This document shows, in pieces, positions 1 through 64,000 of a stretch of 64,000 nt of DNA. The notes under the pieces are model-generated. The model was not told where the DNA came from. It made no database searches and worked only from the letters and a program-made list of their open reading frames with translations. The stretch is from an uncultured Alphaproteobacteria bacterium (GTDB lineage: Bacteria; Pseudomonadota; Alphaproteobacteria; Rhizobiales; Xanthobacteraceae): the NCBI GenBank assembly GCA_963789455.1, contig CAWBLD010000013.1, forward strand, positions 65,559 to 129,558, in the 5' to 3' direction. The position numbers and the translations under genes were made by a program. Numbering within the stretch: position 1 is the stretch's first letter; each line of letters opens with the position of its first letter.

Positions 1-2145
1 CGACACGATGGAACGTTCGGCGCCGCGGCCGATCCTGTCCTGCTGACACGGCTTGCCATCAAGCCGGGCGCGCGGCTCACCATCGGCAACGCAAATTTTG
101 AAATCCGCGCCGCGCTCAGCAGCGAGCCGGACAAGCTCGCCGGCGGCATCGGTTTCGGGCCGCGCTTGCTGGTGAGCCAGGACGCGCTGCGCGCCACCGG
201 CCTGTTGCAGCCCGGCAGTCTGGTGCGTTGGCACTATCGCCTGCGTCTGCCGGCCAACGACACCAGCGATGCCGCAGCCAAGGCCGTGAGCGCGCGGGCG
301 CGCGCGCAATTCCCCGAGGCCGGCTGGGACATCCGCAGCCGCAGCAACGCGTCGCCGCAACTTGAGCGCAATGTCGAGCGCTTCACCCAGTTCCTCACCA
401 TCGTCGGCCTGACCGCGCTCTTGGTCGGCGGCGTCGGCGTTGGCAATGCGGTGAAAAGCCATCTCGACCGCCGGCGCGAGGTGATTGCTACCATGAAGGC
501 GCTCGGCGCTAGCGGCCGGCGCGTGTTCGCGATTTACCTCACGCAGGTGCTGTTGCTAGCGCTGATCGGCGGCGCCATCGGCACGGTGCTGGGCGCGATC
601 CTGCCGTTTGCGATTTCCTGGGCCTTTGGCGCCATCATTCCGCTGCCAATCGAGCCGGCGCTGCACCCGGCGGAGTTGGTGCTGGCGCTGGTCTATGGAC
701 TGATGACGGCGCTTGCCTTCGCGCTCTGGCCGCTCGGCCGCGCCCATGACGTGGCGGTCGGCGAATTGTTCCGCGACGCGGTGACGCCGCAGCCGCGCTG
801 GCCCCGCAAGTCCTATATCGCGCTGACGGCCGCCGCGGTGCTGGCGTTGGTCGTGCTCGCCATTGCGCTGGCCTACGACCGGCACGTCGCGGTGATCTAT
901 GTCGCCGTCGCCGCCGGCGTGTTCATTGCCCTGCGGCTGATCGCCAGCCTGCTGATGATCGCGGCCCGCCATGCGCCGCGCGCGCGCGCGACCGAGCTGC
1001 GCATGGCCATCGCCAATATCCACCGGCCGGGCGCGTTGACGCCCACCGTCGTGCTGTCACTCGGCCTCGGCATCGCGCTGCTGGTCACCGTGATCGAGAT
1101 CGACGGCAATCTACGGCGGCAGTTCTCGAACGAGCTGCCGGCCAAGGCGCCGTCGTTTTATTTCCTCGACATTCCGGCCGACCAGGCGGCCCGCTTCGAC
1201 GCTTTCGTGCGCGCGCAGGCGCCGGGCGCCAAGCTCGAGGAAGTGCCGATGCTGCGTGGCCGCATCATCTCCGCCAATGGCATCGCGGCCGAGAATCTCA
1301 AGCCGAAAGAAGGCGCCGCCTGGGTGCTGCAAAGCGACCGCGGCATCACCTATGCGGGCGCGATTCCGTCCGGCTCGCGGCTGGTCGAGGGCAAGTGGTG
1401 GGGGCCGGACTATGCCGGGCCGCCGCTGCTCTCGTTCGAGAAGCGGATCGCCGACGGCCTCGGCCTCAAGCTCGGCGATCCGGTCACCGTCAACGTGCTC
1501 GGCCGCAACATCACCAGCCGCATCGCCAACATGCGCATCGTCGACTGGGAGAGCCTCGGCATCAATTTCGTGATGGTGTTTTCGCCGCACGCTTTCGACG
1601 GCGCGCCGGCGACCCATCTCGCCACCCTCACCTATCCGGACGGCGGCACGCCGGCGCAGGAAGGCGCAATCGTGCGCGCGGTCGCCGAAAGCTTTCCCAT
1701 GGTCACCGCGGTGCGGGTGAAGGATGCGCTGGAAGCGATCGGCGCCATCGTCGCCAATCTGGTGCTGGCGATCCGCGGCGCCAGCGCGCTCACTTTGCTG
1801 GTGGCGGCCCTGGTGCTGGGCGGCGCGCTTGCCGCCGGCCATCGCCATCGGGTCTATGACGCGGTGATTCTCAAGACGCTCGGCGCCACCCGCCTCCGCC
1901 TGCTCGCCGCCTATACCATCGAGTACCTTTTGCTCGGGACCGCCACCGCGGCATTCGGCGTGCTGAGCGGTTCGCTCGCCGGCTGGCTGATCGTCAGCGA
2001 CCTCATGCACCTGACGTTTGCCTGGCTGTCGGTACCCGCCCTGACGGCGGCACTGGCCGCAGTCGTGGTCACAGTTGCGTTAGGGCTTATCGGCACCTTC
2101 ACGGCATTGGGCCAGAAACCGGCTCCGGTGTTGAGGAATTTATAG
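1..2145 (+). CDS. ABC transporter permease, FtsX-like/YbbP type (5' end lies before the window)
   Basis: Frame is open from base 1. Two FtsX-type TM blocks with 'IATMKALGA' and 'ILKTLGATR' motifs. Confidence 0.9.
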   Translation, partial: RHDGTFGAAADPVLLTRLAIKPGARLTIGNANFEIRAALSSEPDKLAGGIGFGPRLLVSQDALRATGLLQPGSLVRWHYRLRLPANDTSDAAAKAVSARARAQFPEAGWDIRSRSNASPQLERNVERFTQFLTIVGLTALLVGGVGVGNAVKSHLDRRREVIATMKALGASGRRVFAIYLTQVLLLALIGGAIGTVLGAILPFAISWAFGAIIPLPIEPALHPAELVLALVYGLMTALAFALWPLGRAHDVAVGELFRDAVTPQPRWPRKSYIALTAAAVLALVVLAIALAYDRHVAVIYVAVAAGVFIALRLIASLLMIAARHAPRARATELRMAIANIHRPGALTPTVVLSLGLGIALLVTVIEIDGNLRRQFSNELPAKAPSFYFLDIPADQAARFDAFVRAQAPGAKLEEVPMLRGRIISANGIAAENLKPKEGAAWVLQSDRGITYAGAIPSGSRLVEGKWWGPDYAGPPLLSFEKRIADGLGLKLGDPVTVNVLGRNITSRIANMRIVDWESLGINFVMVFSPHAFDGAPATHLATLTYPDGGTPAQEGAIVRAVAESFPMVTAVRVKDALEAIGAIVANLVLAIRGASALTLLVAALVLGGALAAGHRHRVYDAVILKTLGATRLRLLAAYTIEYLLLGTATAAFGVLSGSLAGWLIVSDLMHLTFAWLSVPALTAALAAVVVTVALGLIGTFTALGQKPAPVLRNL

Positions 2146-2373
2146 GTTTTGCGACATTCCGACGCGCGGCCGCGGCCCCCCTGCGCCGGCCGGTCTTTTC
2201 GCCTATAATGCCGCCACAGGATCGTTAACGATCGGCAATGATGCCACGTCATGATCGAGCCATATCTGGCGTACAGGCTTGACCCACACTAGATTCAGTC
2301 CACGAACGCGACGGCTTCCGCCGCCGCACCTGACGTGACCGGCAACCGGCCGGGACAGAGAGAGGGAACTTCG

Positions 2374-3141
2374 ATGTCGGACTTCGACCGCAATATCGCT
2401 TCCCGCGGCTTCGGCGCCGGGCAGGCAGCCGTGATCGATGCGGGCCTGCGCGCCTACATGATCCGCATCTACAATTACATGGCCAGCGGCGTCGCTCTGA
2501 CCGGCGTCGTGTCGTATTTCACTTATCAAGCTGCCGGCGGTGACGCCATTCACGTCGCTGGCGGCCACATAACCGGGCTAACTGATTTTGGCCGGGCAAT
2601 TTTCGGCGGTCCGCTGATGATCGTGCTGTTCCTCGGCACGCTTGGCATCGTCTTCTTCATGAGCTTCCGCATCAACAAGCTGCAGGCAAGTACCGCGCTC
2701 GGCCTGTTCATGCTCTATGCCGGGCTGCTCGGGCTGATGCTGTCGTCGGTGCTGCTCACCTATACTCAAGCTTCGATCGCCCGCACCTTCTTCATCTCAG
2801 CGGCGTCGTTCGGTGCGTTGAGCCTGTACGGCTACACCACGCAACGCGATCTATCGCCGATCGGCTCGTTCCTGGTCATGGGCCTGTTCGGGCTGATTCT
2901 GGCGATGGTCGTCAACATGTTCCTTGGAAGTCATGGGCTCGACTTCGCCATCTCGGCCATCGGCGTGCTGATCTTCGCCGGCTTGACCGCCTGGGACACC
3001 CAGAAGATCAAGGAAATGTATAGCGTGAACGACGACGGCACCGTCGCCGGCCGCAAGGCGGTGATGGGCGCGCTGACGCTCTATCTCGACTTCATCAACC
3101 TGTTCCTGTTCCTGCTGCGCTTCATGGGCGACCGCCGCTAA
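2374..3141 (+). CDS. Bax inhibitor-1/YccA family membrane protein
   Basis: 7-TM protein with 'LTAWDTQKIKE' and 'GALTLYLDFINLF'. SD-like GAGGG precedes ATG 2374. Confidence 0.93.
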   Translation: MSDFDRNIASRGFGAGQAAVIDAGLRAYMIRIYNYMASGVALTGVVSYFTYQAAGGDAIHVAGGHITGLTDFGRAIFGGPLMIVLFLGTLGIVFFMSFRINKLQASTALGLFMLYAGLLGLMLSSVLLTYTQASIARTFFISAASFGALSLYGYTTQRDLSPIGSFLVMGLFGLILAMVVNMFLGSHGLDFAISAIGVLIFAGLTAWDTQKIKEMYSVNDDGTVAGRKAVMGALTLYLDFINLFLFLLRFMGDRR

Positions 3142-3170
3142 GTCGCGCCAGCGAACGAAGATGGTTGCAG

Positions 3171-3200
3171 CGCCCGGGCCTAGTGCCCGGGCGTTTTTTT
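3171..3200 (+). terminator. Rho-independent terminator
   Basis: CGCCCGGGC-ctagt-GCCCGGGCG followed by T7. Confidence 0.85.
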
Positions 3201-3290
3201 CGTCATGGCCGGGCTTGTCCCGGCCATCCACGTCTTGCTTAGCTAGCTGCAAGAAAGACGTGGATACCCGGCATAAAGCCGGGCATGACG
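3201..3290. repeat. Palindromic intergenic repeat, family A (GTCATGGCCGGG...CCGGGCATGAC)
   Basis: Near-identical to 12726-12813. Terminal inverted repeats and internal hairpins. Confidence 0.85.
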
Positions 3291-3299
3291 GCATACTGC

Positions 3300-3827
3300 A
3301 TGACCACTTTTATCATCCGCCCCGCCACACCCGCCGACATCCCGGCCATTACCCGCATCTACGCGCATGGCGTCGAGCACGGCACGTCGTCGTTTGAACT
3401 CAGCCCGCCCGACGAAGCCGAGATGACGCGCCGGATGAGCGAACTCACGGGCAAAGGCTTTCCCTATCTCGCGGCGGAATTCGACGGCGCGCTGGCCGGC
3501 TATGCCTATGCCGGCCTCTATCGCACGCGGCCGGCCTATCGGTTCACCCTTGAGGATTCCGTCTACGTCGCGCCGGACCGGCAAGGCCGCGGCATCGGTC
3601 GCGGACTGCTGACCGCGTTGATCGATGCCGCGCAAGCGCGCGGCTTCCGCCAAATGATCGCGGTGATCGGGGATTCGCCCAACCAGGCAGGCTCAATCCG
3701 CCTGCACGAGGCGGTCGGTTTCCGTCACGTCGGCATTCTGCAGGATGTCGGCTTCAAGCAAGATCGCTGGCGCGACACGCTGCTGATGCAGCGCGCGCTT
3801 GGAGACGGTGGGAAGGCAAAACCCTAA
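3300..3827 (+). CDS. GNAT N-acetyltransferase, phosphinothricin/MddA-like
   Basis: 'RPAYRFTLEDSVYV', 'GRGIGRGLL' and 'SIRLHEAVGF' motifs. Confidence 0.9.
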   Translation: MTTFIIRPATPADIPAITRIYAHGVEHGTSSFELSPPDEAEMTRRMSELTGKGFPYLAAEFDGALAGYAYAGLYRTRPAYRFTLEDSVYVAPDRQGRGIGRGLLTALIDAAQARGFRQMIAVIGDSPNQAGSIRLHEAVGFRHVGILQDVGFKQDRWRDTLLMQRALGDGGKAKP

Positions 3828-4198
3828 TTCGCGACCAACGACAGCGATACGTCGATCGCGCGCAGCACGCGGTCGAGCTCGTGGCCGCGGCGTACGATCA
3901 ACCCGGTCGCCGAGATCACGCTATAGGCGCCCTGGCGGCGCGCCAGTTTCGGACTTTTTTCGATTCGGTAGAGCGGCACTTCCGATGAGCGGCGAAACAC
4001 CGAGAACACCGCGCGGTCTTTCAGGAATTCGATGGCGTAATCACGCCATTCGCCGGCGGCGACCTTGCGCCCATAGAGATCGAGGATGCGGTTGATCTCG
4101 CGGCGGCTGAAGGTGACTTGGGGGGCGGGTGGCCGTCGCGCCGGGGATCCGCCCCCGAGGGACTGGCTGGGATCGATTTCGCCGGAACCGAACGTCAT
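3824..4198 (-). CDS. DUF2794 family protein
   Basis: 'LYGRKVAAGEWRDYAI...AVFSVFRR...PLYRIEK' signature. Confidence 0.85.
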   Translation of the reverse strand: MTFGSGEIDPSQSLGGGSPARRPPAPQVTFSRREINRILDLYGRKVAAGEWRDYAIEFLKDRAVFSVFRRSSEVPLYRIEKSPKLARRQGAYSVISATGLIVRRGHELDRVLRAIDVSLSLVAN

Positions 4199-4389
4199 GC
4201 GGCGCCTCCTTTTGTTGCGGCAATGATCGCGCCGGGAAACGCCCACGGCAAGAGCCTCCTTTCGGCAATAACCGGGCGGGAAACGGCGAAAACGCCGGCG
4301 ATCGATCACGAATTCGTTAAAGGAACCATAATACCGCCCTATTTCGGTCAATCGCCGGTCACTCTGGCTTGGGATAACAGCAGCGTTGC

Positions 4390-4533
4390 CTCAAAGGCCC
4401 GGTCCGGTTTGAGCACCGGATTCCTCAGCCCCCCAGCCCCCCGGGGCTCAGCCGACCGGGCCAAGTTGAGTTCCGCGTACGGTTCAATCCCCTAACCCCT
4501 TCGGGCCGGCTTGCCGCCGACCCGAATTTTTTT
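4390..4533 (+). ncRNA. Candidate trans-acting sRNA with C-rich loops
   Basis: Stem GGCCCGGTC(4396-4404)/GACCGGGCC(4454-4462) encloses CCTCAGCCCCCCAGCCCC. Then a CCCCTAACCCC linker and a hairpin plus T7 ending near 4533. Confidence 0.5.
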
Positions 4534-4558
4534 GTGCGCGGAAGACGGTCGCACTTGC

Positions 4559-4733
4559 TTCACCTCTCCCATAAGGAGAGGTCGGCGCGCGCCGCGTGAG
4601 GGGTTACAGCCTAACGAAATTCACTTGCCCCCTCACCCCAGCCCCCTCCCCCAGCGAAGTCGGATAAATTCGACTTCGGCCACTTAATATTGCCGAACTC
4701 GGGCAAGCCCGAGTTCGGGTGGGGCGAGGGAGC
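4559..4733. repeat. Palindromic repeat, family D, carrying a 66-nt nested insertion
   Basis: Reverse-complement match to 40482-40598 apart from the extra 4654-4719. Confidence 0.8.
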
Positions 4734-4761
4734 GCGTTGTGCGCGTGGCGATGCCAGAAGG

Positions 4762-5520
4762 TCAGTGCAGCTCGGCCGTGGCGGCGCCGAGCATCAGGCC
4801 GGGCTTGGCGGCGACGCCGCTTTGCACGATCACGGCCACGCGGTCGATGTCATGCAGCGAAAATTTGCCGTTCGGAAGGTCGGCCACCGGGACGCTGAAA
4901 GTTTCCGCCTTGCCGCTCCAGTTGCCGAGCTTCACCCAGCGGCGCACCACATTGGTGTAGGCAATCGTATGGCCGCGATTTTCGCCGCGGCCGATCGCGA
5001 CCAGTACCTTGCCGCTCATCGGGCAAAGCCAGACCTCCGCGCTGTGCTGCACGCCGTCGGCGGCCGGAACGTTCACGGACACTTTGCCGTCGGCGACGGT
5101 CATCGTCACCGGCAACGTCAAGGGCGCCGCACTACGGCGGGTCCGCACGATGGCCTGTTCGATCGCCGCTTTGTCGCTGCCCAGCACATGCGTGATGCCG
5201 TTGACCACGACCTGCGGCGTATAAACCTCACGGTCGCCGCGCGTATCGGCATAGGCCCGCTCCCGATCGGAATGGCCGTGCAGCGCGAGCGTGTCCTTCC
5301 AGCCGAGATAATCCCAGTAGTCGACCGGCAGGCTCATGGTGACCAGCGTCGGGTCGCGCGCCAGTTCGCCCATCAGCTTGTCGGCTGGCGGACAGGATGA
5401 GCAGCCCTGGCTGGTGAACAGTTCGATGACGGCGCGCGGTTCGCCCGCAGCAGCAGGCGGCGGCGTCATCGAGGTGGTGAAAATCAAAGCAGCCGCAAAG
5501 GCGATGTGGCGACAATTCAT
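4762..5520 (-). CDS. DUF1223 thioredoxin-like secreted protein
   Basis: Signal peptide, 'ELFTSQGCSSCPPAD' and 'VDYWDYLGWKDT'. Confidence 0.9.
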   Translation of the reverse strand: MNCRHIAFAAALIFTTSMTPPPAAAGEPRAVIELFTSQGCSSCPPADKLMGELARDPTLVTMSLPVDYWDYLGWKDTLALHGHSDRERAYADTRGDREVYTPQVVVNGITHVLGSDKAAIEQAIVRTRRSAAPLTLPVTMTVADGKVSVNVPAADGVQHSAEVWLCPMSGKVLVAIGRGENRGHTIAYTNVVRRWVKLGNWSGKAETFSVPVADLPNGKFSLHDIDRVAVIVQSGVAAKPGLMLGAATAELH

Positions 5521-5635
5521 GACGATCCCACGATCCCCCTGCCCGGCGCAGATCATATAAAACGCTCCACCGATCACCCGCTACTCACTTCGCGGTGAGC
5601 GGATTGCTGCGTGGAGCGGTTCGCCGAATGGCCGG

Positions 5636-8341
<2,706 letters not shown>

Positions 8342-8593
8342 GGGGGCTGTTTCCATTCCCGGCCGGGACATCGGCGCTGGCTCGGTCTAAGCTCTTAGCA
8401 AGACAAGACTTTTCTCGCCGGGGAGACTTGCGCCCGAATTCCATTAAATTAACGCCGCAACGGCGGGCTTATAAGGTCTTTTTGCGCCGGACGCCATATT
8501 TACGAGGAACTTCGCAAAAATGCGCAGAATATCGGGGTTTTCCGCGGCCAGTATGGCTTTCCCGCCGGCCGCGGGCAGGCTAAAGCGCGCCTG

Positions 8594-9197
8594 ATGCAGC
8601 TCAAAGCCGACAATCTGGCCTGCAACCGGGGCGGGCGCGAGGTGTTTGCGGGCCTCAGTTTCAGCCTGTCCGGCGGCGAAGCGCTGGTGGTGACCGGACG
8701 CAACGGCGCCGGCAAATCCTCGCTGCTGCGCGTGATCGCCGGCCTCGTGCGCGCCGCCGGCGGCCGGCTGCAACTCGATGGCGGCGGCCACGAGGCCACC
8801 ATCGGTGAGCAATCGCATTATGTCGGCCACCAGGACGCGGTGAAGCCCTCGCTGACGGTGCACGAGAACCTGAAATTCTGGGCGCAATATTTCGGCGCCG
8901 GCGGCGCGGCGATCGAAGCCGGCGCTGGAAGCGGTCGACCTCACGCCGCTCGCCGACCTGCCGGCGGCCTATTTGTCGGCCGGGCAACGGCGGCGGCTGT
9001 CGATTGCGCGGCTGGTCGCGGTGCCGCGGCCGCTCTGGCTGCTGGACGAGCCGACCTCGGCGCTCGATGTGCCGTCGCAAGACCGGCTCGCCGACTTGAT
9101 GCGCCGCCATCTCGCCGGCGGCGGCATGATCGTGGCGGCGGCGCACGGACCGATCGGACTCGAACGCGCGCGCGAACTGAAAATGGGGCCGGCATGA
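8594..9197 (+). CDS. ccmA: Heme export ABC ATPase (one +1 frameshift near 8920, probably sequencing error)
   Basis: Walker A GRNGAGKS in one frame; LSAGQRRR and LLDEP in the next. Span is 3n+1. Confidence 0.9.
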
Positions 9198-9862
9198 GCG
9201 CGTTTATCGCTTTGGTGGTCCGCGACATGCGGCTCGCGATCCGCGTCGGCGGCGGCGCGCTGATGGGCGCGCTGTTTTTCCTGATCGTGGTCACCATGAT
9301 GCCGTTTGCGCTCGGCCCCGACCTCGCGCTGCTTGCCCGCATCGGCCCGGCGATCCTGTGGCTCGGCGCGCTGCTGGCGAGTCTGCTGGCGCTCGACCGG
9401 CTGTTCGCCACCGATTATGACGACGGATCGCTCGACCTCTTGATGATGGGGCGCATGCCGCTCGAACTGGCGGTGGCGGCCAAGGCCCTCGCGCATTGGC
9501 TGACCACCGCGCTGCCGCTGGTGGTGATCACGCCGGTGCTCGGCCTCATGCTGAATATCGAATTGCGCGCCATGGGCACGTTGGCGCTGACCCTGTTCGC
9601 CGGCACGCCGGCGCTCACCTTTATCGGGCTGATCGGCGCCGCGCTGTCGGTGGCGCTGCGGCGCGGCGGCTTGCTGCTGGCGGTATTGGTGCTGCCGCTG
9701 ACAATTCCGGTGCTGATTTTCGGCGTTGCCGCGGCCAATGCCGCCATCGTCGGTCCCGCGCCATTCGGCCCACCTTTCACCATTCTTTGCGCGTTATCCT
9801 TGGCCAGCCTGGTGCTGGGCCCGGTTTTCGCGGCGGCCGCGCTGCGCCACGGCTTGGAGTGA
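9194..9862 (+). CDS. ccmB: Heme exporter permease
   Basis: '[10 protein letters not shown]', 'KALAHWL' and '[11 protein letters not shown]'. ATGA overlap with ccmA. Confidence 0.95.
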
Positions 9863-9894
9863 TTGATTTGCCACGGAAATATCAGGCCGGCCGC

Positions 9895-9908
9895 ATGATG
9901 CAGATCAA
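9895..9908 (+). promoter_or_regulatory. FNR/FixK-like box upstream of ccmC
   Basis: ATGAT-GCAG-ATCAA, one mismatch to TTGAT-N4-ATCAA. Confidence 0.45.
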
Positions 9909-9988
9909 ACCAACCGGGCCCTTGAACACGCATATTTTGCCGCCGGCCGCCATTGCCCGTGCCGCCGCGTCTGATTAAAAGGCTGCCG

Positions 9989-10720
9989 ATGGCTGTGATC
10001 GACCTCGCCAACCCGACGCGCTTCCTAGCGCTGGTCAACCGCGTGCTGCCCTGGCTGGCCGCGGCGACGCTTCTGCTGTTCGCGTTCGGGCTCGTGCGCG
10101 CGATGCATGCGCCCGACGACTATCAGCAGGGCGCCACCGTGAAGATCATGTTCCTGCACGTGCCGGCGGCCTGGCTCGGCATGATGGGCTGGGGCGTGAT
10201 GAGCGTCGCCGCGCTCGGCACGCTGGTCTGGCGGCATCCGCTGGCCGATGTGGCGGGCAAGGCGGCCGCGCCGATCGGCGCCGCATTTACCTTTGTTTGT
10301 CTGGTCACCGGCTCGCTCTGGGGCCGCCCGACCTGGGGCACCTATTGGGTGTGGGACGCGCGGCTCACCTCGGTGCTGGTGCTGTTCCTGCTCTATCTCG
10401 GCGTGCTCGCGCTTTATTGGACGGCGGAAGATCCGGGCCGCGGCTCGCGCGCGGCGGCGATCCTCTCCTTGGTCGGCGCGGTGAACATTCCGATCATCAA
10501 GTTTTCGGTGGAATAGTGGAACACGCTGCATCAGCCGGCCTCGTTGTTTCGCAAGGGCGGCTCGGCCATCGATCCGTCCATCCTGTGGCCGCTGTTGATC
10601 ATGGCCGGGGCCTTCACGCTGCTGTTCTTCACCTTGCATCTCGCCGCCATGCGTAACGAAATTCTGCGCCGGCGCGTGCGCAGCATGCGGATCATCCAGG
10701 CGCAGGAAGCGCGCGCATGA
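9989..10720 (+). CDS. ccmC: Heme exporter CcmC (in-frame TAG at 10514-10516 where TGG is expected)
   Basis: 'WGRPTWGTYWVWDARLTS' motif. The frame continues past TAG as 'WNTLHQPAS' to TGA 10720. Confidence 0.92.
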
Positions 10721-10890
10721 ATCTCGGGCCGCATGCCGATTTTATCGTCGCCGCCTATGCGGTGACGATGTTCGTGGTGGCCGCCCTGGTGGCCTGGGTC
10801 GTTCTCGATTATTCGGCGCAGCGCCGCATCCTCGGCGATCTCGAGGAGCGTGGCGTGACGCGGCGCTCGCAGCGCAAGGACGACCGATGA
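10717..10890 (+). CDS. ccmD: Heme exporter CcmD (missing from the ORF track)
   Basis: MNLGPHADFIVAAYAV...LEERGVTRRS: one TM and a basic tail. ATGA overlaps with ccmC and ccmG. Confidence 0.88.
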   Translation: MNLGPHADFIVAAYAVTMFVVAALVAWVVLDYSAQRRILGDLEERGVTRRSQRKDDR

Positions 10891-11477
10891 GCACGGCATC
10901 CAGCGAAACGTCCGGCAGTACACGGCGCAATATTCTCGTGCTGCTGCCGCTGATTGTGTTTCTCGCGCTGGCGGCGCTGTTCCTGGTCCGGCTCTGGAGC
11001 GGCGACCCCTCGCGCCTGCCGTCCGCGCTGATCGGTAAGCCGGCGCCGCATACCGACCTGCCGCCGCTGGCCGGACTCGAACGCGACGGCAAGGCGGTGC
11101 CCGGCCTTTCCAATGCGGCGTTCAAGGGCGAACTGACGCTGGTCAATGTCTGGGCCTCGTGGTGCGTGCCCTGCGCCGACGAGGTGCCGTTCCTGGAGAA
11201 GCTGTCGAAGGACAAGCGCGTCAAGCTGGTCGGCATCAATTACAAGGATCCCACCGACAACGCGCGGCGCTTCCTCAATCGCTATGGCAATCCGTTCGTC
11301 GCGGTCGGCGTCGATGCCAGCGGCCGCACCGCGATCGATTGGGGCGTCTATGGCGTGCCGGAGACTTATCTGATCGGCCGCGACGGCACCATCGCCTACA
11401 AGCTGGTCGGGCCGGTCACCGCCGACAATCTCACCCAGGTGATCGAGCCGGAAATCGTCAAAGCGCTCAAGCCTTGA
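10887..11477 (+). CDS. ccmG: Thiol:disulfide interchange protein DsbE/CcmG
   Basis: 'NVWASWCVPC' and 'WGVYGVPETY'. Confidence 0.95.
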   Translation: MSTASSETSGSTRRNILVLLPLIVFLALAALFLVRLWSGDPSRLPSALIGKPAPHTDLPPLAGLERDGKAVPGLSNAAFKGELTLVNVWASWCVPCADEVPFLEKLSKDKRVKLVGINYKDPTDNARRFLNRYGNPFVAVGVDASGRTAIDWGVYGVPETYLIGRDGTIAYKLVGPVTADNLTQVIEPEIVKALKP

Positions 11478-12005
11478 AGGCGCTGCCGCTATCCAAGGTC
11501 TATCAGTTGCTCGAGCCGGGCCCGGTGGTCCTGCTGACGACCGCGCGCAAGGGCCGGCGCCAACGTCATGACCATGTCCTGGCACATGATGGTCGAGTTC
11601 GAGCCGCCGCTGGTGGCCTGCGTCTGCAGCGGCGCCAATTACAGCTTCGACGCGCTGCGCGCGACCGGCGAATGCGTGATCGCCGTGCCGGCGCGCAAGC
11701 TGGCCGCGAAAGTGGTGAAGGTCGGCAATGCGTCGGGCCGCGATCTCGATAAGTTCGCCGCCTTCGGCCTGACGCCGCTGCCGGCCGAACGCGTGGCGCC
11801 GCCGCTGGTCAAGGAGTGCTTCGCCAATCTCGAATGCAAAGTCGCCGACCGGCGGCTGGTGAACCGCTACAACCTGTTCATCCTCGAAGTGCTCGCGGCC
11901 TGGATCGATCCGGCGCAAAAGAATCCGAAGACCATTCACCACCACGGCTACGGCAAATTCGCCGTCGATGGCGCGACCATCACGCTGCAATCGAGAATGC
12001 GCTGA
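11474..12005 (+). CDS. Flavin reductase family protein (+1 frameshift near 11555)
   Basis: TTG start 'MKALPLSKVYQLLEPGPVVLLTT' joins 'NVMTMSWHMMVEFEPP' in the adjacent frame. Confidence 0.82.
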
Positions 12006-12018
12006 CACGTGAAATGAT

Positions 12019-12155
12019 CGTCATGGCCGGGCGAAAGGCGCGAAGCGCCGTCTTCGCGCCTGAAGACCCGGCCATCCCGCTTAGCAAGGCAAGGGCTTGT
12101 GGTCCCTAATCGGGATCACCGGGTCTCGCCGCTTCGCGGCGGCCCGGTGATGACG
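12019..12155. repeat. Palindromic repeat, family A variant, overlapping the ispZ 3' end
   Basis: CGTCATGGCCGGG...CCCGGCCATCC...CCGGTGATGACG. Confidence 0.75.
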
Positions 12156-12711
12156 GCGGGGTGACGCTGTATTTATTGATCAGCGGCATCTGCAGCGCGG
12201 CGAATAGAAACGTCAGCGGCACCACGCCGAACAATTTGAAGCTGACCCAGAAATCCGTCGTCTGTGTGCGCCAGACGACCTCATTCGCGATGGCGAGCGC
12301 GAAGAAGAACACGGCCCAGCGCCAAGTGAGCTTGCGCCAGCCTTCCTCGCTGAGATGGAACATAGGCTCGAACAGCACGCCGAGCAGCGGCTTGCCGAGC
12401 ACCAGCCCGCCGAGCAGCGTGCCGCCGAACAACAGGTAGATGATGGTCGGCTTGAGCTTGATGAACAGCTCGTCGTGCAGCACGAGCGTGAGCGAGCCGA
12501 ATATCAGCACGATCACGGCGGTCACCAGCGGCATCACCTCGATGCGCCCCGTCATCGCATAGGCCACGGCGAGCGCGATCAGCACCGCCACCATGAAGGC
12601 GGCCGTGGCGGCAAAAATCCCGAAGCGCGCGTTGGCGGCGAAGAACAGCACCAGCGGCCCGATGTCGAGCACCAGCTTGAGGATGGGGTTGAGCTGTTTT
12701 TTGTCGGCCAT
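12106..12711 (-). CDS. ispZ: Intracellular septation protein A (YciB)
   Basis: 'FIKLKPTIIY' and 'WVSFKLFG'. Confidence 0.93.
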   Translation of the reverse strand: MADKKQLNPILKLVLDIGPLVLFFAANARFGIFAATAAFMVAVLIALAVAYAMTGRIEVMPLVTAVIVLIFGSLTLVLHDELFIKLKPTIIYLLFGGTLLGGLVLGKPLLGVLFEPMFHLSEEGWRKLTWRWAVFFFALAIANEVVWRTQTTDFWVSFKLFGVVPLTFLFAALQMPLINKYSVTPPSSPGRREAARPGDPD

Positions 12712-12725
12712 GATTTTCCTTGCTT

Positions 12726-12813
12726 GTCATGGCCGGGCTTGTCCCGGGCCATCCACGCCGTTTTCGTTGCAACATTTCAAGACGTGGATGCCCGGCACAA
12801 GGCCGGGCATGAC
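12726..12813. repeat. Palindromic repeat, family A
   Basis: GTCATGGCCGGGCTTGTCCC...AAGACGTGGATGCCCGGCACAAGGCCGGGCATGAC. Confidence 0.85.
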
Positions 12814-12817
12814 GGCT

Positions 12818-13747
12818 CTAACTCTCCAGCCCCACCACGGCCCTTGCGAATTCGTGCGCGGTAAACGGCGCCAGATCGTCGACGCCCTCGCCGACGCCGA
12901 TGAAATGCACCGGCAGGCCAAACCTCGACGCAATGGCAACCAGGATGCCGCCACGCGCGGTGCCGTCGAGCTTGGTCATGACCAATCCGGTCACGCCCGC
13001 GATCTTGCCGAAGATGTCGACCTGGTTGAGCGCGTTCTGGCCTACGGTGGCGTCCAGCACCAGCAGCACCGCGTGCGGCGCCGCCGCATCGACCTTGCGC
13101 ATGACGCGCACCATCTTTTCCAATTCGCTCATCAGCTCGGCGCGGTTCTGCAAGCGGCCGGCGGTATCGACCAGAACGATATCCGTGCCTTGCGTCTTGG
13201 CGGCGGCAAGCGCGTCGAACGCGAGGCCGGCGGCATCCGCGCCCGGCCCGCGCGCCATCACGCTGGCCGCCGTGCGCTCGCCCCAGATCTTGAGCTGATC
13301 GATGGCGGCGGCGCGAAAGGTGTCGCCCGCCACCAGCATCACCGTCTTGCCCTCGGCGCGGAATTTGGCGGCAAGCTTGCCGATGGTGGTGGTCTTGCCG
13401 GAGCCGTTGACGCCGGCCACCAGAATGACGAACGGCTTGGCCGTCACCTCCAGCGGCTTGGCCACCGGCTCCAGCACCTTCTCGATTTCGCTTGCGAGCG
13501 CCGTCTTCACTTCCTCGGCCGACGCTCCCTCGTGGAATCGGGTTTCGCTGAACACGTCGGCGATGCGCTGCGCGACTTCCGGCCCCAGATCGGCGCGGAT
13601 CAACTCGTGTTCCAGTTCCTCGATCGCGGCCGCATCGAGCCTGCGCTTGGCCAGGCTGGCGATCGCTTCGCCGAGCGAGGAGGAGGTACGCTTGAGCCCG
13701 CCGCTCAGGCGCTTCCACCAGCTTCCGCTTTGGGTGCTGTCGTTCAT
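12818..13747 (-). CDS. ftsY: SRP receptor FtsY
   Basis: GVNGSGKTTT, DTFRAAA, DTAGRL and TKLDGTARGG. Confidence 0.97.
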   Translation of the reverse strand: MNDSTQSGSWWKRLSGGLKRTSSSLGEAIASLAKRRLDAAAIEELEHELIRADLGPEVAQRIADVFSETRFHEGASAEEVKTALASEIEKVLEPVAKPLEVTAKPFVILVAGVNGSGKTTTIGKLAAKFRAEGKTVMLVAGDTFRAAAIDQLKIWGERTAASVMARGPGADAAGLAFDALAAAKTQGTDIVLVDTAGRLQNRAELMSELEKMVRVMRKVDAAAPHAVLLVLDATVGQNALNQVDIFGKIAGVTGLVMTKLDGTARGGILVAIASRFGLPVHFIGVGEGVDDLAPFTAHEFARAVVGLES

Positions 13748-13802
13748 AGTGCTTCCTTGGCGCGCCCGTGATAGCCGTTTCGGCAAATCTTGGACAGTGA
13801 CG

Positions 13803-14531
13803 ATGACACCGGAAGAGATGCTCGCCCGCCTGCTCTACCGCGACGGGCTGATGCTGGTGATCGACAAACCGGCCGGCTTCGCGGTGCATCGCGGGCCGAA
13901 GGGCGGCGAGAGCCTGGAAGATCATTTCGACGTGCTGCGTTTCGGCCTGCCGCGCAACCCGGCGCTGGCGCACCGGCTCGACAAAGACACCTCCGGCTGC
14001 CTGGTGCTCGGCCGCCACCGCAAGGCGCTGGCGCTGCTGGGCAAGCTGTTCAAGCAGGGCAAGATCGGCAAGACCTATTGGGCGGTGGTCGAGGGCGGGC
14101 CGGAGGGCGAGGAAGGCCGCATCGACATTCCGCTCGGCAAGCTCGACGAGAGCCGCGGCTGGTGGATGAAGCCGGACCTGCAGGGGGCGCCGGCGGTGAC
14201 CACCTGGAAGGTGATGGGACGCGGGGGCGGCCTCACCTGGCTCGCGCTCGAGCCGCTGACCGGGCGGACGCATCAACTTCGCGTGCATTGCGCCGAGATG
14301 GGCTTTCCCGTGCTCGGCGACAATATCTATGGCCGCGCGCCGCGCGTGGGCGGCCCGCCTTTGCACCTGCATTCGCGCGAGATCGTGGTGCCGATTTCCA
14401 AGAACAAGCCGCCGGTTAAGGTCACCGCGCCGGTGCCGGCGCACATGCGCGAGGCGCTCAGCAAGTGCGGATGGACAGGCGAAAAGCATTTACCCGTTCA
14501 TTCCCGCGAAAGCGGGAATCCAGAGCCATAA
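13803..14531 (+). CDS. RluA-family pseudouridine synthase
   Basis: 'IDKPAG', 'HRLDKDTSG' and 'TGRTHQLRVH'. Confidence 0.93.
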   Translation: MTPEEMLARLLYRDGLMLVIDKPAGFAVHRGPKGGESLEDHFDVLRFGLPRNPALAHRLDKDTSGCLVLGRHRKALALLGKLFKQGKIGKTYWAVVEGGPEGEEGRIDIPLGKLDESRGWWMKPDLQGAPAVTTWKVMGRGGGLTWLALEPLTGRTHQLRVHCAEMGFPVLGDNIYGRAPRVGGPPLHLHSREIVVPISKNKPPVKVTAPVPAHMREALSKCGWTGEKHLPVHSRESGNPEP

Positions 14532-14583
14532 TTGCAGACCGAAACATTTCGCACTGGGTCCCCGCTTGCGCGGGGACGAACGG
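14494..14583. repeat. Palindromic repeat, family B (TTCATTCCCGCG..GCGGGAATCCAG / CTGGGTCCCCGC..GCGGGGACGA)
   Basis: Matches 21131-21222 and 37904-37974. Confidence 0.85.
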
Positions 14584-14588
14584 AGAAA

Positions 14589-15815
14589 TTAAGCGGCTAA
14601 GAGTTGCCGGCCGTCATGGCCGGCAATGGTGAGATCGAAGATCACGCCCGGCTCGACCGGCGCGGCCAGCCGCACCGCCGTGAATTGCTCGGTGCGGCCG
14701 ACACCGCCGCGTTCGGTCAACACACGCCGCTGCACGCCGACTTGCGCGTCGAGATGGCGCGCCAACGCGGCTTCGCCCTTTTCGCGCAAACGGCGGGCGC
14801 GTTCTTTGACGACATCGCGGGCAACCGGCGGCATGCGCGCGGCCGGCGTGCCGGGCCGCGGCGAAAATGGAAACACGTGCAGTTGCGTCAGGCCGCATTC
14901 ATCCACCAGTTCGAGCGAGCGCGCGAACATGGCCTCGGTCTCGGTCGGAAAGCCGGCGATGATGTCGGCGCCGAACGCCACATCGGGGCGCAGCTTGCGG
15001 ACCCGGTTGCAGAACGCGATCGCTTGCTCACGCGTATGGCGGCGCTTCATGCGCTTGAGGATGAGATCGTCGCCGGCCTGCAGTGACAGATGCAGATGCG
15101 GCATCAGCCGCGATTCGTTCGCCAGGGCGTCGAGCAGATCGTCGTCGGCTTCCACCGAGTCGATGGAGGAAAGCCGCAGCCGCGCCAGTTCGGGCAGCTC
15201 TTTCAGAATGCGCTTGACCAGCGCGCCGAGCCGCGGCGCGCCGGCAAGCTCCGCGCCATAGCTGGTGATATCGACGCCGGTGAGCACCAGTTCGCGATAG
15301 CCGCGCGCGGCGAGCCGCCGCGCCTGCGCCACGCAATCGTCCATCGGCAGCGAGCGCGCATTGCCGCGCCCGAACGGAATAATGCAGAACGTGCAGCGAT
15401 GGTCGCAGCCGTTCTGCACTTGCAGAAAGGCGCGGGTGTGGCCCTCGATGCTGTCGATGGCGTGGGCCGTGTGCCGTTTCACCGCCATGATGTCGCCGAC
15501 GGCAATGCGCCGGTCATCGCCGGCCCATGATCGCGCGTCGAGTTTTTCCTCGTTGCCGATGACGCGGTCCACTTCGGCCATGCCTGCGAAGGTGGCCGGT
15601 TCGGTCTGCGCCGCGCAGCCGGTGACCACGATGCGCGCCTGCGGCCGCTCGCGCTTGATGCGGCGGATGGTCTGGCGGGCCTGGCGCACCGCTTCCGCCG
15701 TCACCGCGCAGGTGTTCATCACGACCGTATCGTCGAGCCCAGCCGCCGCGCGCCGGATCACTTCCAACTCGGCGATGTTGAGCCGGCAGCCGAAGGTATG
15801 GACGTCCACACTCAC
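14589..15815 (-). CDS. mtaB: tRNA t6A37 methylthiotransferase
   Basis: 'TFGCRLN', 'NTCAVT', 'TGCAAQ' and the radical SAM motif [11 protein letters not shown] start overlaps the dapF stop. Confidence 0.93.
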
Positions 15816-16720
15816 GGCCCCCTCCCTATCCCTCCCCCGCTTGCGGGGGAGGATTGGGTGGGCGCGAACAGCGCCGGATCGAACCTGCCGGCGAATTCGA
15901 ATTGCACCGGCCCGGTCATCAGCACGTGGTCGTCGCTTTCGCGCCAGTCGATGGTGAGTTCGCCGCCCGGCAGCGTCACCTTCACCTTGCGGTTGGTGCG
16001 CTTGAGCCGCGCGGCGGCGACCGCGGCCGCGCAAGCGGCCGAGCCGCACGCCTTGGTGAGCCCGGCGCCGCGCTCCCAGGTGCGGATAATGATGTGATCG
16101 CGCGAGACGATCTGCGCCAGCGTGATATTGGCGCGCTCGGGAAAAATCGGATGATTTTCCAGGAGCGGCCCGAACTTATGGAGATCGTAGGCATTCACGT
16201 CGTCGACCCAGAAGATGGCGTGCGGATTGCCCATGTTCACCACCGCCGGCGAATGCAGCACCGGCTTGTCGATCGGCCCGATCTGCAATTCGATGGCGCG
16301 GGTGTCGCGGAATTCCTCCGCCAGCGGAATCTCGTTCCACTTGAAACGCGGCGGCCCCATGTCGACGGTGAACATCCCGTCGGCGCCTTTCCAGCAATTG
16401 AGAATGCCGGCGCTGGTTTCGAAAGTAAGCGCGGTCTTGCCGCTCTCCTTCGCCACCAGGTCGGCAACGCAGCGCATGCCGTTGCCGCAGGCGCCGGCTT
16501 CCGAGCCGTCATTGTTGTAGATGCGAACGAAAGCATCGGTGCCGGGCGTGCGCGGCGGATAGAGCGCCATCAACTGATCGTAAGGCGCGCCGTCGGGCGC
16601 CGCCGCCGCGCGCGCTTCCGCGGGCGCAATCTCAGCCGCAGCGCCGCGCAGATCGACCACGACAATCTCGTTGCCGACGCCGTTCATCTTCACGAAGGAT
16701 TGGTTGGCGAGCGCGCCCAA
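15812..16720 (-). CDS. dapF: Diaminopimelate epimerase
   Basis: 'KMNGVGN', 'ACGNGMRC', 'MGNPH' and '[12 protein letters not shown]'. TTG start after GGAG. Confidence 0.95.
15818..15862. repeat. Half copy of family D repeat inside the dapF 3' end
   Basis: CCTCCCCCGC-TT-GCGGGGGAGG hairpin flanked by CCCCCTCCC and GGGTGGG. Confidence 0.6.
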
Positions 16721-16870
16721 ATCATCGCTCCAAATCATCGCCGGTGAATTCGGCCAAACGCCAAGCCTCTTGCCCGGTTTTCGCCCCGATTTATATGGCG
16801 AATAAACGCGGATTGGCCAGGGGCGCATGATATTATAATGCCGAGATCGCCCCGACGACGGAGAACCCTG

Positions 16871-17455
16871 ATGTCGTGCCTACGCCTTGCGGCGCCGTTA
16901 TTGCTCGCTCTGGCATGCGCGCTCGGCGCGGGTCCGGCGGCCGCGCAAAATCCGCCGCCCACGGCCGGCTCGCCGGCGCCGCTGCATGCGGGCGATGCCT
17001 TTGGCGAGGCCGTGACGCTGCCGGAGCGAACGATCATCTTTCTCAAGGGCCACAGCAAATGGGACGCCGCCTTCGACACGCTGGTCGACGCCTTCAAGTC
17101 GCTCAAGGAATATCTCGACAAGCAGGGCATCAAGCCGAACGGCGCGGCCATGACCATCTACACCCAGACCGACGACACCGGCTTCCAGTTCGAAGCCGCC
17201 ATGCCGATCGCGGCGGCGCCGGAAAATCCGCCGAAAGGCGACATCGCCATCGGTCAGGCGCCCGCCGGCAAGGCCCTCAAATTCGTCCATCGCGGTTCCT
17301 ATGACGCCATGGATTCGACGTATGAGGCGATTACCAACTATCTCGACGACCGGCATCTCGAGGCCAAGGATGTGTTCATCGAGGAATATGCGTCCGATCC
17401 GGTGAAAGCGAACGCGGACAATCTGGTGGTCACCGTGTTCGTGCCGCTGAAATGA
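16871..17455 (+). CDS. Secreted GyrI-like small-molecule-binding protein
   Basis: Signal peptide, 'FVHRGSYD' and 'FIEEY'. Confidence 0.82.
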
Positions 17456-17477
17456 GTGAAATGACAATGATGGTGAA

Positions 17478-18182
17478 ATGACAATGCCAAAGCCGCGTAT
17501 CCTGTTCGTCGCTTCCGTCATTGCCGTCGCCGCGCTGGCGCCGTTGCCGGCCAACGCCGCCGAAAAACTCGATCGGCTGGTGACCGTTACCGGCGAGGCG
17601 ACGGTGGAGGCCGCGCCCGATGCCGCGGTGATCCGCATCGGTGTCTCCAGCCAGGGCAAGACCGCGCGGGCGGCGAGCGATAGCAACGCCAAGGAGATGA
17701 CCGCGGTGCTGGCGGCGATCAATCAACTCGGCATCGCCGACCGCGATGTGCAGACCTCGTGGCTGTCGCTGCAGCCGCAATACGAACCGAACAAGGGCGG
17801 CGGCGCCGCCCGCCTGAACGGCTTCCGGGCGAACAACCAGGTCACGGTCAAGATCCGTGACATCGGCAAATTGCCCGCCGTGCTCGATCGCGCCATCGCG
17901 GCCGGCGCCAACGAGATGTCGGGGATCGAATTCGTCGTGTCGGAACAGTCGAAGCTGCTCGACAAGGCCCGCGCCGCGGCCATCGCCGACGCTCATCGCA
18001 AGGCCGAGCTTTATGCCAATGCCGCGGGCATGAAAGTCGGACGCGTGGCGGCGATCGCGGAAAAGGGTTCGGCTCCGCCATCGCCCGTATTCAAGGCGAT
18101 GCGCGCCGCCCCCAGCCCGATCGCTCCCGGCGAGCAGACGCTGCGGGCCGTGGTCATGGTCAGCTACGAATTGACGTCGTAA
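17478..18182 (+). CDS. SIMPL (DUF541) periplasmic protein
   Basis: 'VTGEATVEAAPD', 'AIAAGAN' and 'PIAPGEQ'. Confidence 0.9.
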   Translation: MTMPKPRILFVASVIAVAALAPLPANAAEKLDRLVTVTGEATVEAAPDAAVIRIGVSSQGKTARAASDSNAKEMTAVLAAINQLGIADRDVQTSWLSLQPQYEPNKGGGAARLNGFRANNQVTVKIRDIGKLPAVLDRAIAAGANEMSGIEFVVSEQSKLLDKARAAAIADAHRKAELYANAAGMKVGRVAAIAEKGSAPPSPVFKAMRAAPSPIAPGEQTLRAVVMVSYELTS

Positions 18183-18194
18183 ACGGGGGCCGCC

Positions 18195-18223
18195 TTGACT
18201 TACAGACGGCCCAACCCTAGGTT
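18195..18223 (+). promoter_or_regulatory. sigma70-like promoter of the ffh operon
   Basis: TTGACT-N17-TAGGTT. Confidence 0.55.
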
Positions 18224-18283
18224 CCGCCCGCTTTCGATAGAGACGTAAATACCAGCTCCGCCGCCCGGTCCTTGAGAGGCCGG

Positions 18284-18322
18284 AGGCCACCGCCTGACAG
18301 CGCAATGCGCCCTCGGGCGCGA
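18284..18322 (+). ncRNA. Putative alphaproteobacterial ffh leader RNA motif
   Basis: CCACC..GACAGCGCAATGCGCCCTCGGGCGC in the ffh 5' UTR resembles the ffh leader as I recall it. Not searched. Confidence 0.45.
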
Positions 18323-18337
18323 AAAGTGTTTCTCAGG

Positions 18338-18444
18338 CCTCATCCTGAGGAGCCCGCGCAGCGGGCGTCTCGAAGGATGCGGCCGCAACCGAGGGACCTC
18401 GTCCTTCGAGACGCATCGCTCGCGCGACGCTCCTCAGGACGAGG
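18338..18444. repeat. Palindromic repeat, family C (CCTCATCCTGAGGAGC...GCTCCTCAGGACGAGG)
   Basis: 16-bp imperfect terminal inverted repeat and internal CGTCTCGAAGGA/TCCTTCGAGACG. Confidence 0.8.
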
Positions 18445-18451
18445 TTGTGAA

Positions 18452-19994
18452 ATGTTCGATACCCTGTCGGAAAAACTCGGCGGCATTCTCGACCGCCTCA
18501 CCCGCCGCGGCGCGCTCAGCGAGGCCGACGTCGATGCGGCGTTGCGCGAAGTGCGCCGCGCGCTGCTGGAGGCCGACGTCGCGCTCGACGTGGCGCGCGC
18601 CTTCACCGACAACGTCAAGCAGCAGGCGGTCGGCGTCGAGGTGATGAAGTCGGTCACGCCCGGCCAGATGGTCGTCAAGATCGTGCACGACCAGCTGGTC
18701 GCCACGCTCGGCGCCGACAGCCAGGGCATCGATCTCAATGCCGCGCCGCCGGTCGCCATCATGATGGTCGGCCTGCAAGGCTCCGGCAAAACCACCACCA
18801 CCGCAAAAGTCGCCCGCCGCCTCACCGACCGGCAGAATCGCAAGGTGCTGATGGCTTCGCTCGACGTGCGCCGGCCGGCAGCGATGGAGCAGCTCGCCGT
18901 GCTCGGCCGCGAGGCGCAAATCGATACGCTGCCGGTCGTTGAAGGCCAGCAGCCGCCGCAGATCGCCAAGCGCGCGCTGGAAGCCGCCCGCCTCGGCGGC
19001 TACGACGTGGTGCTGCTCGATACCGCCGGCCGCACCACCCTCGACGAGGCCATGATGAACGAGGCGGCCGAGGTCAAGAAGGCCGCCAATCCGCACGAGG
19101 TGCTGCTCGTCGCCGATGCGCTCACCGGCCAGGACGCCGTTAATCTCGCGCGCGCGTTCGATGAGCGCGTCGGCCTGACCGGCATCGTGCTCACCCGCGT
19201 CGACGGCGACGGCCGCGGCGGCGCCGCGCTCTCCATGCGCGCAGTGACCAATAAGCCGATCAAGCTGATCGGCACCGGCGAAAAGCTCGACGCGCTGGAG
19301 GAATTCGATCCCGCCCGCATCGCCGGCCGCATTCTCGGCATGGGCGACATCGTCGCGCTGGTGGAGAAGGCCGCCGCCACCATCGACGCCGAGAAGGCGA
19401 TGCGCGCGGCCGAGAAGATGCGCAAGGGCAAATTCGATCTCGCCGATCTGCGCGAACAGCTGCAACAGATGCAGGGCATGGGCGGCATGGGCAGCCTGCT
19501 CGGCATGCTGCCCGGCGTGGCCAAGATGAAAAACCAGATCGCCGCCGCCGGCCTCGACGACAAGCTGGTGAAGCGGCAGATGGCGATCATCAACTCGATG
19601 ACGCCGCGGGAACGCCGCAACCCGGATATTCTCAAAGCCAGCCGCAAGAAGCGCATCGCCGCCGGTTCCGGCACCTCGCCCGAGCAGATCAACAAGCTTC
19701 TGAAAATGCATCGCGGCATGGCCGACATGATGAAGGTCATGGGCAGCGGCAAGCGCGGCCCGCTCGCCGGTCTCGCGCAGGCGATGGGCTTCGGCTCCGC
19801 CATGCCGACGCCGGAGCAGATGGCCGAGCTCGCCAAGAATATGCCGCCCGGCACTCAGCTGCCGCCCGGCATGCCCGGGCTGCCGCCGGCCATGCCGAAA
19901 TTGCCGCCGAATTTCCCCGGCACTGCCCGGCTTGGGCGGAAAGTTTCCCGGATTGCCGGGCGGCCTGCCGCCCGGTTTCGGAAAGAAGAAATGA
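18452..19994 (+). CDS. ffh: Signal recognition particle protein (+1 frameshift near 19921 in the Pro/Gly tail)
   Basis: GLQGSGKTTT, DTAGR and the M domain 'SRKKRIAAGSG'. The corrected tail ends PGFGKKK*. Confidence 0.96.
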
Positions 19995-20011
19995 TCAATG
20001 CGTCGCAAACT

Positions 20012-20109
20012 CGTCATTCCGGGGCGCCGCGCGGCGACGAACCCGGAATCCATACTCAGCAGCGCTGCGGGTTATGGATTCCGGCTCTCGCTCGCTCGGC
20101 CGGAATGAC
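20012..20109. repeat. Palindromic repeat related to family B (GTCATTCCGG...CCGGAATGAC)
   Basis: Terminal inverted repeat plus CCGGAATCCATA/TATGGATTCCGG. Confidence 0.75.
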
Positions 20110-20135
20110 AGCTTTTATGGAAAGGAAAATCTGAA

Positions 20136-20573
20136 ATGTCTCTCGTCATCCGCATGGCCCGCGCCGGAACCAAGAAGCGGCCGGTCTATCACATCGTCGT
20201 CGCCGACTCGCGCTCGCCCCGCGACGGCCGCTTCATCGAGCGGCTCGGCTTCTTCAATCCGCTGCTGCCGAAGGAAAAGACCGAGCGGCTCAAGCTCGAT
20301 CTCGACAAGGTACAGGCCTGGATGAAGAAGGGCGCGCAGCCGTCCGACCGCGTGACGCGCTTCCTCGATGCCGCCGGCATCGTGAAGCGCGAAAAGCGCA
20401 ACAATCCGGAAAAGGCGGTCCCGCGCAAGGAGCGCAAGGCCAAGGAAGAAGAAGCCCTCAAGGCCAAGGAAGCCGCCGACGCCGCCGCCAAGACCGCCGC
20501 CACCGCCAAGGCCGCCGCAGACAAGGCCGCTGCCGACAAGGCCAAGGCGGCCGAAGCGCCGGCGGCGAGCTGA
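20136..20573 (+). CDS. rpsP: 30S ribosomal protein S16
   Basis: '[23 protein letters not shown]'. Confidence 0.98.
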
Positions 20574-20585
20574 TCGCGTTAGCTC

Positions 20586-21107
20586 GTGGCCGACCGCATC
20601 CGCGTCGCCCGCATCGGTGCCGCGCATGGCATTCGCGGCGAGGTCAAGCTGTGGTCGTTCACCGAGGATCCGCTGGCCGTGACGAATTACGGTCCGCTGG
20701 AAACCGAGGACGGCGCGCGGCGGTTCGAAATCGAAGCGGCGCGGCCGGCCAAGGATTTCCTGGTCGCGCGCATCGCCGGGATCAGCGACCGCGACGCGGC
20801 GGAGAAATTGCGCAACACCGATCTGTTCGTGCCGCGCGACCGCCTGCCGCCGATCGAAGAGGCCGACACGTTTTATCACGCCGACCTGATCGGCCTGGCG
20901 GCGGTGAGCGAAGCTGGCGGCACGCTCGGCACCGTCAGCGCCATCCATAATTTCGGCGCCGGCGATCTGATCGAGATCGCGCCGACGGCCGGCGGCGAGC
21001 CGCTGCTGCTGCCGTTCACCGAGACGACCGTGCCGACCATCGATCTGAAGGCGGGACGCATTGTGGTGGTGCCGCCGGCCGAGATTGAGGCGAAGAAAGA
21101 AGACTGA
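20586..21107 (+). CDS. rimM: Ribosome maturation factor
   Basis: '[11 protein letters not shown]', 'FYHADLIG' and '[10 protein letters not shown]'. Confidence 0.96.
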
Positions 21108-21130
21108 AGATGTGGCGCGCGCAATCTACT

Positions 21131-21222
21131 CCGTTCATTCCCGCGCAAGCGGGAATCCAGAGCGACACCTTGTGCGCCAGCATTCTTGGCTCCTGGGTCC
21201 CCGCGTTCGCGGGGACGAACGG
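21131..21222. repeat. Palindromic repeat, family B
   Basis: Matches 14494-14583. Confidence 0.85.
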
Positions 21223-21235
21223 GAGGGGCTGAACC

Positions 21236-21970
21236 ATGTGGCGCGCGTCGGTACTCACGATCTTTCCGGAAATGTTTCCCGGACCGTTGGCGTCGAGCCT
21301 CGCCGGCAAGGCGCTCACCTCCGGCATCTGGTCGCTCGACACCCACGACATCCGCAACGCAGCCACCGACAAGCACCGCACCGTCGACGACACGCCGGCC
21401 GGCGGCGGGCCCGGCATGGTGATGAAGGCCGACGTGCTGGCAAGAGCATTAGATAGTCTTGCGCTCGACACCGTCCCGCACGATAAGCGCCCGCGCCTGC
21501 TGATGAGCCCGCGCGGCGCGCCACTGACGCAAGAACGGGTGACGACACTCGCTGCGGGTCCAGGCGCCGTGATCGTGTGCGCCCGCTTCGAGGGTGTCGA
21601 CGAGCGGCTGATCAAGGCGCGCGGCTTAGAGGAAGTCTCGCTCGGCGATTTCGTGCTGTCCGGCGGCGAGATCGCCGCGCTCGCCCTGCTCGACGCCTGC
21701 GTGCGGCTGCTGCCTGGCGTCATGGGCAAGGAGGCCTCGGCGGCCGAGGAGAGCTTCGCCGACGGGCTCTTGGAATATCCGCAATACACCAGGCCGCCGG
21801 TGTTCGAGGGCGAGCCGATCCCGGAGGTGCTGCTGTCCGGCGACCACGCAAAAATCGCCCAATGGCGGCGGGCCGAGACCGAGCGGTTAACGGCCGAACG
21901 GCGGCCGGATCTGTGGGCGGCCTACCAGGCCCGCCAAAAGCCCAAAAACGGACCTAAAACGCGAGGGTGA
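21236..21970 (+). CDS. trmD: tRNA (guanine37-N1)-methyltransferase
   Basis: '[14 protein letters not shown]', '[11 protein letters not shown]' and 'YPQYTRP'. Confidence 0.97.
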
Positions 21971-22063
21971 CAAGCCACAATTCTTGGTCTAAAAGCCCGC
22001 AACCCATTAAAGACCAGACAAGACCGCGCGCCGGTTGCTGGCGCTGCCGACGGAGACCTGCCG

Positions 22064-22463
22064 ATGAACCTCATTCAACAGCTCGAAAAAGAGCAACTCG
22101 CCAGGCTCTCGGCCGGCAAGGAGATCCCCGACTTCGGGCCGGGCGACACCGTGCTGGTCAACGTCAAGGTGGTGGAAGGCGACAAGAGCCGCATCCAGGC
22201 CTACGAGGGCGTGTGCATCGGCCGCTCGGGCGGCGGGGTGAACGAGAACTTCACCGTGCGCAAGATTTCTTACGGCGAGGGCGTCGAGCGCGTGTTTCCG
22301 CTCTACTCGCCGATGATCGAATTCGATCAAGCTGGTGCGCCGCGGCAAGGTGCGCCGCGCCAAGCTCTATTACCTGCGCGGGTTGCGCGGCAAGAAGGCG
22401 CGCATCGAGGCGCAGGCGACCAGCGCACCGGAAGCGGCGGCCGCGACCGCCGCCAAGGAATAG
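22064..22463 (+). CDS. rplS: 50S ribosomal protein L19 (+1 frameshift near 22320)
   Basis: '[14 protein letters not shown]' continues as '[15 protein letters not shown]' in the next frame. Confidence 0.95.
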
Positions 22464-22488
22464 GCTGCAACCCTATTCCGGAATGCAT

Positions 22489-22516
22489 GAAGGGGCCGCC
22501 GTTCGGCCCCTTTTTC
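22489..22516 (+). terminator. Rho-independent terminator after rplS
   Basis: AAGGGGCCG-ccgtt-CGGCCCCTT followed by a T-run. Confidence 0.8.
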
Positions 22517-22538
22517 TTGAGCGCGGCCGGGGTTAGAT

Positions 22539-22596
22539 AGCGCCGGATCCCGATAAGCGGGAACCGGTTTTCGGATAAGATCATGCGCAAAGTAAA
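22539..22596. repeat. RIME-like rhizobial intergenic element (partial)
   Basis: GAACCGGTTTTCGGATAAGATCATGCGC. A reverse-complement partial copy sits at 58052-58076. Confidence 0.55.
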
Positions 22597-22623
22597 TTGC
22601 GCCGAGTGATGGAGACTTCGACG

Positions 22624-24030
22624 ATGGCCAAGCCGCGCACCCTCTACGACAAGATCTGGGAAGACCATCTGGTGGACGAGCAACCGGACGGCACTTGCCT
22701 GATCTATATCGACCGCCATCTGGTGCACGAGGTCACCTCGCCGCAGGCGTTCGAGGGCCTGCGCACGGCGGGCCGCAAGGTGCATGCGCCCGACAAGACG
22801 CTGGCCGTGGTCGACCACAACGTGCCGACCTCCGACCGCCACCAGCCCAATCCCGATCCGGAAAGCGCCGAGCAGATCGCGGTCATGGCGCAGAACGCCA
22901 AGGATTTCGGCATCGAATATTTCAACGAGTTCGATAAGCGCCAGGGCATCGTTCACATCATCGGACCCGAGCAGGGCTTCACGCTGCCCGGCACCACCAT
23001 CGTGTGCGGCGACAGCCACACGGCGACGCACGGCGCCTTCGGCGCGCTCGCCTACGGCATCGGCACGTCGGAAGTAGAACACGTGCTGGCGACGCAGACG
23101 CTGATCCAGAAGAAATCGATGAACATGCGCGCGGTGGTCGACGGCACGCTGCCGCCGGGCGTCACCGCCAAGGACATCATCCTCGCCATCATCGGCGAGA
23201 TCGGCACGGCCGGCGGCACCGGCTATGCGCTGGAATATGCCGGCGAGGCGATCCGCGCCTGCTCGATGGAAGGGCGCATGACGATCTGCAACATGTCGGT
23301 GGAAGGCGGCGCCAAGGCCGGCTTCATCGCGCCCGACGAGAAAGCCTATGCCTATCTCAAGGACCGGCCGAAAGCGCCCAAGGGCAAGGCCTGGGACGAG
23401 GCCATGCGTTACTGGGAAACGCTTGCCTCCGACGAAGGCGCGTTTTTCGACCGCGAGATCAGGCTCGATGCGGCGAAGCTGCCGCCGCTGGTGACCTGGG
23501 GCACCAGCCCCGAGCAGGTGGTGTCGATCGCCGGCCGGGTGCCGGTGGCGGCCGAGATCGCCGACGAGAAAAAGCGCATCGCCGCCGAGCGCTCGCTCGG
23601 CTACATGGGGCTCAGCGGCGGCGAGAAGATCACCGACATCAAACTCGACCGCGTGTTCATCGGTTCTTGCACCAACGGGCGCATCGAGGATTTGCGCGAA
23701 GTGGCGCGCGTGGTGAACGGCAAGACGGTGAACGCCAACGTTTACGCGATGATCGTGCCGGGCTCCGGCCTGGTGAAGGAGCGGGCGGAAGCCGAAGGGC
23801 TCGACAAGATTTTCAAGGCCGCCGGTTTCGACTGGCGCGAGCCGGGCTGCTCGATGTGTCTCGCCATGAATCCGGACAAGCTCAAGCCGGGCGAGCGCTG
23901 CGCCTCCACCTCCAACCGCAACTTCGAAGGCCGCCAGGGCTACAAGGGACGCACCCACCTGGTGTCGCCCGCCATGGCGGCGGCGGCGGCGATCGCCGGG
24001 CATTTCGTCGATGTGCGGGAGTGGAAGTAG
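22624..24030 (+). CDS. leuC: 3-isopropylmalate dehydratase large subunit
   Basis: 'HEVTSPQAF', 'CGDSHT', 'GSCTNGR' and 'GCSMCLAMN'. Confidence 0.98.
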
Positions 24031-24144
24031 AACGCTGATGTAGTCGCCCGCATTCGGGTCCGACTGCGTCGGCCCGAACACAGGTGCGGCCGGCGATCGA
24101 ATGCTCACCGCCCGAATATTGCGAAACTGGATGGCCGGCGGCAG

Positions 24145-24168
24145 CTGTCCCCGCGCGGGCGGGGACAG
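24145..24168. terminator. Hairpin between convergent genes
   Basis: CTGTCCCCGC-gcgg-GCGGGGACAG, 10-bp stem. Confidence 0.5.
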
Positions 24169-24188
24169 GGCATGACAGCCGTTGCCGA

Positions 24189-24572
24189 TTACCAGCAGCG
24201 CCAGGCGCGGCGCCAGACCCGGTGGTGATTGCGCCAGACGCGCACGCGCACCCAGCCGCAGTCTCCCGGCTCGTCGTAGTAGTAGCCGCCGTAATACGGA
24301 ACACCGAAGCCCCAAACAAAGCCGGGGCCCCAATTCCATCCGCCACCACCACGCCATCCACCGCCGCGCCAACTGCCGCCGTGGCGACCGCCACCGCGCC
24401 AGCCACCGCCGCGCCAACTGCCACCGCCGTGCCAGCCGCCAACGTGGCCACCACCGCCGTGCCAGCCGCCACCACGGCCGCCGTGACGTTGGGCCGCGGC
24501 CGGCCCCGGCGTCATGGCGAATGCGCCGGCGATCAGAGCCGCGATTGCGAAAAACTTCACGAATTTCGACAT
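24189..24572 (-). CDS. Secreted Gly/Trp/Arg-rich protein with a C-terminal C-x20-CW segment
   Basis: Signal peptide ending AAA-Q and GGGWRGG repeats. GGAGG SD upstream. Confidence 0.8.
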   Translation of the reverse strand: MSKFVKFFAIAALIAGAFAMTPGPAAAQRHGGRGGGWHGGGGHVGGWHGGGSWRGGGWRGGGRHGGSWRGGGWRGGGGWNWGPGFVWGFGVPYYGGYYYDEPGDCGWVRVRVWRNHHRVWRRAWRCW

Positions 24573-24713
24573 CGATGAACCTCCGATGCCCCCAGACATC
24601 AAAATTATAGCCGAGAAAGCCGCGAACGTGAATTCTTATTAGCGCCCGATTTGCGCGAAAGCCGGTACCGCCGGGGGCCGGGACCGCGGGCCAAACTTTT
24701 GCGGAAACCTGCG

Positions 24714-25022
24714 CTAATCCCACCAGCAGCGCATCTGCGGCACGATCACCGGCCCGCTGACGCGGTATTCCTTCGCCAGCCAGGAGCGGCAATGCCGCTT
24801 GGCATTGCGGCCGGGATAAATCCGGCGCGGATGGATGATGATGCGCGTGCGCGACTGCGCCGCGAATTCATAGGAATAACCACTGCCGTCGGACGAACTG
24901 TTGTAGCTGGCGGGCGCTTGGGCCGGCTGGCCGTTCGAGCCGGCCGAGGCCGGCGCCAAAAAACCGGCAGAAACAGCGGCGAGCAACGCCAGAAGTGCAA
25001 AGAAGCTCCGGCAGTTCGGCAT
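24714..25022 (-). CDS. Small secreted protein with a C-terminal C-x20-CWW segment
   Basis: Signal peptide ending ASA, then 'CRSWLAKEYRVSGPVIVPQMRCWW'. Confidence 0.72.
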   Translation of the reverse strand: MPNCRSFFALLALLAAVSAGFLAPASAGSNGQPAQAPASYNSSSDGSGYSYEFAAQSRTRIIIHPRRIYPGRNAKRHCRSWLAKEYRVSGPVIVPQMRCWWD

Positions 25023-25124
25023 ATTCTCAGGCCCCAGCGGTCACGCCACAATGATTAACGCTCGCTCATTCCGGCCCGGCGGTCAACGGTTGGTTAAATC
25101 GGCGGGTTGCCCTAGAACGTTGGC

Positions 25125-25550
25125 ATGAAACGGCTAATTGACGATCCGCGCGCCTGGCGGGGAGCGCCGGCGCCCTCGCTCGCCGAAATCGAGACGCTGG
25201 CGGCGGAGGCTTATGCCCGCCTGCCCGAACATTTTCGCGCGCTCTGCGAAAATCTCATCATCCAGGTGACCGATTTTCCGACCGAGGAAGTGATGGACAC
25301 CATGCAGGTCGAAACCGAATTCGATTTGCTCGGCCTGTTCCAAGGCGTCGGTCTGCCATTTCGTTCGGCCACCAATCCGGAACCGCTGCCCAACCTGATC
25401 TGGCTCTACCGGCGGCCGATCCTCGACTACTGGGCCGAGCACGACGACAGCCTGGGCGCCATCGTGACGCATGTGCTGGTGCACGAGATCGGCCACCATT
25501 TCGGCCTCTCGGACGCGGATATCGAGGCGATCGAGGCGAGCGCCGAGTGA
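25125..25550 (+). CDS. Zincin-like metallopeptidase (DUF1025-type)
   Basis: 'LLGLFQG', 'LYRRPILDYW' and HEIGHH. Confidence 0.9.
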   Translation: MKRLIDDPRAWRGAPAPSLAEIETLAAEAYARLPEHFRALCENLIIQVTDFPTEEVMDTMQVETEFDLLGLFQGVGLPFRSATNPEPLPNLIWLYRRPILDYWAEHDDSLGAIVTHVLVHEIGHHFGLSDADIEAIEASAE

Positions 25551-25657
25551 GGCGGCGATCAAGCGGCTGAATGGGTTCGATCGCAAGCTTGCGTTTGACG
25601 GCCGCAAGCGCCGGTGAAATAGCTGTTGCGGTCGCAACTCAAAAAAGGACCGGCGGC

Positions 25658-25981
25658 ATGATCGTCACCGTTTTCCGTTCCCGCCTGCAGCCGGGCGTGC
25701 GCGACGACTACGTGACGCTCGTCGATCGCATGACCGAACTGGCGGCCGCCATGCCCGGCTATATCTCGCACAAGGGCTTCTTTGCCGACGACGGCGAGCG
25801 CGTGACCATCGTCGAATTCGAATCGGAGGAAGCCCAGCGCGCCTGGCGCATGCACCCCGAACACCGCGAAGCGCAGCGCAAAGGACGCGAAGATTACTAC
25901 GCCTCCTACAGCCTGCAGATCTGCGAGCTCAAGCGCGCGTCGAAATTCGACCGCGACGCGCGCGGCGAGACGGCGGAATAA
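25658..25981 (+). CDS. Antibiotic biosynthesis monooxygenase family protein
   Basis: 'MPGYISHK' and 'WRMHPEHREAQRKGR'. Confidence 0.88.
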   Translation: MIVTVFRSRLQPGVRDDYVTLVDRMTELAAAMPGYISHKGFFADDGERVTIVEFESEEAQRAWRMHPEHREAQRKGREDYYASYSLQICELKRASKFDRDARGETAE

Positions 25982-26062
25982 GACGAAAATCTGCACGCCG
26001 ACACGCGTCAAGAGGACCGCAGCCTGCCGAAAATTTTCAAAGCCGTTGCCACGCCCACCATC

Positions 26063-26897
26063 TTGCTGACGGCCGTCGCCATGCTGGCGTTTGCCGCCAA
26101 CTCATTGCTATGCCGGCTGGCTTTGGGACAGGGGCTTATCGACGCCGCAACCTTCACAACCGTGCGGGTGATCTCCGGCGCAGGCAACGCTATGCCTGAT
26201 CGTGTTGCTGCGCCGGCGGCCGCGCGAACCCAGCACCGCCAATTGGCGTTCCGCCGTCATGCTGTTCACCTATATGGCGTTCTTTTCCTTCGCCTATCGC
26301 TCGCTCGGCGCGGGAACCGGCGCGCTGGTGCTGTTCGGCGCCGTTCAGCTCACGATGTTCATTGTCGCGCTGCGCGAGGGCGAGCACTTTTCATGGCTGT
26401 CGTGGGCCGGGCTCACCGCGGCCATACTCGGACTGATCTACTTGGTGTCACCGGGCCTGACCGCGCCCGACCCCGTGGGCGCCGTTCTCATGGCGGTCGC
26501 CGGGATTGCATGGGGCTTCTATTCGCTGCTGGGCCGGGGCGCCACCGACCCGCTGGAAGCGACGGCCAGGAACTTCGTCTATTCGGTGCCGCTGGTGCTC
26601 GTTGTCAGTCTGTTGTTCTGGAGCGATTTCAGCGGCACGCCGAAAGGTCTCGCGCTGGCGGTGATGTCCGGGGCGGTCGCGTCGGGCTGCGGCTATGTCA
26701 TTTGGTATGCCGCGCTGGCCGGACTGAGCGGCACGCGGGCGGCGACCGTTCAGCTCACGGTGCCGGTGATTGCGGCTTTCGGCGGCGTCGTTCTGCTGTC
26801 CGAACAGGTCACGCTGCGCCTGTTGATCGCCTCCGCCGCGACGCTGGGCGGCGTCGCCATCGTGGTGGCGCAGCGGGCGGCCAAGGCGGCGCGCTAA
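26063..26897 (+). CDS. DMT/EamA transporter (+1 frameshift near 26183; start uncertain)
   Basis: '[13 protein letters not shown]' joins 'FSFAY...[15 protein letters not shown]...GYVIWY'. Confidence 0.85.
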
Positions 26898-27040
26898 TCC
26901 ATCCGCGAGCCCGCCCGCCAACGCGACCCGGCCAGCCGAAATTGCCATGCCTCGATCTTGACCTGCGCGTGGCAAGCCCGCAAGAAAAGGGCTATGTGAC
27001 GGCAGCCGTTGCCACAAGCCGCAGTATGGACGATTTGCAC

Positions 27041-27646
27041 ATGGAAAAATTCGACCACCTGGAAGGCGTCGCCGCGCCCTTGAAGATCATCAATGTCGAC
27101 ACCGACATGGTCATCCCCAAGCAATATCTGAAGACCATCAAACGCACCGGCTTGGGCAAGGGCCTGTTCTCCGAGATGCGCTACAAGGACGACGGCAGCG
27201 AAAACCCCGACTTCGTGCTCAATAAGCCGGCCTATCGCAAGGCCAAGATCCTGGTCGCCGGCGATAATTTCGGCTGCGGCTCGAGCCGCGAGCACGCGCC
27301 CTGGGCGCTGATGGATTTCGGCATCCGCTGCGTGATCTCCACCTCGTTCGGCGACATTTTCTACAACAACTGCTTCAAGAACGGCGTGCTGCCGATCCGC
27401 GTCAGCCCGCAGGACCTGGAGAAGCTGTTCGACGACGCCGAACGCGGCGCCAACGCCACGCTCAGCATCGATCTGGAAAAACAGGAAATCCGCGGCCCCG
27501 ACGGCGGCGTGATCAAGTTCGAGATCGACGCCTTCCGCAAGCACTGCATGCTCAATGGCCTCGACGATATCGGGCTGACCAAACAGAAGCAGAACAAGAT
27601 CGTCAGCTACGAGGAGAAGGCCAAGGCGGCGCGGCCGTGGGCATAA
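27041..27646 (+). CDS. leuD: 3-isopropylmalate dehydratase small subunit
   Basis: '[13 protein letters not shown]' and '[15 protein letters not shown]'. Confidence 0.98.
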
Positions 27647-27972
27647 AGCTCGCAAGCGTCGCGGTGCTGTGCGCGCTCTGCGCCGCGCCGGCGCTGGCGC
27701 AAAAATCGACCGAAAACGGCTTGCGTGACTGCGAGAAGCTCGCCGCGGTCAAGTTCAAGCAGGAGAACCCGGCGTTCAAGAAATTCGCCATCGACCGCGC
27801 CAACGTCGAAGAAGACAAGTTCGCCGACAAGGTCGGCACGCAATTCGTCTCGACGGTTTATCACGGCAAGGCGATTCTTCAGGACACCGGTGCTCCGCAA
27901 GACGTCCGCTTCATCTGCCTGCACGGCGGGCTCGGCAAGGGCGCGGTGTTCGTCTACACGCTGCCGCGCTGA
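27637..27972 (+). CDS. Secreted hypothetical protein with two Cys
   Basis: Signal peptide ending ALA-Q and typical codon usage. Overlaps the leuD stop. Confidence 0.72.
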
Positions 27973-27986
27973 ATCAACGACGAGTT

Positions 27987-28016
27987 AAGCCCGCGCGGCG
28001 TCAACCGCGCGGGCTT
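27987..28016. terminator. Hairpin between convergent genes
   Basis: AAGCCCGCGCGG-cgtcaa-CCGCGCGGGCTT, perfect 12-bp stem. Confidence 0.65.
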
Positions 28017-28038
28017 GCGGTAGCGGTTCGACGTCCGC

Positions 28039-28754
28039 TCAGCTGTTGTCGCGGCGGAAGGCGCCGGTGTGGCGGTCGAAGATGAAACGCTCGACCAGGG
28101 AATTGTCCTTGGTGACCACATCGGCCGTGATCGAGTCGGCGTCATTCTCTTTCACTTCGCCGACTTTGAGCCGCGGATTGCCGCGCCAAGTAAGCCAGCG
28201 TTCCATGCGGGCTTTCACATCGTCGGTGGTGAGATTGAGGGTCTGGCTGTTCTGATTGCCCTGGGCGCTCTGATTGCCCTGGGCGTTCTCATTGCCCTGG
28301 ACGTTCTGATCGTTCTGAGCGTCGCCCCTGCGGTCATAGCCGGGGCCGTAGCCGCCCATCATGCCGGGACCATAACCGCCACCCCAGCCGCGCATGTGGT
28401 AGCCGCGGCCGTAACCGCCCATCATGCCGGGACCGTAGCCGCCGCGCCAACCGCGCATGTGATAGCCCGGGCCGTAGCCTGGGCCATAGCCTTGTCCCTG
28501 CCTGTCGGCGGGGCCGGACTCGTTGTTTTGCGCGAAGGCCGGGCAATTCCACTGACCGCCGCCGGGTCCGCCGCCCCAGCCGCGCATGTGGAACCGGGGC
28601 CGTAACCGCCCATCATGCCCGGGCCGTAGCCGCCGCCCATCATGCCGGGGCCGTAGCCGCCGCCATCCTGAGCGGAGGCGGTCAGGCTGTAAGCCCCGAC
28701 CCCGGCCGCGAGCGCGGCCGCAAGGCCGAGACCGATCAAGCTTCGTGCACGCAT
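28039..28754 (-). CDS. Secreted GYGPGMMG/HMRGW-repeat protein with a possible PepSY-like C-terminal domain (1-nt deletion near 28592)
   Basis: ORF 28422-28754 gives the signal peptide and first repeats; ORF 28039-28587 continues the same repeats. AGGAG SD. Confidence 0.8.
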
Positions 28755-28828
28755 TTTAGTTCTCCTGTGTGTTTAGTCGATCTGGAATTCGTTGAGGGGA
28801 GCCGCCGCGCTTCCGCGCTACCAGCCCA

Positions 28829-29127
28829 TCACCTGCGGCCGTAACCTCGGCCGTAGCCGGGGCAATATTCGCCGTCCCAGCCGCGCCTGGCGTAGCCGCG
28901 GCCGTAGCCACGCATGTGCCGATAGCCGGGGCCGTAGCCGCGCATCCGGCCATAGCCCGGCCCGCGACCATAACCGGGCCGCGGCCGTAACCCGGTCCGT
29001 AGCCATCCATCATGCGCGGGCCGTAACCCGGGCCGTCTTGGGCCGAGGCGGTCGAGCTGTAGGTCCCGACCCCGGCCGCCAGCGCGGCCGCAATACCGAG
29101 GGCGATCAAAATATTTCGTGTCGTCAT
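28829..29127 (-). CDS. Short secreted Gly/Tyr/Arg-repeat paralog (1-nt deletion near 28976)
   Basis: Signal peptide nearly identical to the neighbour. The corrected frame reads GYGRGPGYGRMRGYGPGYRHMRGY...YCPGYGRGYGRR*. Confidence 0.72.
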
Positions 29128-29218
29128 TGGCCTGCTCCTATTGCTTGCAACGGTTTCTGCCGTCGCCCACGTGCAATAGAAGCCCTGCCTGTCACTCAAG
29201 TTTGTCGGCCGCGCACGA

Positions 29219-29269
29219 TTTTGTGACCAAATGTGTCAGAGCGCCCGGCAGCGAGATTTGGTTACAAAA
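29219..29269. promoter_or_regulatory. Candidate response-regulator operator, copy 1
   Basis: TTTTGTGACCAAATGTGTCAGAG...CCGGCAG...ATTTGGTTACAAAA. Matches 31080-31127. Confidence 0.7.
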
Positions 29270-29357
29270 AAGCTTCCTCGCGATCGCGGCCCATGGGACG
29301 GCAAGCGCCGGCGGGCGGGGCCGGCCGGCGCTCGCAGTCTCGCATCCACAACGCCGG

Positions 29358-29807
29358 TCAAGGCCGCAGATAAACGTAGCCGTCGCCCTGCAATTGCGCG
29401 ATGCGCACCACACCGCCCTGATCGACCTTGACGAAGCCCGGCAACAGACCCTTCTCGTCGACCTTCTGCGCCTTCATGGTGTTGGCGCAGGCGTCGAGCG
29501 AGACCCCCTCTTCCTTGAGGTTGCCGACGGTCTTAGCCACCGCCGGCTCCGCCAGCGCCGCGTGAAAGGCCTTGAGCGCGGGCCCATGCACCACCAGCAC
29601 GATCTCCACGTATTCGGGCCCGCCGACGCCGGCGATGTGGTTCTGGATGTTGGAAAGCACGAAGGGCACCTTTTCGGCGTCGGACAGGTGGTAAACCACC
29701 TTCTGCTTGTTCTTGGGCGTGGCCGCCAAAGCTGTTCCGCCGCCGGCCGCCGCAGCGGCCAGACCCGTCATCGCCAATACCGATTTGAAAAAACTACGCC
29801 GCTCCAT
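29358..29807 (-). CDS. Tat-exported DsrE-family protein
   Basis: Twin-arginine 'ERRSFFK', 'KVVYHLS', 'VVHGPAL', 'ACANTM' and 'LQGDGYVYLRP'. Confidence 0.88.
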   Translation of the reverse strand: MERRSFFKSVLAMTGLAAAAAGGGTALAATPKNKQKVVYHLSDAEKVPFVLSNIQNHIAGVGGPEYVEIVLVVHGPALKAFHAALAEPAVAKTVGNLKEEGVSLDACANTMKAQKVDEKGLLPGFVKVDQGGVVRIAQLQGDGYVYLRP

Positions 29808-29849
29808 TGTCGATCTCCTGCATGTTCATGATGTGTGTGATCGGGCTTT

Positions 29850-30391
29850 TCAGACGCCCACTTCCGCGAAGCGGTGGATGCGCCCGTTGCGCGTCAAAGC
29901 CGACGATGCGGTAGATGCCGGGAGTTCCGTCCATGCCCGGCGCTCCATCGGGCATGCCGGGCAAGGCAATGCCTTTCAAATCGGGCCGCTCGGCCAGCAG
30001 TTTCGCGACCGCGGCTTCCGGCACGTGCCCTTCAACCAGGTAACCATCGACCTTCGCCGTGTGGCACGAGTAAAGGGCCTCCGGCACGCCAAGCTTCGCC
30101 TTGATCGGATCCGGATCGGCGACGAGATTGACGGCGACCTGGTAGCCTTTGCCGCGCATGTAATCGACCCAGCCGCCGCAGCAGCCGCAGGTGGGCGATT
30201 TCCATACCGTGATCGCGCCGGCCTTGGCCGGCTGCGGCCGATCCAAGAACGTTCCAGGCGAATACGCCACCGCTGCCGATAGCCACCGAGCCGAGCAGCA
30301 GCGCGCGCCGCGATAGGCCCGGCTTGCGGGCAGCCGTCATTCCGGCTGCCAACCGATCTTCAGCTTTTGAACGATTTGCATTCTTTGCCAT
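29850..30391 (-). CDS. Tat-exported DUF411 (CopG/CutG-like) metal-binding protein (two +1 frameshifts near 30235 and 29890)
   Basis: 'SRRALLLG' signal, 'KSPTCGCCGGW', 'SCHTA', 'EGHVP' and 'PGMP'. Confidence 0.88.
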
Positions 30392-30582
30392 TGTCTTTCC
30401 TCTTCATCGCGCCGCTGCGCCGAATGCGGCCAAGCGCCACGCGGGTTGAACCAAACTATGCGAAAGGTTTTGCTCGACTGAGCCGGTCATGGCAGCGCGG
30501 CCATGCAGCGGCGGCACGCGGATGGCGAGTGGCCATCCTGCGGCATCAAGCAGTGGCGGCGGCGTTCGACACGCCGTCGCGA

Positions 30583-30967
30583 TCACACGCGCGCGATGGG
30601 AGGGGAGAGTTCGGGCTTGGGGGTTTGCCCGTGCAAGGTGGCCTCAACGGCCACCAAATGAATCTGCGGCCAGACTTTGGCGGACCACAAAGGCGCGGCC
30701 GGCATGCGCCAGAACTTGCACCGCCGCGCAGCTTTTGACGCAATTGGCGCTATTCGCCTTGCCCGAATCGTGTTTCGGCGCGGCCGTCTCGTTGACGGCA
30801 ATCTTGGCCGTCACGTGGGCCGCGGCCGCGTGTTCCACCGCAGCGGCGTTCGTCCCGCCGCAGCCCTCCGTGGACGCCGGCAAGCTTTGCGCCCACGGGC
30901 GTCCCGCAAAGGACATCACCATGAGAGCGATCAGCAGGCATTTGAACGGTGCGGCGCACAAGCGCAT
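30583..30967 (-). CDS. CutF/DUF2946-like leader peptide, ~127 aa once rebuilt (+1 frameshift near 30706)
   Basis: Signal peptide, His-containing linker and CVKSC. The adjacent frame supplies 'LHGQTPKPELSPPIARV*'. Confidence 0.65.
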
Positions 30968-31034
30968 TCGCGCACAATCCCCCGGTCACCGGTCCGTAAC
31001 GACGGCCACGCTAGTCGTTCGGATGGGTCTGAAT

Positions 31035-31048
31035 TTGACCTGCGTCAA
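31035..31048. promoter_or_regulatory. FixK/FNR-type box
   Basis: Perfect palindrome TTGAC-CTGC-GTCAA, ~70 bp upstream of ATG 30967. Confidence 0.65.
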
Positions 31049-31079
31049 TAGCGCGGAGGCGGCTTGCCAACCGGCTCTG

Positions 31080-31127
31080 TTTTGTAACCAATTGTGTCAG
31101 AGGGTCTATCCGGCAGATATTGTTACA
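31080..31127. promoter_or_regulatory. Candidate response-regulator operator, copy 2
   Basis: TTTTGTAACCAATTGTGTCAGAG...CCGGCAG.ATATTGTTACA. Confidence 0.7.
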
Positions 31128-31170
31128 TCTTTTTTGCCAAAACCGGCCCGGCCCGAACTAGATTTAGCGT

Positions 31171-31890
31171 ATGAATGCTGGCCCGCACATCCTGATCGTC
31201 GACGACCATCGCGAGATCCGCGACCTGGTGTCGCGCGCGCTCGCCAAGGACGGCTTTCGCGTCAGCACCGCCGGTGACGGCAAGGCCATGCGCAAGGTGC
31301 TGGCCGACGCCCGCATCGATCTCATCCTGCTCGACCTGATGTTGCCGGACGAGGACGGCCTGTCGCTGTGCCGGTCGCTGCGCGCCGACAGCGACATTCC
31401 GATCATCATGCTCACGGCCAAAGGCGACGAGGTCGACCGCGTGATCGGGCTGGAAATGGGCGCCGACGATTATCTGCCCAAGCCGTTCGGCAGCCGCGAG
31501 CTCATTGCGCGCATTCGCGCCGTGCTGCGGCGTAATCGCGCGCGCGAGCCCGCGGCCAAGCAGGACAAGCCCAAGCGCTACCGGTTCGAGCGCTGGGCCT
31601 TCGACGTCGACCGCCGCGAAATCATCGGCGATGACGGCGTCGCGGTACCGTTGAGCACCGGCGAATTCGATCTGCTGCTGGCGCTGGTCGAGCATCCACA
31701 GCGCACCTTGAGCCGCGACCAGTTGCTCGATCTCGCGCGCCACCGCGCGGCCAACACCTTCGACCGCAGCATGGACACGCAAGTGAGCCGCCTGCGCAAA
31801 AAGATCGAGCGCGACCCGGGCGATCCGAAACTCATCAAGACCGTCTGGGGCGGCGGCTACATCTTCACCCCCGATGTGAGCCGGGAATGA
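31171..31890 (+). CDS. OmpR-family response regulator
   Basis: Receiver 'LLDLMLP', 'GADDYLPKPF' and wHTH 'IKTVWGGGY'. No SD, and TAGATT lies 6 nt upstream, so possibly leaderless. Confidence 0.95.
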   Translation: MNAGPHILIVDDHREIRDLVSRALAKDGFRVSTAGDGKAMRKVLADARIDLILLDLMLPDEDGLSLCRSLRADSDIPIIMLTAKGDEVDRVIGLEMGADDYLPKPFGSRELIARIRAVLRRNRAREPAAKQDKPKRYRFERWAFDVDRREIIGDDGVAVPLSTGEFDLLLALVEHPQRTLSRDQLLDLARHRAANTFDRSMDTQVSRLRKKIERDPGDPKLIKTVWGGGYIFTPDVSRE

Positions 31891-33338
31891 CCCGCTTTCT
31901 CCCCAAAAGCTTCCTGCCCAAGAGCCTGTTCGGCCAGACGCTGCTGATCCTGCTGTTCGGGCTGGTGATCTCGCATGCGATCGGCGCCTGGATCTATGCC
32001 GGCGCGCGCGAGCAGGCGGTGCGTGCGATCGGCGGCTTCGCGGCGGCCCAGCGCGTCGCCAACCTCTCGCGGCTGGTGGAGGAAGCGCCGGCCGATTGGC
32101 GCCCGCGCATCGTGGCGGCGCTGAGCGATCCCACCTTCCGCGTCGCGCTTATGGCCCAGCCGCCCGAGCAATTGCCGGCCGACGCCGACGGCGCCGCCAA
32201 GGCGATCGAGGAATACGTGCTGGAGCAGCTTCCCGAAGGGCCCGATCGCCAAGTGCGAGCCGCCGTTCTGGAGCCGACCGATCAGCCGCCCGGCGCGCTG
32301 TTCGGCGCGCCGTTCGGCCGCCGGCCGTTCCAGGGACCGATGGGCGATCCGAATAGAATGGGCATGATGATGATGCACGGCATGATGGCGCCGAATTTTG
32401 GCGCAGGGCGCGGCCTGCAGGTGGCGGTCAGGCTGAGCGACGGCCAATGGCTGTCGTTTGCCACCACGCTGCCGCAGGGCGCGCCTTCCGTGTCGTGGCA
32501 ATTCATCATCTCGATGGCGTTGATGGGTTTGATCGTGCTCGTGGTCTCGATCTGGGCGGTGCGGCGCGTCACCGCCCCGCTGGGCATGCTGTCGGCCGCC
32601 GCCGACCGTCTCGGCCGCGATGTCGGGGCCGAGCCGCTCGCCGAGGCCGGCACCATCGAAATGCAGCGCGCCGCACGCGCTTTTAATCGCATGCAGGAGC
32701 GGCTGCGCCGGATGGTCGAAAGCCGCACCCAGATGCTGGCGGCGCTGTCGCACGACCTGCGCACGCCGCTGACACTGTTGCGCCTGCGCGCGGAGGTAGT
32801 CGCCGACAGCGAGGAGCGCGACAAGATGCTGGCGACAATCGGCGAGATGGATGAGATGATCGGGACGACATTGGCTTTCGCGCGCGACGAAGTGCGCGCC
32901 GAGCCGCGCCGGCGCGTCGATATCGCCGCGCTGCTCGCCAGCATCGTGGACGACATGGCCGACGCCGGACTGCCGGTGACCATGGCGCCGGCGGCGCCGC
33001 ATATCCATGACTGCCAGCCGAATGCATTGAAGCGCGCGCTCACCAACCTGCTCGACAACGCGGTGAAATACGGCAAGCGCGCGCAAGTCGCGATCGCCAC
33101 CGCGGGCAAAGCGATCGAAATCACCATTGACGACGAGGGACCGGGAATTCCCGACGCGGAGTTGCCGAAAGTGTTCCAGCCGTTCTACCGGGTCGAGGAT
33201 TCGCGCAGCCGCGACACCGGCGGGACTGGCTTAGGCCTTGCGATCGCGCAATCCATCGTGCAGGCCCATGGCGGCGAACTCACCCTCGCCAACCGGCCGG
33301 GCGGCGGCTTGCGCGCCTCAATCAAGCTGCCGGTCTAG
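31887..33338 (+). CDS. Sensor histidine kinase (2 TM, HAMP) with a Met/His-rich periplasmic loop
   Basis: H-box SHDLRTPL, N-box NLLDNAVKY, DEGPGI and GTGLGL. Confidence 0.95.
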   Translation: MTRFLPKSFLPKSLFGQTLLILLFGLVISHAIGAWIYAGAREQAVRAIGGFAAAQRVANLSRLVEEAPADWRPRIVAALSDPTFRVALMAQPPEQLPADADGAAKAIEEYVLEQLPEGPDRQVRAAVLEPTDQPPGALFGAPFGRRPFQGPMGDPNRMGMMMMHGMMAPNFGAGRGLQVAVRLSDGQWLSFATTLPQGAPSVSWQFIISMALMGLIVLVVSIWAVRRVTAPLGMLSAAADRLGRDVGAEPLAEAGTIEMQRAARAFNRMQERLRRMVESRTQMLAALSHDLRTPLTLLRLRAEVVADSEERDKMLATIGEMDEMIGTTLAFARDEVRAEPRRRVDIAALLASIVDDMADAGLPVTMAPAAPHIHDCQPNALKRALTNLLDNAVKYGKRAQVAIATAGKAIEITIDDEGPGIPDAELPKVFQPFYRVEDSRSRDTGGTGLGLAIAQSIVQAHGGELTLANRPGGGLRASIKLPV

Positions 33339-33451
33339 GGCGGCGCGCTCGATTAGCCGCCAATTGACCCCCCGGTTTGAACCGATAAATTCAAGGTTCC
33401 GGATAATCGCCGCATGCGATCTGTCTTCACAAAGGCGCGCCCGCTTTAAGT

Positions 33452-34927
33452 ATGGACCAACCCGCAATCACTCTGCCGCAGGCGTTCGACCGCGCCGTTG
33501 CCGACTACGAGGCGGGCAAATACGTTGAGGCCGAAAAACAATGCGAACAGATCGCCGCGGCCAAACCTGATTACTTCGATGCAATTTATCTTCTCGCCGT
33601 CGTTCAACGGCGGCAAGGAAAATACCGGGCGGCGCTGGTCAATTTCGACCGCGCCCTCGCGCTCCGGCCCGGCTTTGCCATAGGCCATTGCAATCGCGGC
33701 AATAATCTTCAAGCGCTGAATCGGCATGAGGAGGCGCTGGCGTGCTTCGACCGCGCGATTGAATTGCGGCCGGATCTTGCCATGGCCTATTCCGACCGCG
33801 GCGTGATCTTTCACACGCTGAGCCGGTTTGAAGAGGCGCTGGCGAACTTCGATCGCGCCATCGCGCTTCAGCCCGGCTACGCCATCGCGTACTTTAATCG
33901 CGGTCTTACCCTTCACGAGCTGCGACGATGCGAGGAAGCGGTGGCGAGCTACGAGCGCGCGATCGATCTGCGGCCGAACTTTGCTGAAGCGCGCCTTAAT
34001 CAATCGCTGTCTCGGCTGCTGCTCGCCGATTTCGCGCGCGGTTGGCAAGGGTACGAATGGCGTAGGAAGGTCAAATCGCCGGGGAACACCTGGCGCGATT
34101 TCGTTCGGCCGCAGTGGTTTGGGCAAGAAGATATCGCGGGCAAGACAATTCTTCTCCCCGCGGAGCAAGGTTTCGGAGATACCATCCAGTTCTGCCGCTA
34201 CATTCCACTGGTCGCGGCGCGCGGCGCCCGCGTCGTTCTGGAAGTTCTGCCGCCGTTGGTTGAGCTAATGACCACGCTCAGCGGCACATCGCAGATTGTC
34301 CGCAAAGACGACCCGTTGCCCGAATACGATATCCATTGCCCATTGCTCAGCCTGCCGCTGGCATTCGGGACGCGGCTTGCGACGATTCCATCGGCGGCGC
34401 CTTATCTACGCGCCTCATCGCAGGACATAACGCATTGGGACAGCCGGCTGGGGCCGCAACACCGCCCGCGCATCGGCCTGGCCTGGTCCGGCGAGCCGAC
34501 CCACCCGAACGATCGCGCCCGATCTATTCCGCTCCGTTCCCTGCTATCGCTGTTGGATATCGATGCGACGTTCGTAAGCCTGCAGAAGAATGTCCGCGCC
34601 GCGGACGCGACGGCGCTGCAAGCGCGCGACGATCTTCTCCATTTCGGCGACGCCCTGAAAAATTTCGCCGACACGGCCGCACTCGTCGCCAATCTGGATC
34701 TCATCATCTCGATCAATTCCAGCGTCGCTCACCTCGCCGGTGCGCTGGCAAAACCGGTCTGGGTGTTGCTGCCCTTTATCCCCGACTGGCGCTGGCTGCT
34801 CGATCGCACCGACAACCCCTGGTATCCGACCGCGCGGTTGTTTCGGCAAGATGACACCCGCGCTTGGGATAATGTCATCGCGCGCGTTCATGCCGCGCTG
34901 GGCGAATTCGTGCAAAGCCGTTCATGA
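33452..34927 (+). CDS. TPR-repeat protein with a GT9-like glycosyltransferase domain
   Basis: Repeated 'EEALA.FDRAI.L.P', then 'EQGFGDTIQFCRY', 'AHLAGAL' and 'DWRWL'. Confidence 0.88.
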   Translation: MDQPAITLPQAFDRAVADYEAGKYVEAEKQCEQIAAAKPDYFDAIYLLAVVQRRQGKYRAALVNFDRALALRPGFAIGHCNRGNNLQALNRHEEALACFDRAIELRPDLAMAYSDRGVIFHTLSRFEEALANFDRAIALQPGYAIAYFNRGLTLHELRRCEEAVASYERAIDLRPNFAEARLNQSLSRLLLADFARGWQGYEWRRKVKSPGNTWRDFVRPQWFGQEDIAGKTILLPAEQGFGDTIQFCRYIPLVAARGARVVLEVLPPLVELMTTLSGTSQIVRKDDPLPEYDIHCPLLSLPLAFGTRLATIPSAAPYLRASSQDITHWDSRLGPQHRPRIGLAWSGEPTHPNDRARSIPLRSLLSLLDIDATFVSLQKNVRAADATALQARDDLLHFGDALKNFADTAALVANLDLIISINSSVAHLAGALAKPVWVLLPFIPDWRWLLDRTDNPWYPTARLFRQDDTRAWDNVIARVHAALGEFVQSRS

Positions 34928-34996
34928 GCCGAGCGGACTGGCGCAGCCGGGGCGCACCAAATAGGTTTGTCATCCTGCCGTTTTAGGCGACCCACC

Positions 34997-35695
34997 GTGA
35001 CCGCTGTCGAAATCAAAGTCCTGAGCACCCACGCCGCCTTCGAGGTGTTAAGTGAGCTCGGCCCCCGGTTCGAGCGCGCCACCGGTCACCGGCTATCGAT
35101 CCGTTACGATCCGACCGCCGTGATCAGGAGACGGATCGACGACGGCGCTGCGTTCGATGTTGCCGTCGTGACGCGGCCGGTGATCGACGAGCTGGCCGCG
35201 CAGGGCAAAATCATTCCCGATTCATGCATCGATATCGGGCGCTCGGGGCTCGGCGTCGCCGTGCGCGCGGGCGCGCCCAAGCCCGACATCGGCACCGTCG
35301 AAGCCTTCAAGCGCACGCTGCTCGCCGCCAAGTCGGTCGTGCGCTCCCAGGACGGCGCCAGCGGCCAGTATTTCACGACGCTGCTCGACCGCCTGGGTAT
35401 TGCCGAGGCCATGCGCGGGAAAGTCCGCTTGGGCGCGAGCGGCCGCGTGGCCGAGCTGGTCGCCAGCGGCGAGGTGGCCATGGCCGTGCAGCAGATCGCG
35501 GAACTCTTGCCGGTGCCGGGCGCGCAATTCGTCGGGCCGTTTCCGCCCGACTTGCAAGTCTACACGGTCTTTGCGGCGGGCATCGGCAGCGCGGCCACGA
35601 ACCGGGAAGCCGCCGCGGCCTTGATCGGCACATTGACCGCGCCGTCGGCGGCAGCGCTGTTCAAAGCCAAGGGGCTTGAACCGATCCTTCGATGA
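34997..35695 (+). CDS. ModA-like substrate-binding domain protein without a signal peptide
   Basis: 'FERATGHRL', 'GAPKPDI' and 'QQIAELLPVPG'. Confidence 0.8.
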   Translation: MTAVEIKVLSTHAAFEVLSELGPRFERATGHRLSIRYDPTAVIRRRIDDGAAFDVAVVTRPVIDELAAQGKIIPDSCIDIGRSGLGVAVRAGAPKPDIGTVEAFKRTLLAAKSVVRSQDGASGQYFTTLLDRLGIAEAMRGKVRLGASGRVAELVASGEVAMAVQQIAELLPVPGAQFVGPFPPDLQVYTVFAAGIGSAATNREAAAALIGTLTAPSAAALFKAKGLEPILR

Positions 35696-35740
35696 GTGGC
35701 CTATTCCGGACCTAACCGGCGGCTGCCGCAGGAGAGCGCG

Positions 35741-36895
35741 ATGACGCGACCGTTCGAGGGGATCCGGGTGATCGACGCCACCCATGTGCTGGCGGGGCCG
35801 TTCGCCACCTATCAGCTGGCCGTGCTGGGCGCCGACGTGATCAAGGTCGAACATCCCGACGAGCCCGACCAGAGCCGCGGCGCCGGTACCGACAAGGAAC
35901 TCAACCGCCGCAACATGGGCACGGCGTTCCTGACGCAAGGCTCCAACAAGCGCTCGATCACGCTCGATCTGAAACTTGAGAAAGATCGCGAAAAACTAAA
36001 AAAGCTGGCCGCCACCGCCGACGTATTCGTGGAGAACTACCGGCCCGGCGCGTTCGAGGCGCTCGGCCTCGGCTACGAGGCGCTGGCGGCGATCAATCCG
36101 CGGCTGATCTACGCCTCGTTCTCGGCCTTCGGCCAGAGCGGGCCGCGTGGGCCGCAAACCGCCTACGACCACGTGATCCAGGCCACTTCCGGCATCATGG
36201 CGATGACCGGCACCAGGGAAGTCAATCCGATCAAGTTCGGTTCGCCGGCGGTCGACTACGCCACCGGCATGACCGGCGCCTTTGCGTTATCGGCGGCGCT
36301 GTTCCAGCGCGAACGCACCGGCAAGGGCCAGCGCATCGACATGGCCATGCTCGACGTGGCGATGATCCTGATGAGCTCGCATCTCACCGGCTACTTGCGC
36401 AACGGCGTGCATCCCAAGCCGCACGGCAACCGCCATCCGCACGCGACCAACGGCGCCTTCGCCACCAAGGACGGGCTGGTGATGCTGGGCGCCAGCAATC
36501 TGCGGCAACAACGCCGGTTATGGACGCTGCTCGGGCGCCCCGACATGATCAAGCAGACCAATGACGAGCGCGACGCCGACCACGCGCGCGAAATCGCGGC
36601 GCTGGAAGAGATCATGCTGACGCGCAGCGCCGACGAATGGGAGGCGTTCCTGCAGGCCAACCACGTGCCGGCCGCACGCGTGCGTACGATGGGAGAAGCC
36701 GTCGCCGATCCGCAGCTCGCGACCCGCGGCATCATCCACCGCCATGAAGGCGGCGCCGGCATCGAGGGCGGCTTCGGCGTGCCGCTCGCCGCCTTCACGT
36801 TCGCGCATGGCGGCCCGCGCATCGATTCGACGCCGCCCATGCTCGGCCAGCATAACGAAGAAATTTTCAGCGAACTCGATCGCGGCAAGCGCTAG
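35741..36895 (+). CDS. Family III CoA-transferase (CaiB/BaiF)
   Basis: 'LAGP', 'LGADVIKVE', 'NKRSITLDL', 'ENYRPG' and 'AYD'. Confidence 0.93.
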   Translation: MTRPFEGIRVIDATHVLAGPFATYQLAVLGADVIKVEHPDEPDQSRGAGTDKELNRRNMGTAFLTQGSNKRSITLDLKLEKDREKLKKLAATADVFVENYRPGAFEALGLGYEALAAINPRLIYASFSAFGQSGPRGPQTAYDHVIQATSGIMAMTGTREVNPIKFGSPAVDYATGMTGAFALSAALFQRERTGKGQRIDMAMLDVAMILMSSHLTGYLRNGVHPKPHGNRHPHATNGAFATKDGLVMLGASNLRQQRRLWTLLGRPDMIKQTNDERDADHAREIAALEEIMLTRSADEWEAFLQANHVPAARVRTMGEAVADPQLATRGIIHRHEGGAGIEGGFGVPLAAFTFAHGGPRIDSTPPMLGQHNEEIFSELDRGKR

Positions 36896-36921
36896 AGCGT
36901 ACCCCGTCGAGCCATTTTTCG

Positions 36922-36950
36922 GTCGTTCCCGCGTAAGCGGAAATCCAGAG
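36922..36950. repeat. Half copy of family B repeat
   Basis: GTCGTTCCCGCGTAAGCGGAAATCCAGAG. Confidence 0.55.
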
Positions 36951-36964
36951 CGACGATTGCATCG

Positions 36965-37840
36965 CTAGCGCGCCGCAATCGCCTTCGCGATCGCCACCGT
37001 GCGGCGCGCCATGTCGGCATGCAGGCGCTCGACCATGCGGCCGTCGATCGAGACCACGCCCTTGGTCTTGTTCTCCGGCAGATCGAAGGCGGCGATCATC
37101 TTGCGCGCCATTGCGACCTCTTCCGCCGACGGCGAAAACGCCGCGTTGCAGGGCTCGATCTGGTTGGGGTGGATCAGCGTCTTGCCGTCGAAGCCGAGTT
37201 CCACGCCCTGGCGGCATTCGGCGGCGAAACCCTCGGCATTGCCGATGTCGTTGTAAACACCGTCGAGAATATCGATGCCGTAAATGCGCGCCGCTGCGAT
37301 GCAGGTGGAAAGCCAGGACAGCATCGGCGCGCGGCCGGGCACCAGGCGCGCGCGGGTGTCCTTGGCGAGATCGTTGGTGCCCATGACGAAGCCGGCGAGA
37401 CGCGATTCGGAGTCTCTCGCCTCGGCGGCGATGGACAGGACGTTGAAAATGGCGAGCGGCGTCTCGATCATCGCCCACACCCGCGTCTTGTGGTCGGTGC
37501 CCATGTCGAGCAGGCGGCGGCCAATCATTTCGAGCATGTGCGGGTTCACGATCTTCGGCACCAGGATGGCGTCGGGCGCGGCATGGGCGGCGGCGGCCAA
37601 ATCGTCGGCGTGCCAGGGCGTGTCGACCCCGTTGACGCGGATGAACACCTCGCGCGCGCCGAAGCCGCCGGCCTTGACGGCATCTATTACCTGCCGGCGC
37701 GCCGCTTCCTTGGCATCGGGCGCCACCGAATCCTCGAGATCGAGGATGACGCCGTCGGCGGGCAGCGTTTTCGCCTTCTCCAAGGCACGGGCATTGGAGC
37801 CCGGCATGTAAAGCACGCTGCGGCGCGGGTGGATGGTCAT
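36965..37840 (-). CDS. CitE-family CoA-ester lyase, (3S)-malyl-CoA thioesterase (Mcl2)-like
   Basis: 'RRSVLYMPGSN', 'DLEDSVAP', 'GTNDLAK' and 'GFDGKTLIHP'. Confidence 0.85.
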   Translation of the reverse strand: MTIHPRRSVLYMPGSNARALEKAKTLPADGVILDLEDSVAPDAKEAARRQVIDAVKAGGFGAREVFIRVNGVDTPWHADDLAAAAHAAPDAILVPKIVNPHMLEMIGRRLLDMGTDHKTRVWAMIETPLAIFNVLSIAAEARDSESRLAGFVMGTNDLAKDTRARLVPGRAPMLSWLSTCIAAARIYGIDILDGVYNDIGNAEGFAAECRQGVELGFDGKTLIHPNQIEPCNAAFSPSAEEVAMARKMIAAFDLPENKTKGVVSIDGRMVERLHADMARRTVAIAKAIAAR

Positions 37841-37903
37841 GCGGGCAACTCTATCGGCCATTGGAAAACTAGCAAGCGCCTGGTCGCACGGCGCCAGCTA
37901 AAC

Positions 37904-37974
37904 CCGCTCATTCCCGCGCAAGCGGGAAGCCAGAATCAAAAACACTGGGTCCCCGCTTGCGCGGGGACGAGCGG
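37904..37974. repeat. Palindromic repeat, family B
   Basis: CCGCTCATTCCCGCGCAAGCGGGA...CTGGGTCCCCGCTTGCGCGGGGACGAGCGG. Confidence 0.85.
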
Positions 37975-37981
37975 ACCTTTT

Positions 37982-39580
37982 CTACTTGCCGGCGGCGATG
38001 CCGCCCGGCTTGAGGATTCGGTAAAGCTGGAAGCGGTCGCCGTCGGCGATCAGCTTCAGGCGCGCCGGATCGGGATTGGGCGCCTCGTCCTCGGTAAAGA
38101 GAACGTAGAGATAATCGAACTTCGGCCAGTTCAGCCAGAACGCCGGCATCCAAGGTAGCGGGCGATCGGCTGCGACGATGAGCTGCGACACCGACGGCGG
38201 CACCCCATCCTTGAGATCGGCAAATTTGCGGAATTCGGGACGGACGTGCACCACCTGCTTGCCGTCCACGGTGAACAGCGTGGTGACCAGCGCGGAGCGC
38301 TCGATGGTCGCGATGCAGGCGGCGTGCACGAGGCCGAGATCGCGCACGTCGTCGCCGAAGGAGGAGCGATCGGCATAAGCAACGAACACCTTCGAGCCCG
38401 GCGCGATGCGGCGCACCGAGGAGCGGAACTCGCTGGTGGAATCCGACAATTGCGACCAGTTGTAATCGATCTCGATCAGCCGCGCGGCGATCAGCACGAT
38501 CAGGACGATCATGAAAGCGCGCCGCACCAGACGGCGCCGCAACTCCAGATCGCCGCATGCGAACAGCATGAAGACGACGCCGATCGGCACGCGCTGGTCG
38601 GTCATGTAGGTGTCGAACATCAGCCGCGGCAAAGCCAGATACACGATGCCGCCGACGGCGAGCAGCGGCCAGACCAGGGGATGAAATTTCAGCACCCGAT
38701 GGCGGATCGCCCAGGCCGCGCTGGCGACAATCACCGTCAGGAGCAGGAAGGCGGCGATGTCGGAATAGTCGCTGATGACGTACATCAGCCCATCGATCTT
38801 GCCGCGCTGTTCCCAGCTGAAATTCGAAATGAGATGCATGGTCGGACTGGCATAGAGCAGCGGCGCCACGGCGAGGAACGGCAGGCCGGCGGCGACGAAA
38901 TCGACGATGCGGCCCGGCCAGGGTTCGAGCCGCCGCTCCCACAGCCGCGAAATCTCGAACGCGAGCACGCCGATGCCGTAGATGCCGAGAGCCGAGAGAT
39001 GGCAGAAAAACAGCGCGATGACGCAAGCCGTCGACAGTGCAAAGCGGATCGGCCAGGCTCGCTCGCGCGCCGCGATCCAACCGGCCAGCGCCCACAGGGC
39101 AACGCCGATTCCGAAAATGTAGTTCATCAATCCGACAAGGAAGACGTAGTTGTAGAGCAGCGGAATGGCAAACAGCGGGAACATCGACCAGCGGCCGATC
39201 AACGCCCGGTTCAGCGCCAAAATTCCTGAAATGATGAGCGCAAACATCGCGACGAGGAAGACCTGGCCGGCCAGGTAGACGTTCAGGACGCGCGCCAGCA
39301 GCGGCACGAAGAGATCCATGGTCAGGTTGGGGATCACCTGCCAGTCGATCTCGTAGTATTGGGCGAGCAGCGGATTCTTCGACAGCGTCGCGATCACCTG
39401 CATGCGCGCCAGGTGATTGACGTAGTCCGACAGCGGCGGCAGCGGATGCGTCCAGATCGGAATCGAAATGAGCAAGGTGAAGGCCGCGAACAGCACGCCG
39501 ATTTGCGGCGCCGAAAAGCCATGCCCGCGGGAGCGCGGCGATGGCAGACTTGAAATCGTTGGCTTGTTCGGCTGTAGCAT
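37982..39580 (-). CDS. Polytopic membrane protein, possible GT-C glycosyltransferase
   Basis: Many TM segments, first-loop 'PPLSDYVNHLAR' and 'PNLTMD', and a soluble C-terminal domain. Confidence 0.7.
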   Translation of the reverse strand: MLQPNKPTISSLPSPRSRGHGFSAPQIGVLFAAFTLLISIPIWTHPLPPLSDYVNHLARMQVIATLSKNPLLAQYYEIDWQVIPNLTMDLFVPLLARVLNVYLAGQVFLVAMFALIISGILALNRALIGRWSMFPLFAIPLLYNYVFLVGLMNYIFGIGVALWALAGWIAARERAWPIRFALSTACVIALFFCHLSALGIYGIGVLAFEISRLWERRLEPWPGRIVDFVAAGLPFLAVAPLLYASPTMHLISNFSWEQRGKIDGLMYVISDYSDIAAFLLLTVIVASAAWAIRHRVLKFHPLVWPLLAVGGIVYLALPRLMFDTYMTDQRVPIGVVFMLFACGDLELRRRLVRRAFMIVLIVLIAARLIEIDYNWSQLSDSTSEFRSSVRRIAPGSKVFVAYADRSSFGDDVRDLGLVHAACIATIERSALVTTLFTVDGKQVVHVRPEFRKFADLKDGVPPSVSQLIVAADRPLPWMPAFWLNWPKFDYLYVLFTEDEAPNPDPARLKLIADGDRFQLYRILKPGGIAAGK

Positions 39581-39815
39581 GGGGGGACTGGCTTTCATCC
39601 TTCAGTCGTCGATCGCACCTGAACAAGTAATGAACATGGCGCGGCTCCGGCGATGGAATGTCACAAAACGGGGACCCGCGCGCCTAAAAATTGCGATTTT
39701 TCCGGCCTGAACGACGCCCCGGCCGCAGGATTGCCGGCTGCGTTTCGGGCATGGCGTTTGCTTGGCTTTTCGCGGAAAGCTCATCAAATAGACAGGCACC
39801 GATCGAAGGATAGCA

Positions 39816-40454
39816 ATGGCTTTTCCGCAACGACTGATCGATGGCTATAACGCCTTCGCCGGCGGCCGGCTGCAGCGCGAGCAGGGCCGCTATCGCGAGC
39901 TGGCCGAGCGCGGCCAGTCCCCCGAGATCATGGTGATCGGCTGCTGCGATTCGCGGGTCTCGCCCGAGGTGATCTTCGACGCCCGACCCGGCGAATTGTT
40001 CGTCGTGCGCAACGTCGCCAATCTCATCCCGCCCTATTCGCCCGACGGCACTTATCATGGCGTCTCCGCCGCGCTCGAATTCGGCATCGGCGCCTTGCGG
40101 GTGCAACATATTGTGGTGCTCGGGCATGCCCATTGCGGCGGCGTGCGCGCCTTCGCCGAGGAGCACGCGCCGCTGTCGCCCGGCGACTTCATCGGCCGCT
40201 GGATGTCGCTGCTGGCGCCGGCGGCGAAAAAACTCGGCCCCCGCGGCGACACGGCCCCGGCGGATTATCTTAGACGGCTGGAGCAAGCCGCGATCGTCAA
40301 TAGCCTGGACAACCTGATGACGTTCCCGCGCCTGGCCGAGCTGATCGAGAAGGGCAAGGTCGCAACGCACGGCGCCTATTTTGGCGTCGCCACCGGCGAT
40401 TTGTCGGTGCTGGATCGGGCGAGCGGGGAGTTCAGGCCGATCGCAGGCAAGTGA
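39816..40454 (+). CDS. Beta-class carbonic anhydrase
   Basis: CCDSRV, RNVAN and GHAHCGG zinc ligands. Confidence 0.96.
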   Translation: MAFPQRLIDGYNAFAGGRLQREQGRYRELAERGQSPEIMVIGCCDSRVSPEVIFDARPGELFVVRNVANLIPPYSPDGTYHGVSAALEFGIGALRVQHIVVLGHAHCGGVRAFAEEHAPLSPGDFIGRWMSLLAPAAKKLGPRGDTAPADYLRRLEQAAIVNSLDNLMTFPRLAELIEKGKVATHGAYFGVATGDLSVLDRASGEFRPIAGK

Positions 40455-40481
40455 GTGCGACCTCCCCGCGAATGCAGCGCA

Positions 40482-40598
40482 GCTCCCTCTCCCCATGGGG
40501 GAGAGGGTTGGGGTGAGGGGGCAAGTAACTTATCGATAGGCTCTATCCCCTCACCCGGCGCACTTCGTGCGCCGACCTCTCCCCCTGGGAGAGGTGAA
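40482..40598. repeat. Palindromic repeat, family D (CCCTCTCCC..GGGAGAGGG / CCCCTCACCC)
   Basis: Multi-hairpin element; homologous copy at 4559-4733. Confidence 0.8.
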
Positions 40599-40600
40599 GG

Positions 40601-41635
40601 CTACGCCGCCTTGCGCTTGGCCTCGATCAGCTTGCGATTGATCAGGCACTCGGCGATCTGCACCGCGTTGAGCGCGGCGCCCTTGCGCAGATTGTCGGAG
40701 ACCACCCAGATCTGCAGACCGTTATCGACCGTGGGGTCGGTGCGGATGCGGCTGATGTAAGTCGCGTCCTCGCCGACGCATTCATAGGGTGTGACGTAGC
40801 CGCCGGGCTCGTGCTTGTCGATCACCAGGCAGCCGGGCGCGTTGCGCAGAACGGCGCGCGCCTCCTCGACGCTGATCGGCTTTTCGAACTCGATGTTCAC
40901 CGCTTCGGAATGGCCGACGAACACCGGCACCCGCACGCAGGTCGCGGTGAGCTTGATCTTGGGATCGAGAATCTTCTTGGTCTCGACCACCATCTTCCAT
41001 TCTTCCTTGGTGTAGCCGTCCTCCATGAACACATCGATCTGCGGAATCAGATTGAACGCGATGCGCTTGGGGAATTTCTTGGTTTCGATCTCGCCGAGCG
41101 TGAACACCGCCTTGGTCTGCGTGAACAGCTCGTCCATCGCCTCCTTGCCGGCGCCCGACACCGATTGATAGGTCGCCACCACCACGCGCTTGATGGTGGC
41201 CTTGTCGTGCAGCGGCTTGAGCGCGACCACGAGCTGGGCGGTCGAGCAGTTCGGATTGGCGATGATGTTCTTCTTGCGGAAACCGGCGACCGCGTCGGCG
41301 TTCACCTCCGGCACGATCAGCGGCACGTCCGGGTCCATGCGCCAGGCGCTGGAATTGTCGATCACCACCGCGCCCTGCGCACCGATCTTGGGCGACCACT
41401 CCTTCGACACCGCGCCGCCGGCCGACATCAGGCAGATGTCGACGTCGGAGAAATCATAGTGGTCGAGCGCCTTCACCTTCAGCGTCTTGTCGCCGAACGA
41501 GCACTCCTGGCCGATGCTCTTGCGCGAGGCCAGCGCCACCACCTCGTCGGCGGGAAAAGCCCGCTCGGCCAGAATGGCGAGCATTTCGCGCCCGACATTG
41601 CCGGTGGCACCTACCACGGCGACCTTGTAAGCCAT
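40601..41635 (-). CDS. asd: Aspartate-semialdehyde dehydrogenase
   Basis: GATGNVG, 'ANPNCST' and 'DNLRKGAALNAVQIAE'. Confidence 0.98.
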   Translation of the reverse strand: MAYKVAVVGATGNVGREMLAILAERAFPADEVVALASRKSIGQECSFGDKTLKVKALDHYDFSDVDICLMSAGGAVSKEWSPKIGAQGAVVIDNSSAWRMDPDVPLIVPEVNADAVAGFRKKNIIANPNCSTAQLVVALKPLHDKATIKRVVVATYQSVSGAGKEAMDELFTQTKAVFTLGEIETKKFPKRIAFNLIPQIDVFMEDGYTKEEWKMVVETKKILDPKIKLTATCVRVPVFVGHSEAVNIEFEKPISVEEARAVLRNAPGCLVIDKHEPGGYVTPYECVGEDATYISRIRTDPTVDNGLQIWVVSDNLRKGAALNAVQIAECLINRKLIEAKRKAA

Positions 41636-41747
41636 TGTTAACTCTCCGAAAAATTGATCGGTGCGCAATGACACGGCACAACCGATTGGCAGCGCTTCTA
41701 AGCGAGAACGGAGCCTGTGACAACCGCGGCCTGCTGGAGCCAAGGCC

Positions 41748-42531
41748 ATGCATCCGGCCCTGCATTGCTGGCGTGAGGAACTGCCCGCCACCCTGGTGCG
41801 GATACTCGCCTATCTGGGGGGAATTACGGTGCTTTCGATGGCGGCCGCGCAATTCTTTCAAGCGCAGCCGGCGGCACGCGTTACGCCGATCCATCGGCCG
41901 GAATGGATCGAGATCGAGCGGGCGTTCCCGGCCTTCGCGCTGTCCATCCCCGAAGCGACCGATGTGCCGTCGCGCTACGCCATTCGCCGCCACGCCGAGG
42001 GCGGCGGCCGCAAGGACATTCTGGCGCTTGGCGAGCCGGACGGCGTTGCACCTTATCTGCGGGTGGAGATCTACCGGCCGGGCCGCGAGATTCGCCGCTT
42101 TGCCAGTCCGCAAGCCGAGATCGCCGCGGCAGCGGCCGCGCTCGGGCCGGTCGCGCTGCGGCAGCGAGCAGGAACCGCTGGCGAGCAAATTCGGCCCGCT
42201 GTCGATTGTGACGTTCGAAACCGCGAAAGGCACGCGGCGCCATTGCCTCGGCTTCGTGCGCGACTACGACGATCCGCGCCTGCAATTGTCCGGCTGGTTC
42301 TGTCAGGGCGGCGCCGATTTCATCGCGCGCTCGACGCTCGCCTGCGCGCTTGACCGGCTGACGCTGCTCTCCGCCGGCAGCGAAGCCAAGGTCGGCGCGC
42401 TGTTCGCGCAAGCCGAACTCAATCGCAGCTTCTGCGGCCAGCGCGATCCAATCCTGGCGGCAACGCCGAAATATAAGCTGCTGTGGAAGGCGCTGGCGAC
42501 CCGGCCGGAACCGCGCCGGATCGGCCGCTGA
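41748..42531 (+). CDS. Membrane-anchored hypothetical protein (+1 frameshift near 42162)
   Basis: ORF 41748 (TM, 'RRHAEGGGRKD') joins 'SKFGP...CLGF...SGWFC...CALDRLTL' in the adjacent frame. Confidence 0.7.
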
Positions 42532-42713
42532 ACTATGGCAACGAAATTCGCCAAAATCGCGAAGATTCCGCCCCGCCCCGTTGGGGGGCGTTTTCTTGAT
42601 GATTTGCGGCAACACTTGCCGGCGGCAGCAACAATTGCCTGTGATTGGCCCTGTCGCGGCGAACCGAAGCGGGCTAGACTGCGTTGCAACAAGGAGCCAC
42701 CGGCGAGGACCCC

Positions 42714-43070
42714 ATGCGTTTGAAATCAATTGCCACCGCGCTTGCCGTTGCCGGAGCCCTCGCCTTGTTGGCCGCGCCGGCCGATGCGGCGGCTAAGAAA
42801 AAGCGCGTGGTCACCGCCCGCGGCAACACCGTACTCGTGAGCCGCGATGAAGGCGGCCGCAAGCGCACCCGCATCATCATTCAGAAGCGCTCCTATCTCG
42901 ATCCGGGCACCGAAACCTTCCCGGGCGAGAACACCGGCCAGGGTTACGCGATGTCGCCAACTCATTCGGCCTCGGGCGTGATCGACAACACGATCTTCGG
43001 CATCAGCACGTCGTCCCTGCCGGGGCCGTTCACCCTGCCGGGCAGGAACAATCCCTGGATCGGTTACTGA
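42714..43070 (+). CDS. Secreted hypothetical protein
   Basis: GAGG SD, signal peptide ending ADA-A, and '[17 protein letters not shown]'. Confidence 0.75.
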
Positions 43071-43094
43071 GCGGCAAGGATCGGAAGGCAACAC

Positions 43095-43122
43095 ACGCGG
43101 CCCTTGGGCCGCGTTTTTGTTT
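43095..43122. terminator. Terminator between convergent genes
   Basis: ACGCGGCC-cttg-GGCCGCGT followed by TTTTGTTT. Confidence 0.75.
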
Positions 43123-44234
43123 AGCCGCGATAGCTTTTCCAGCTCCGCCAGGATCGCCGAGCCCATCTCCGAGGTGCTCACCACCTGGGTGCCTTCCGAC
43201 TTGATGTCGGCGGTGCGCAGACCCTTGTCGAGGGTGGCGGCAATCGCCTGGTCGATCATGTCGGCCTGTTTGCCCATGTCGAACGAGTAGCGCAACGCCA
43301 TGCCGAACGAGGCGATCATGGCGATCGGGTTGGCGATGCCCTTGCCGGCGATGTCGGGCGCCGAGCCGTGCACCGGCTCATAGAGCGCCTTGCGCTTCCT
43401 GGTTTTGGGATCGACCTCGCCGAGCGAGGCCGAGGCCAGCATGCCGAGCGAGCCGGTGAGCATCGAAGCCACGTCCGACAGCATGTCGCCGAACAGATTG
43501 TCGGTGACGATGACGTCGAACTGCTTCGGATTGCGCACCAGCTGCATGCCGCCGGCGTCCGCCAGCATATGCTCGAGCTGCACGTCCTTGAATTCGCGCG
43601 CGTGCAGCGCCGTCATCACCTCGTTCCAGAGCACGCCTGACTTCATGACGTTGCGCTTTTCCATCGAGGTGACCTTGTTGCGCCGCTTGCGCGCCAGCTC
43701 GAAGGCCACGCGCCCGATGCGCTCGATCTCGTAGGTATCGTAGACTTGCGTATCGATGGCGCGCTTCTGGCCGTTGCCGAGATCGGTGATGGTCTTCGGC
43801 TCGCCGAAATAAACGCCGCCGGTCAGTTCGCGCAGAATCATGATGTCGAGGCCCTCGACCAGTTCGCGCTTGAGCGAGGAGGCATCGGCGAGCGCCGGAT
43901 AGGTCACCGCCGGGCGCAAGTTGGCGTAGAGCGCGAGGTCCTTGCGCAGGCGCAACAGGCCGGCCTCGGGGCGCACGTCATAGGGCACCTTGTCCCATTT
44001 CGGCCCGCCCACCGCGCCGAAGATCACCGCGTCGGCGGCCTTGGCCTTTTCCATGGTGGCGTCGGTGATGGCGACCCCGTGCGCGTCGTAACAGGTCCCG
44101 CCGACCAGGGCTTCCTCGGTCACGAATTTGTCCGGACCCTTCTTGTTGAAGAACTCGATGACGCGCTTCACCTCGGCCATCACTTCGGGGCCGATGCCGT
44201 CGCCGGGGAGCAGCAGGAGATTGTGGGTTGCCAT
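43121..44234 (-). CDS. leuB: 3-isopropylmalate dehydrogenase (probable +1 error just before the TAA at 43121-43123)
   Basis: GDGIGPEV, 'NLFGDMLSD' and '[12 protein letters not shown]'. Span is 3n+1. Confidence 0.96.
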
Positions 44235-44363
44235 GAACGCCTCGCCGTTACTGAACTCGCGCGGAGTGCTAGACGGGCCGGGCGCGGTTGGCAAGGCGCG
44301 GCCGGCTTGATCGTGGCGGAGCCGGGCACCATGCTTGCCCGACATGGGGAGGCGATAGGCGCC

Positions 44364-44847
44364 ATGCCGGTACCGCAAATTCGTTTCAGCCTGCGCGGCC
44401 GATGCACCGGCCGCCTGCGAAGTGCTGCGGCGCTCGATTATCGAATTGTGCGAGGCCGATCACGGCAACGATCCGCAATTCCTTAGCCGCTGGCTCGCCA
44501 ACAAGACGCCGGAGAATGTCGCGGCCTGGATCGCCGATGCCGGAAATTTCGTTTATGTCGCGGTCGATGGCGGCAGAATTGCCGGCGTCGCCGCCATGAC
44601 CCGCGCCGGCCTGGTCACATTAAATTACGTGTCGCCGGACGCCCGCTTCAGAGGCGTCAGCAAGGCGCTGTTGGCGGAGCTTGAACGCAAGGCCGCCGAA
44701 CTCGGCCTCGCCCAATGCAGCCTCGAGAGCACAAAAACGGCGCGGCGTTTCTACGAGGCGGCCGGCTACCGCGAGCAAGACGGCGTGGCCGGCGGTTGCG
44801 GCGGCGATGCGGGAAATTGCCGCCCGATGGTGAAAGCTATCGCCTGA
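44364..44847 (+). CDS. GNAT acetyltransferase (+1 frameshift near 44385)
   Basis: The corrected N-terminus [25 protein letters not shown] joins '[16 protein letters not shown]...RRFYEAAGY'. Confidence 0.85.
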
Positions 44848-44857
44848 CCGGCGCCGG

Positions 44858-45632
44858 TTACAGCCCGCTGAACCAGTTGTAGCCCTGGTTTTCCCAATAG
44901 CCGCCGTGGTCGGTGTTGGTGCACTTCCATCGCCACCACGTATTTCGGCTGCTTGAAGCCGAGCTTGGTGGGCATGCGGATCTTCATCGGGAAGCCGTAG
45001 GCGCGCGGCAACAGCTTGTGGTCGAACTTGAACGACATCTGCGTCTGCGGATGCAGCGCGGTCGGCATGTCGATGGTGTTGGTGTAGCCCTCGGCGCATT
45101 TGAACCAGATGTATTTGGCGCGCGTGTCGGCGCCGATGCGCTTGAGGAAATCGGACAACACGGCGCCCTGCCAGGAGCCGATGGCGCTCCAGCCCTCGAC
45201 GCAGACATGGCGGGTGATCTGCGACACCTCGGGCAGCGCGTGCAGCTCGTCGAGCGTCCACGGTTTCTTGTTGTCGACCAGGCCGGCAATCTCAAGCTTG
45301 TAGCTGGCGGGATCGACCACCGGCGCCTCGTCCTCGTTGTAATAGGCGTTGAACGGGAACGGCCGCTTGATCGCGCTTTCGGGGAAGGTCGGCGCCAGCT
45401 TGGTCGGACTGAACAGCGCGGCCTGCGCGCCGTCGTTGAAGGCGGAAATCTTGCGCAGCACGCCTTCGGCGGTGTCGCCATCGATGATGTCGCAGCCGGT
45501 GAGCAGGGCGAGCGCACCCAGGCTCGCCGCCCCGCGCAGGAAGCCGCGGCGCGCCGGATCGGGCATCAGCTTGGCGGCATCCTTGATCAGCAGCCTGGGA
45601 TCGACGCCGGGAATGATTTTGCGCTGGCGCAT
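44858..45632 (-). CDS. Periplasmic molybdopterin oxidoreductase, MsrP/YedY-like (+1 frameshift near 44921)
   Basis: Tat 'RRGFLRG', 'HVCVEGWS' and 'KLGFKQPK'. The corrected tail is GGYWENQGYNWFSGL*. Confidence 0.9.
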
Positions 45633-45642
45633 CTTGTTGATC

Positions 45643-46260
45643 CTATTTCCCCGCGACCATGGCGCGCAGGCTCTTCGGCACCAAGAGCGCCAGCGCCACA
45701 TGCACGACCAGGAAGCCGACGATCGCGCTCATGGCGGCGAAATGCACGTAGCGGGCAAAATCATAGCCGCCGAACAGCGCGGTCAATTCCTGGAACTGCA
45801 CCGGCTTCCAGATCGACAGCCCCGACAGCACGATCACAATGCCGGTGAGGATCACGCCGGCATAAAGCAGCTTCTGCACCGCGTTGTAGTGCGTTAGATC
45901 GTCATGCGCGAGCTGGAAGCTGAGCGCGGCCCTGGCGTCGGCCAGCACCTCGGACGGATAGATCGGCAACAGCTTGCGGCGAAAGCGGCCGCTGGCGATC
46001 CCGAGCGTCACATAGACGACGCCGTTGATCACCAGCACCCACATCGCGGCGAAATGCCAGAGCAGCGCGCCGCCGAGCCATTGGCCGAGCGTGATGTGTT
46101 TGGAAAATTCGAAATCGAACAGCGGCGAGGCGTTGTAGATTTGCCAGCCGGAGCCGATCATGACCAGGATCGCGAGCGCATTGATCCAATGGCACACGCG
46201 TACCCAGCCGGGGTGGATGGCCGCGTCGGCGGGCATGGTGGCGATCGTTTCAGCGGTCAT
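45643..46260 (-). CDS. Cytochrome b/b6-domain membrane subunit
   Basis: 'VRVCHWIN', 'WHFAAMW', 'YNAVQK', 'WKPVQF' and 'RYVHF'. Confidence 0.92.
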   Translation of the reverse strand: MTAETIATMPADAAIHPGWVRVCHWINALAILVMIGSGWQIYNASPLFDFEFSKHITLGQWLGGALLWHFAAMWVLVINGVVYVTLGIASGRFRRKLLPIYPSEVLADARAALSFQLAHDDLTHYNAVQKLLYAGVILTGIVIVLSGLSIWKPVQFQELTALFGGYDFARYVHFAAMSAIVGFLVVHVALALLVPKSLRAMVAGK

Positions 46261-46314
46261 GGCAAGCCTGCCCGTCATTCTAACCAGTATAGGCCCGCAA
46301 TGAATATACGGCGC

Positions 46315-46344
46315 GGCCGGGCCCGCGGCTGCGCGAGCCCGGCC
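46315..46344 (-). other. Intercistronic stem-loop downstream of the MXKDX gene
   Basis: Minus strand GGCCGGGCTCGCG-cagc-CGCGGGCCCGGCC, 13 bp with one G-U pair. Confidence 0.55.
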
Positions 46345-46355
46345 GGCAGCCGGGC

Positions 46356-46598
46356 TTATTTCTTCATGCCGTCTTTGGACATGTCGTCCTTGCCCATGGT
46401 GTCCTTCTTCATCGTGTCCTTGGACATGCTGTCCTTGGACATGTCGTCCTTGCCCATGGTGTCCTTTTTCATCGTGTCCTTGGACATGCTGTCCTTGCTC
46501 ATGGTGTCCTTCTTCATGTCGTCGGCGAAAGCCGGCGCCATGGCAAGCCCGCCAGCGATGGCGGCGGCCAGCACGGCCGAAAACAATTTCTTTTTCAT
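46356..46598 (-). CDS. Pentapeptide MXKDX repeat protein (Met-rich, secreted)
   Basis: Signal peptide ending AFA, then tandem M-x-K-D-x. GGAGG SD. Confidence 0.92.
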   Translation of the reverse strand: MKKKLFSAVLAAAIAGGLAMAPAFADDMKKDTMSKDSMSKDTMKKDTMGKDDMSKDSMSKDTMKKDTMGKDDMSKDGMKK

Positions 46599-46753
46599 TT
46601 CGTATCCTCCTGAGGAATGAACTTGGCAATCCATCCGCTAACACAGGGCTTAAACACGTCCTCATCAGTTTCCCGTTGCTCAAACCTAGCGTTTGGCTCA
46701 CGGTTTTGTGAGAATGCCTAAGCCGGGCCGGATCAGATGAAGGAGCGCTAGCG

Positions 46754-47817
46754 TTGAGCCAATCAGCTGTCGCCAAGACCAGTCCCGGAAATTTTTTCGA
46801 GGACTTCCGCCTCGGTTCTGAGATTCGCCACGCCACTCCGCGCACGGTCACCCTCGGCGATGTGCGCTCTATAACGGCCTGTTCGGGCCGCGTTTCGCCG
46901 TGCAGTCGTCCGATGCATTCGCGGCCAAGATCGGCTATCCGCGCTCGCCGCTCGACGATCTGCTGGTGTTTCACGTGGTGTTCGGCAAGACCGTGCCCGA
47001 TATCTCGCTCAATGCGGTCGCCAATCTCGGCTACGCCGACTGCCGCTTCCTGAAACCGGTCTATCCCGGCGACACGCTCAACTCGGTGTCGCAGGTGATC
47101 GGGCTGAAGGAGAACTCCAACAAGAAGACCGGCATCGTTTATGTGCGCTCGCGCGGATTCAATCAGAATGGCGAAACGGTGCTCGACTATGCGCGCTGGG
47201 TCATGGTGCGCAAACGCAACGAGGCGGCGCCAGCGCCCGAGGAACTGGTGCCGGATCTGCCCAAGAGCGTGGAGCCGGATGTGCTCGGCAATGGCTGCCC
47301 GATCATCAATTCCGCGGCCTATGACAATACGCTGGCCGGCAGCCCGCACCGCTTCGGCGATTACAAGGTGGGCGAGAAGATCGACCACGTCGACGGCATC
47401 ACCGTCGAGGACGCCGAGCACATGATCGCCACGCGGCTGTACCAGAACACCGCGCGCATCCACTTCAACCAGTTCGCCGAGAGTAAGGGCCGCTTCGGCA
47501 AACGCCTGATCTATGGCGGCCACGCCATTTCGCTGGCGCGCACGCTCACCTTCAACGGGTTCGGCAACGCTTTCCACGTGGCGGGGATCAATGGCGGACG
47601 GCACGTGGCACCGCTGTTCGCCGGGCTTACGGTGTTCGCCTGGTCGGAGGTGCTGGCCACTGCCGAGCTGCACGGCCGCACCGACGTGGGCGCGCTGCGT
47701 TTGCGCACCGTCGCCACCAAGGATCGCCCATGTCCCGACTTCCCGTACAAGGACGGCGACGAGTACGATCCGGCAGTGATCCTCGATTTGGATTACTGGG
47801 TGCTGATGCCGCGGTAA
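46754..47817 (+). CDS. mch: Double-MaoC dehydratase, mesaconyl-CoA hydratase-like (1-nt deletion near 46863)
   Basis: 'GNFFEDF..G..IRHATPRT' joins 'FHVVFGKTVPDISLNAVANLGY...TRLYQNTARIHF'. Confidence 0.8.
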
Positions 47818-47820
47818 AGC

Positions 47821-47915
47821 ATCCAAGACACGGCGCAGCACGAAGTGGTGCGCTGCCGATCCGAGACCATTTCAAATTCTGAATGTGCAGCGCTCCCGGT
47901 TCGGCCGCGCACCGG
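47821..47915. repeat. Degenerate palindromic intergenic element
   Basis: GCGCAGCAC-GAA-GTGGTGCGC hairpin with arms resembling other rhizobial repeats. Single copy here. Confidence 0.35.
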
Positions 47916-47925
47916 GCACGAGGAT

Positions 47926-48813
47926 CTACGCACTCGCCCGCAAATGATCGACCAGTTGACGCGCATAGGGCGGCAGCGTGTCGACGTCGCGCACGCAGAT
48001 CGACAATTCGCGCAACGCCCAGGCGTCGGTCAGGCGAACCGACGAGATCGCCATGTTGCGTTCGATCCGCTTCACGGTCGTCTCCGGCACGATGCCGACG
48101 CCGACATTGCATTCGACCAAACGGCAGATGGCGTCGAAGCTGCGCAACTGCACCCGCAGCCGCAAGGGACGGCCGATGCGGTTGGCCTTGTCGGCGAGGA
48201 AGCGCTGGATCGCGCTGGCGCGGTCGAGACCGACCATGTCGTAGTCGAGCACCTCGGCGAAGCCGATGCGCGAACGGCTGGCGAGTGGATGGCTGCGCGC
48301 GACCACCAGCACGAAGCGGTCGCTGCGGAACGGAAAAGTGTACAGCCCGCCGTAATCGACGGTGCCGGCGACAATGCCGATATCGGCGGCGCCTTCCGCC
48401 ATCAGGCCGACGATCTCGTCGGAGAGGCGCTCCTCGAGATCGACGCTGATATCGGGATAGGCCATCAGGAACGAGCTCAGCGTTTCCGGCAGAAATTCGG
48501 TGAGCGCATTGGTATTGGACAGCACCCGCACCTGGCCGGCGAGCCCGCGCGCGTACGGGCTGAGATCCTCCCGCAAGCGTTCGGTCTGCTCCAGGATTCC
48601 GCGCGCGTGCTGCAGCAAGGTACGCCCGGCCGGCGTCGGCACCACGCCCTGGCGCCCGCGCACCAGCAATTCGGTGCCGAACGCCAATTCCATCTTGCGG
48701 ATACGGGTTGACGCGGCGGCCAGCGCCAAATTGGAGCGCGCCGCGCCATGGGTGATGCTGCCCGCCTCCACAATGTGGCGGAACAGATTGAGATCGGTGA
48801 AATCGAAGCGCAT
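47926..48813 (-). CDS. LysR-family transcriptional regulator
   Basis: HTH 'MRFDFTDLNLF...GSITHGA...AAASTRI'. Confidence 0.93.
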   Translation of the reverse strand: MRFDFTDLNLFRHIVEAGSITHGAARSNLALAAASTRIRKMELAFGTELLVRGRQGVVPTPAGRTLLQHARGILEQTERLREDLSPYARGLAGQVRVLSNTNALTEFLPETLSSFLMAYPDISVDLEERLSDEIVGLMAEGAADIGIVAGTVDYGGLYTFPFRSDRFVLVVARSHPLASRSRIGFAEVLDYDMVGLDRASAIQRFLADKANRIGRPLRLRVQLRSFDAICRLVECNVGVGIVPETTVKRIERNMAISSVRLTDAWALRELSICVRDVDTLPPYARQLVDHLRASA

Positions 48814-48824
48814 GGGAGAAGGCA

Positions 48825-48845
48825 GCCTTCTTATTTTACGAAGGC
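48825..48845. promoter_or_regulatory. LysR-type T-N11-A inverted repeat
   Basis: GCCTTC-N9-GAAGGC just upstream of the LysR start. Confidence 0.5.
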
Positions 48846-49122
48846 AGGCTACGCAAAACGCATATTGCGCCATGCTATTCATCAGTTCAAGCTTCGTAAT
48901 TGATAAAGTAGCCGGATACGGCCAGATTAATGGCCGAAAACGGCGGGTTCTGAATGGCGCGCAAGACACGCGAGGTTGTTTCGTTGTCTTGCGCGCTTAA
49001 AATTTGACGTCGAATGCTTGGGTTTATCGCGGATTGGTGCGTTGCGGCGCTGACGGACTTTGGTTAGGAACCGGCCACGGTCGGCGGCGCGTTCAAGCGG
49101 TAAATTCTGAGCGATCTGGAGA

Positions 49123-49557
49123 ATGACGATGGCCGAGATTGAGGCGGGATCGACGGCAGGGCCGCGACGGCCCCGTCCGCTCTCTCCGCATTTGCAAGTC
49201 TATAAGCTGATGCTGACGTTCGTCATGTCCGGCTTCCATCGCATCAGCGGCGCCGTATTGTATTTTGGCATGTTGCTGATCGCCTGGTGGCTGATCGCGG
49301 CAGCCTCCGGCCCCAACGCCTACGGTTATTTCGAATGGTACATGGGCAGCTGGATCGGCCGGCTGGTGCTGTTCGGTTACACCTGGGCCTTGCTGCATCA
49401 CATGCTCGGCGGCATTCGCCACCTGATCTGGGACCTCGGCCTTGGCTTCGAGCCGGCCGAGCGCGAGTTCCTGGCGCTGGCCACCATTGTCGGCTCGATC
49501 GCGCTCACAATCATCGTCTGGGTGATCGGCTATCTCGCCATGGGAGGCCCGCGATGA
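49123..49557 (+). CDS. sdhC: Succinate dehydrogenase cytochrome b556 subunit
   Basis: 'RPLSPHLQVY', 'HRISG' and 'HHMLGGIRHLIWD'. Confidence 0.96.
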   Translation: MTMAEIEAGSTAGPRRPRPLSPHLQVYKLMLTFVMSGFHRISGAVLYFGMLLIAWWLIAAASGPNAYGYFEWYMGSWIGRLVLFGYTWALLHHMLGGIRHLIWDLGLGFEPAEREFLALATIVGSIALTIIVWVIGYLAMGGPR

Positions 49558-49943
49558 AAGGAACTCAAATGCGCACGCCGATGAGTCGCGTTCGCGGGCT
49601 CGGCGCCGCCCACACCGGCACGCAGGCTTTCTGGCATCAGCGCATCACCTCGGTCGCCGGGATCCCGCTTTGCATCGCGGCGATTGTCATCGTCATCGCG
49701 CTGCTCGGGCGCAGTCACGCGGCGGTCGTGCAAATTCTCGGATCGCCGATCGTGGCGATCATCATGCTCCTGTTCATCGTCAACACGGTCTACCACATGT
49801 GGATCGGCATGCAGGAGATCATCGTCGACTACGTGCACGAGGATAAGCTCAAGCTCGCAAGCTTGCTGGCGAATACATTCTTCTGCTTCGCCATCGCGCT
49901 CGCCTCCGCCTTCGCCATCCTCAAGCTCTCGTTCGGGGTCTGA
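49554..49943 (+). CDS. sdhD: Succinate dehydrogenase membrane anchor
   Basis: 'RGLGAAHTGT..FWHQR' and 'HMWIGMQEIIVDYVH'. Confidence 0.95.
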   Translation: MKGTQMRTPMSRVRGLGAAHTGTQAFWHQRITSVAGIPLCIAAIVIVIALLGRSHAAVVQILGSPIVAIIMLLFIVNTVYHMWIGMQEIIVDYVHEDKLKLASLLANTFFCFAIALASAFAILKLSFGV

Positions 49944-49946
49944 GTC

Positions 49947-51776
49947 ATGGCGAAGAATGGAAAATCGAACGACGCTCCCGCAGTCAACGGCCGCGCCTAC
50001 CCGATCGAGGATCACAACTACGACGTGGTGGTGATCGGCGCCGGGGGCTCCGGCCTGCGCGCCGTTGTCGGTTGCAGCGAGGCCGGCCTGCGCACCGCCT
50101 GCATCACCAAGGTGTTCCCGACCCGCTCGCACACAGTTTCCGCGCAAGGTGGCATCGCCGCCGCGCTCGGCAATATGGGCGAGGACGACTGGCGCTGGCA
50201 TATGTACGACACCGTCAAGGGTTCCGACTGGCTCGGCGACCAGGACGCCATCGAATATCTCTGCCGCAACGCGCCGGACGCAGTCTACGAACTGGAGCAT
50301 TGGGGCCTGCCGTTCTCGCGCCGGGAAGACGGCAAGATCTATCAGCGGCCATTCGGCGGCATGACCACCCATTTCGGCAAGGGCACCGCGCAGCGCACCT
50401 GCGCCGCCGCCGACCGCACCGGCCACGCCATGCTGCACACCATGTACGGCCAGGCCTTGCGGCATTCAGCGGAGTTCTACGTCGAATATTTCGCCATCGA
50501 CCTGATCATGGACGACGAGGGCCGCTGCCGCGGCGTGATCGCACTCAACCTCGACGACGGCTCGATCCATCGCTTCAGCGCCAACATGGTCATGGTCGCC
50601 ACCGGCGGCTACGGGCGCACCTATTTCTCCTGCACCTCGGCGCATATCTGCACCGGCGACGGCAATGCGATGGTGCTGCGCGCGGGGCTGCCGCTGCAAG
50701 ACATGGAATTCGTGCAATTCCATCCGACCGGCATTTACGGCGCCGGCTGCCTGATCACCGAAGGCTCGCGCGGCGAAGGCGGCTATCTGGTCAATTCGGA
50801 AGGCGAACGCTTCATGGAGCGTTACGCGCCGTCGGCCAAGGACCTGGCCTCGCGCGACGTGGTTTCGCGCGCCATGACCATCGAGATGCGCGAGGGACGC
50901 GGGGTCGGCAAGAACAAGGACCACATCTATCTGCATCTCGATCATCTCGATCCCGCGGTGCTGCATGAACGGCTGCCGGGCATCGCGGAGCTGGCGCGTA
51001 TCTTCGCGGGCGTCGATATCACCCGCGAGCCGATTCCGGTGCTGCCGACCGCGCACTACAACATGGGCGGCATTCCCACCAACTATCATGGCGAGGCGCT
51101 GACCAAGAAAGATGGCAATGCCGACAGCGTCGTGCCCGGCTTGATGGCGCTGGGCGAGGCGGCCTGCGTGTCAGTGCACGGCGCCAACCGGCTCGGTTCG
51201 AATTCGCTGATCGATCTGGTGGTGTTCGGCCGCGCCGCCGCGCATCGCTGCGCCGAACTGGTCTCGCCCGGCGACAAGCAGCCCGCGCTGCCGAAGGATT
51301 CCGCCGATCGCGCGCTCTCCCGGCTCGACAAGTTCCGCAACGCCTCGGGCGGTACGCGGACCGCGCAACTGCGCCTCACCATGCAGAAGGTCATGCAGAA
51401 CCATTGCGCGGTATTCCGCACCGGCAAGGTGCTGGAAGAAGGCAACAAGCTGATCCATGACGCCTACGAAAACATGTCGGATATCGCCGTCAGCGACCGT
51501 TCGCTGATCTGGAATTCCGACCTGATCGAGACGCTCGAACTCGACAATCTCATGGCGCAAGCGGTCGTCACCATGGCTTCGGCAAAGAACCGCACCGAAA
51601 GCCGCGGCGCCCATGCGCGCGAGGACTTCCCCAAGCGCGACGACAAGGAATGGATGAAGCACACGCTGTCCTGGCTGGACAATAAGGGCAATGCGAAACT
51701 CGACTACCGGCCGGTGCACACCTACACCCTCACCAACGACATTGCCTATATCGAGCCAAAGGCCCGCGTCTACTGA
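49947..51776 (+). CDS. sdhA: Succinate dehydrogenase flavoprotein
   Basis: '[10 protein letters not shown]', '[13 protein letters not shown]' and 'ESRGAHAR'. Confidence 0.98.
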
Positions 51777-51813
51777 CGCGCTGGCCCTCTGATCCAAAAC
51801 GCGGATAGCCGAC

Positions 51814-52593
51814 ATGGTCGAATTTACGCTGCCGAAAAACTCCAAAATCACGCAAGGGCAAACCTGGCCGCACGCGCCCGGGGCCGTGCACGAGACCGAG
51901 TTTCGCATCTACCGCTGGAGCCCGGATGACGGCGCCAATCCGCGCGTCGATACCTACTACGTCGATCGCGACGCTTGCGCGCCGATGGTTCTCGACGCGC
52001 TCATCTGGATCAAGAACAACATCGACCCGACGCTCACCTTCCGCCGCTCCTGCCGCGAAGGCGTATGCGGCTCCTGCGCCATGAACATCGACGGCACCAA
52101 CACGCTCGCCTGCACCAAGGCGATCGACGACGCCAAGGCGCCGGTGCGTATCTATCCGCTGCCGCACCAGCCGGTGGTGAAGGATCTGGTGCCGGACCTG
52201 AAGAATTTCTACGCGCAATACGCTTCCATCGAGCCCTGGCTCAAGACCGTGACGGCGACGCCCGAGAAGGAATGGACCCAGAGCCACGAGGACCGCGTAA
52301 AGCTCGACGGCATGTACGAATGCATTCTGTGCGCGTGCTGCTCGACCTCGTGCCCGAGCTACTGGTGGAACTCGGATCGTTACCTCGGCCCGGCGGCGCT
52401 GCTGCAGGCCAATCGCTGGGTCAAGGACAGCCGCGACGAGGCCACCGGCGAGCGGCTCGACAATCTCGAGGACCCGTTCCGGCTCTACCGCTGCCACACC
52501 ATCTTGAACTGCTCGAAGGCGTGCCCGAAGGGCCTCAACCCGGCAAAGGAGATCGCCGAGTTGAAGAAGGCCATGGTCGACCGGCAGGTCTAG
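51814..52593 (+). CDS. sdhB: Succinate dehydrogenase Fe-S subunit
   Basis: [21 protein letters not shown] and [12 protein letters not shown]. Confidence 0.98.
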
Positions 52594-52822
52594 CTTCGGA
52601 CAAATCCGCACAGGCGGCGCGCTGCAACTGGCCGCGGCCGCAAATCTTGTGGCATAATCATTGCAAAATCCGCACGGTGGCCCAATTCGGCCGCAGCCTG
52701 TGGCCATAGTTTCGTCCCGCGGCGGTCACACCGGCGACAAACGCGGGCAATTATGTGAAGTTCTGCCAAACGCAAGCGCCAAGGAATGGCGTGCCCTGTC
52801 TGGATGAGGAAAGGCCCTAGCA

Positions 52823-54301
52823 ATGAAGCTCAAACTACTCTTGGTGGTAAGCGTCGCCGCCCCATGTTTTGCCATCGGCGCAACCGTTGCTGCAGCCGAG
52901 CATCATTCGGACATGGTGGTCGCGCAGGCGCAGCAGCAAGGCGATAAGGATAAGGATAAGGACAAGCGTAAGCAGCGCGGCGGCCAGCAGCAGCATAATC
53001 GAAAGCCTGGTCAGCAGCAGATGCAAAAGCCGGTGCAAAACCAGCCGATGCACAAGCCGGTTCAGCAGCAGATGCAGAAGCCGGCTCAAAACCAGCAGAT
53101 GCACAAGCCGGTTCAGCAGCAGATGCAGAAGCCGGCTCAAAACCAGCAGATGCATAAGCCGGTTCAGCAGCAGATGCAGAAGCCGGTGCAAAACCAGCCG
53201 ATGCACAAGCCGGTTCAACAGCAGATGCAAAAGCCGGTGCAAAACGAGCAGATGCACAAGCCGATTCAACAGCAGATGCAGAAGCCGGTGCAAAACCAGC
53301 CGATGCACAAGCCGATTCAACAGCAGATGCAGAAGCCGGTTCAAAATCAGCAGATGCAGAAGCCGATTCAGAACATGCAGACCCAGCAACATCCGGTCAT
53401 AGCCCCGGGCAACCGGCGGCTAGATCAGGTGCGCGGCGAACGGCACGAGTCCCGCCAGGGCAACCGCCTCGTGATCCAGGAACAGAATCGCACCATCATC
53501 CGCGAGGGCGGCCATACGATTATCCGGCATGACGATATCGACCGCTTCCGGCGCGGCGCGCGTGATGTCGATGTCCATGTCCAGCATCGCGGCAACGAAA
53601 CGGAAACCATCATCGTCCGGCCGGACGGCGTGCGGATCATCACCATCGTCGATACCGACGGCCGCTTGCTGCGGCGCATCCGGCGCGACCGCGACGGCCG
53701 CGAATTCGTGCTGATCGATAATCGCCACAGGGGACCGGCCGGCGGCTTCGGCTTCATCGCCAATCTGGCAGCGCCCCGCGTCCATATCCCGCGCGACCGC
53801 TACATCGTCGATGCCGACCGGGCCGACCGCGACCTGCTCTATGAAACCTTGATCGCGCCGCCGGTCATGCATATCGACCGCCGCTACTCGCTCGACGAGA
53901 TCCGTTATACGCACAACCTGCGCGAATGGATGCCGCGGATCGACCTCGACTCCATCACCTTCGAATCCGGATCGTGGGATGTGACCCCGGACCAGGCGCG
54001 GCAACTCGAACCGATCGCAGAGGCGATGCGGCGGGCGATCGAACGCAACCCCAACGAGGTCTACCTGATCGAAGGACACACCGACGCGGTCGGCTCCGAC
54101 GTCGACAATCTGTCGCTGTCCGATCGCCGCGCCGAGGCGGTAGCCGAGATCCTGACGCAGGACTTCGGCATTCCGCCGGAAAACCTGACCACCCAGGGTT
54201 ACGGCGAACAGTACCTCAAGGTGCCGACACAAGGGCCGGAACGGCTGAACCGCCGCGTCACGGTACGCCGCATCACGCCGTTGCTGGAGGGACGAAACTA
54301 G
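52823..54301 (+). CDS. OmpA C-terminal (peptidoglycan-binding) domain protein with a Gln-rich N-terminus
   Basis: Signal peptide, 'IEGHTDAVG...NLSLSDRRAEAV' and 'NRRVTV'. Confidence 0.92.
   Translation: MKLKLLLVVSVAAPCFAIGATVAAAEHHSDMVVAQAQQQGDKDKDKDKRKQRGGQQQHNRKPGQQQMQKPVQNQPMHKPVQQQMQKPAQNQQMHKPVQQQMQKPAQNQQMHKPVQQQMQKPVQNQPMHKPVQQQMQKPVQNEQMHKPIQQQMQKPVQNQPMHKPIQQQMQKPVQNQQMQKPIQNMQTQQHPVIAPGNRRLDQVRGERHESRQGNRLVIQEQNRTIIREGGHTIIRHDDIDRFRRGARDVDVHVQHRGNETETIIVRPDGVRIITIVDTDGRLLRRIRRDRDGREFVLIDNRHRGPAGGFGFIANLAAPRVHIPRDRYIVDADRADRDLLYETLIAPPVMHIDRRYSLDEIRYTHNLREWMPRIDLDSITFESGSWDVTPDQARQLEPIAEAMRRAIERNPNEVYLIEGHTDAVGSDVDNLSLSDRRAEAVAEILTQDFGIPPENLTTQGYGEQYLKVPTQGPERLNRRVTVRRITPLLEGRN
53012..53368 (+). 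repeat. Seven tandem 51-nt coding repeats (QQQMQKPVQNQPMHKPV)
   Basis: Counted directly: 7 x 51 = 357 nt. Confidence 0.92.
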
Positions 54302-54326
54302 GCTCCGGGCGCCAGCCATTCACCAT

Positions 54327-54416
54327 CGTCATGGCCGGGGTTGCCCCGGCCATCGACGATTTCGCCTTTGCACGGCGCCTAAGACGTAGATGCCCGCGAT
54401 ACACGCGGGCATGACG
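54327..54416. repeat. Palindromic repeat, family A (degenerate)
   Basis: CGTCATGGCCGGGGTTGCCCCGGCCATC...GCGGGCATGACG. Confidence 0.75.
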
Positions 54417-54447
54417 GTTGCATTGCCGTCGTCTATATTTTTCCGCC

Positions 54448-54885
54448 ATGGACGAGCCCGCGCTCAGCTTTCAAGGCGTCACGCTGTCACCGCAGAAAGA
54501 AACGGTGCGCGTATTCTACAAGGAACTGTGGGATCACGCCGACAAAAGCCTGATCCCGGCGATCTTCCATTCCGATTTCACCTTCCGCGGCTCGCTCGGA
54601 CCGACGCTGGTCGGTCACGCTCAATTCGCCGGCTATGTCGATTGGGTCACGGCCGCGTTCGGCCAATACACCACCGACATTCTGGCGCTGATCGAGGAAG
54701 GCAACCGCGTCAGCGGCAAGATGAGGTTCCACGGCTTTCACCGCCAGGAGCTGTTCGGCGTGCCGCCTACGGGCAAGCACGTGTGGTGGACCGGGATGCC
54801 GATTTTCACCTTCGAGGGGCCTAAGGTGCGCGACCTGTTCGTACTCGGCGATATTTACGGCCTGATCGAACGGCTGAAAGGCTAG
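54448..54885 (+). CDS. SnoaL-like ester cyclase family protein
   Basis: 'FTFRGSLG' and 'FGVPPTGKHV'. Confidence 0.85.
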   Translation: MDEPALSFQGVTLSPQKETVRVFYKELWDHADKSLIPAIFHSDFTFRGSLGPTLVGHAQFAGYVDWVTAAFGQYTTDILALIEEGNRVSGKMRFHGFHRQELFGVPPTGKHVWWTGMPIFTFEGPKVRDLFVLGDIYGLIERLKG

Positions 54886-54921
54886 GCTTTGCCGCTTTGC
54901 GCTTGATTTGTTGCGCGGCGC

Positions 54922-55335
54922 CTACCTGCATTTATTGGCGAAGCAAAGCTTTTCCAGTTCGGGGAACGGCTTATAGGCGGCGTTGCCGCACTGCTCGGGG
55001 CTGGCTTCGACCAACTGGTTGAGACGACCGCCGTAGAAATAAGCGATGCGGTCCTTGCTGCCGGCATATTGCCGGTTCAGGTCCCTGGCGTTGAAGCGGA
55101 CACAGGCCGTGTAGCGCTGATTCTTGCCGATCGGCGAAAGCAGGGGATCGGAAATAAAGGCGTCGTGCACATTGGTCGGATCGTCGAGCGATTGCATCAG
55201 CGTATTCAGAATTTCCTTTTTGTAATCGGTGGGAAACCTATTGGGGTCCACTGGCGGCGTTTTGGTCGAGCAGGCCACGAGCGCCATCGCAAAGGCCGGC
55301 GCTAACCACAACCTAGCTGCGTTTCGTCGCATCAA
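54922..55335 (-). CDS. Hypothetical lipoprotein
   Basis: Lipobox LVAC, 'ACVRFNAR' and 'PFPELE'. Confidence 0.75.
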   Translation of the reverse strand: MMRRNAARLWLAPAFAMALVACSTKTPPVDPNRFPTDYKKEILNTLMQSLDDPTNVHDAFISDPLLSPIGKNQRYTACVRFNARDLNRQYAGSKDRIAYFYGGRLNQLVEASPEQCGNAAYKPFPELEKLCFANKCR

Positions 55336-55448
55336 ACCTATCCTCGTCGCCGCGGCGGGGGTCGGCTCCCCGCGCTTTGTCCAAAAAAATCTCGCGCGAT
55401 ATTATTGCGTCATGTCCGCCTTCGGTCCAGCCGCGGCACAGCTTGCGC

Positions 55449-56693
<1,245 letters not shown>

Positions 56694-56859
56694 CGTGTTT
56701 CTTTCCGTGGCGGGCCGGGGGCATGGCCCGGCGCCCTTCCCGGCTTTGTTGAACTCAGGATGGCCGCGGCGGTCAAGGGGCGCCGGCACCTTCTCTGCTG
56801 CGACCGGGGCCGCTTCCGCGGCCACGGGCTCCAGCGGGCATCCAGTAAGGGCCGCGGTT

Positions 56860-57180
56860 TTACTCCGTCACGTCCTCATAGACGTCCATGTCGGCGCTGC
56901 CCGCCAGAATGGCGCGCCAGCCTTGCAGGAAGGTGCGCACCATCGGGTCGCTCGCGACCTTGTGGCGGTTGAGTTCGAGCGCGGCGTGCGCCTCGTATTC
57001 GATTTCGATCAAGAGCTGGGCCCGATCATCGACATTCTGCAGCACGCGAAAGCTGGCGCCGCCGAGCGTCCGATAGAACGGTGCGGCGCTGCGGATGAGC
57101 GTCAGCACTTGCCCGGCGTCGCCCAGCGCCCGCATCTTGATCTGTAGGACTCGTTTGACGTCTTCCTCAGGCTCCGCCAT
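56860..57180 (-). CDS. Hypothetical protein
   Basis: GGAGG SD and a globular-looking 106-aa ORF. Confidence 0.7.
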
Positions 57181-57279
57181 GGGCTCCTCCCGGCACGAAT
57201 CGACGCGACTGTAGCACCGCGCAGGTTGCCGCTGTCACGATAGCGTAATCAAACGGCCCGGTGCTTGCCATGACGATAG

Positions 57280-58041
57280 TCAAAGCTCAGTTTTCCGCTT
57301 GTTGAAAAATCCGGCGATGGCTGCGGACATCCGTTCGAGCCCGCGCTCGATGCCGTCGTCGGTGAGCCGTGCGGGCGGCCAGCGGTAGATCAAGCCATGC
57401 ACGATCCAGATGATCAAATAGGTGAACACACCGGCGAACACAACGTCGGAGAAGAAATGCGCGCCCGCCAGCATGCGTAAGACGGCCATGCCGACGCCGA
57501 GCGCGAGTGCCGCGCCATAGGCGAGCGCGCGCCATTGCGGCGGGGCCAGCGCCGCCGGCGCCAGCGTCCAGAACGCGCCGGACACATCGCCGGAGACGAA
57601 TGAGCAGTTGCCCGGGCAATCGCCGCGCGGATCCCACCAAGCCACGAAATGCTGATCGCCGCCGAACTGCGCGACGTCGATCGGCCGCGGCCGGCCCCAA
57701 TGATCCTTGAGTCCGACATTGACGAGCAGGCCGGGCCCTAAGGCCAGTGTCGCCATCAGAAACACGATCGCGCGGCCGGAGATCAGCAGCTTGCGCGTCG
57801 GCAAGATCAGCTTGATGACCAGCGCGGCCACTGCCGGCAGGATCAGCAAGGCCGCCACCCAAAGCCCGAGATTGCGGGCGAGCATCAGCGGCGGATAAAC
57901 GCGCAGGCCGAAATTGTTGCCGCCGAGGACGATGGCGTGAAACGGCGCGGCAATCATCAGGTCGAGCTGCGGATAGAGCCCGAAAGCCGGGCCGACGACG
58001 GCGGCCAGGCCAAGCGCGACGATCAATCCGCGGCGGTTCAT
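57280..58041 (-). CDS. PAP2-family membrane phosphatase
   Basis: 'KDHWGRPRP', 'SFVSGD' and 'RMLAGAHFFSDV'. Confidence 0.9.
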   Translation of the reverse strand: MNRRGLIVALGLAAVVGPAFGLYPQLDLMIAAPFHAIVLGGNNFGLRVYPPLMLARNLGLWVAALLILPAVAALVIKLILPTRKLLISGRAIVFLMATLALGPGLLVNVGLKDHWGRPRPIDVAQFGGDQHFVAWWDPRGDCPGNCSFVSGDVSGAFWTLAPAALAPPQWRALAYGAALALGVGMAVLRMLAGAHFFSDVVFAGVFTYLIIWIVHGLIYRWPPARLTDDGIERGLERMSAAIAGFFNKRKTEL

Positions 58042-58051
58042 GCTTTTCCTT

Positions 58052-58076
58052 GGCGCATGATTTTATCCGAAACCCG
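58052..58076. repeat. Partial RIME-like element
   Basis: GCGCATGATTTTATCCGAAACCCGG is near reverse-complementary to 22564-22588. Confidence 0.5.
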
Positions 58077-58152
58077 GACGTCCCGCCGCGCGATCAGGCG
58101 CTGCGGTCCCGGGCGCGACCGGGGTCTAGCCGAGCGGGACCGCGAAGGGAAG

Positions 58153-58593
58153 TCAGCCGGCGCGCCAGGCCCCGGCCCTGCGGCCGGCGATCAGCCAATA
58201 GACGACGCCGCCGATAATCCCGGCCGCCGCCGCCAACTGCAAGGCGTGACCGACCGGCGTTACGTCGGTGGTATTTTCCAGCCGCACGGAAATATCGGAG
58301 CCGAAATACGACGCCAGTCCGACCAGAGCGCCGGCGACGCAGTAATAAATGATACTGCGGATGCGCAGGGCTTCCGCCAGCACGATCAACAAGGCCGCCG
58401 GCGCCATCGCCACGGCGCCGACAAAGCTGGTCGCGAAAAACGAAACGACGAAGAACTGCACGCGTTCGACCGGATCGGAATCCATCGCCGGCCAATCCGG
58501 CACCATGATGCCGATGGCGAGCGCGATGCCCGCGGCCACGCTGGCCACGATCAGGGCGAAGAAAATGACGACGATCCGGCCGAGCAGTGACAT
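58153..58593 (-). CDS. Hypothetical 4-TM membrane protein
   Basis: Hydrophobic ORF ending 'AGIIGGVVYWLIAGRRAG'. Confidence 0.78.
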   Translation of the reverse strand: MSLLGRIVVIFFALIVASVAAGIALAIGIMVPDWPAMDSDPVERVQFFVVSFFATSFVGAVAMAPAALLIVLAEALRIRSIIYYCVAGALVGLASYFGSDISVRLENTTDVTPVGHALQLAAAAGIIGGVVYWLIAGRRAGAWRAG

Positions 58594-58628
58594 GGGCTTT
58601 ACCTGTCCGTGAAGAGGCAGCGGCAGTC

Positions 58629-59861
58629 TTACTCCACCATGGCCATGGCGCGCAGCGCCATGCGCTCGCGCGCCGAGAGTTTTTCGGTCGCGCTCTTGAG
58701 CTGGCCGCAGGCCGCCAGAATGTCGCGCCCGCGCGGCGTGCGCACCGGCGAGGCATAGCCGGCGTCGAACACAACTTGAGAGAATTTTTCGATCTGCTCC
58801 CAGTCCGAGCATTCGAATCGGCTGCCGGGCCAGGGATTGAACGGGATAAGATTGATCTTGGCCGGGATGCCTTTGAGCAGACGCACCAGCGCCTTGGCGT
58901 CGTCGATCGAATCGTTGACGCCCTTGAGCATGACGTATTCGAAGGTGATGCGCTTGGCGTTCGAGAGGCCGGGATAATGGCGGCAGGCCTCCAGCAATTG
59001 CGCGATCGGGTATTTGCGGTTGAGCGGCACCAGCTCGTTGCGCAATTCATCGCGCACCGCGTGCAGCGACACCGCCAGCATGCAGCCGATCTCGGCACCA
59101 GCGCGTTCGATATTCGGAACCACGCCAGAGGTGGAGAGCGTGATACGGCGCTTGGAAATCGCGATGCCCTCGCCATCGGCGACGATCAGCAGCGCGTCGC
59201 GCACGGCATCGAGATTGTAGAGCGGCTCGCCCATGCCCATCATCACGATATTGGTCACGCAGCGATCGCCGGTCGAAATGACGCCATCGCTCGGGCGCAC
59301 GCCGCCCGGCCAGTCGCCCAAGCGATCGCGCGCCACCATCACCTGGCCGACGATCTCGCCGGCGGTGAGGTTGCGCACCAATCGCTGCGTGCCGGTGTGG
59401 CAGAATGCGCAGGTGAGCGTGCAGCCAACCTGACTTGAGACGCACAATGTGCCGCGTTCGGTATCGGGGATATAGACGCATTCCACTTCGTGCGGATGCT
59501 CGCCCTGCACTTCGCCCGGCAGCCGCAACAGCCATTTGCGAGTGCCGTCGACCGAAACCTGCTCGGCCACCACTTCGGGGCGGTCGAGCGTGAAATTCTC
59601 GGCGAGCTTGGCGCGCAGCCCCTTCGACACGCTGGTCATTCGATCGAAGTCGGTGAAGCCGCGGAAATAGATCCAGTGCCAGAGCTGCTGCACCCGCATC
59701 TTGCGCTGGTCTGCGGGCACGCCGATCGCGCCCAGCAACGCACCGAGCTGCGCGCGCGTGAGCCCGATCAGCGACGGCTTCTCCGGCGCGACATAGCGCT
59801 CAAGCGGCGCCTTCTCGACGAAGGGCGCCGAGGCCGGTGCGATTTCGATCGTGCTTGCCAT
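58629..59861 (-). CDS. rlmN: 23S rRNA m2A2503 methyltransferase
   Basis: [19 protein letters not shown] and AACGQL. Confidence 0.97.
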
Positions 59862-59921
59862 GGGCTCAGTCGGTCATCGCCGCGCGCGGCGGCATTGACG
59901 GCAATATAGGGCGTGCACGCC

Positions 59922-60485
59922 TTACTTGCACTCCTCCGCCACCTTGTCGAGCGCCTGGCTCAATCCTTTCAGCGAATAGGTGTCGGTGGTCTTGGTGCCG
60001 TGGGTGGACACGCTCTTGACCACCATGTCGGCGCCCTTGCGCATGGCCTCGACCATCTGCGCTTCCTCGGCGGCGTTCTTCACCCAGGCGCCGTCGTTCT
60101 GGGTGTACATCACATAGCTCGCCGAGCCGATGGTGGCGGTGGCGTCGACACCCGGCTTCTGCGGGTAGCCGACGATCATCGATACTTCATTGACCACCTT
60201 CTCGGCCGGACGGGTCGAGACGAAGGCATAGGACGGATCGCGGTTGCGGCCGACCGGATCGGTCACCGCCGAGGTCGGCTTTGACAGCGCGAAGCATATC
60301 TTCTTGCCGCCGGGCGTCGCCTTGTAGGCGCCCCAGTCGCTGAACTGCCCGAGCAGCACCGCCTGCTCGGTCGGGCTGGGCTTGGCGGGTTTCTTATTGT
60401 TCTGCGCATAGGCGGCCGGGCAACCGACCACGGCGGCGGCGGTCAGCAATACAATCGCGCGGCTTTGCCAAAATATCTTCGTCAT
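59922..60485 (-). CDS. Invasion-associated locus B (IalB) family secreted protein
   Basis: Signal peptide, 'FSDWGAY', 'ICFALSKP' and 'DTYSLKG...EEC'. Confidence 0.85.
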   Translation of the reverse strand: MTKIFWQSRAIVLLTAAAVVGCPAAYAQNNKKPAKPSPTEQAVLLGQFSDWGAYKATPGGKKICFALSKPTSAVTDPVGRNRDPSYAFVSTRPAEKVVNEVSMIVGYPQKPGVDATATIGSASYVMYTQNDGAWVKNAAEEAQMVEAMRKGADMVVKSVSTHGTKTTDTYSLKGLSQALDKVAEECK

Positions 60486-60687
60486 CGGGCCCTACCGGTT
60501 GAAGTGGATGATGGCATTCAAGCCGCCCCCAAAGACCAGCGGGATACTAACCCATTAGGGGCGTATATCGGCAAGGTGAAGGCGGCAATCCGCCGCCCCC
60601 CGCGAACTATAGGCCGAAAGTTGGCGCCGCCAAACCGGCCCGGCGGCGTGCTAGACAGGCTGCCGTAGCGCATGCGATCGAGCCGCC

Positions 60688-61662
60688 ATGAAAGCCCTGC
60701 TCTGCACCCATTACGGCACTCCCGACGACCTTGAACTTGCCGAGCTCGCCGACCCCACACCCGGGCCGGGCGAAGCGGTGGTGCGGGTCAAGGCGGCAGC
60801 GCTGAACTTCTTCGACACGTTGATTATTACCGGCAAATACCAACACAAGCCGGCTTTCCCGTTCTCGCCCGCCGCCGAATTTTCCGGCAAGGTCGAAAGC
60901 GTCGGGTCCGGCGTCGCCGGCTTTGCGCCCGGCGACCGCGTCATCGGCAATATCGGCTGGGGCGCCGCGCGCGAGAAAGTCGTGCTCGCCGCCGAGCAGC
61001 TCATCGCCATGCCGGCCGGATTGGATTTCGACCGCGCGGCCGGCCTCACTGTCACCTACGGCACCTCGATGCATGCGTTGAAGGACCGCGCCAAGCTCAA
61101 GCCTGGCGAGACGCTGGCCGTGCTGGGCGCGGCCGGCGGCACCGGCCTCTCCGCGGTTGAGCTCGGCAAGCTCATGGGCGCGCGCGTGATCGCCTGCGCG
61201 TCGTCCGACGAAAAGCTCGCCTTCGCGCGCCGGCACGGCGCCGACGAGGGCGTGAACTATGCCACGACCGACCTCAAGGACGCGCTGCGCCAGCTCACCG
61301 GCGGCAAGGGCGTTGATGTGGTCTACGATCCGATTGGCGGGACGCAGGGCGAAGCCGCGTTGCGCGGCATGGATTGGGGCGGGCGTTATCTCGTCATCGG
61401 CTTTGCCGCCGGCGACATGCCGAAGCTGCCGCTCAACTTGGTGCTGCTGCGCAGCTATGACGTGCTCGGCGTCTACTGGGGCGCCTGGATCCTGCGCGAC
61501 CCGCAGGGCCATCGCGCCAACATGCTGCAAATCCTCGACTGGTGCGCGCAAGGCAAACTGTCCTCGCATGTGCATGCGGTCTATCCGCTTGAGCAGGCGC
61601 CGGCCGCGCTCAAGGCGATCGCCGCGCGCCAGGTGATGGGCAAGGTGATCTTGCGGCCTTAG
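60688..61662 (+). CDS. NADPH:quinone oxidoreductase (MDR family)
   Basis: 'LNFFDTL...GKYQ', GAAGGTG and 'IGFAAG'. Confidence 0.93.
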   Translation: MKALLCTHYGTPDDLELAELADPTPGPGEAVVRVKAAALNFFDTLIITGKYQHKPAFPFSPAAEFSGKVESVGSGVAGFAPGDRVIGNIGWGAAREKVVLAAEQLIAMPAGLDFDRAAGLTVTYGTSMHALKDRAKLKPGETLAVLGAAGGTGLSAVELGKLMGARVIACASSDEKLAFARRHGADEGVNYATTDLKDALRQLTGGKGVDVVYDPIGGTQGEAALRGMDWGGRYLVIGFAAGDMPKLPLNLVLLRSYDVLGVYWGAWILRDPQGHRANMLQILDWCAQGKLSSHVHAVYPLEQAPAALKAIAARQVMGKVILRP

Positions 61663-62006
61663 AGCCGGTGCAGCGCGTTACGGGCCGCGTCCCGATGCAG
61701 CGGGCTTATATGGTCGGCAACCAACTTGATCGCGGTCGCCAGCACCGCGGCATCGTCGGTGAAGCCGATGACCGGCAATACGTCGGGAATGGCGTCGACC
61801 GGCAGCACAAAATAGGCGATGGCCGCGACCAGCGTCGCCTTCACCTGCAGCGGCGTGTTGCGGTCGAACGCGCAGTAGTAGGCGGCCAGCAGATCCTCGA
61901 CGAAGGGAATGCGCGCGGCCACGCGCCGAATCTTGCGCCAAAAGCTGCGGCGCAGTGCGCTTTCGTCATCTTCGTTCCGCCAGAAGGTGGCGCGTGCGAA
62001 TGCCAT
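61659..62006 (-). CDS. YkvA/DUF1232 family protein (start uncertain)
   Basis: 'YFVLPVDAIPD...GFTDDA'. Confidence 0.88.
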   Translation of the reverse strand: MAFARATFWRNEDDESALRRSFWRKIRRVAARIPFVEDLLAAYYCAFDRNTPLQVKATLVAAIAYFVLPVDAIPDVLPVIGFTDDAAVLATAIKLVADHISPLHRDAARNALHRL

Positions 62007-62121
62007 AGGGTGAATTTGGTAGCCGATTTCGCTCTGCGCAAGGTGTGCCGGGCGATCATGCTTGTCCGCGGGGAACTTGGCTGTTTGAAAATCGAAGCGG
62101 CAAACACACGTCAAATGGACG

Positions 62122-62412
62122 TCACCCTGCGATCTTATCCATTGCCTCGGCGAGCTTGAGGTCGAGCTCGGTCACCCCGCCGGCATCATGGGTCGCGAGC
62201 GTCACCGCCACGGTCTTGTAGACGTTGAACCATTCCGGATGGTGATCCATTTTCTCCGCCACCAGCGCCGCCCGCGTCATGAAGCCGAAGGCCTGGTTGA
62301 AATCCTTGAAGGTGAATGTCTTGGCAATGGCGTCGCGGCCGGCCACCTCGGACCAGCCGGCGAGCGTGGCCAAACCCGCTTTGCGGGCTTCCGCGGTCAA
62401 TTTCTGCGCCAT
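62122..62412 (-). CDS. phhB: Pterin-4-alpha-carbinolamine dehydratase
   Basis: '[10 protein letters not shown]' and 'THDAGG'. Confidence 0.93.
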
Positions 62413-62506
62413 GACAAACCTCTCGCATTGAAAGCTTGCGACCCTCGCAAAGGGTCCGTCGCGATACTAGCTTTAAGGTGGCGACCCCGACCATACGAGG
62501 CTTCGC

Positions 62507-63631
62507 ATGTCCTGGTCTTTGAACATCGGCAAAGTGGCGGGCACGGTGGTACGCATCCACCTGACCTTTCTGCTGTTTCTCGCCTGGATCTTCGCCGCCA
62601 GCTATGCCCAGGGTGGCGCCGCCACCGCCTGGGACAGTCTCACCTTCATGGTCTTGCTGTTCCTGTGCGTGCTGCTGCACGAGTTCGGCCATATATTCAC
62701 CGCCCGCGCCTTCGGCGTGCCGACGCCCTATGTGACGCTGCTGCCGATCGGCGGCGTCGCCCAGCTCGAGCGCATCCCCGAGGAGCCCGGGCAGGAATTC
62801 CTCATCGCCATCGCCGGTCCACTGGTGAACGTGGTCATCACCATTCTGCTGGTGGCGATCGGCGGCGCGACCTTGCAAACAAGCGCCGCCGCCGGTCTCG
62901 ACAACACGCAGTTTTCGCTGGTCGACCGGCTGGCGGCGGTGAACCTGTTCCTGGCGCTGTTCAACCTGATTCCGGCCTTTCCGATGGACGGCGGCCGCAT
63001 CTTTCGTGCGCTGCTGGCCACCCGGTTCGGCTATGTGCGTGCCACCGAGATCGCCGCGGCCATTGGCCAGTTCGTCGCCTTCGCGCTCGGCTTCATCGGC
63101 CTGATGTACAATCCGATCCTGATCTTTATCGCCATTTTCGTCTATCTCGCAGCCTCGTCGGAAGCGCACATGGTGGCGTTGCGCGCCGCCTCGCGCGGCG
63201 TGCCGGTGAGCCATGCCATGGTGACGCATTTCGCCACGCTCGCCCCGCAGGCGCATTTGGACGAGGCGGTGCAGACCTTGCTGCAGACCGGCCAAGGCGA
63301 GTTCCCGGTGGTGGATGGCGCCGGCAGGCCGGTCGGCGTGCTCGGCCGCGCCGATCTCATCCGCGCCATCAAGACGCTCGGACCCGACGCCCGCGTTGCC
63401 GACGCCATGACGGCGGAGTTGCCGACCATCGGCCACCGCGCGACGCTCGAGCAGGCATTCAAGCTGCTGGTGCAGAAAGCAGGGCCGGCGGTCGGCATCA
63501 CCGACGCGGCCGGTAAACTGATCGGGCTGGTCACCGGCGAAACCATCGCCGAGATGATGATGCTGCAGGATGCCATGCCCAAAGGCGCGCAAGCCGGCCC
63601 CTGGGGCCGGCCGGCGGGGCTGACGGTTTAA
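62507..63631 (+). CDS. Site-2 protease (M50) with a CBS pair
   Basis: HEFGH, AGPLVN, NLIPAFPMDGGR and C-terminal CBS motifs. Confidence 0.94.
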   Translation: MSWSLNIGKVAGTVVRIHLTFLLFLAWIFAASYAQGGAATAWDSLTFMVLLFLCVLLHEFGHIFTARAFGVPTPYVTLLPIGGVAQLERIPEEPGQEFLIAIAGPLVNVVITILLVAIGGATLQTSAAAGLDNTQFSLVDRLAAVNLFLALFNLIPAFPMDGGRIFRALLATRFGYVRATEIAAAIGQFVAFALGFIGLMYNPILIFIAIFVYLAASSEAHMVALRAASRGVPVSHAMVTHFATLAPQAHLDEAVQTLLQTGQGEFPVVDGAGRPVGVLGRADLIRAIKTLGPDARVADAMTAELPTIGHRATLEQAFKLLVQKAGPAVGITDAAGKLIGLVTGETIAEMMMLQDAMPKGAQAGPWGRPAGLTV

Positions 63632-63748
63632 CCTCATTCGGGAGCCGGCATAACTAGCGGTTGCTTCCGGCCGCTTCGTGACTATATTGCGCCGCAATAG
63701 CTTCGCGTCGCGGGTCCCAACGGGCCCGCGCTTTGGTTTTGGATCCCA

Positions 63749-64000
63749 ATGAACCTCCGCAACGTCGCCATCATCGCCCACGTCGACCACGGCAAAACCA
63801 CGCTGGTCGACCGGCTGCTGCAGCAATCCGGCGCCTATCGCGAGAACCAGCGCGTGGTCGAGCGCGCCATGGATTCCAACGACCTCGAGCGCGAGCGTGG
63901 TATCACGATCCTCGCCAAGGCGGCCTCGGTGCTCTGGAAGGACACCCGCATCAATATCGTGGATACGCCCGGCCACGCCGATTTCGGCGGCGAGGTGGAG
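63749..64000 (+). CDS. typA: Translational GTPase TypA/BipA (5' part only)
   Basis: [21 protein letters not shown]...[11 protein letters not shown]...[13 protein letters not shown]. Confidence 0.96.

Follow-up and report, generated by a model that had tools for sequence, protein, structure and literature searches.

Could a group of exported proteins that lies beside a two-component system, and has no efflux pump of its own, form a self-contained periplasmic defence against metal or redox stress? This question is raised by positions 28039-33338 of a 64,000-nucleotide stretch of DNA (the window, that is, the whole stretch analysed) from an uncultured alphaproteobacterium of the Xanthobacteraceae. 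The host is a soil bacterium. A sequence-only reading had proposed here one five-gene system under three layers of control. The elements on which it was built, namely seven genes, an operator in two copies and a FixK/FNR box, are all located where it had placed them, and the gene calls agree that five co-oriented minus-strand effector genes diverge from a plus-strand OmpR regulator and kinase. Protein export is inferred throughout from signal-peptide motifs, read by eye. The genes and the spacer among them are as follows.

28039-28754, minus strand: GY2, with a signal peptide and GYGPGMMGG/GYHMRGW repeats (ORF calls and relatives)
28818-29127, minus strand: GY1, secreted, of low complexity and about 100-110 aa long (ORF calls and relatives)
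29358-29807, minus strand: Tat-exported DsrE-fold protein, frame intact (PF02635, 29.9 bits against a cut-off of 22.7)
29850-30391, minus strand: Tat-exported DUF411 protein, CopG/CutG homologue (PF04214, 83.7 bits against a cut-off of 27)
30392-30582, minus strand: structured 191-nt spacer from leader to copG (RNAalifold, RNAfold)
30583-30967, minus strand: CutF-like leader with Sec signal, GCGG, CVKSC and C-terminal PKPELSPPIARV (sequence features)
31171-31890, plus strand: OmpR-family response regulator (Response_reg and Trans_reg_C)
31887-33338, plus strand: EnvZ/CpxA-like sensor histidine kinase (Pfam HAMP, HisKA, HATPase_c)

Judged by comparison with related loci, this arrangement is a composite of a conserved core and an inserted cassette. 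The core, in which one or two genes for secreted Gly/Tyr/Met/His-rich proteins diverge from the two-component system, occurs in about 28 related genomes (approximately 28 of 39 loci), with a shared 19-bp direct-repeat operator and a regulator that is 86-95% identical across about 28 related loci. The cassette comprises the CutF-like leader, CopG (DUF411) and the Tat-exported DsrE-like protein; it is complete in the window and four relatives (L015, L037, L040 and L041) and partial in L016 and L030. L034, the closest relative by kinase identity, has no cassette. The five genes are not one self-contained system; two transcription units are present rather than a single one. The core is conserved elsewhere; the complete five-gene combination is restricted to a few closely related species. 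Most loci with the core carry no copper gene.

Six frame-breaking indels, identified against an intact relative, interrupt four of the five effector genes.

~30707, minus strand: break in the leader, one extra base
~30237 and ~29889, minus strand: breaks in the DUF411 gene, extra bases
~28985 and ~28832, minus strand: breaks in GY1, from comparison with a relative
~28590, minus strand: break in GY2, one base missing

These are probably assembly errors rather than decay, since all five effector genes are intact in one relative, and the same kind of break affects the genes for aconitase and for RND pumps elsewhere in the genome. Alternatively, the indels may be real, and the module would be decaying while its regulators persist. 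Such inactivation would suit the density of breaks (six within some 2.9 kb, while the remainder of the window has roughly one per 5 kb), the intact state of the DsrE-like, kinase and regulator genes, and the accessory, patchy occurrence of the cassette among relatives. However, the same single-base type of indel breaks the aconitase, an ABC ATPase, a radical-SAM enzyme and other window genes, and splits the RND pump genes into 2-4 pieces. Every broken piece still reads through without a stop in its own frame and shares 80-94% identity with intact relatives, and in several related assemblies, most with the same MFD sample prefix, kinase and regulator genes are split in this way as well. We regard true inactivation as a serious alternative, yet a rather unlikely one.

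The control elements between the genes are listed below.

29189-29206, minus strand: conserved box GACAAACTTGAGTGACAG, followed by a CTAAT/CTATT -10-like element (about 30 loci)
29220-29238, minus strand: operator copy 2, ahead of GY1, the first gene for a Gly/Met protein (motif search and comparison of loci)
29301-29335, minus strand: 12-bp GC hairpin without U-tract at the 3' edge of the cassette (RNAalifold, six loci)
31035-31048, no strand assigned: FixK/FNR-type box, TTGAC-N4-GTCAA, ahead of the leader gene (pattern search)
31081-31099, minus strand: operator copy 1, direct repeat TGACACA-N3-GGTTACA (motif search and comparison of loci)

The operator TGACACAnTTGGTnACAAA has two copies in the window, where 0.02 sites are expected by chance, and no further copy was found in the rest of the 4.28-Mb assembly. 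It is conserved in about 30 loci at about 72 nt from the regulator start, and a variant, TGACACACTTTGTCACAAA, occupies the same position in distant orthologues (55-62% kinase identity). Copy 1 is situated at 72 nt, within a duplicated promoter/operator block of about 50 bp that opens with TTGTAAC and was delimited by alignment with the single-copy relative L034. The FixK/FNR box TTGACGCAGGTCAA is the sole TTGAY-N4-RTCAA match in the window (chance expectation 0.07); it is perfect in the relative G005 (TTGATGCAGATCAA) and kept in all six cassette loci with no more than one mismatch, and the genome encodes at least eight regulators of the CRP/FNR family. The GACAAACTTGAGTGACAG box probably spans the -35 region in the promoter of the Gly/Met gene, and the 12 pairs of the cassette-edge hairpin are unbroken in six of six sequences according to RNAalifold.

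These features suggest that the EnvZ/OmpR-like pair would act on the direct repeat between its own operon and the divergent genes, and that in this genome and a few relatives the cassette came to lie between the regulator and GY1 by insertion. The insertion would have duplicated about 50 bp of the operator, and in the cassette promoter the FixK/FNR box would replace the -35-region box of the GY promoter. It could also be that the leader-proximal copy is an insertion relic or serves regulator autoregulation only, so that the cassette would answer to the FixK/FNR box and the leader alone and the five genes would not be one regulon. Indeed, a FixK box centred at -41.5 would put the operator some 90 nt ahead of the inferred start, which is far for direct activation, and the regulator-proximal copy sits at the same 72 nt as in cassette-free loci. 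Yet the direct repeat is complete at both positions in the window, G005 and L041 and is kept at both with a single mismatch in L037 and L040, and OmpR-type regulators are known to work from as far away as about -100; this alternative as a whole seems to us decidedly improbable.

The kinase has two transmembrane segments and a periplasmic Gly/Met/His stretch, MGDPNRMGMMMMHGMM, and its loop pattern GPMGG..GMMHGMMGP is kept in 22 orthologues. Its best NCBIfam matches are EnvZ (208 bits, cut-off 415) and CpxA (187 bits), both under cut-off, and the regulator scores 288 bits against an OmpR cut-off of 331; that is, neither protein is an EnvZ or OmpR equivalog by score, although EnvZ/OmpR remain the best-scoring families. 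The cut-offs of the heavy-metal subfamilies (CusRS/CopRS/SilRS; TIGR01386, TIGR01387) are reached neither by the kinase (135 against 292.6 bits) nor by the regulator (139.6 against 279.2 bits).

The GY proteins are less familiar. The GY1 orthologue in G005 consists of 34% Gly, 14% Tyr, 11% Met and 4% His. GY2, to which the intact protein P0001 is 94% identical, has a conserved Cys in WNCPAF and a conserved 65-aa C-terminal alpha+4-beta domain, for which the AlphaFold2 model gives one helix and four strands (pLDDT >90 for residues 151-210, 82 for the last five). In the PDB this domain is best matched by two PepSY proteins, YpmB (Z 6.3) and YpeB (Z 5.6), both under the level that excludes a common arrangement, and Pfam PepSY is not matched; GY1 and GY2 match no Pfam or NCBIfam family, LTXXQ included. 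Secreted and mostly disordered, they would most likely serve as periplasmic buffers for Cu(I) (or Ag(I)), and they may feed back on the kinase, whose periplasmic loop has the same GMM-H-GMMGP motif. As with the periplasmic metal sponges SilE/PcoE under SilRS, PcoRS or CusRS, secreted disordered Met/His-rich proteins stand here beside a two-component system by which they are probably controlled. The likeness is one of composition and context only, without sequence homology: the GY proteins abound in Gly, Tyr and Pro and contain GMMG and YHMRGW units, the C-terminal domain of GY2 is folded, and the kinase is not of the CusS family.

A periplasmic accessory gene divergent from an envelope-stress two-component system is also found in CpxAR-CpxP and ZraSR-ZraP, and the present kinase resembles CpxA as well as EnvZ. 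ZraP also has a Gly/His/Met tail. GY1 and GY2 of the window lack the LTXXQ domain, whereas LTXXQ (CpxP/Spy/ZraP) proteins hold the GY2 position in distant orthologous loci (L106 and L108). In L106 and L107 the orthologous systems diverge from Met/Gly/His-rich LTXXQ proteins and multicopper oxidases, which recalls copRS-copABCD, where a two-component system is again divergent from periplasmic copper-handling genes. However, the locus itself has no oxidase, CopB, CopC or CopD, and its regulator and kinase are below the heavy-metal family cut-offs.

The cassette can be compared with better-known proteins. The leader is 127-141 aa long, under the 170-aa limit, and its N-terminal Sec signal stretch LKWLLIGLMVVSFAGRPWAQ is conserved (read by eye). 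The CxxxC motif is CVKSC, or CIKNC in L041, with both Cys invariant in 22 sequences; the invariant residues are C34, C76, C80, P118, E119, L120, P122, P123 and I124. The C-terminus carries a proline-rich arrest-like motif, PKPELSPPIA (P, E, L, P, P and I invariant), which may be set beside PEPEGPPPRL of Rhodobacter capsulatus CutF (bioRxiv 10.1101/2025.02.05.636593). The leader has the defining features of CutF (PMC9973294), and all three proposed layers, that is, two-component operator, FixK/FNR box and leader, have comparative support. Neither the window protein nor that of G005 matches Pfam PF11162 (DUF2946) at E <= 1, and the leader has no Pfam or NCBIfam family match; sub-threshold DUF2946 matches occur in four of 22 relatives (best E = 0.012).

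For four of six loci, RNA folding predicts a duplex (-15.4 to -16.9 kcal/mol) between the leader's Pro-Pro stall codons and the copG ribosome-binding site; the predicted duplex is weak in L037 (-6.6) and L040 (-10.9), and this long-range pairing has no covariation support among the six loci. The predicted unpaired probability of the site is about 0, and 0.4-0.7 with the stall site blocked. At the stall site each of the six loci has CCT, a rare codon in this genome (3.7% of its Pro codons). Translation of copG would probably be controlled by a nascent leader that stalls, in a copper-dependent way, at Pro-Pro codons that are themselves the predicted partners of the ribosome-binding site.

The DUF411 protein carries its Tat motif, SRRALLLG, in the N-terminal piece of the broken frame; the G005 orthologue is intact at 179 aa. 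It belongs by sequence to the fold family of Pseudomonas aeruginosa CopG (PDB 6WIS, E = 2.9e-26), with its CGCC aligned to the CGCC of that chain and the SCHT and MPxGSPGM stretches conserved, but no copA, copB or pump is its neighbour here. The DsrE-like protein (Tat motif RRSFFK) matches PDB 2pd2 and 1l1s at E ~1e-8, and its single conserved Cys, in DACANTM, is kept among cassette orthologues (NACGNTM in the paralogue). No sulfur-relay partner (DsrF/H, TusA, Sox) was found among the window ORFs around the locus, and only a Rokubacteria homologue lies within a Sox-like cluster. Homologues elsewhere never adjoin DUF411, and the family has no copper link outside this cassette.

The closest parallel is cutFOG of R. 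capsulatus (CutF leader, CutO oxidase, CutG/DUF411), in which a small Sec-exported leader with CxxxC and C-terminal PxPE..PP also immediately precedes Tat-exported copper proteins, the operon includes a DUF411 protein, and the following gene's ribosome-binding site is predicted to be RNA-masked. Here, in contrast, the multicopper oxidase is missing, and consequently the leader directly precedes DUF411. The spacer is longer (137-191 nt among loci, against <100 nt for most CutF-type spacers according to the cited CutF paper), and masking is predicted to come from the Pro-Pro codon pair itself rather than from a local stem-loop. In addition, a DsrE-like gene is added, transcription would proceed via the two-component operator and the FixK/FNR box, and the leader is under the DUF2946 threshold. 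As the sequence-only reading had noted, the locus has no pump, ATPase or multicopper oxidase: the P-type ATPases and RND pumps of this genome are only on other contigs, and no multicopper oxidase was found in the genome (assembly 88% complete).

Copper appears the likeliest signal, because the leader matches Rhodobacter CutF and the DUF411 protein matches the solved CopG, and this reading is strengthened by the multicopper oxidases and CpxP-like (LTXXQ) Met-rich proteins that adjoin distant kinase-regulator orthologues. Could the two-component system instead sense oxidants or general envelope damage, as in HprSR-MsrPQ or CpxAR-CpxP, the copper cassette having joined later? The Met-rich loop and secreted proteins would then be oxidation sensors, sacrificial scavengers or chaperone-like modulators. 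Met clusters are prone to oxidation, the kinase is nearest EnvZ and CpxA rather than CusS, LTXXQ domains take the place of the GY2 C-terminal domain in distant orthologous loci, and copper genes are absent from most core loci. However, multicopper oxidases adjoin orthologous systems, a CutF/CopG cassette has been recruited under the same operator, and no msrP or msrQ gene bears that operator; an oxidant signal is in our view unlikely.

The component parts of the locus are of known kinds, but what is undescribed is their combination, along with two of the protein families; the family of the GY partners comprises at least 1,400 sequence clusters without annotation. With moderate confidence, we favour an envelope copper-stress regulon built of two layers, the core and the accessory cassette. 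More speculatively, and we hold this to be doubtful, the locus may represent an unrecognised class of periplasmic Cu(I) sensor, in which the kinase loop and its secreted disordered partners would share a motif as a metal-dependent feedback pair, together with a leader-peptide switch whose arrest codons, CCU CCC, would serve as the anti-Shine-Dalgarno sequence of a gene about 170 nt downstream.

The locus at 28039-33338 consists of seven genes. An OmpR-family regulator and its kinase are divergent from five minus-strand genes, in the order leader (a CutF-like small protein), DUF411, DsrE-like, GY1 and GY2, which run away from the regulator.

Genes of the locus (coordinates, strand, product)
31171-31890, plus, OmpR-family regulator
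31887-33338, plus, HAMP/HisKA/HATPase kinase
30583-30967, minus, leader, small Cys-containing secreted protein
29850-30391, minus, DUF411 protein with Tat motif
29358-29807, minus, DsrE-fold protein, predicted to be Tat-exported
28818-29127, minus, GY1, Gly/Tyr/Met/His-rich low-complexity secreted protein
28039-28754, minus, GY2, Gly/Tyr/Met/His-rich low-complexity secreted protein

The seven window proteins were mapped onto the loci of 39 species-representative genomes with GY2 relatives, among which the named organisms are Pseudolabrys, Undibacter, Rhodoplanes or Rhodoblastus. The kinase and regulator are divergent from GY2 in about 28 loci, frequently with GY1 in between. A complete cassette of leader, DUF411 and DsrE-like genes separates the regulator from GY1 in no loci other than the window, the same-genus genome G005 (locus L015), L037, L040 and L041; a partial cassette is present in L016 and L030. 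The locus nearest to the window by kinase identity (L034, 92-96%) has no cassette. Since the cassette occurs in few loci and is absent from L034, the five effector genes represent a conserved core plus an accessory insertion, rather than the single self-contained system proposed in the sequence-only reading; a conserved neighbourhood is found for the core and, for the full cassette, in those few loci alone. The cassette is closed by a conserved 12-bp GC hairpin 3' of the DsrE-like gene, at which a canonical intrinsic terminator is ruled out by the absence of a U-tract. The literature search found no paper that treats DUF411 and DsrE together. In G005, a DUF5672 gene (L002:531-1379, plus strand), missing in the window, is located between GY2 and a conserved 111-aa secreted protein.

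The genome G005 is syntenic with the whole window (colinear blocks of 75-91% DNA identity), and its five minus-strand genes are all intact. Compared with it, the window carries six frame breaks in the locus.

Frame breaks against G005 (approximate position, gene, kind), and other indels of the window
~30707, leader, one extra base
~30237, DUF411, one extra base
~29889, DUF411, one extra base
~28985, GY1, frame break
~28832, GY1, frame break
~28590, GY2, one missing base
~6306, ~8917, ~15853, ~22323, ~26182, ~42163, ~44921, ~45635, ~46863, other single-base or short indels

The density of frame breaks at the locus is about ten times that of the remaining window, and they could be read as gene decay. 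The indels are probably assembly errors. None of the broken pieces has lost its own open frame, identity to intact relatives is still 80-94%, and a 238-aa metagenome protein, an intact relative of GY2, is continuous across the GY2 break. The assembly (17 contigs, 88% complete) is frameshift-prone throughout. Similar single-base indels break the window genes for aconitase, an ABC ATPase, a MiaB/RimO-type radical-SAM enzyme, the molybdopterin oxidoreductase (twice), pterin-4a-carbinolamine dehydratase and an EamA-type transporter; the RND pump genes on other contigs lie in two to four pieces, and indels also occur on contigs C5 and C10. The kinase and regulator genes are likewise split in several related assemblies, most of them with the MFD sample prefix. 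Programmed frameshifting was rejected, since the kinds and contexts of the breaks differ, the relatives show no shift of frame and housekeeping genes suffer too; the indel sites have no sequence motif in common. Frame breaks in such assemblies can pass for gene decay.

The operator, a 19-bp direct repeat (TGACACAnTTGGTnACAAA), occurs twice in the window (31081-31099 and 29220-29238) against 0.02 copies expected, and a scan of the whole assembly found none elsewhere. It is located about 72 nt from the regulator start in nearly all loci. In the orthologues from other genera it reads TGACACACTTTGTCACAAA, which reveals a direct repeat TG(A/T)CACA with 10 bp spacing; OmpR/PhoB-type regulators typically have direct repeats of this spacing. 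When the cassette-bearing genomes are aligned with the single-copy L034, the block duplicated in them proves to be about 50 bp long, from TTGTAAC through the operator. The GY-proximal copy is followed downstream by a conserved GACAAACTTGAGTGACAG and then a CTAAT-like element, in place of which the regulator-nearest copy has a FixK/FNR box. This box is TTGACGCAGGTCAA in the window, the sole such site in 64 kb (0.07 expected), is perfect in G005 (TTGATGCAGATCAA), and has at most one mismatch in the remaining cassette loci. CRP/FNR-family regulators number at least eight in the genome. Control by a two-component system, by low oxygen and by nascent-peptide stalling, the three layers suggested earlier, is in each case supported by conservation across loci.

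CutF-like leaders are defined by small size, a Sec signal, a CxxxC motif and a Pro-rich C-terminus (PMC9973294; bioRxiv 10.1101/2025.02.05.636593). The leader here has fewer than 170 aa, a Sec-type signal and the motif CVKSC, and its C-terminus (PKPELSPPIA) is Pro-rich, as is that of R. capsulatus CutF (PEPEGPPPRL; bioRxiv 10.1101/2025.02.05.636593). As with CutF, its gene is directly upstream of that of a putatively Tat-exported copper protein. Neither Pfam nor NCBIfam gives a match for the leader, and the Pfam model DUF2946 yields only sub-threshold scores, in 4 of 22 leader relatives. The leader is thus CutF-like in its features and not by the Pfam model; its subfamily is small (49 clusters, none named).

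The spacer between leader and DUF411 is 137-191 nt. For the window, G005 and L016, a long-range helix is predicted by RNA folding: CCUC of the Pro-Pro codons, together with CAUCGC, pairs with GCGAUG..GAGG at the DUF411 ribosome-binding site. The predicted unpaired probability of this site is about 0, and rises to 0.4-0.7 once the stall site is held single-stranded. The duplex reaches -15.4 to -16.9 kcal/mol in four loci and is weaker in L040 (-10.9) and L037 (-6.6). The first Pro codon at the stall site is CCT in all six loci, a codon that makes up 3.7% of Pro codons genome-wide. The pairing between leader and ribosome-binding site is a prediction, for which no covariation support was found. 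If true, it would extend CutF-type control to a leader that acts on CopG without an oxidase, and the synonymous change of CCU to CCG would part the peptide from the RNA pairing.

The DUF411 protein, encoded by the sole such gene in the genome, matches the solved P. aeruginosa DUF411 structure 6WIS (CopG; E = 2.9e-26); the CxCC motifs align, and SCHT and MPxGSPGM are conserved stretches. The DsrE-like protein resembles ST0148 and MTH1491, uncharacterised DsrE-fold proteins, and one might guess that, as a thiol or persulfide carrier, it acts on Cu(I). Among 301 genomes of the order, 31 carry a homologue; DUF411 was found within about 1.5 kb at none of the 31 other DsrE-like loci examined. A Rokubacteria homologue (48% identity; L059:1838-5981) lies within a Sox-like sulfur cluster, beside a SoxA/TsdA-type cytochrome, a 5'-nucleotidase-family (SoxB-like) protein and a YeeE/YedE-type sulfur transporter. 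In several same-genus genomes, a second Tat-exported DsrE-like paralogue (L005:781-1864, about 70% DNA identity) adjoins a 202-aa secreted protein that has no annotation, and there are no copper genes in its vicinity.

The variable regions of GY1 and GY2 contain 34-35% Gly, 7-14% Tyr, 9-12% Pro, 7-11% Met and 2-4% His, and the sensor domain of the kinase has a conserved loop of the same flavour (GPMGG..GMMHGMMGP). Pfam and NCBIfam return nothing for GY1 or GY2. GY2 ends in 65 highly conserved residues, a domain that matches 1,448 clusters (50% identity, E <= 0.001), often behind GPGMM-type repeats. It is modelled as one helix and four strands (pLDDT >90 over residues 151-210), with the PepSY proteins YpmB (Z 6.3) and YpeB (Z 5.6) as the best structural matches, which is only suggestive of a PepSY-like domain. 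Foldseek against PDB gave no GY2 match at E <= 0.001, and the ESM Atlas feature search yielded unnamed clusters only, all below 0.9. A GY2 paralogue with the same C-terminal domain (contig C4 of the source genome, 300123-300794, plus strand) is distant from any two-component system or operator, in an uninformative neighbourhood with a lytic-transglycosylase-like gene and, by eye, ribosome hibernation factor-like and mechanosensitive channel-like genes.

Distant orthologues of the kinase and regulator (55-62% kinase identity) carry this operator too, in the corresponding position. In two systems from other genera, the divergent genes encode a Met/Gly/His-rich LTXXQ (CpxP/Spy/ZraP) protein (L106, 173-2504) or a Met/His-rich small secreted protein (L107, 134-2168), each followed by a multicopper oxidase, predicted to be Tat-exported. 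The divergent gene of a third (L108) encodes an LTXXQ protein, and L109 (G327:C18:94000-97360, minus strand) carries GY1-like and GY2-like genes, then one for an 82-aa SHOCT-domain membrane protein. This sensor family is therefore repeatedly paired with Met-rich periplasmic proteins, and twice with a multicopper oxidase, the hallmark copper-detoxifying enzyme. These gene contents, together with the leader and CopG, are the basis for reading the signal as copper. As noted from the sequence, the locus has no pump, ATPase or multicopper oxidase: the P-type ATPases and RND pumps of the source genome are on other contigs, and no multicopper oxidase was found in its 88% complete assembly. Four of the five other cassette genomes have one elsewhere.

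A small secreted Met/Lys/Asp-repeat protein (DMKKDTMSKDSMSKDTM...; 46356-46634, minus strand) is encoded directly upstream of minus-strand genes for a cytochrome b-like membrane protein (45643-46300) and a weakly MsrP-like molybdopterin oxidoreductase with two frame breaks (44766-45901). A link to MsrP was rejected, as this oxidoreductase scores only 62 bits, where the cut-off for MsrP is 207, and has no operator.

The regulator scores best against OmpR (288 bits) and the kinase against EnvZ (208 bits) and CpxA (187 bits); both are below every equivalog cut-off and far under those of the heavy-metal CusRS/CopRS subfamilies. In the way it works, the locus comes closest to a combination of three known schemes, namely the cop/sil-type two-component system whose periplasmic buffer is Met-rich (SilE/PcoE), the divergent accessory protein of CpxP/ZraP and the leader switch of cutFOG; its sequences place it in none of the CusRS, CpxP and SilE families. 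It is a candidate copper sensor of common soil Xanthobacteraceae (Pseudolabrys, Undibacter, Rhodoplanes), a two-component system that would respond to copper without belonging to the CusS/CopS family, and it gives a testable role to an unannotated family of secreted Gly/Met-rich proteins whose C-terminal domain is small and folded.

Follow-up and report, generated by a model that had tools for sequence, protein, structure and literature searches.

The OmpR boxes of E. coli ompF and ompC (F1-F3 and C1-C3) are GTTACA-type tandem hexamers with a 10-bp period, and the OmpR motif obtained by ChIP-exo is the repeat GTTACA-TTTT-GTTACA (PMC5438342). The two ~48-bp elements described here, found at a two-component locus of a soil member of the Rhizobiales, share this type of motif and period, and, like the OmpR boxes, comprise several sites side by side that differ in strength, the distal box being strong and those next to it weaker. 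However, the two boxes of each element (box A and an inverted box B) are convergent and lie in a divergent region, whereas the ompF and ompC boxes form a one-way array. The genes concerned encode secreted Met/Gly-rich and copper-linked proteins rather than porins, and the predicted regulon is a single locus.

In the Cpx system, the boxes of the regulator are located in the shared cpxP-cpxRA intergenic region, giving autoregulation, and the CpxR box has the consensus GTAAA-N5-GTAAA. The present locus is similar in that a two-component operon stands beside a divergent gene for a small periplasmic protein, the organisation cited for cpxP-cpxRA in PMC6737893. It differs in that the box is not of the CpxR type, and in that the NCBIfam CpxR model scores well below the OmpR model on the regulator (173 versus 288 bits). 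The copper systems that include CusR, CopR or PcoR and pcoE/silE-type proteins are alike in that an OmpR-family system adjoins genes for secreted Met/His-rich proteins and CopG/DUF411. The copper box is palindromic, unlike the box here, and a CusRS/CopRS-type assignment was rejected because the heavy-metal models are far under their cut-offs, with 139.6 versus 279.2 bits for the regulator (TIGR01387, cztR_silR_copR) and 135.1 versus 292.55 bits for the kinase (TIGR01386, cztS_silS_copS). The PhoB pho box and the PmrA box are tandem direct repeats that take the place of the -35 element (for PmrA, bioRxiv 10.1101/2022.07.20.500760). The same arrangement may hold at one promoter of this locus, but would not do so at the promoter of the regulator itself. 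Among these systems, the OmpR boxes come nearest to the element in motif and cpxP-cpxRA comes nearest in layout.

The genes of the locus are given below, and all coordinates refer to the window, which is the whole 64-kb stretch of DNA that was analysed.

28039 to 29127, minus strand: a tandem gene pair downstream of site 1, starting at 29127 and 28754 and encoding secreted repeat proteins rich in Gly, Met, Tyr and His (repeats D1-D3)
29358 to 29807, minus strand: DsrE-like secreted protein of 149 aa (Pfam DsrE, E 7e-7), last gene of a three-gene insert
29794 to 30391, minus strand: DUF411 (CopG-type) gene with a Tat-like signal (Pfam DUF411, E 7e-24)
30644 to 30967, minus strand: small secreted Cys-containing protein of 107 aa, no family, first gene left of site 2
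31171 to 31890, plus strand: response regulator of the OmpR/PhoB family, 239 aa (Pfam Response_reg and Trans_reg_C)
31887 to 33338, plus strand: sensor histidine kinase (Pfam HAMP, HisKA and HATPase), the gene for which shares 4 nt with that of the regulator

Both repeat-protein frames are broken in this assembly, as is the DUF411 frame near 30240-30270. The orthologues in the relative G005 are intact, with 112 and 215 aa for the repeat proteins and 179 aa for the DUF411 protein, and the DsrE-like protein is 90% identical in that genome. Neither Pfam nor NCBIfam gave a family for the Gly/Met-rich proteins, which fall only into unnamed Atlas clusters, and no CpxP/Spy family signal was detected in them. 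Searches of Pfam, NCBIfam and Atlas with the 107-aa protein gave unnamed clusters at most, and its orthologues adjoin an operator of the site 2 type in G005, G123 and G121. The translated kinase includes a Met-rich stretch ahead of HAMP, in what is presumably the periplasmic region.

The best-scoring NCBIfam models are OmpR for the regulator (288 bits, cut-off 331) and EnvZ for the kinase (208 bits, cut-off 415). An assignment to OmpR/EnvZ proper was nevertheless rejected, as both proteins are below the NCBI equivalog thresholds. For the winged-helix domain of the regulator, the nearest structures are those of E. coli OmpR (E ~1e-26), with conservation of the SRLR core in the recognition helix.

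Two 23-nt sequences, at 29219-29241 (site 1) and 31080-31102 (site 2), are identical at 21 of 23 positions, differing by G/A at position 7 and A/T at position 13. Direct comparison therefore bears out the match and the coordinates given in the initial annotation, which had described a ~50-bp operator occurring twice. The repeat finder extends the similarity, without gaps, to 48 nt (repeat D12, 29219-29266 and 31080-31127, 75% identity), and the inverted GTTACA half-site that had been noted closes both copies in equal register, at 29261-29266 and 31122-31127. The heptamer CCGGCAG reported after each 23-mer is likewise present twice (29245-29251 and 31110-31116), but the two occurrences are shifted by 4 nt relative to each other. 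Distances to the minus-strand start codons on the left, put at ~90-115 bp, are 92 nt from site 1 to 29127 and 113 nt from site 2 to 30967. The spacing of the TGT half-sites, given as 11 bp, needs correction: the hexamers start 10 bp apart, with TGTGAC at 29222 and TGTGTC at 29232 in site 1, and TGTAAC at 31083 and TGTGTC at 31093 in site 2. This spacing is retained in all orthologous sites, and two hexamers in direct orientation about one helical turn (10-11 bp) apart are characteristic of OmpR/PhoB-family operators.

The repeat is not due to chance. With up to 3 mismatches allowed, the 18-mer core has 2 matches in the window and none in 100 shuffles. The genome scan that had been proposed in the initial annotation was run on the organism's own 4.28-Mb, 88%-complete assembly and found the same core at sites 1 and 2 only, with no match to the reversed-pattern control. 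A search of the genome with the bare pattern TGTRWC-N4-TGTRWC likewise gave exactly two matches, sites 1 and 2 (control 0). A matrix built from relatives, with the own genome left out, gives 40.5 bits for site 1, the top-scoring box A of the genome, and 35.3 bits for site 2, and the next match in the genome scores 18.8 bits (reversed-sequence control maximum 17.5). No further regulon members rose above control level in this genome, whether the search used the 18-mer with 3 or fewer mismatches, the matrix from relatives or a pattern of the half-site only, though the unassembled part of the genome could hold more sites. The motif is confined to a single locus of the genome, for which the earlier term mini-regulon is apt.

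Each element is composite, and the segments of the two control regions are as follows.

29134 to 29183, minus strand: conserved leader hairpin, in which an upstream CUCC-type stretch pairs with the Shine-Dalgarno sequence of the Gly/Met gene
29190 to 29206, minus strand: block C, in the promoter of the Gly/Met protein gene, 15 nt from box A and absent from site 2
29222 to 29239: box A of site 1, TGTGAC (29222) and TGTGTC (29232), with a T-rich 5' flank from 29219, 40.5 bits
29251 to 29266: box B of site 1, weaker and inverted, plus-strand sequence GCGAGA-N4-GTTACA, 13 bp from box A
31083 to 31100: box A of site 2, TGTAAC (31083) and TGTGTC (31093), 35.3 bits
31112 to 31127: box B of site 2, plus-strand sequence GGCAGA-N4-GTTACA, ending 31 nt before the -10-like hexamer of the regulator
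31159 to 31164, plus strand: -10-like hexamer TAGATT, 6 nt before the ATG of the regulator

Box A is a strong tandem repeat of the general form TGTRAC-N4-TGTGTC and is flanked by a T-rich stretch. The tandem unit recurs in weaker form on the opposite strand, 13 bp away, as box B, and the CCGGCAG of the initial annotation is the degenerate distal half of this box. At site 1, box B matches box A on the reverse strand with 4 mismatches and scores 15.4 bits on the minus strand with the matrix from relatives. This copy of box B faces the 3' end of a gene and no gene start. Read on the other strand, box A is GACACA-N4-GTYACA and resembles the OmpR repeat GTTACA-N4-GTTACA, and box B ends in GTTACA on the plus strand. 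Recognition of such sequences would be expected of an OmpR-like domain, but because the regulator and kinase are under the OmpR and EnvZ equivalog cut-offs, the transfer of specificity from OmpR is made by inference. Assignment of each box to a promoter from its orientation was rejected as unsafe, since the two strands of the motif can be read differently, one as similar to the OmpR repeat and the other as similar to a pho box. The binding orientation of OmpR itself is debated.

At the level of sequence, the element combines the marks of an OmpR/PhoB-family operator, namely tandem hexamers, a co-occurring regulator gene nearby and purifying selection relative to the neighbouring non-coding DNA. 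Each ~48-bp element is therefore predicted, with good confidence, to be a composite operator of the adjacent OmpR/EnvZ-like two-component system. A dimer of the phosphorylated regulator would bind box A through its strong TGTRAC-type tandem hexamers, and a second dimer would then bind the weaker, inverted box B. Site 2, between divergent promoters, would govern both the operon of the regulator and kinase, as autoregulation, and the leftward genes for the small Cys protein, DUF411/CopG and the DsrE-like protein, while site 1 would drive the two genes for Gly/Met-rich secreted proteins. The initial annotation had proposed that both copies are targets of the adjacent OmpR-family regulator, including autoregulation, and the fixed and conserved position, the OmpR-like domain and motif and the restriction of the motif to one locus all argue for this.

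The conservation of the element was assessed in 20 loci of the same genus, of which 16 have a single divergent intergenic region and were used for alignment. Orthologues of the regulator are present in part of the genus and are 74-95% identical. A high-scoring box A is found ~70-93 nt before the regulator ATG in all 20 of the same-genus genomes that carry an orthologue, followed by box B and then by a TA.ATT hexamer 6-7 nt before the ATG. The site 2 box A is accordingly conserved upstream of the regulator in 20/20 of the genomes of the genus that were examined. In the 16 genomes, the divergent region is ~180 nt long, separates a gene for a Gly/Met-rich secreted protein from the regulator gene, and aligns nearly without gaps. 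Mean pairwise identities across these genomes are listed by segment.

Block C, beside the Gly/Met gene: 0.87, above all other segments
-10 of the regulator: 0.85, with a TA.ATT hexamer in 16/16 aligned genomes
Box A: 0.84
Box B: 0.67
Spacers between the segments: 0.40-0.48, those adjoining box B 0.44-0.47

Box B is often degenerate among the relatives. Outside the genus, the layout recurs in five other Rhizobiales assemblies (Undibacter, Pseudorhodoplanes, Aquamicrobium, Devosia and one alphaproteobacterial MAG), with boxes scoring 20-39 bits at the same position. Boxes of 23-30 bits also lie within ~250 nt upstream of homologues of the regulator that are 56-61% identical, found in Gammaproteobacteria and in one Nitrospirales MAG. 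One of these loci (L086) carries box A and, as box B, a perfect GTTACA-N4-GTTACA. At least two of the distant homologues have a Met/Gly-rich secreted protein as divergent neighbour, and several have divergent genes for small Met-rich secreted proteins, some of which look helical by eye. These neighbours were judged by eye from the listed N-termini, as automatic scoring of Gly and Met content picked spurious ORFs of high GC content.

In a scan of the same genus, the number of matches at 3 mismatches was ~1 per genome, equal to the reversed-pattern control, so that only 0-2 mismatches are informative. Among the matches listed, all those with 0-1 mismatch fall in genomes that carry an orthologue of the regulator. 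Among those of them that were fetched, the box adjoins the regulator gene in all but one, which is on a 4.6-kb contig without a regulator gene (G116 C214, locus L035). The recurrence of the box upstream of homologues within and beyond the genus indicates that the element tracks this lineage of regulators.

The elements could also be real operators that are bound by another transcription factor encoded elsewhere, for example by a dimer or tetramer that reads an outer inverted repeat, TTTTGTRACC ... GGTTACAAAA. In box B of site 1, the outer 14 nt are a near-perfect inverted copy of those of box A, and the tie between the site and the neighbouring regulator is a prediction from sequence. However, the site accompanies the regulator gene in other genera and classes and keeps a fixed distance from it, and the best-conserved unit is the tandem 10-bp repeat typical of OmpR/PhoB proteins, with box B frequently degenerate. 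An OmpR-repeat-like motif is moreover paired with a regulator whose DNA-binding domain is OmpR-like, and binding by a factor from elsewhere is considered very unlikely.

Under the preferred reading, control by the adjacent regulator, the positions of the boxes relative to the promoters can be proposed as hypotheses. A simple scan of the region for sigma-70 promoters found no full promoter, and positions were taken from -10-like hexamers. If the leader hairpin is transcribed, transcription of the Gly/Met gene would start near 29192, with the invariant CAAACT at 29199-29204 as its -10. The proximal half of box A, 17 nt upstream of CAAACT, would then occupy the -35 position, in the manner of a pho box or PmrA box. 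Block C would be either the -10 and start region or a third box with 11-bp spacing. For the regulator gene, the centre of box B would fall near -52, and the location of TAGATT only 6 nt before the ATG implies that the mRNA of the regulator is leaderless or nearly so. The promoter of the gene for the 107-aa protein was looked for and not located. The geometry is unequal at the three promoters. Activation appears more likely than repression because the -35 elements are poor.

The same two-stem form of the leader hairpin was predicted from single sequences in most of 18 loci, and the folding z-score of the segment that holds it is -5.1. RNAalifold, applied to an automatic alignment of the leader, gave no consensus structure because that alignment offsets two subgroups by one column. 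There was no Rfam match in 27500-31500, and a terminator scan found a single terminator-like site, inside a gene, which is fewer than in shuffled sequences.

These positions bear on a further possibility, that the conserved blocks chiefly represent parts of a core promoter (-35, UP-like or alternative-sigma elements), copied when the promoter was, and not a site for an activator or repressor. On the minus strand, the proximal half of box A matches the -35 hexamer at 4/6 positions and has the 17-nt distance to the CAAACT of block C, and both boxes have T- or A-rich flanks. Site 2, however, is without block C and box A is equally conserved there, and hexamers repeated in tandem at 10 bp together with a second, inverted box are foreign to core promoters. 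As boxes of the OmpR/PhoB type commonly replace the -35 element (bioRxiv 10.1101/2022.07.20.500760), the two roles can coincide. A core promoter function as the main explanation has little probability.

The presence of two copies of the operator can be accounted for by comparison with the relatives, most of which have only one site, in a single divergent region. In G000 (the own genome), G005 and G123, the regulators of which are 91-95% identical, a three-gene cassette encoding the small Cys protein, DUF411/CopG and the DsrE-like protein lies between the regulator and the Gly/Met genes, with a copy of the operator at each end. Of the ancestral flanks, the left one (block C with the leader) is preserved at site 1 and the right one (the regulator promoter) at site 2, and it follows that ~48 bp were duplicated. 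The single ancestral control region was thus duplicated upon insertion of the cassette, with both copies retained. The orthologous copies of the site 1 box A 18-mer in G005 and G123 are identical, and box B of site 1 is kept in both, while the DNA beyond it diverges. Because the site 1 and site 2 variants are each conserved in the three genomes although the adjoining non-coding DNA has diverged, the duplication must be old and both copies have been maintained. G121 is a deletion derivative, in which a truncated DUF411 gene now abuts block C. Loss of site 1 together with the DsrE-like gene has left block C alone ahead of the Gly/Met gene. The alternative raised in the initial annotation, remnants of a promoter duplication, is therefore correct as to the duplication but not as to mere remnants. 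It is extremely improbable that one of the copies is a functionless relic of the insert-linked duplication, a reading that would suit site 1 or its box B best. One site is enough in most relatives, G121 has lost site 1 and box B of site 1 points at the 3' end of a gene, but both copies including this box B are conserved in three species amid diverged non-coding DNA, and site 1 has the best box A score of the genome.

Composite operators of the adjacent two-component system therefore remain the preferred explanation, and the genes that they would control suggest a signal. In Vibrio parahaemolyticus, copG is a copper-induced DUF411 gene (PMC12341060). The presence of DUF411/CopG, the Met-rich stretch of the kinase and the Met-rich target proteins together suggest that periplasmic copper or oxidant stress is sensed. 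Rhizobiales and some Gammaproteobacteria share the layout of the module, and a literature search for the module gave no match. More tentatively, the locus may represent an uncharacterised and widely distributed Cpx-like envelope-stress module, in which an OmpR/EnvZ-like pair with a Met-rich kinase stretch, a divergent Gly/Met-rich protein and convergent A and B boxes couple autoregulation to output. Such a module might sense periplasmic Cu(I) or oxidant damage via methionine chemistry and recruit cargo (CopG/DUF411 and DsrE-like proteins) by duplication of its operator, but this is a conjecture that we hold less likely than not.

An autoregulated OmpR-family operator is of a textbook kind, and the prediction, although well supported, is ordinary and introduces no new principle. 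For a two-component system of soil Rhizobiales that is unstudied, it provides a precise predicted cis-element and a complete predicted regulon, which comprises two operators and some seven genes. It also documents the growth of a regulon, in which duplication of a 48-bp operator brought a three-gene cassette under control, and a later deletion removed the second copy from one relative. The value of the finding lies in annotation and in opening a system with a Met-rich sensor and Met-rich effectors to experiment.

The intergenic segment ahead of the first Gly/Met-protein gene carries two conserved elements, block C and a leader hairpin, and further features were recognised in the flanking genes and in a related genome.

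28039-29127, frame breaks in both Gly/Met-rich repeat genes
29134-29183, minus strand, conserved two-stem leader hairpin (predicted fold)
29190-29206, block C, the most conserved of the intergenic segments
30240-30270, frame break in the DUF411 gene
31159-31173, -10-like hexamer TAGATT and start of the regulator gene
L036 5820-5935 (same-genus relative G121), deletion derivative of the two-site locus

Block C resembles box A, the tandem part of the predicted operator, with the half-sites separated by one extra base, and is missing 5′ of the gene for the 107-aa Cys protein. It could be either a third site for the regulator or a -10/start region. In the adjoining hairpin (window z = -5.1), the Shine-Dalgarno sequence of the Gly/Met-protein gene is predicted to pair with an upstream CUCC-type stretch, and the arms vary in sequence by subgroup while retaining complementarity. 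The modelled fold may add translational control on top of the predicted operator. In G121, the DUF411 gene is cut off after its core, and what remains is joined to block C plus the Gly/Met gene leader; the locus has lost both the second operator copy and the DsrE-like gene.

Directly 3′ of the DsrE-like gene, at 29297-29339, is a G+C-rich inverted repeat of 20 bp whose loop is 3 nt long. It is partially conserved in the relatives G005 and G123, and a T-run is present, not adjacent to it. Either as a terminator or as a hairpin that stabilises RNA, this repeat may set the cassette apart from operator site 1.

The G005 orthologues of the broken genes are intact, encoding Gly/Met-rich repeat proteins of 112 and 215 aa and a DUF411 protein of 179 aa. 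The breaks are either assembly indel errors in G+C-rich repeats or genuine pseudogenes.

The hexamer TAGATT is located 6 nt 5′ of the regulator ATG, and no Shine-Dalgarno sequence precedes this ATG (31159-31173). The spacing of TA.ATT to the start is unchanged in all 16 aligned relatives, suggesting that the regulator-kinase mRNA is leaderless. The kinase includes, ahead of its HAMP domain, a Met-rich run with one His (32320-32410), reminiscent of the GMMG repeats in the putative target proteins.

Distant regulator homologues in Gamma- and Betaproteobacteria (loci L058, L086, L102, L049, L081, L074, L052 and L054) have small secreted Met/Gly/His-rich proteins encoded upstream in divergent orientation; at L107, L101 and L109 the neighbours are Met-rich and helical-looking. 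Such neighbourhoods hint at a broad module consisting of a two-component system and a periplasmic partner.
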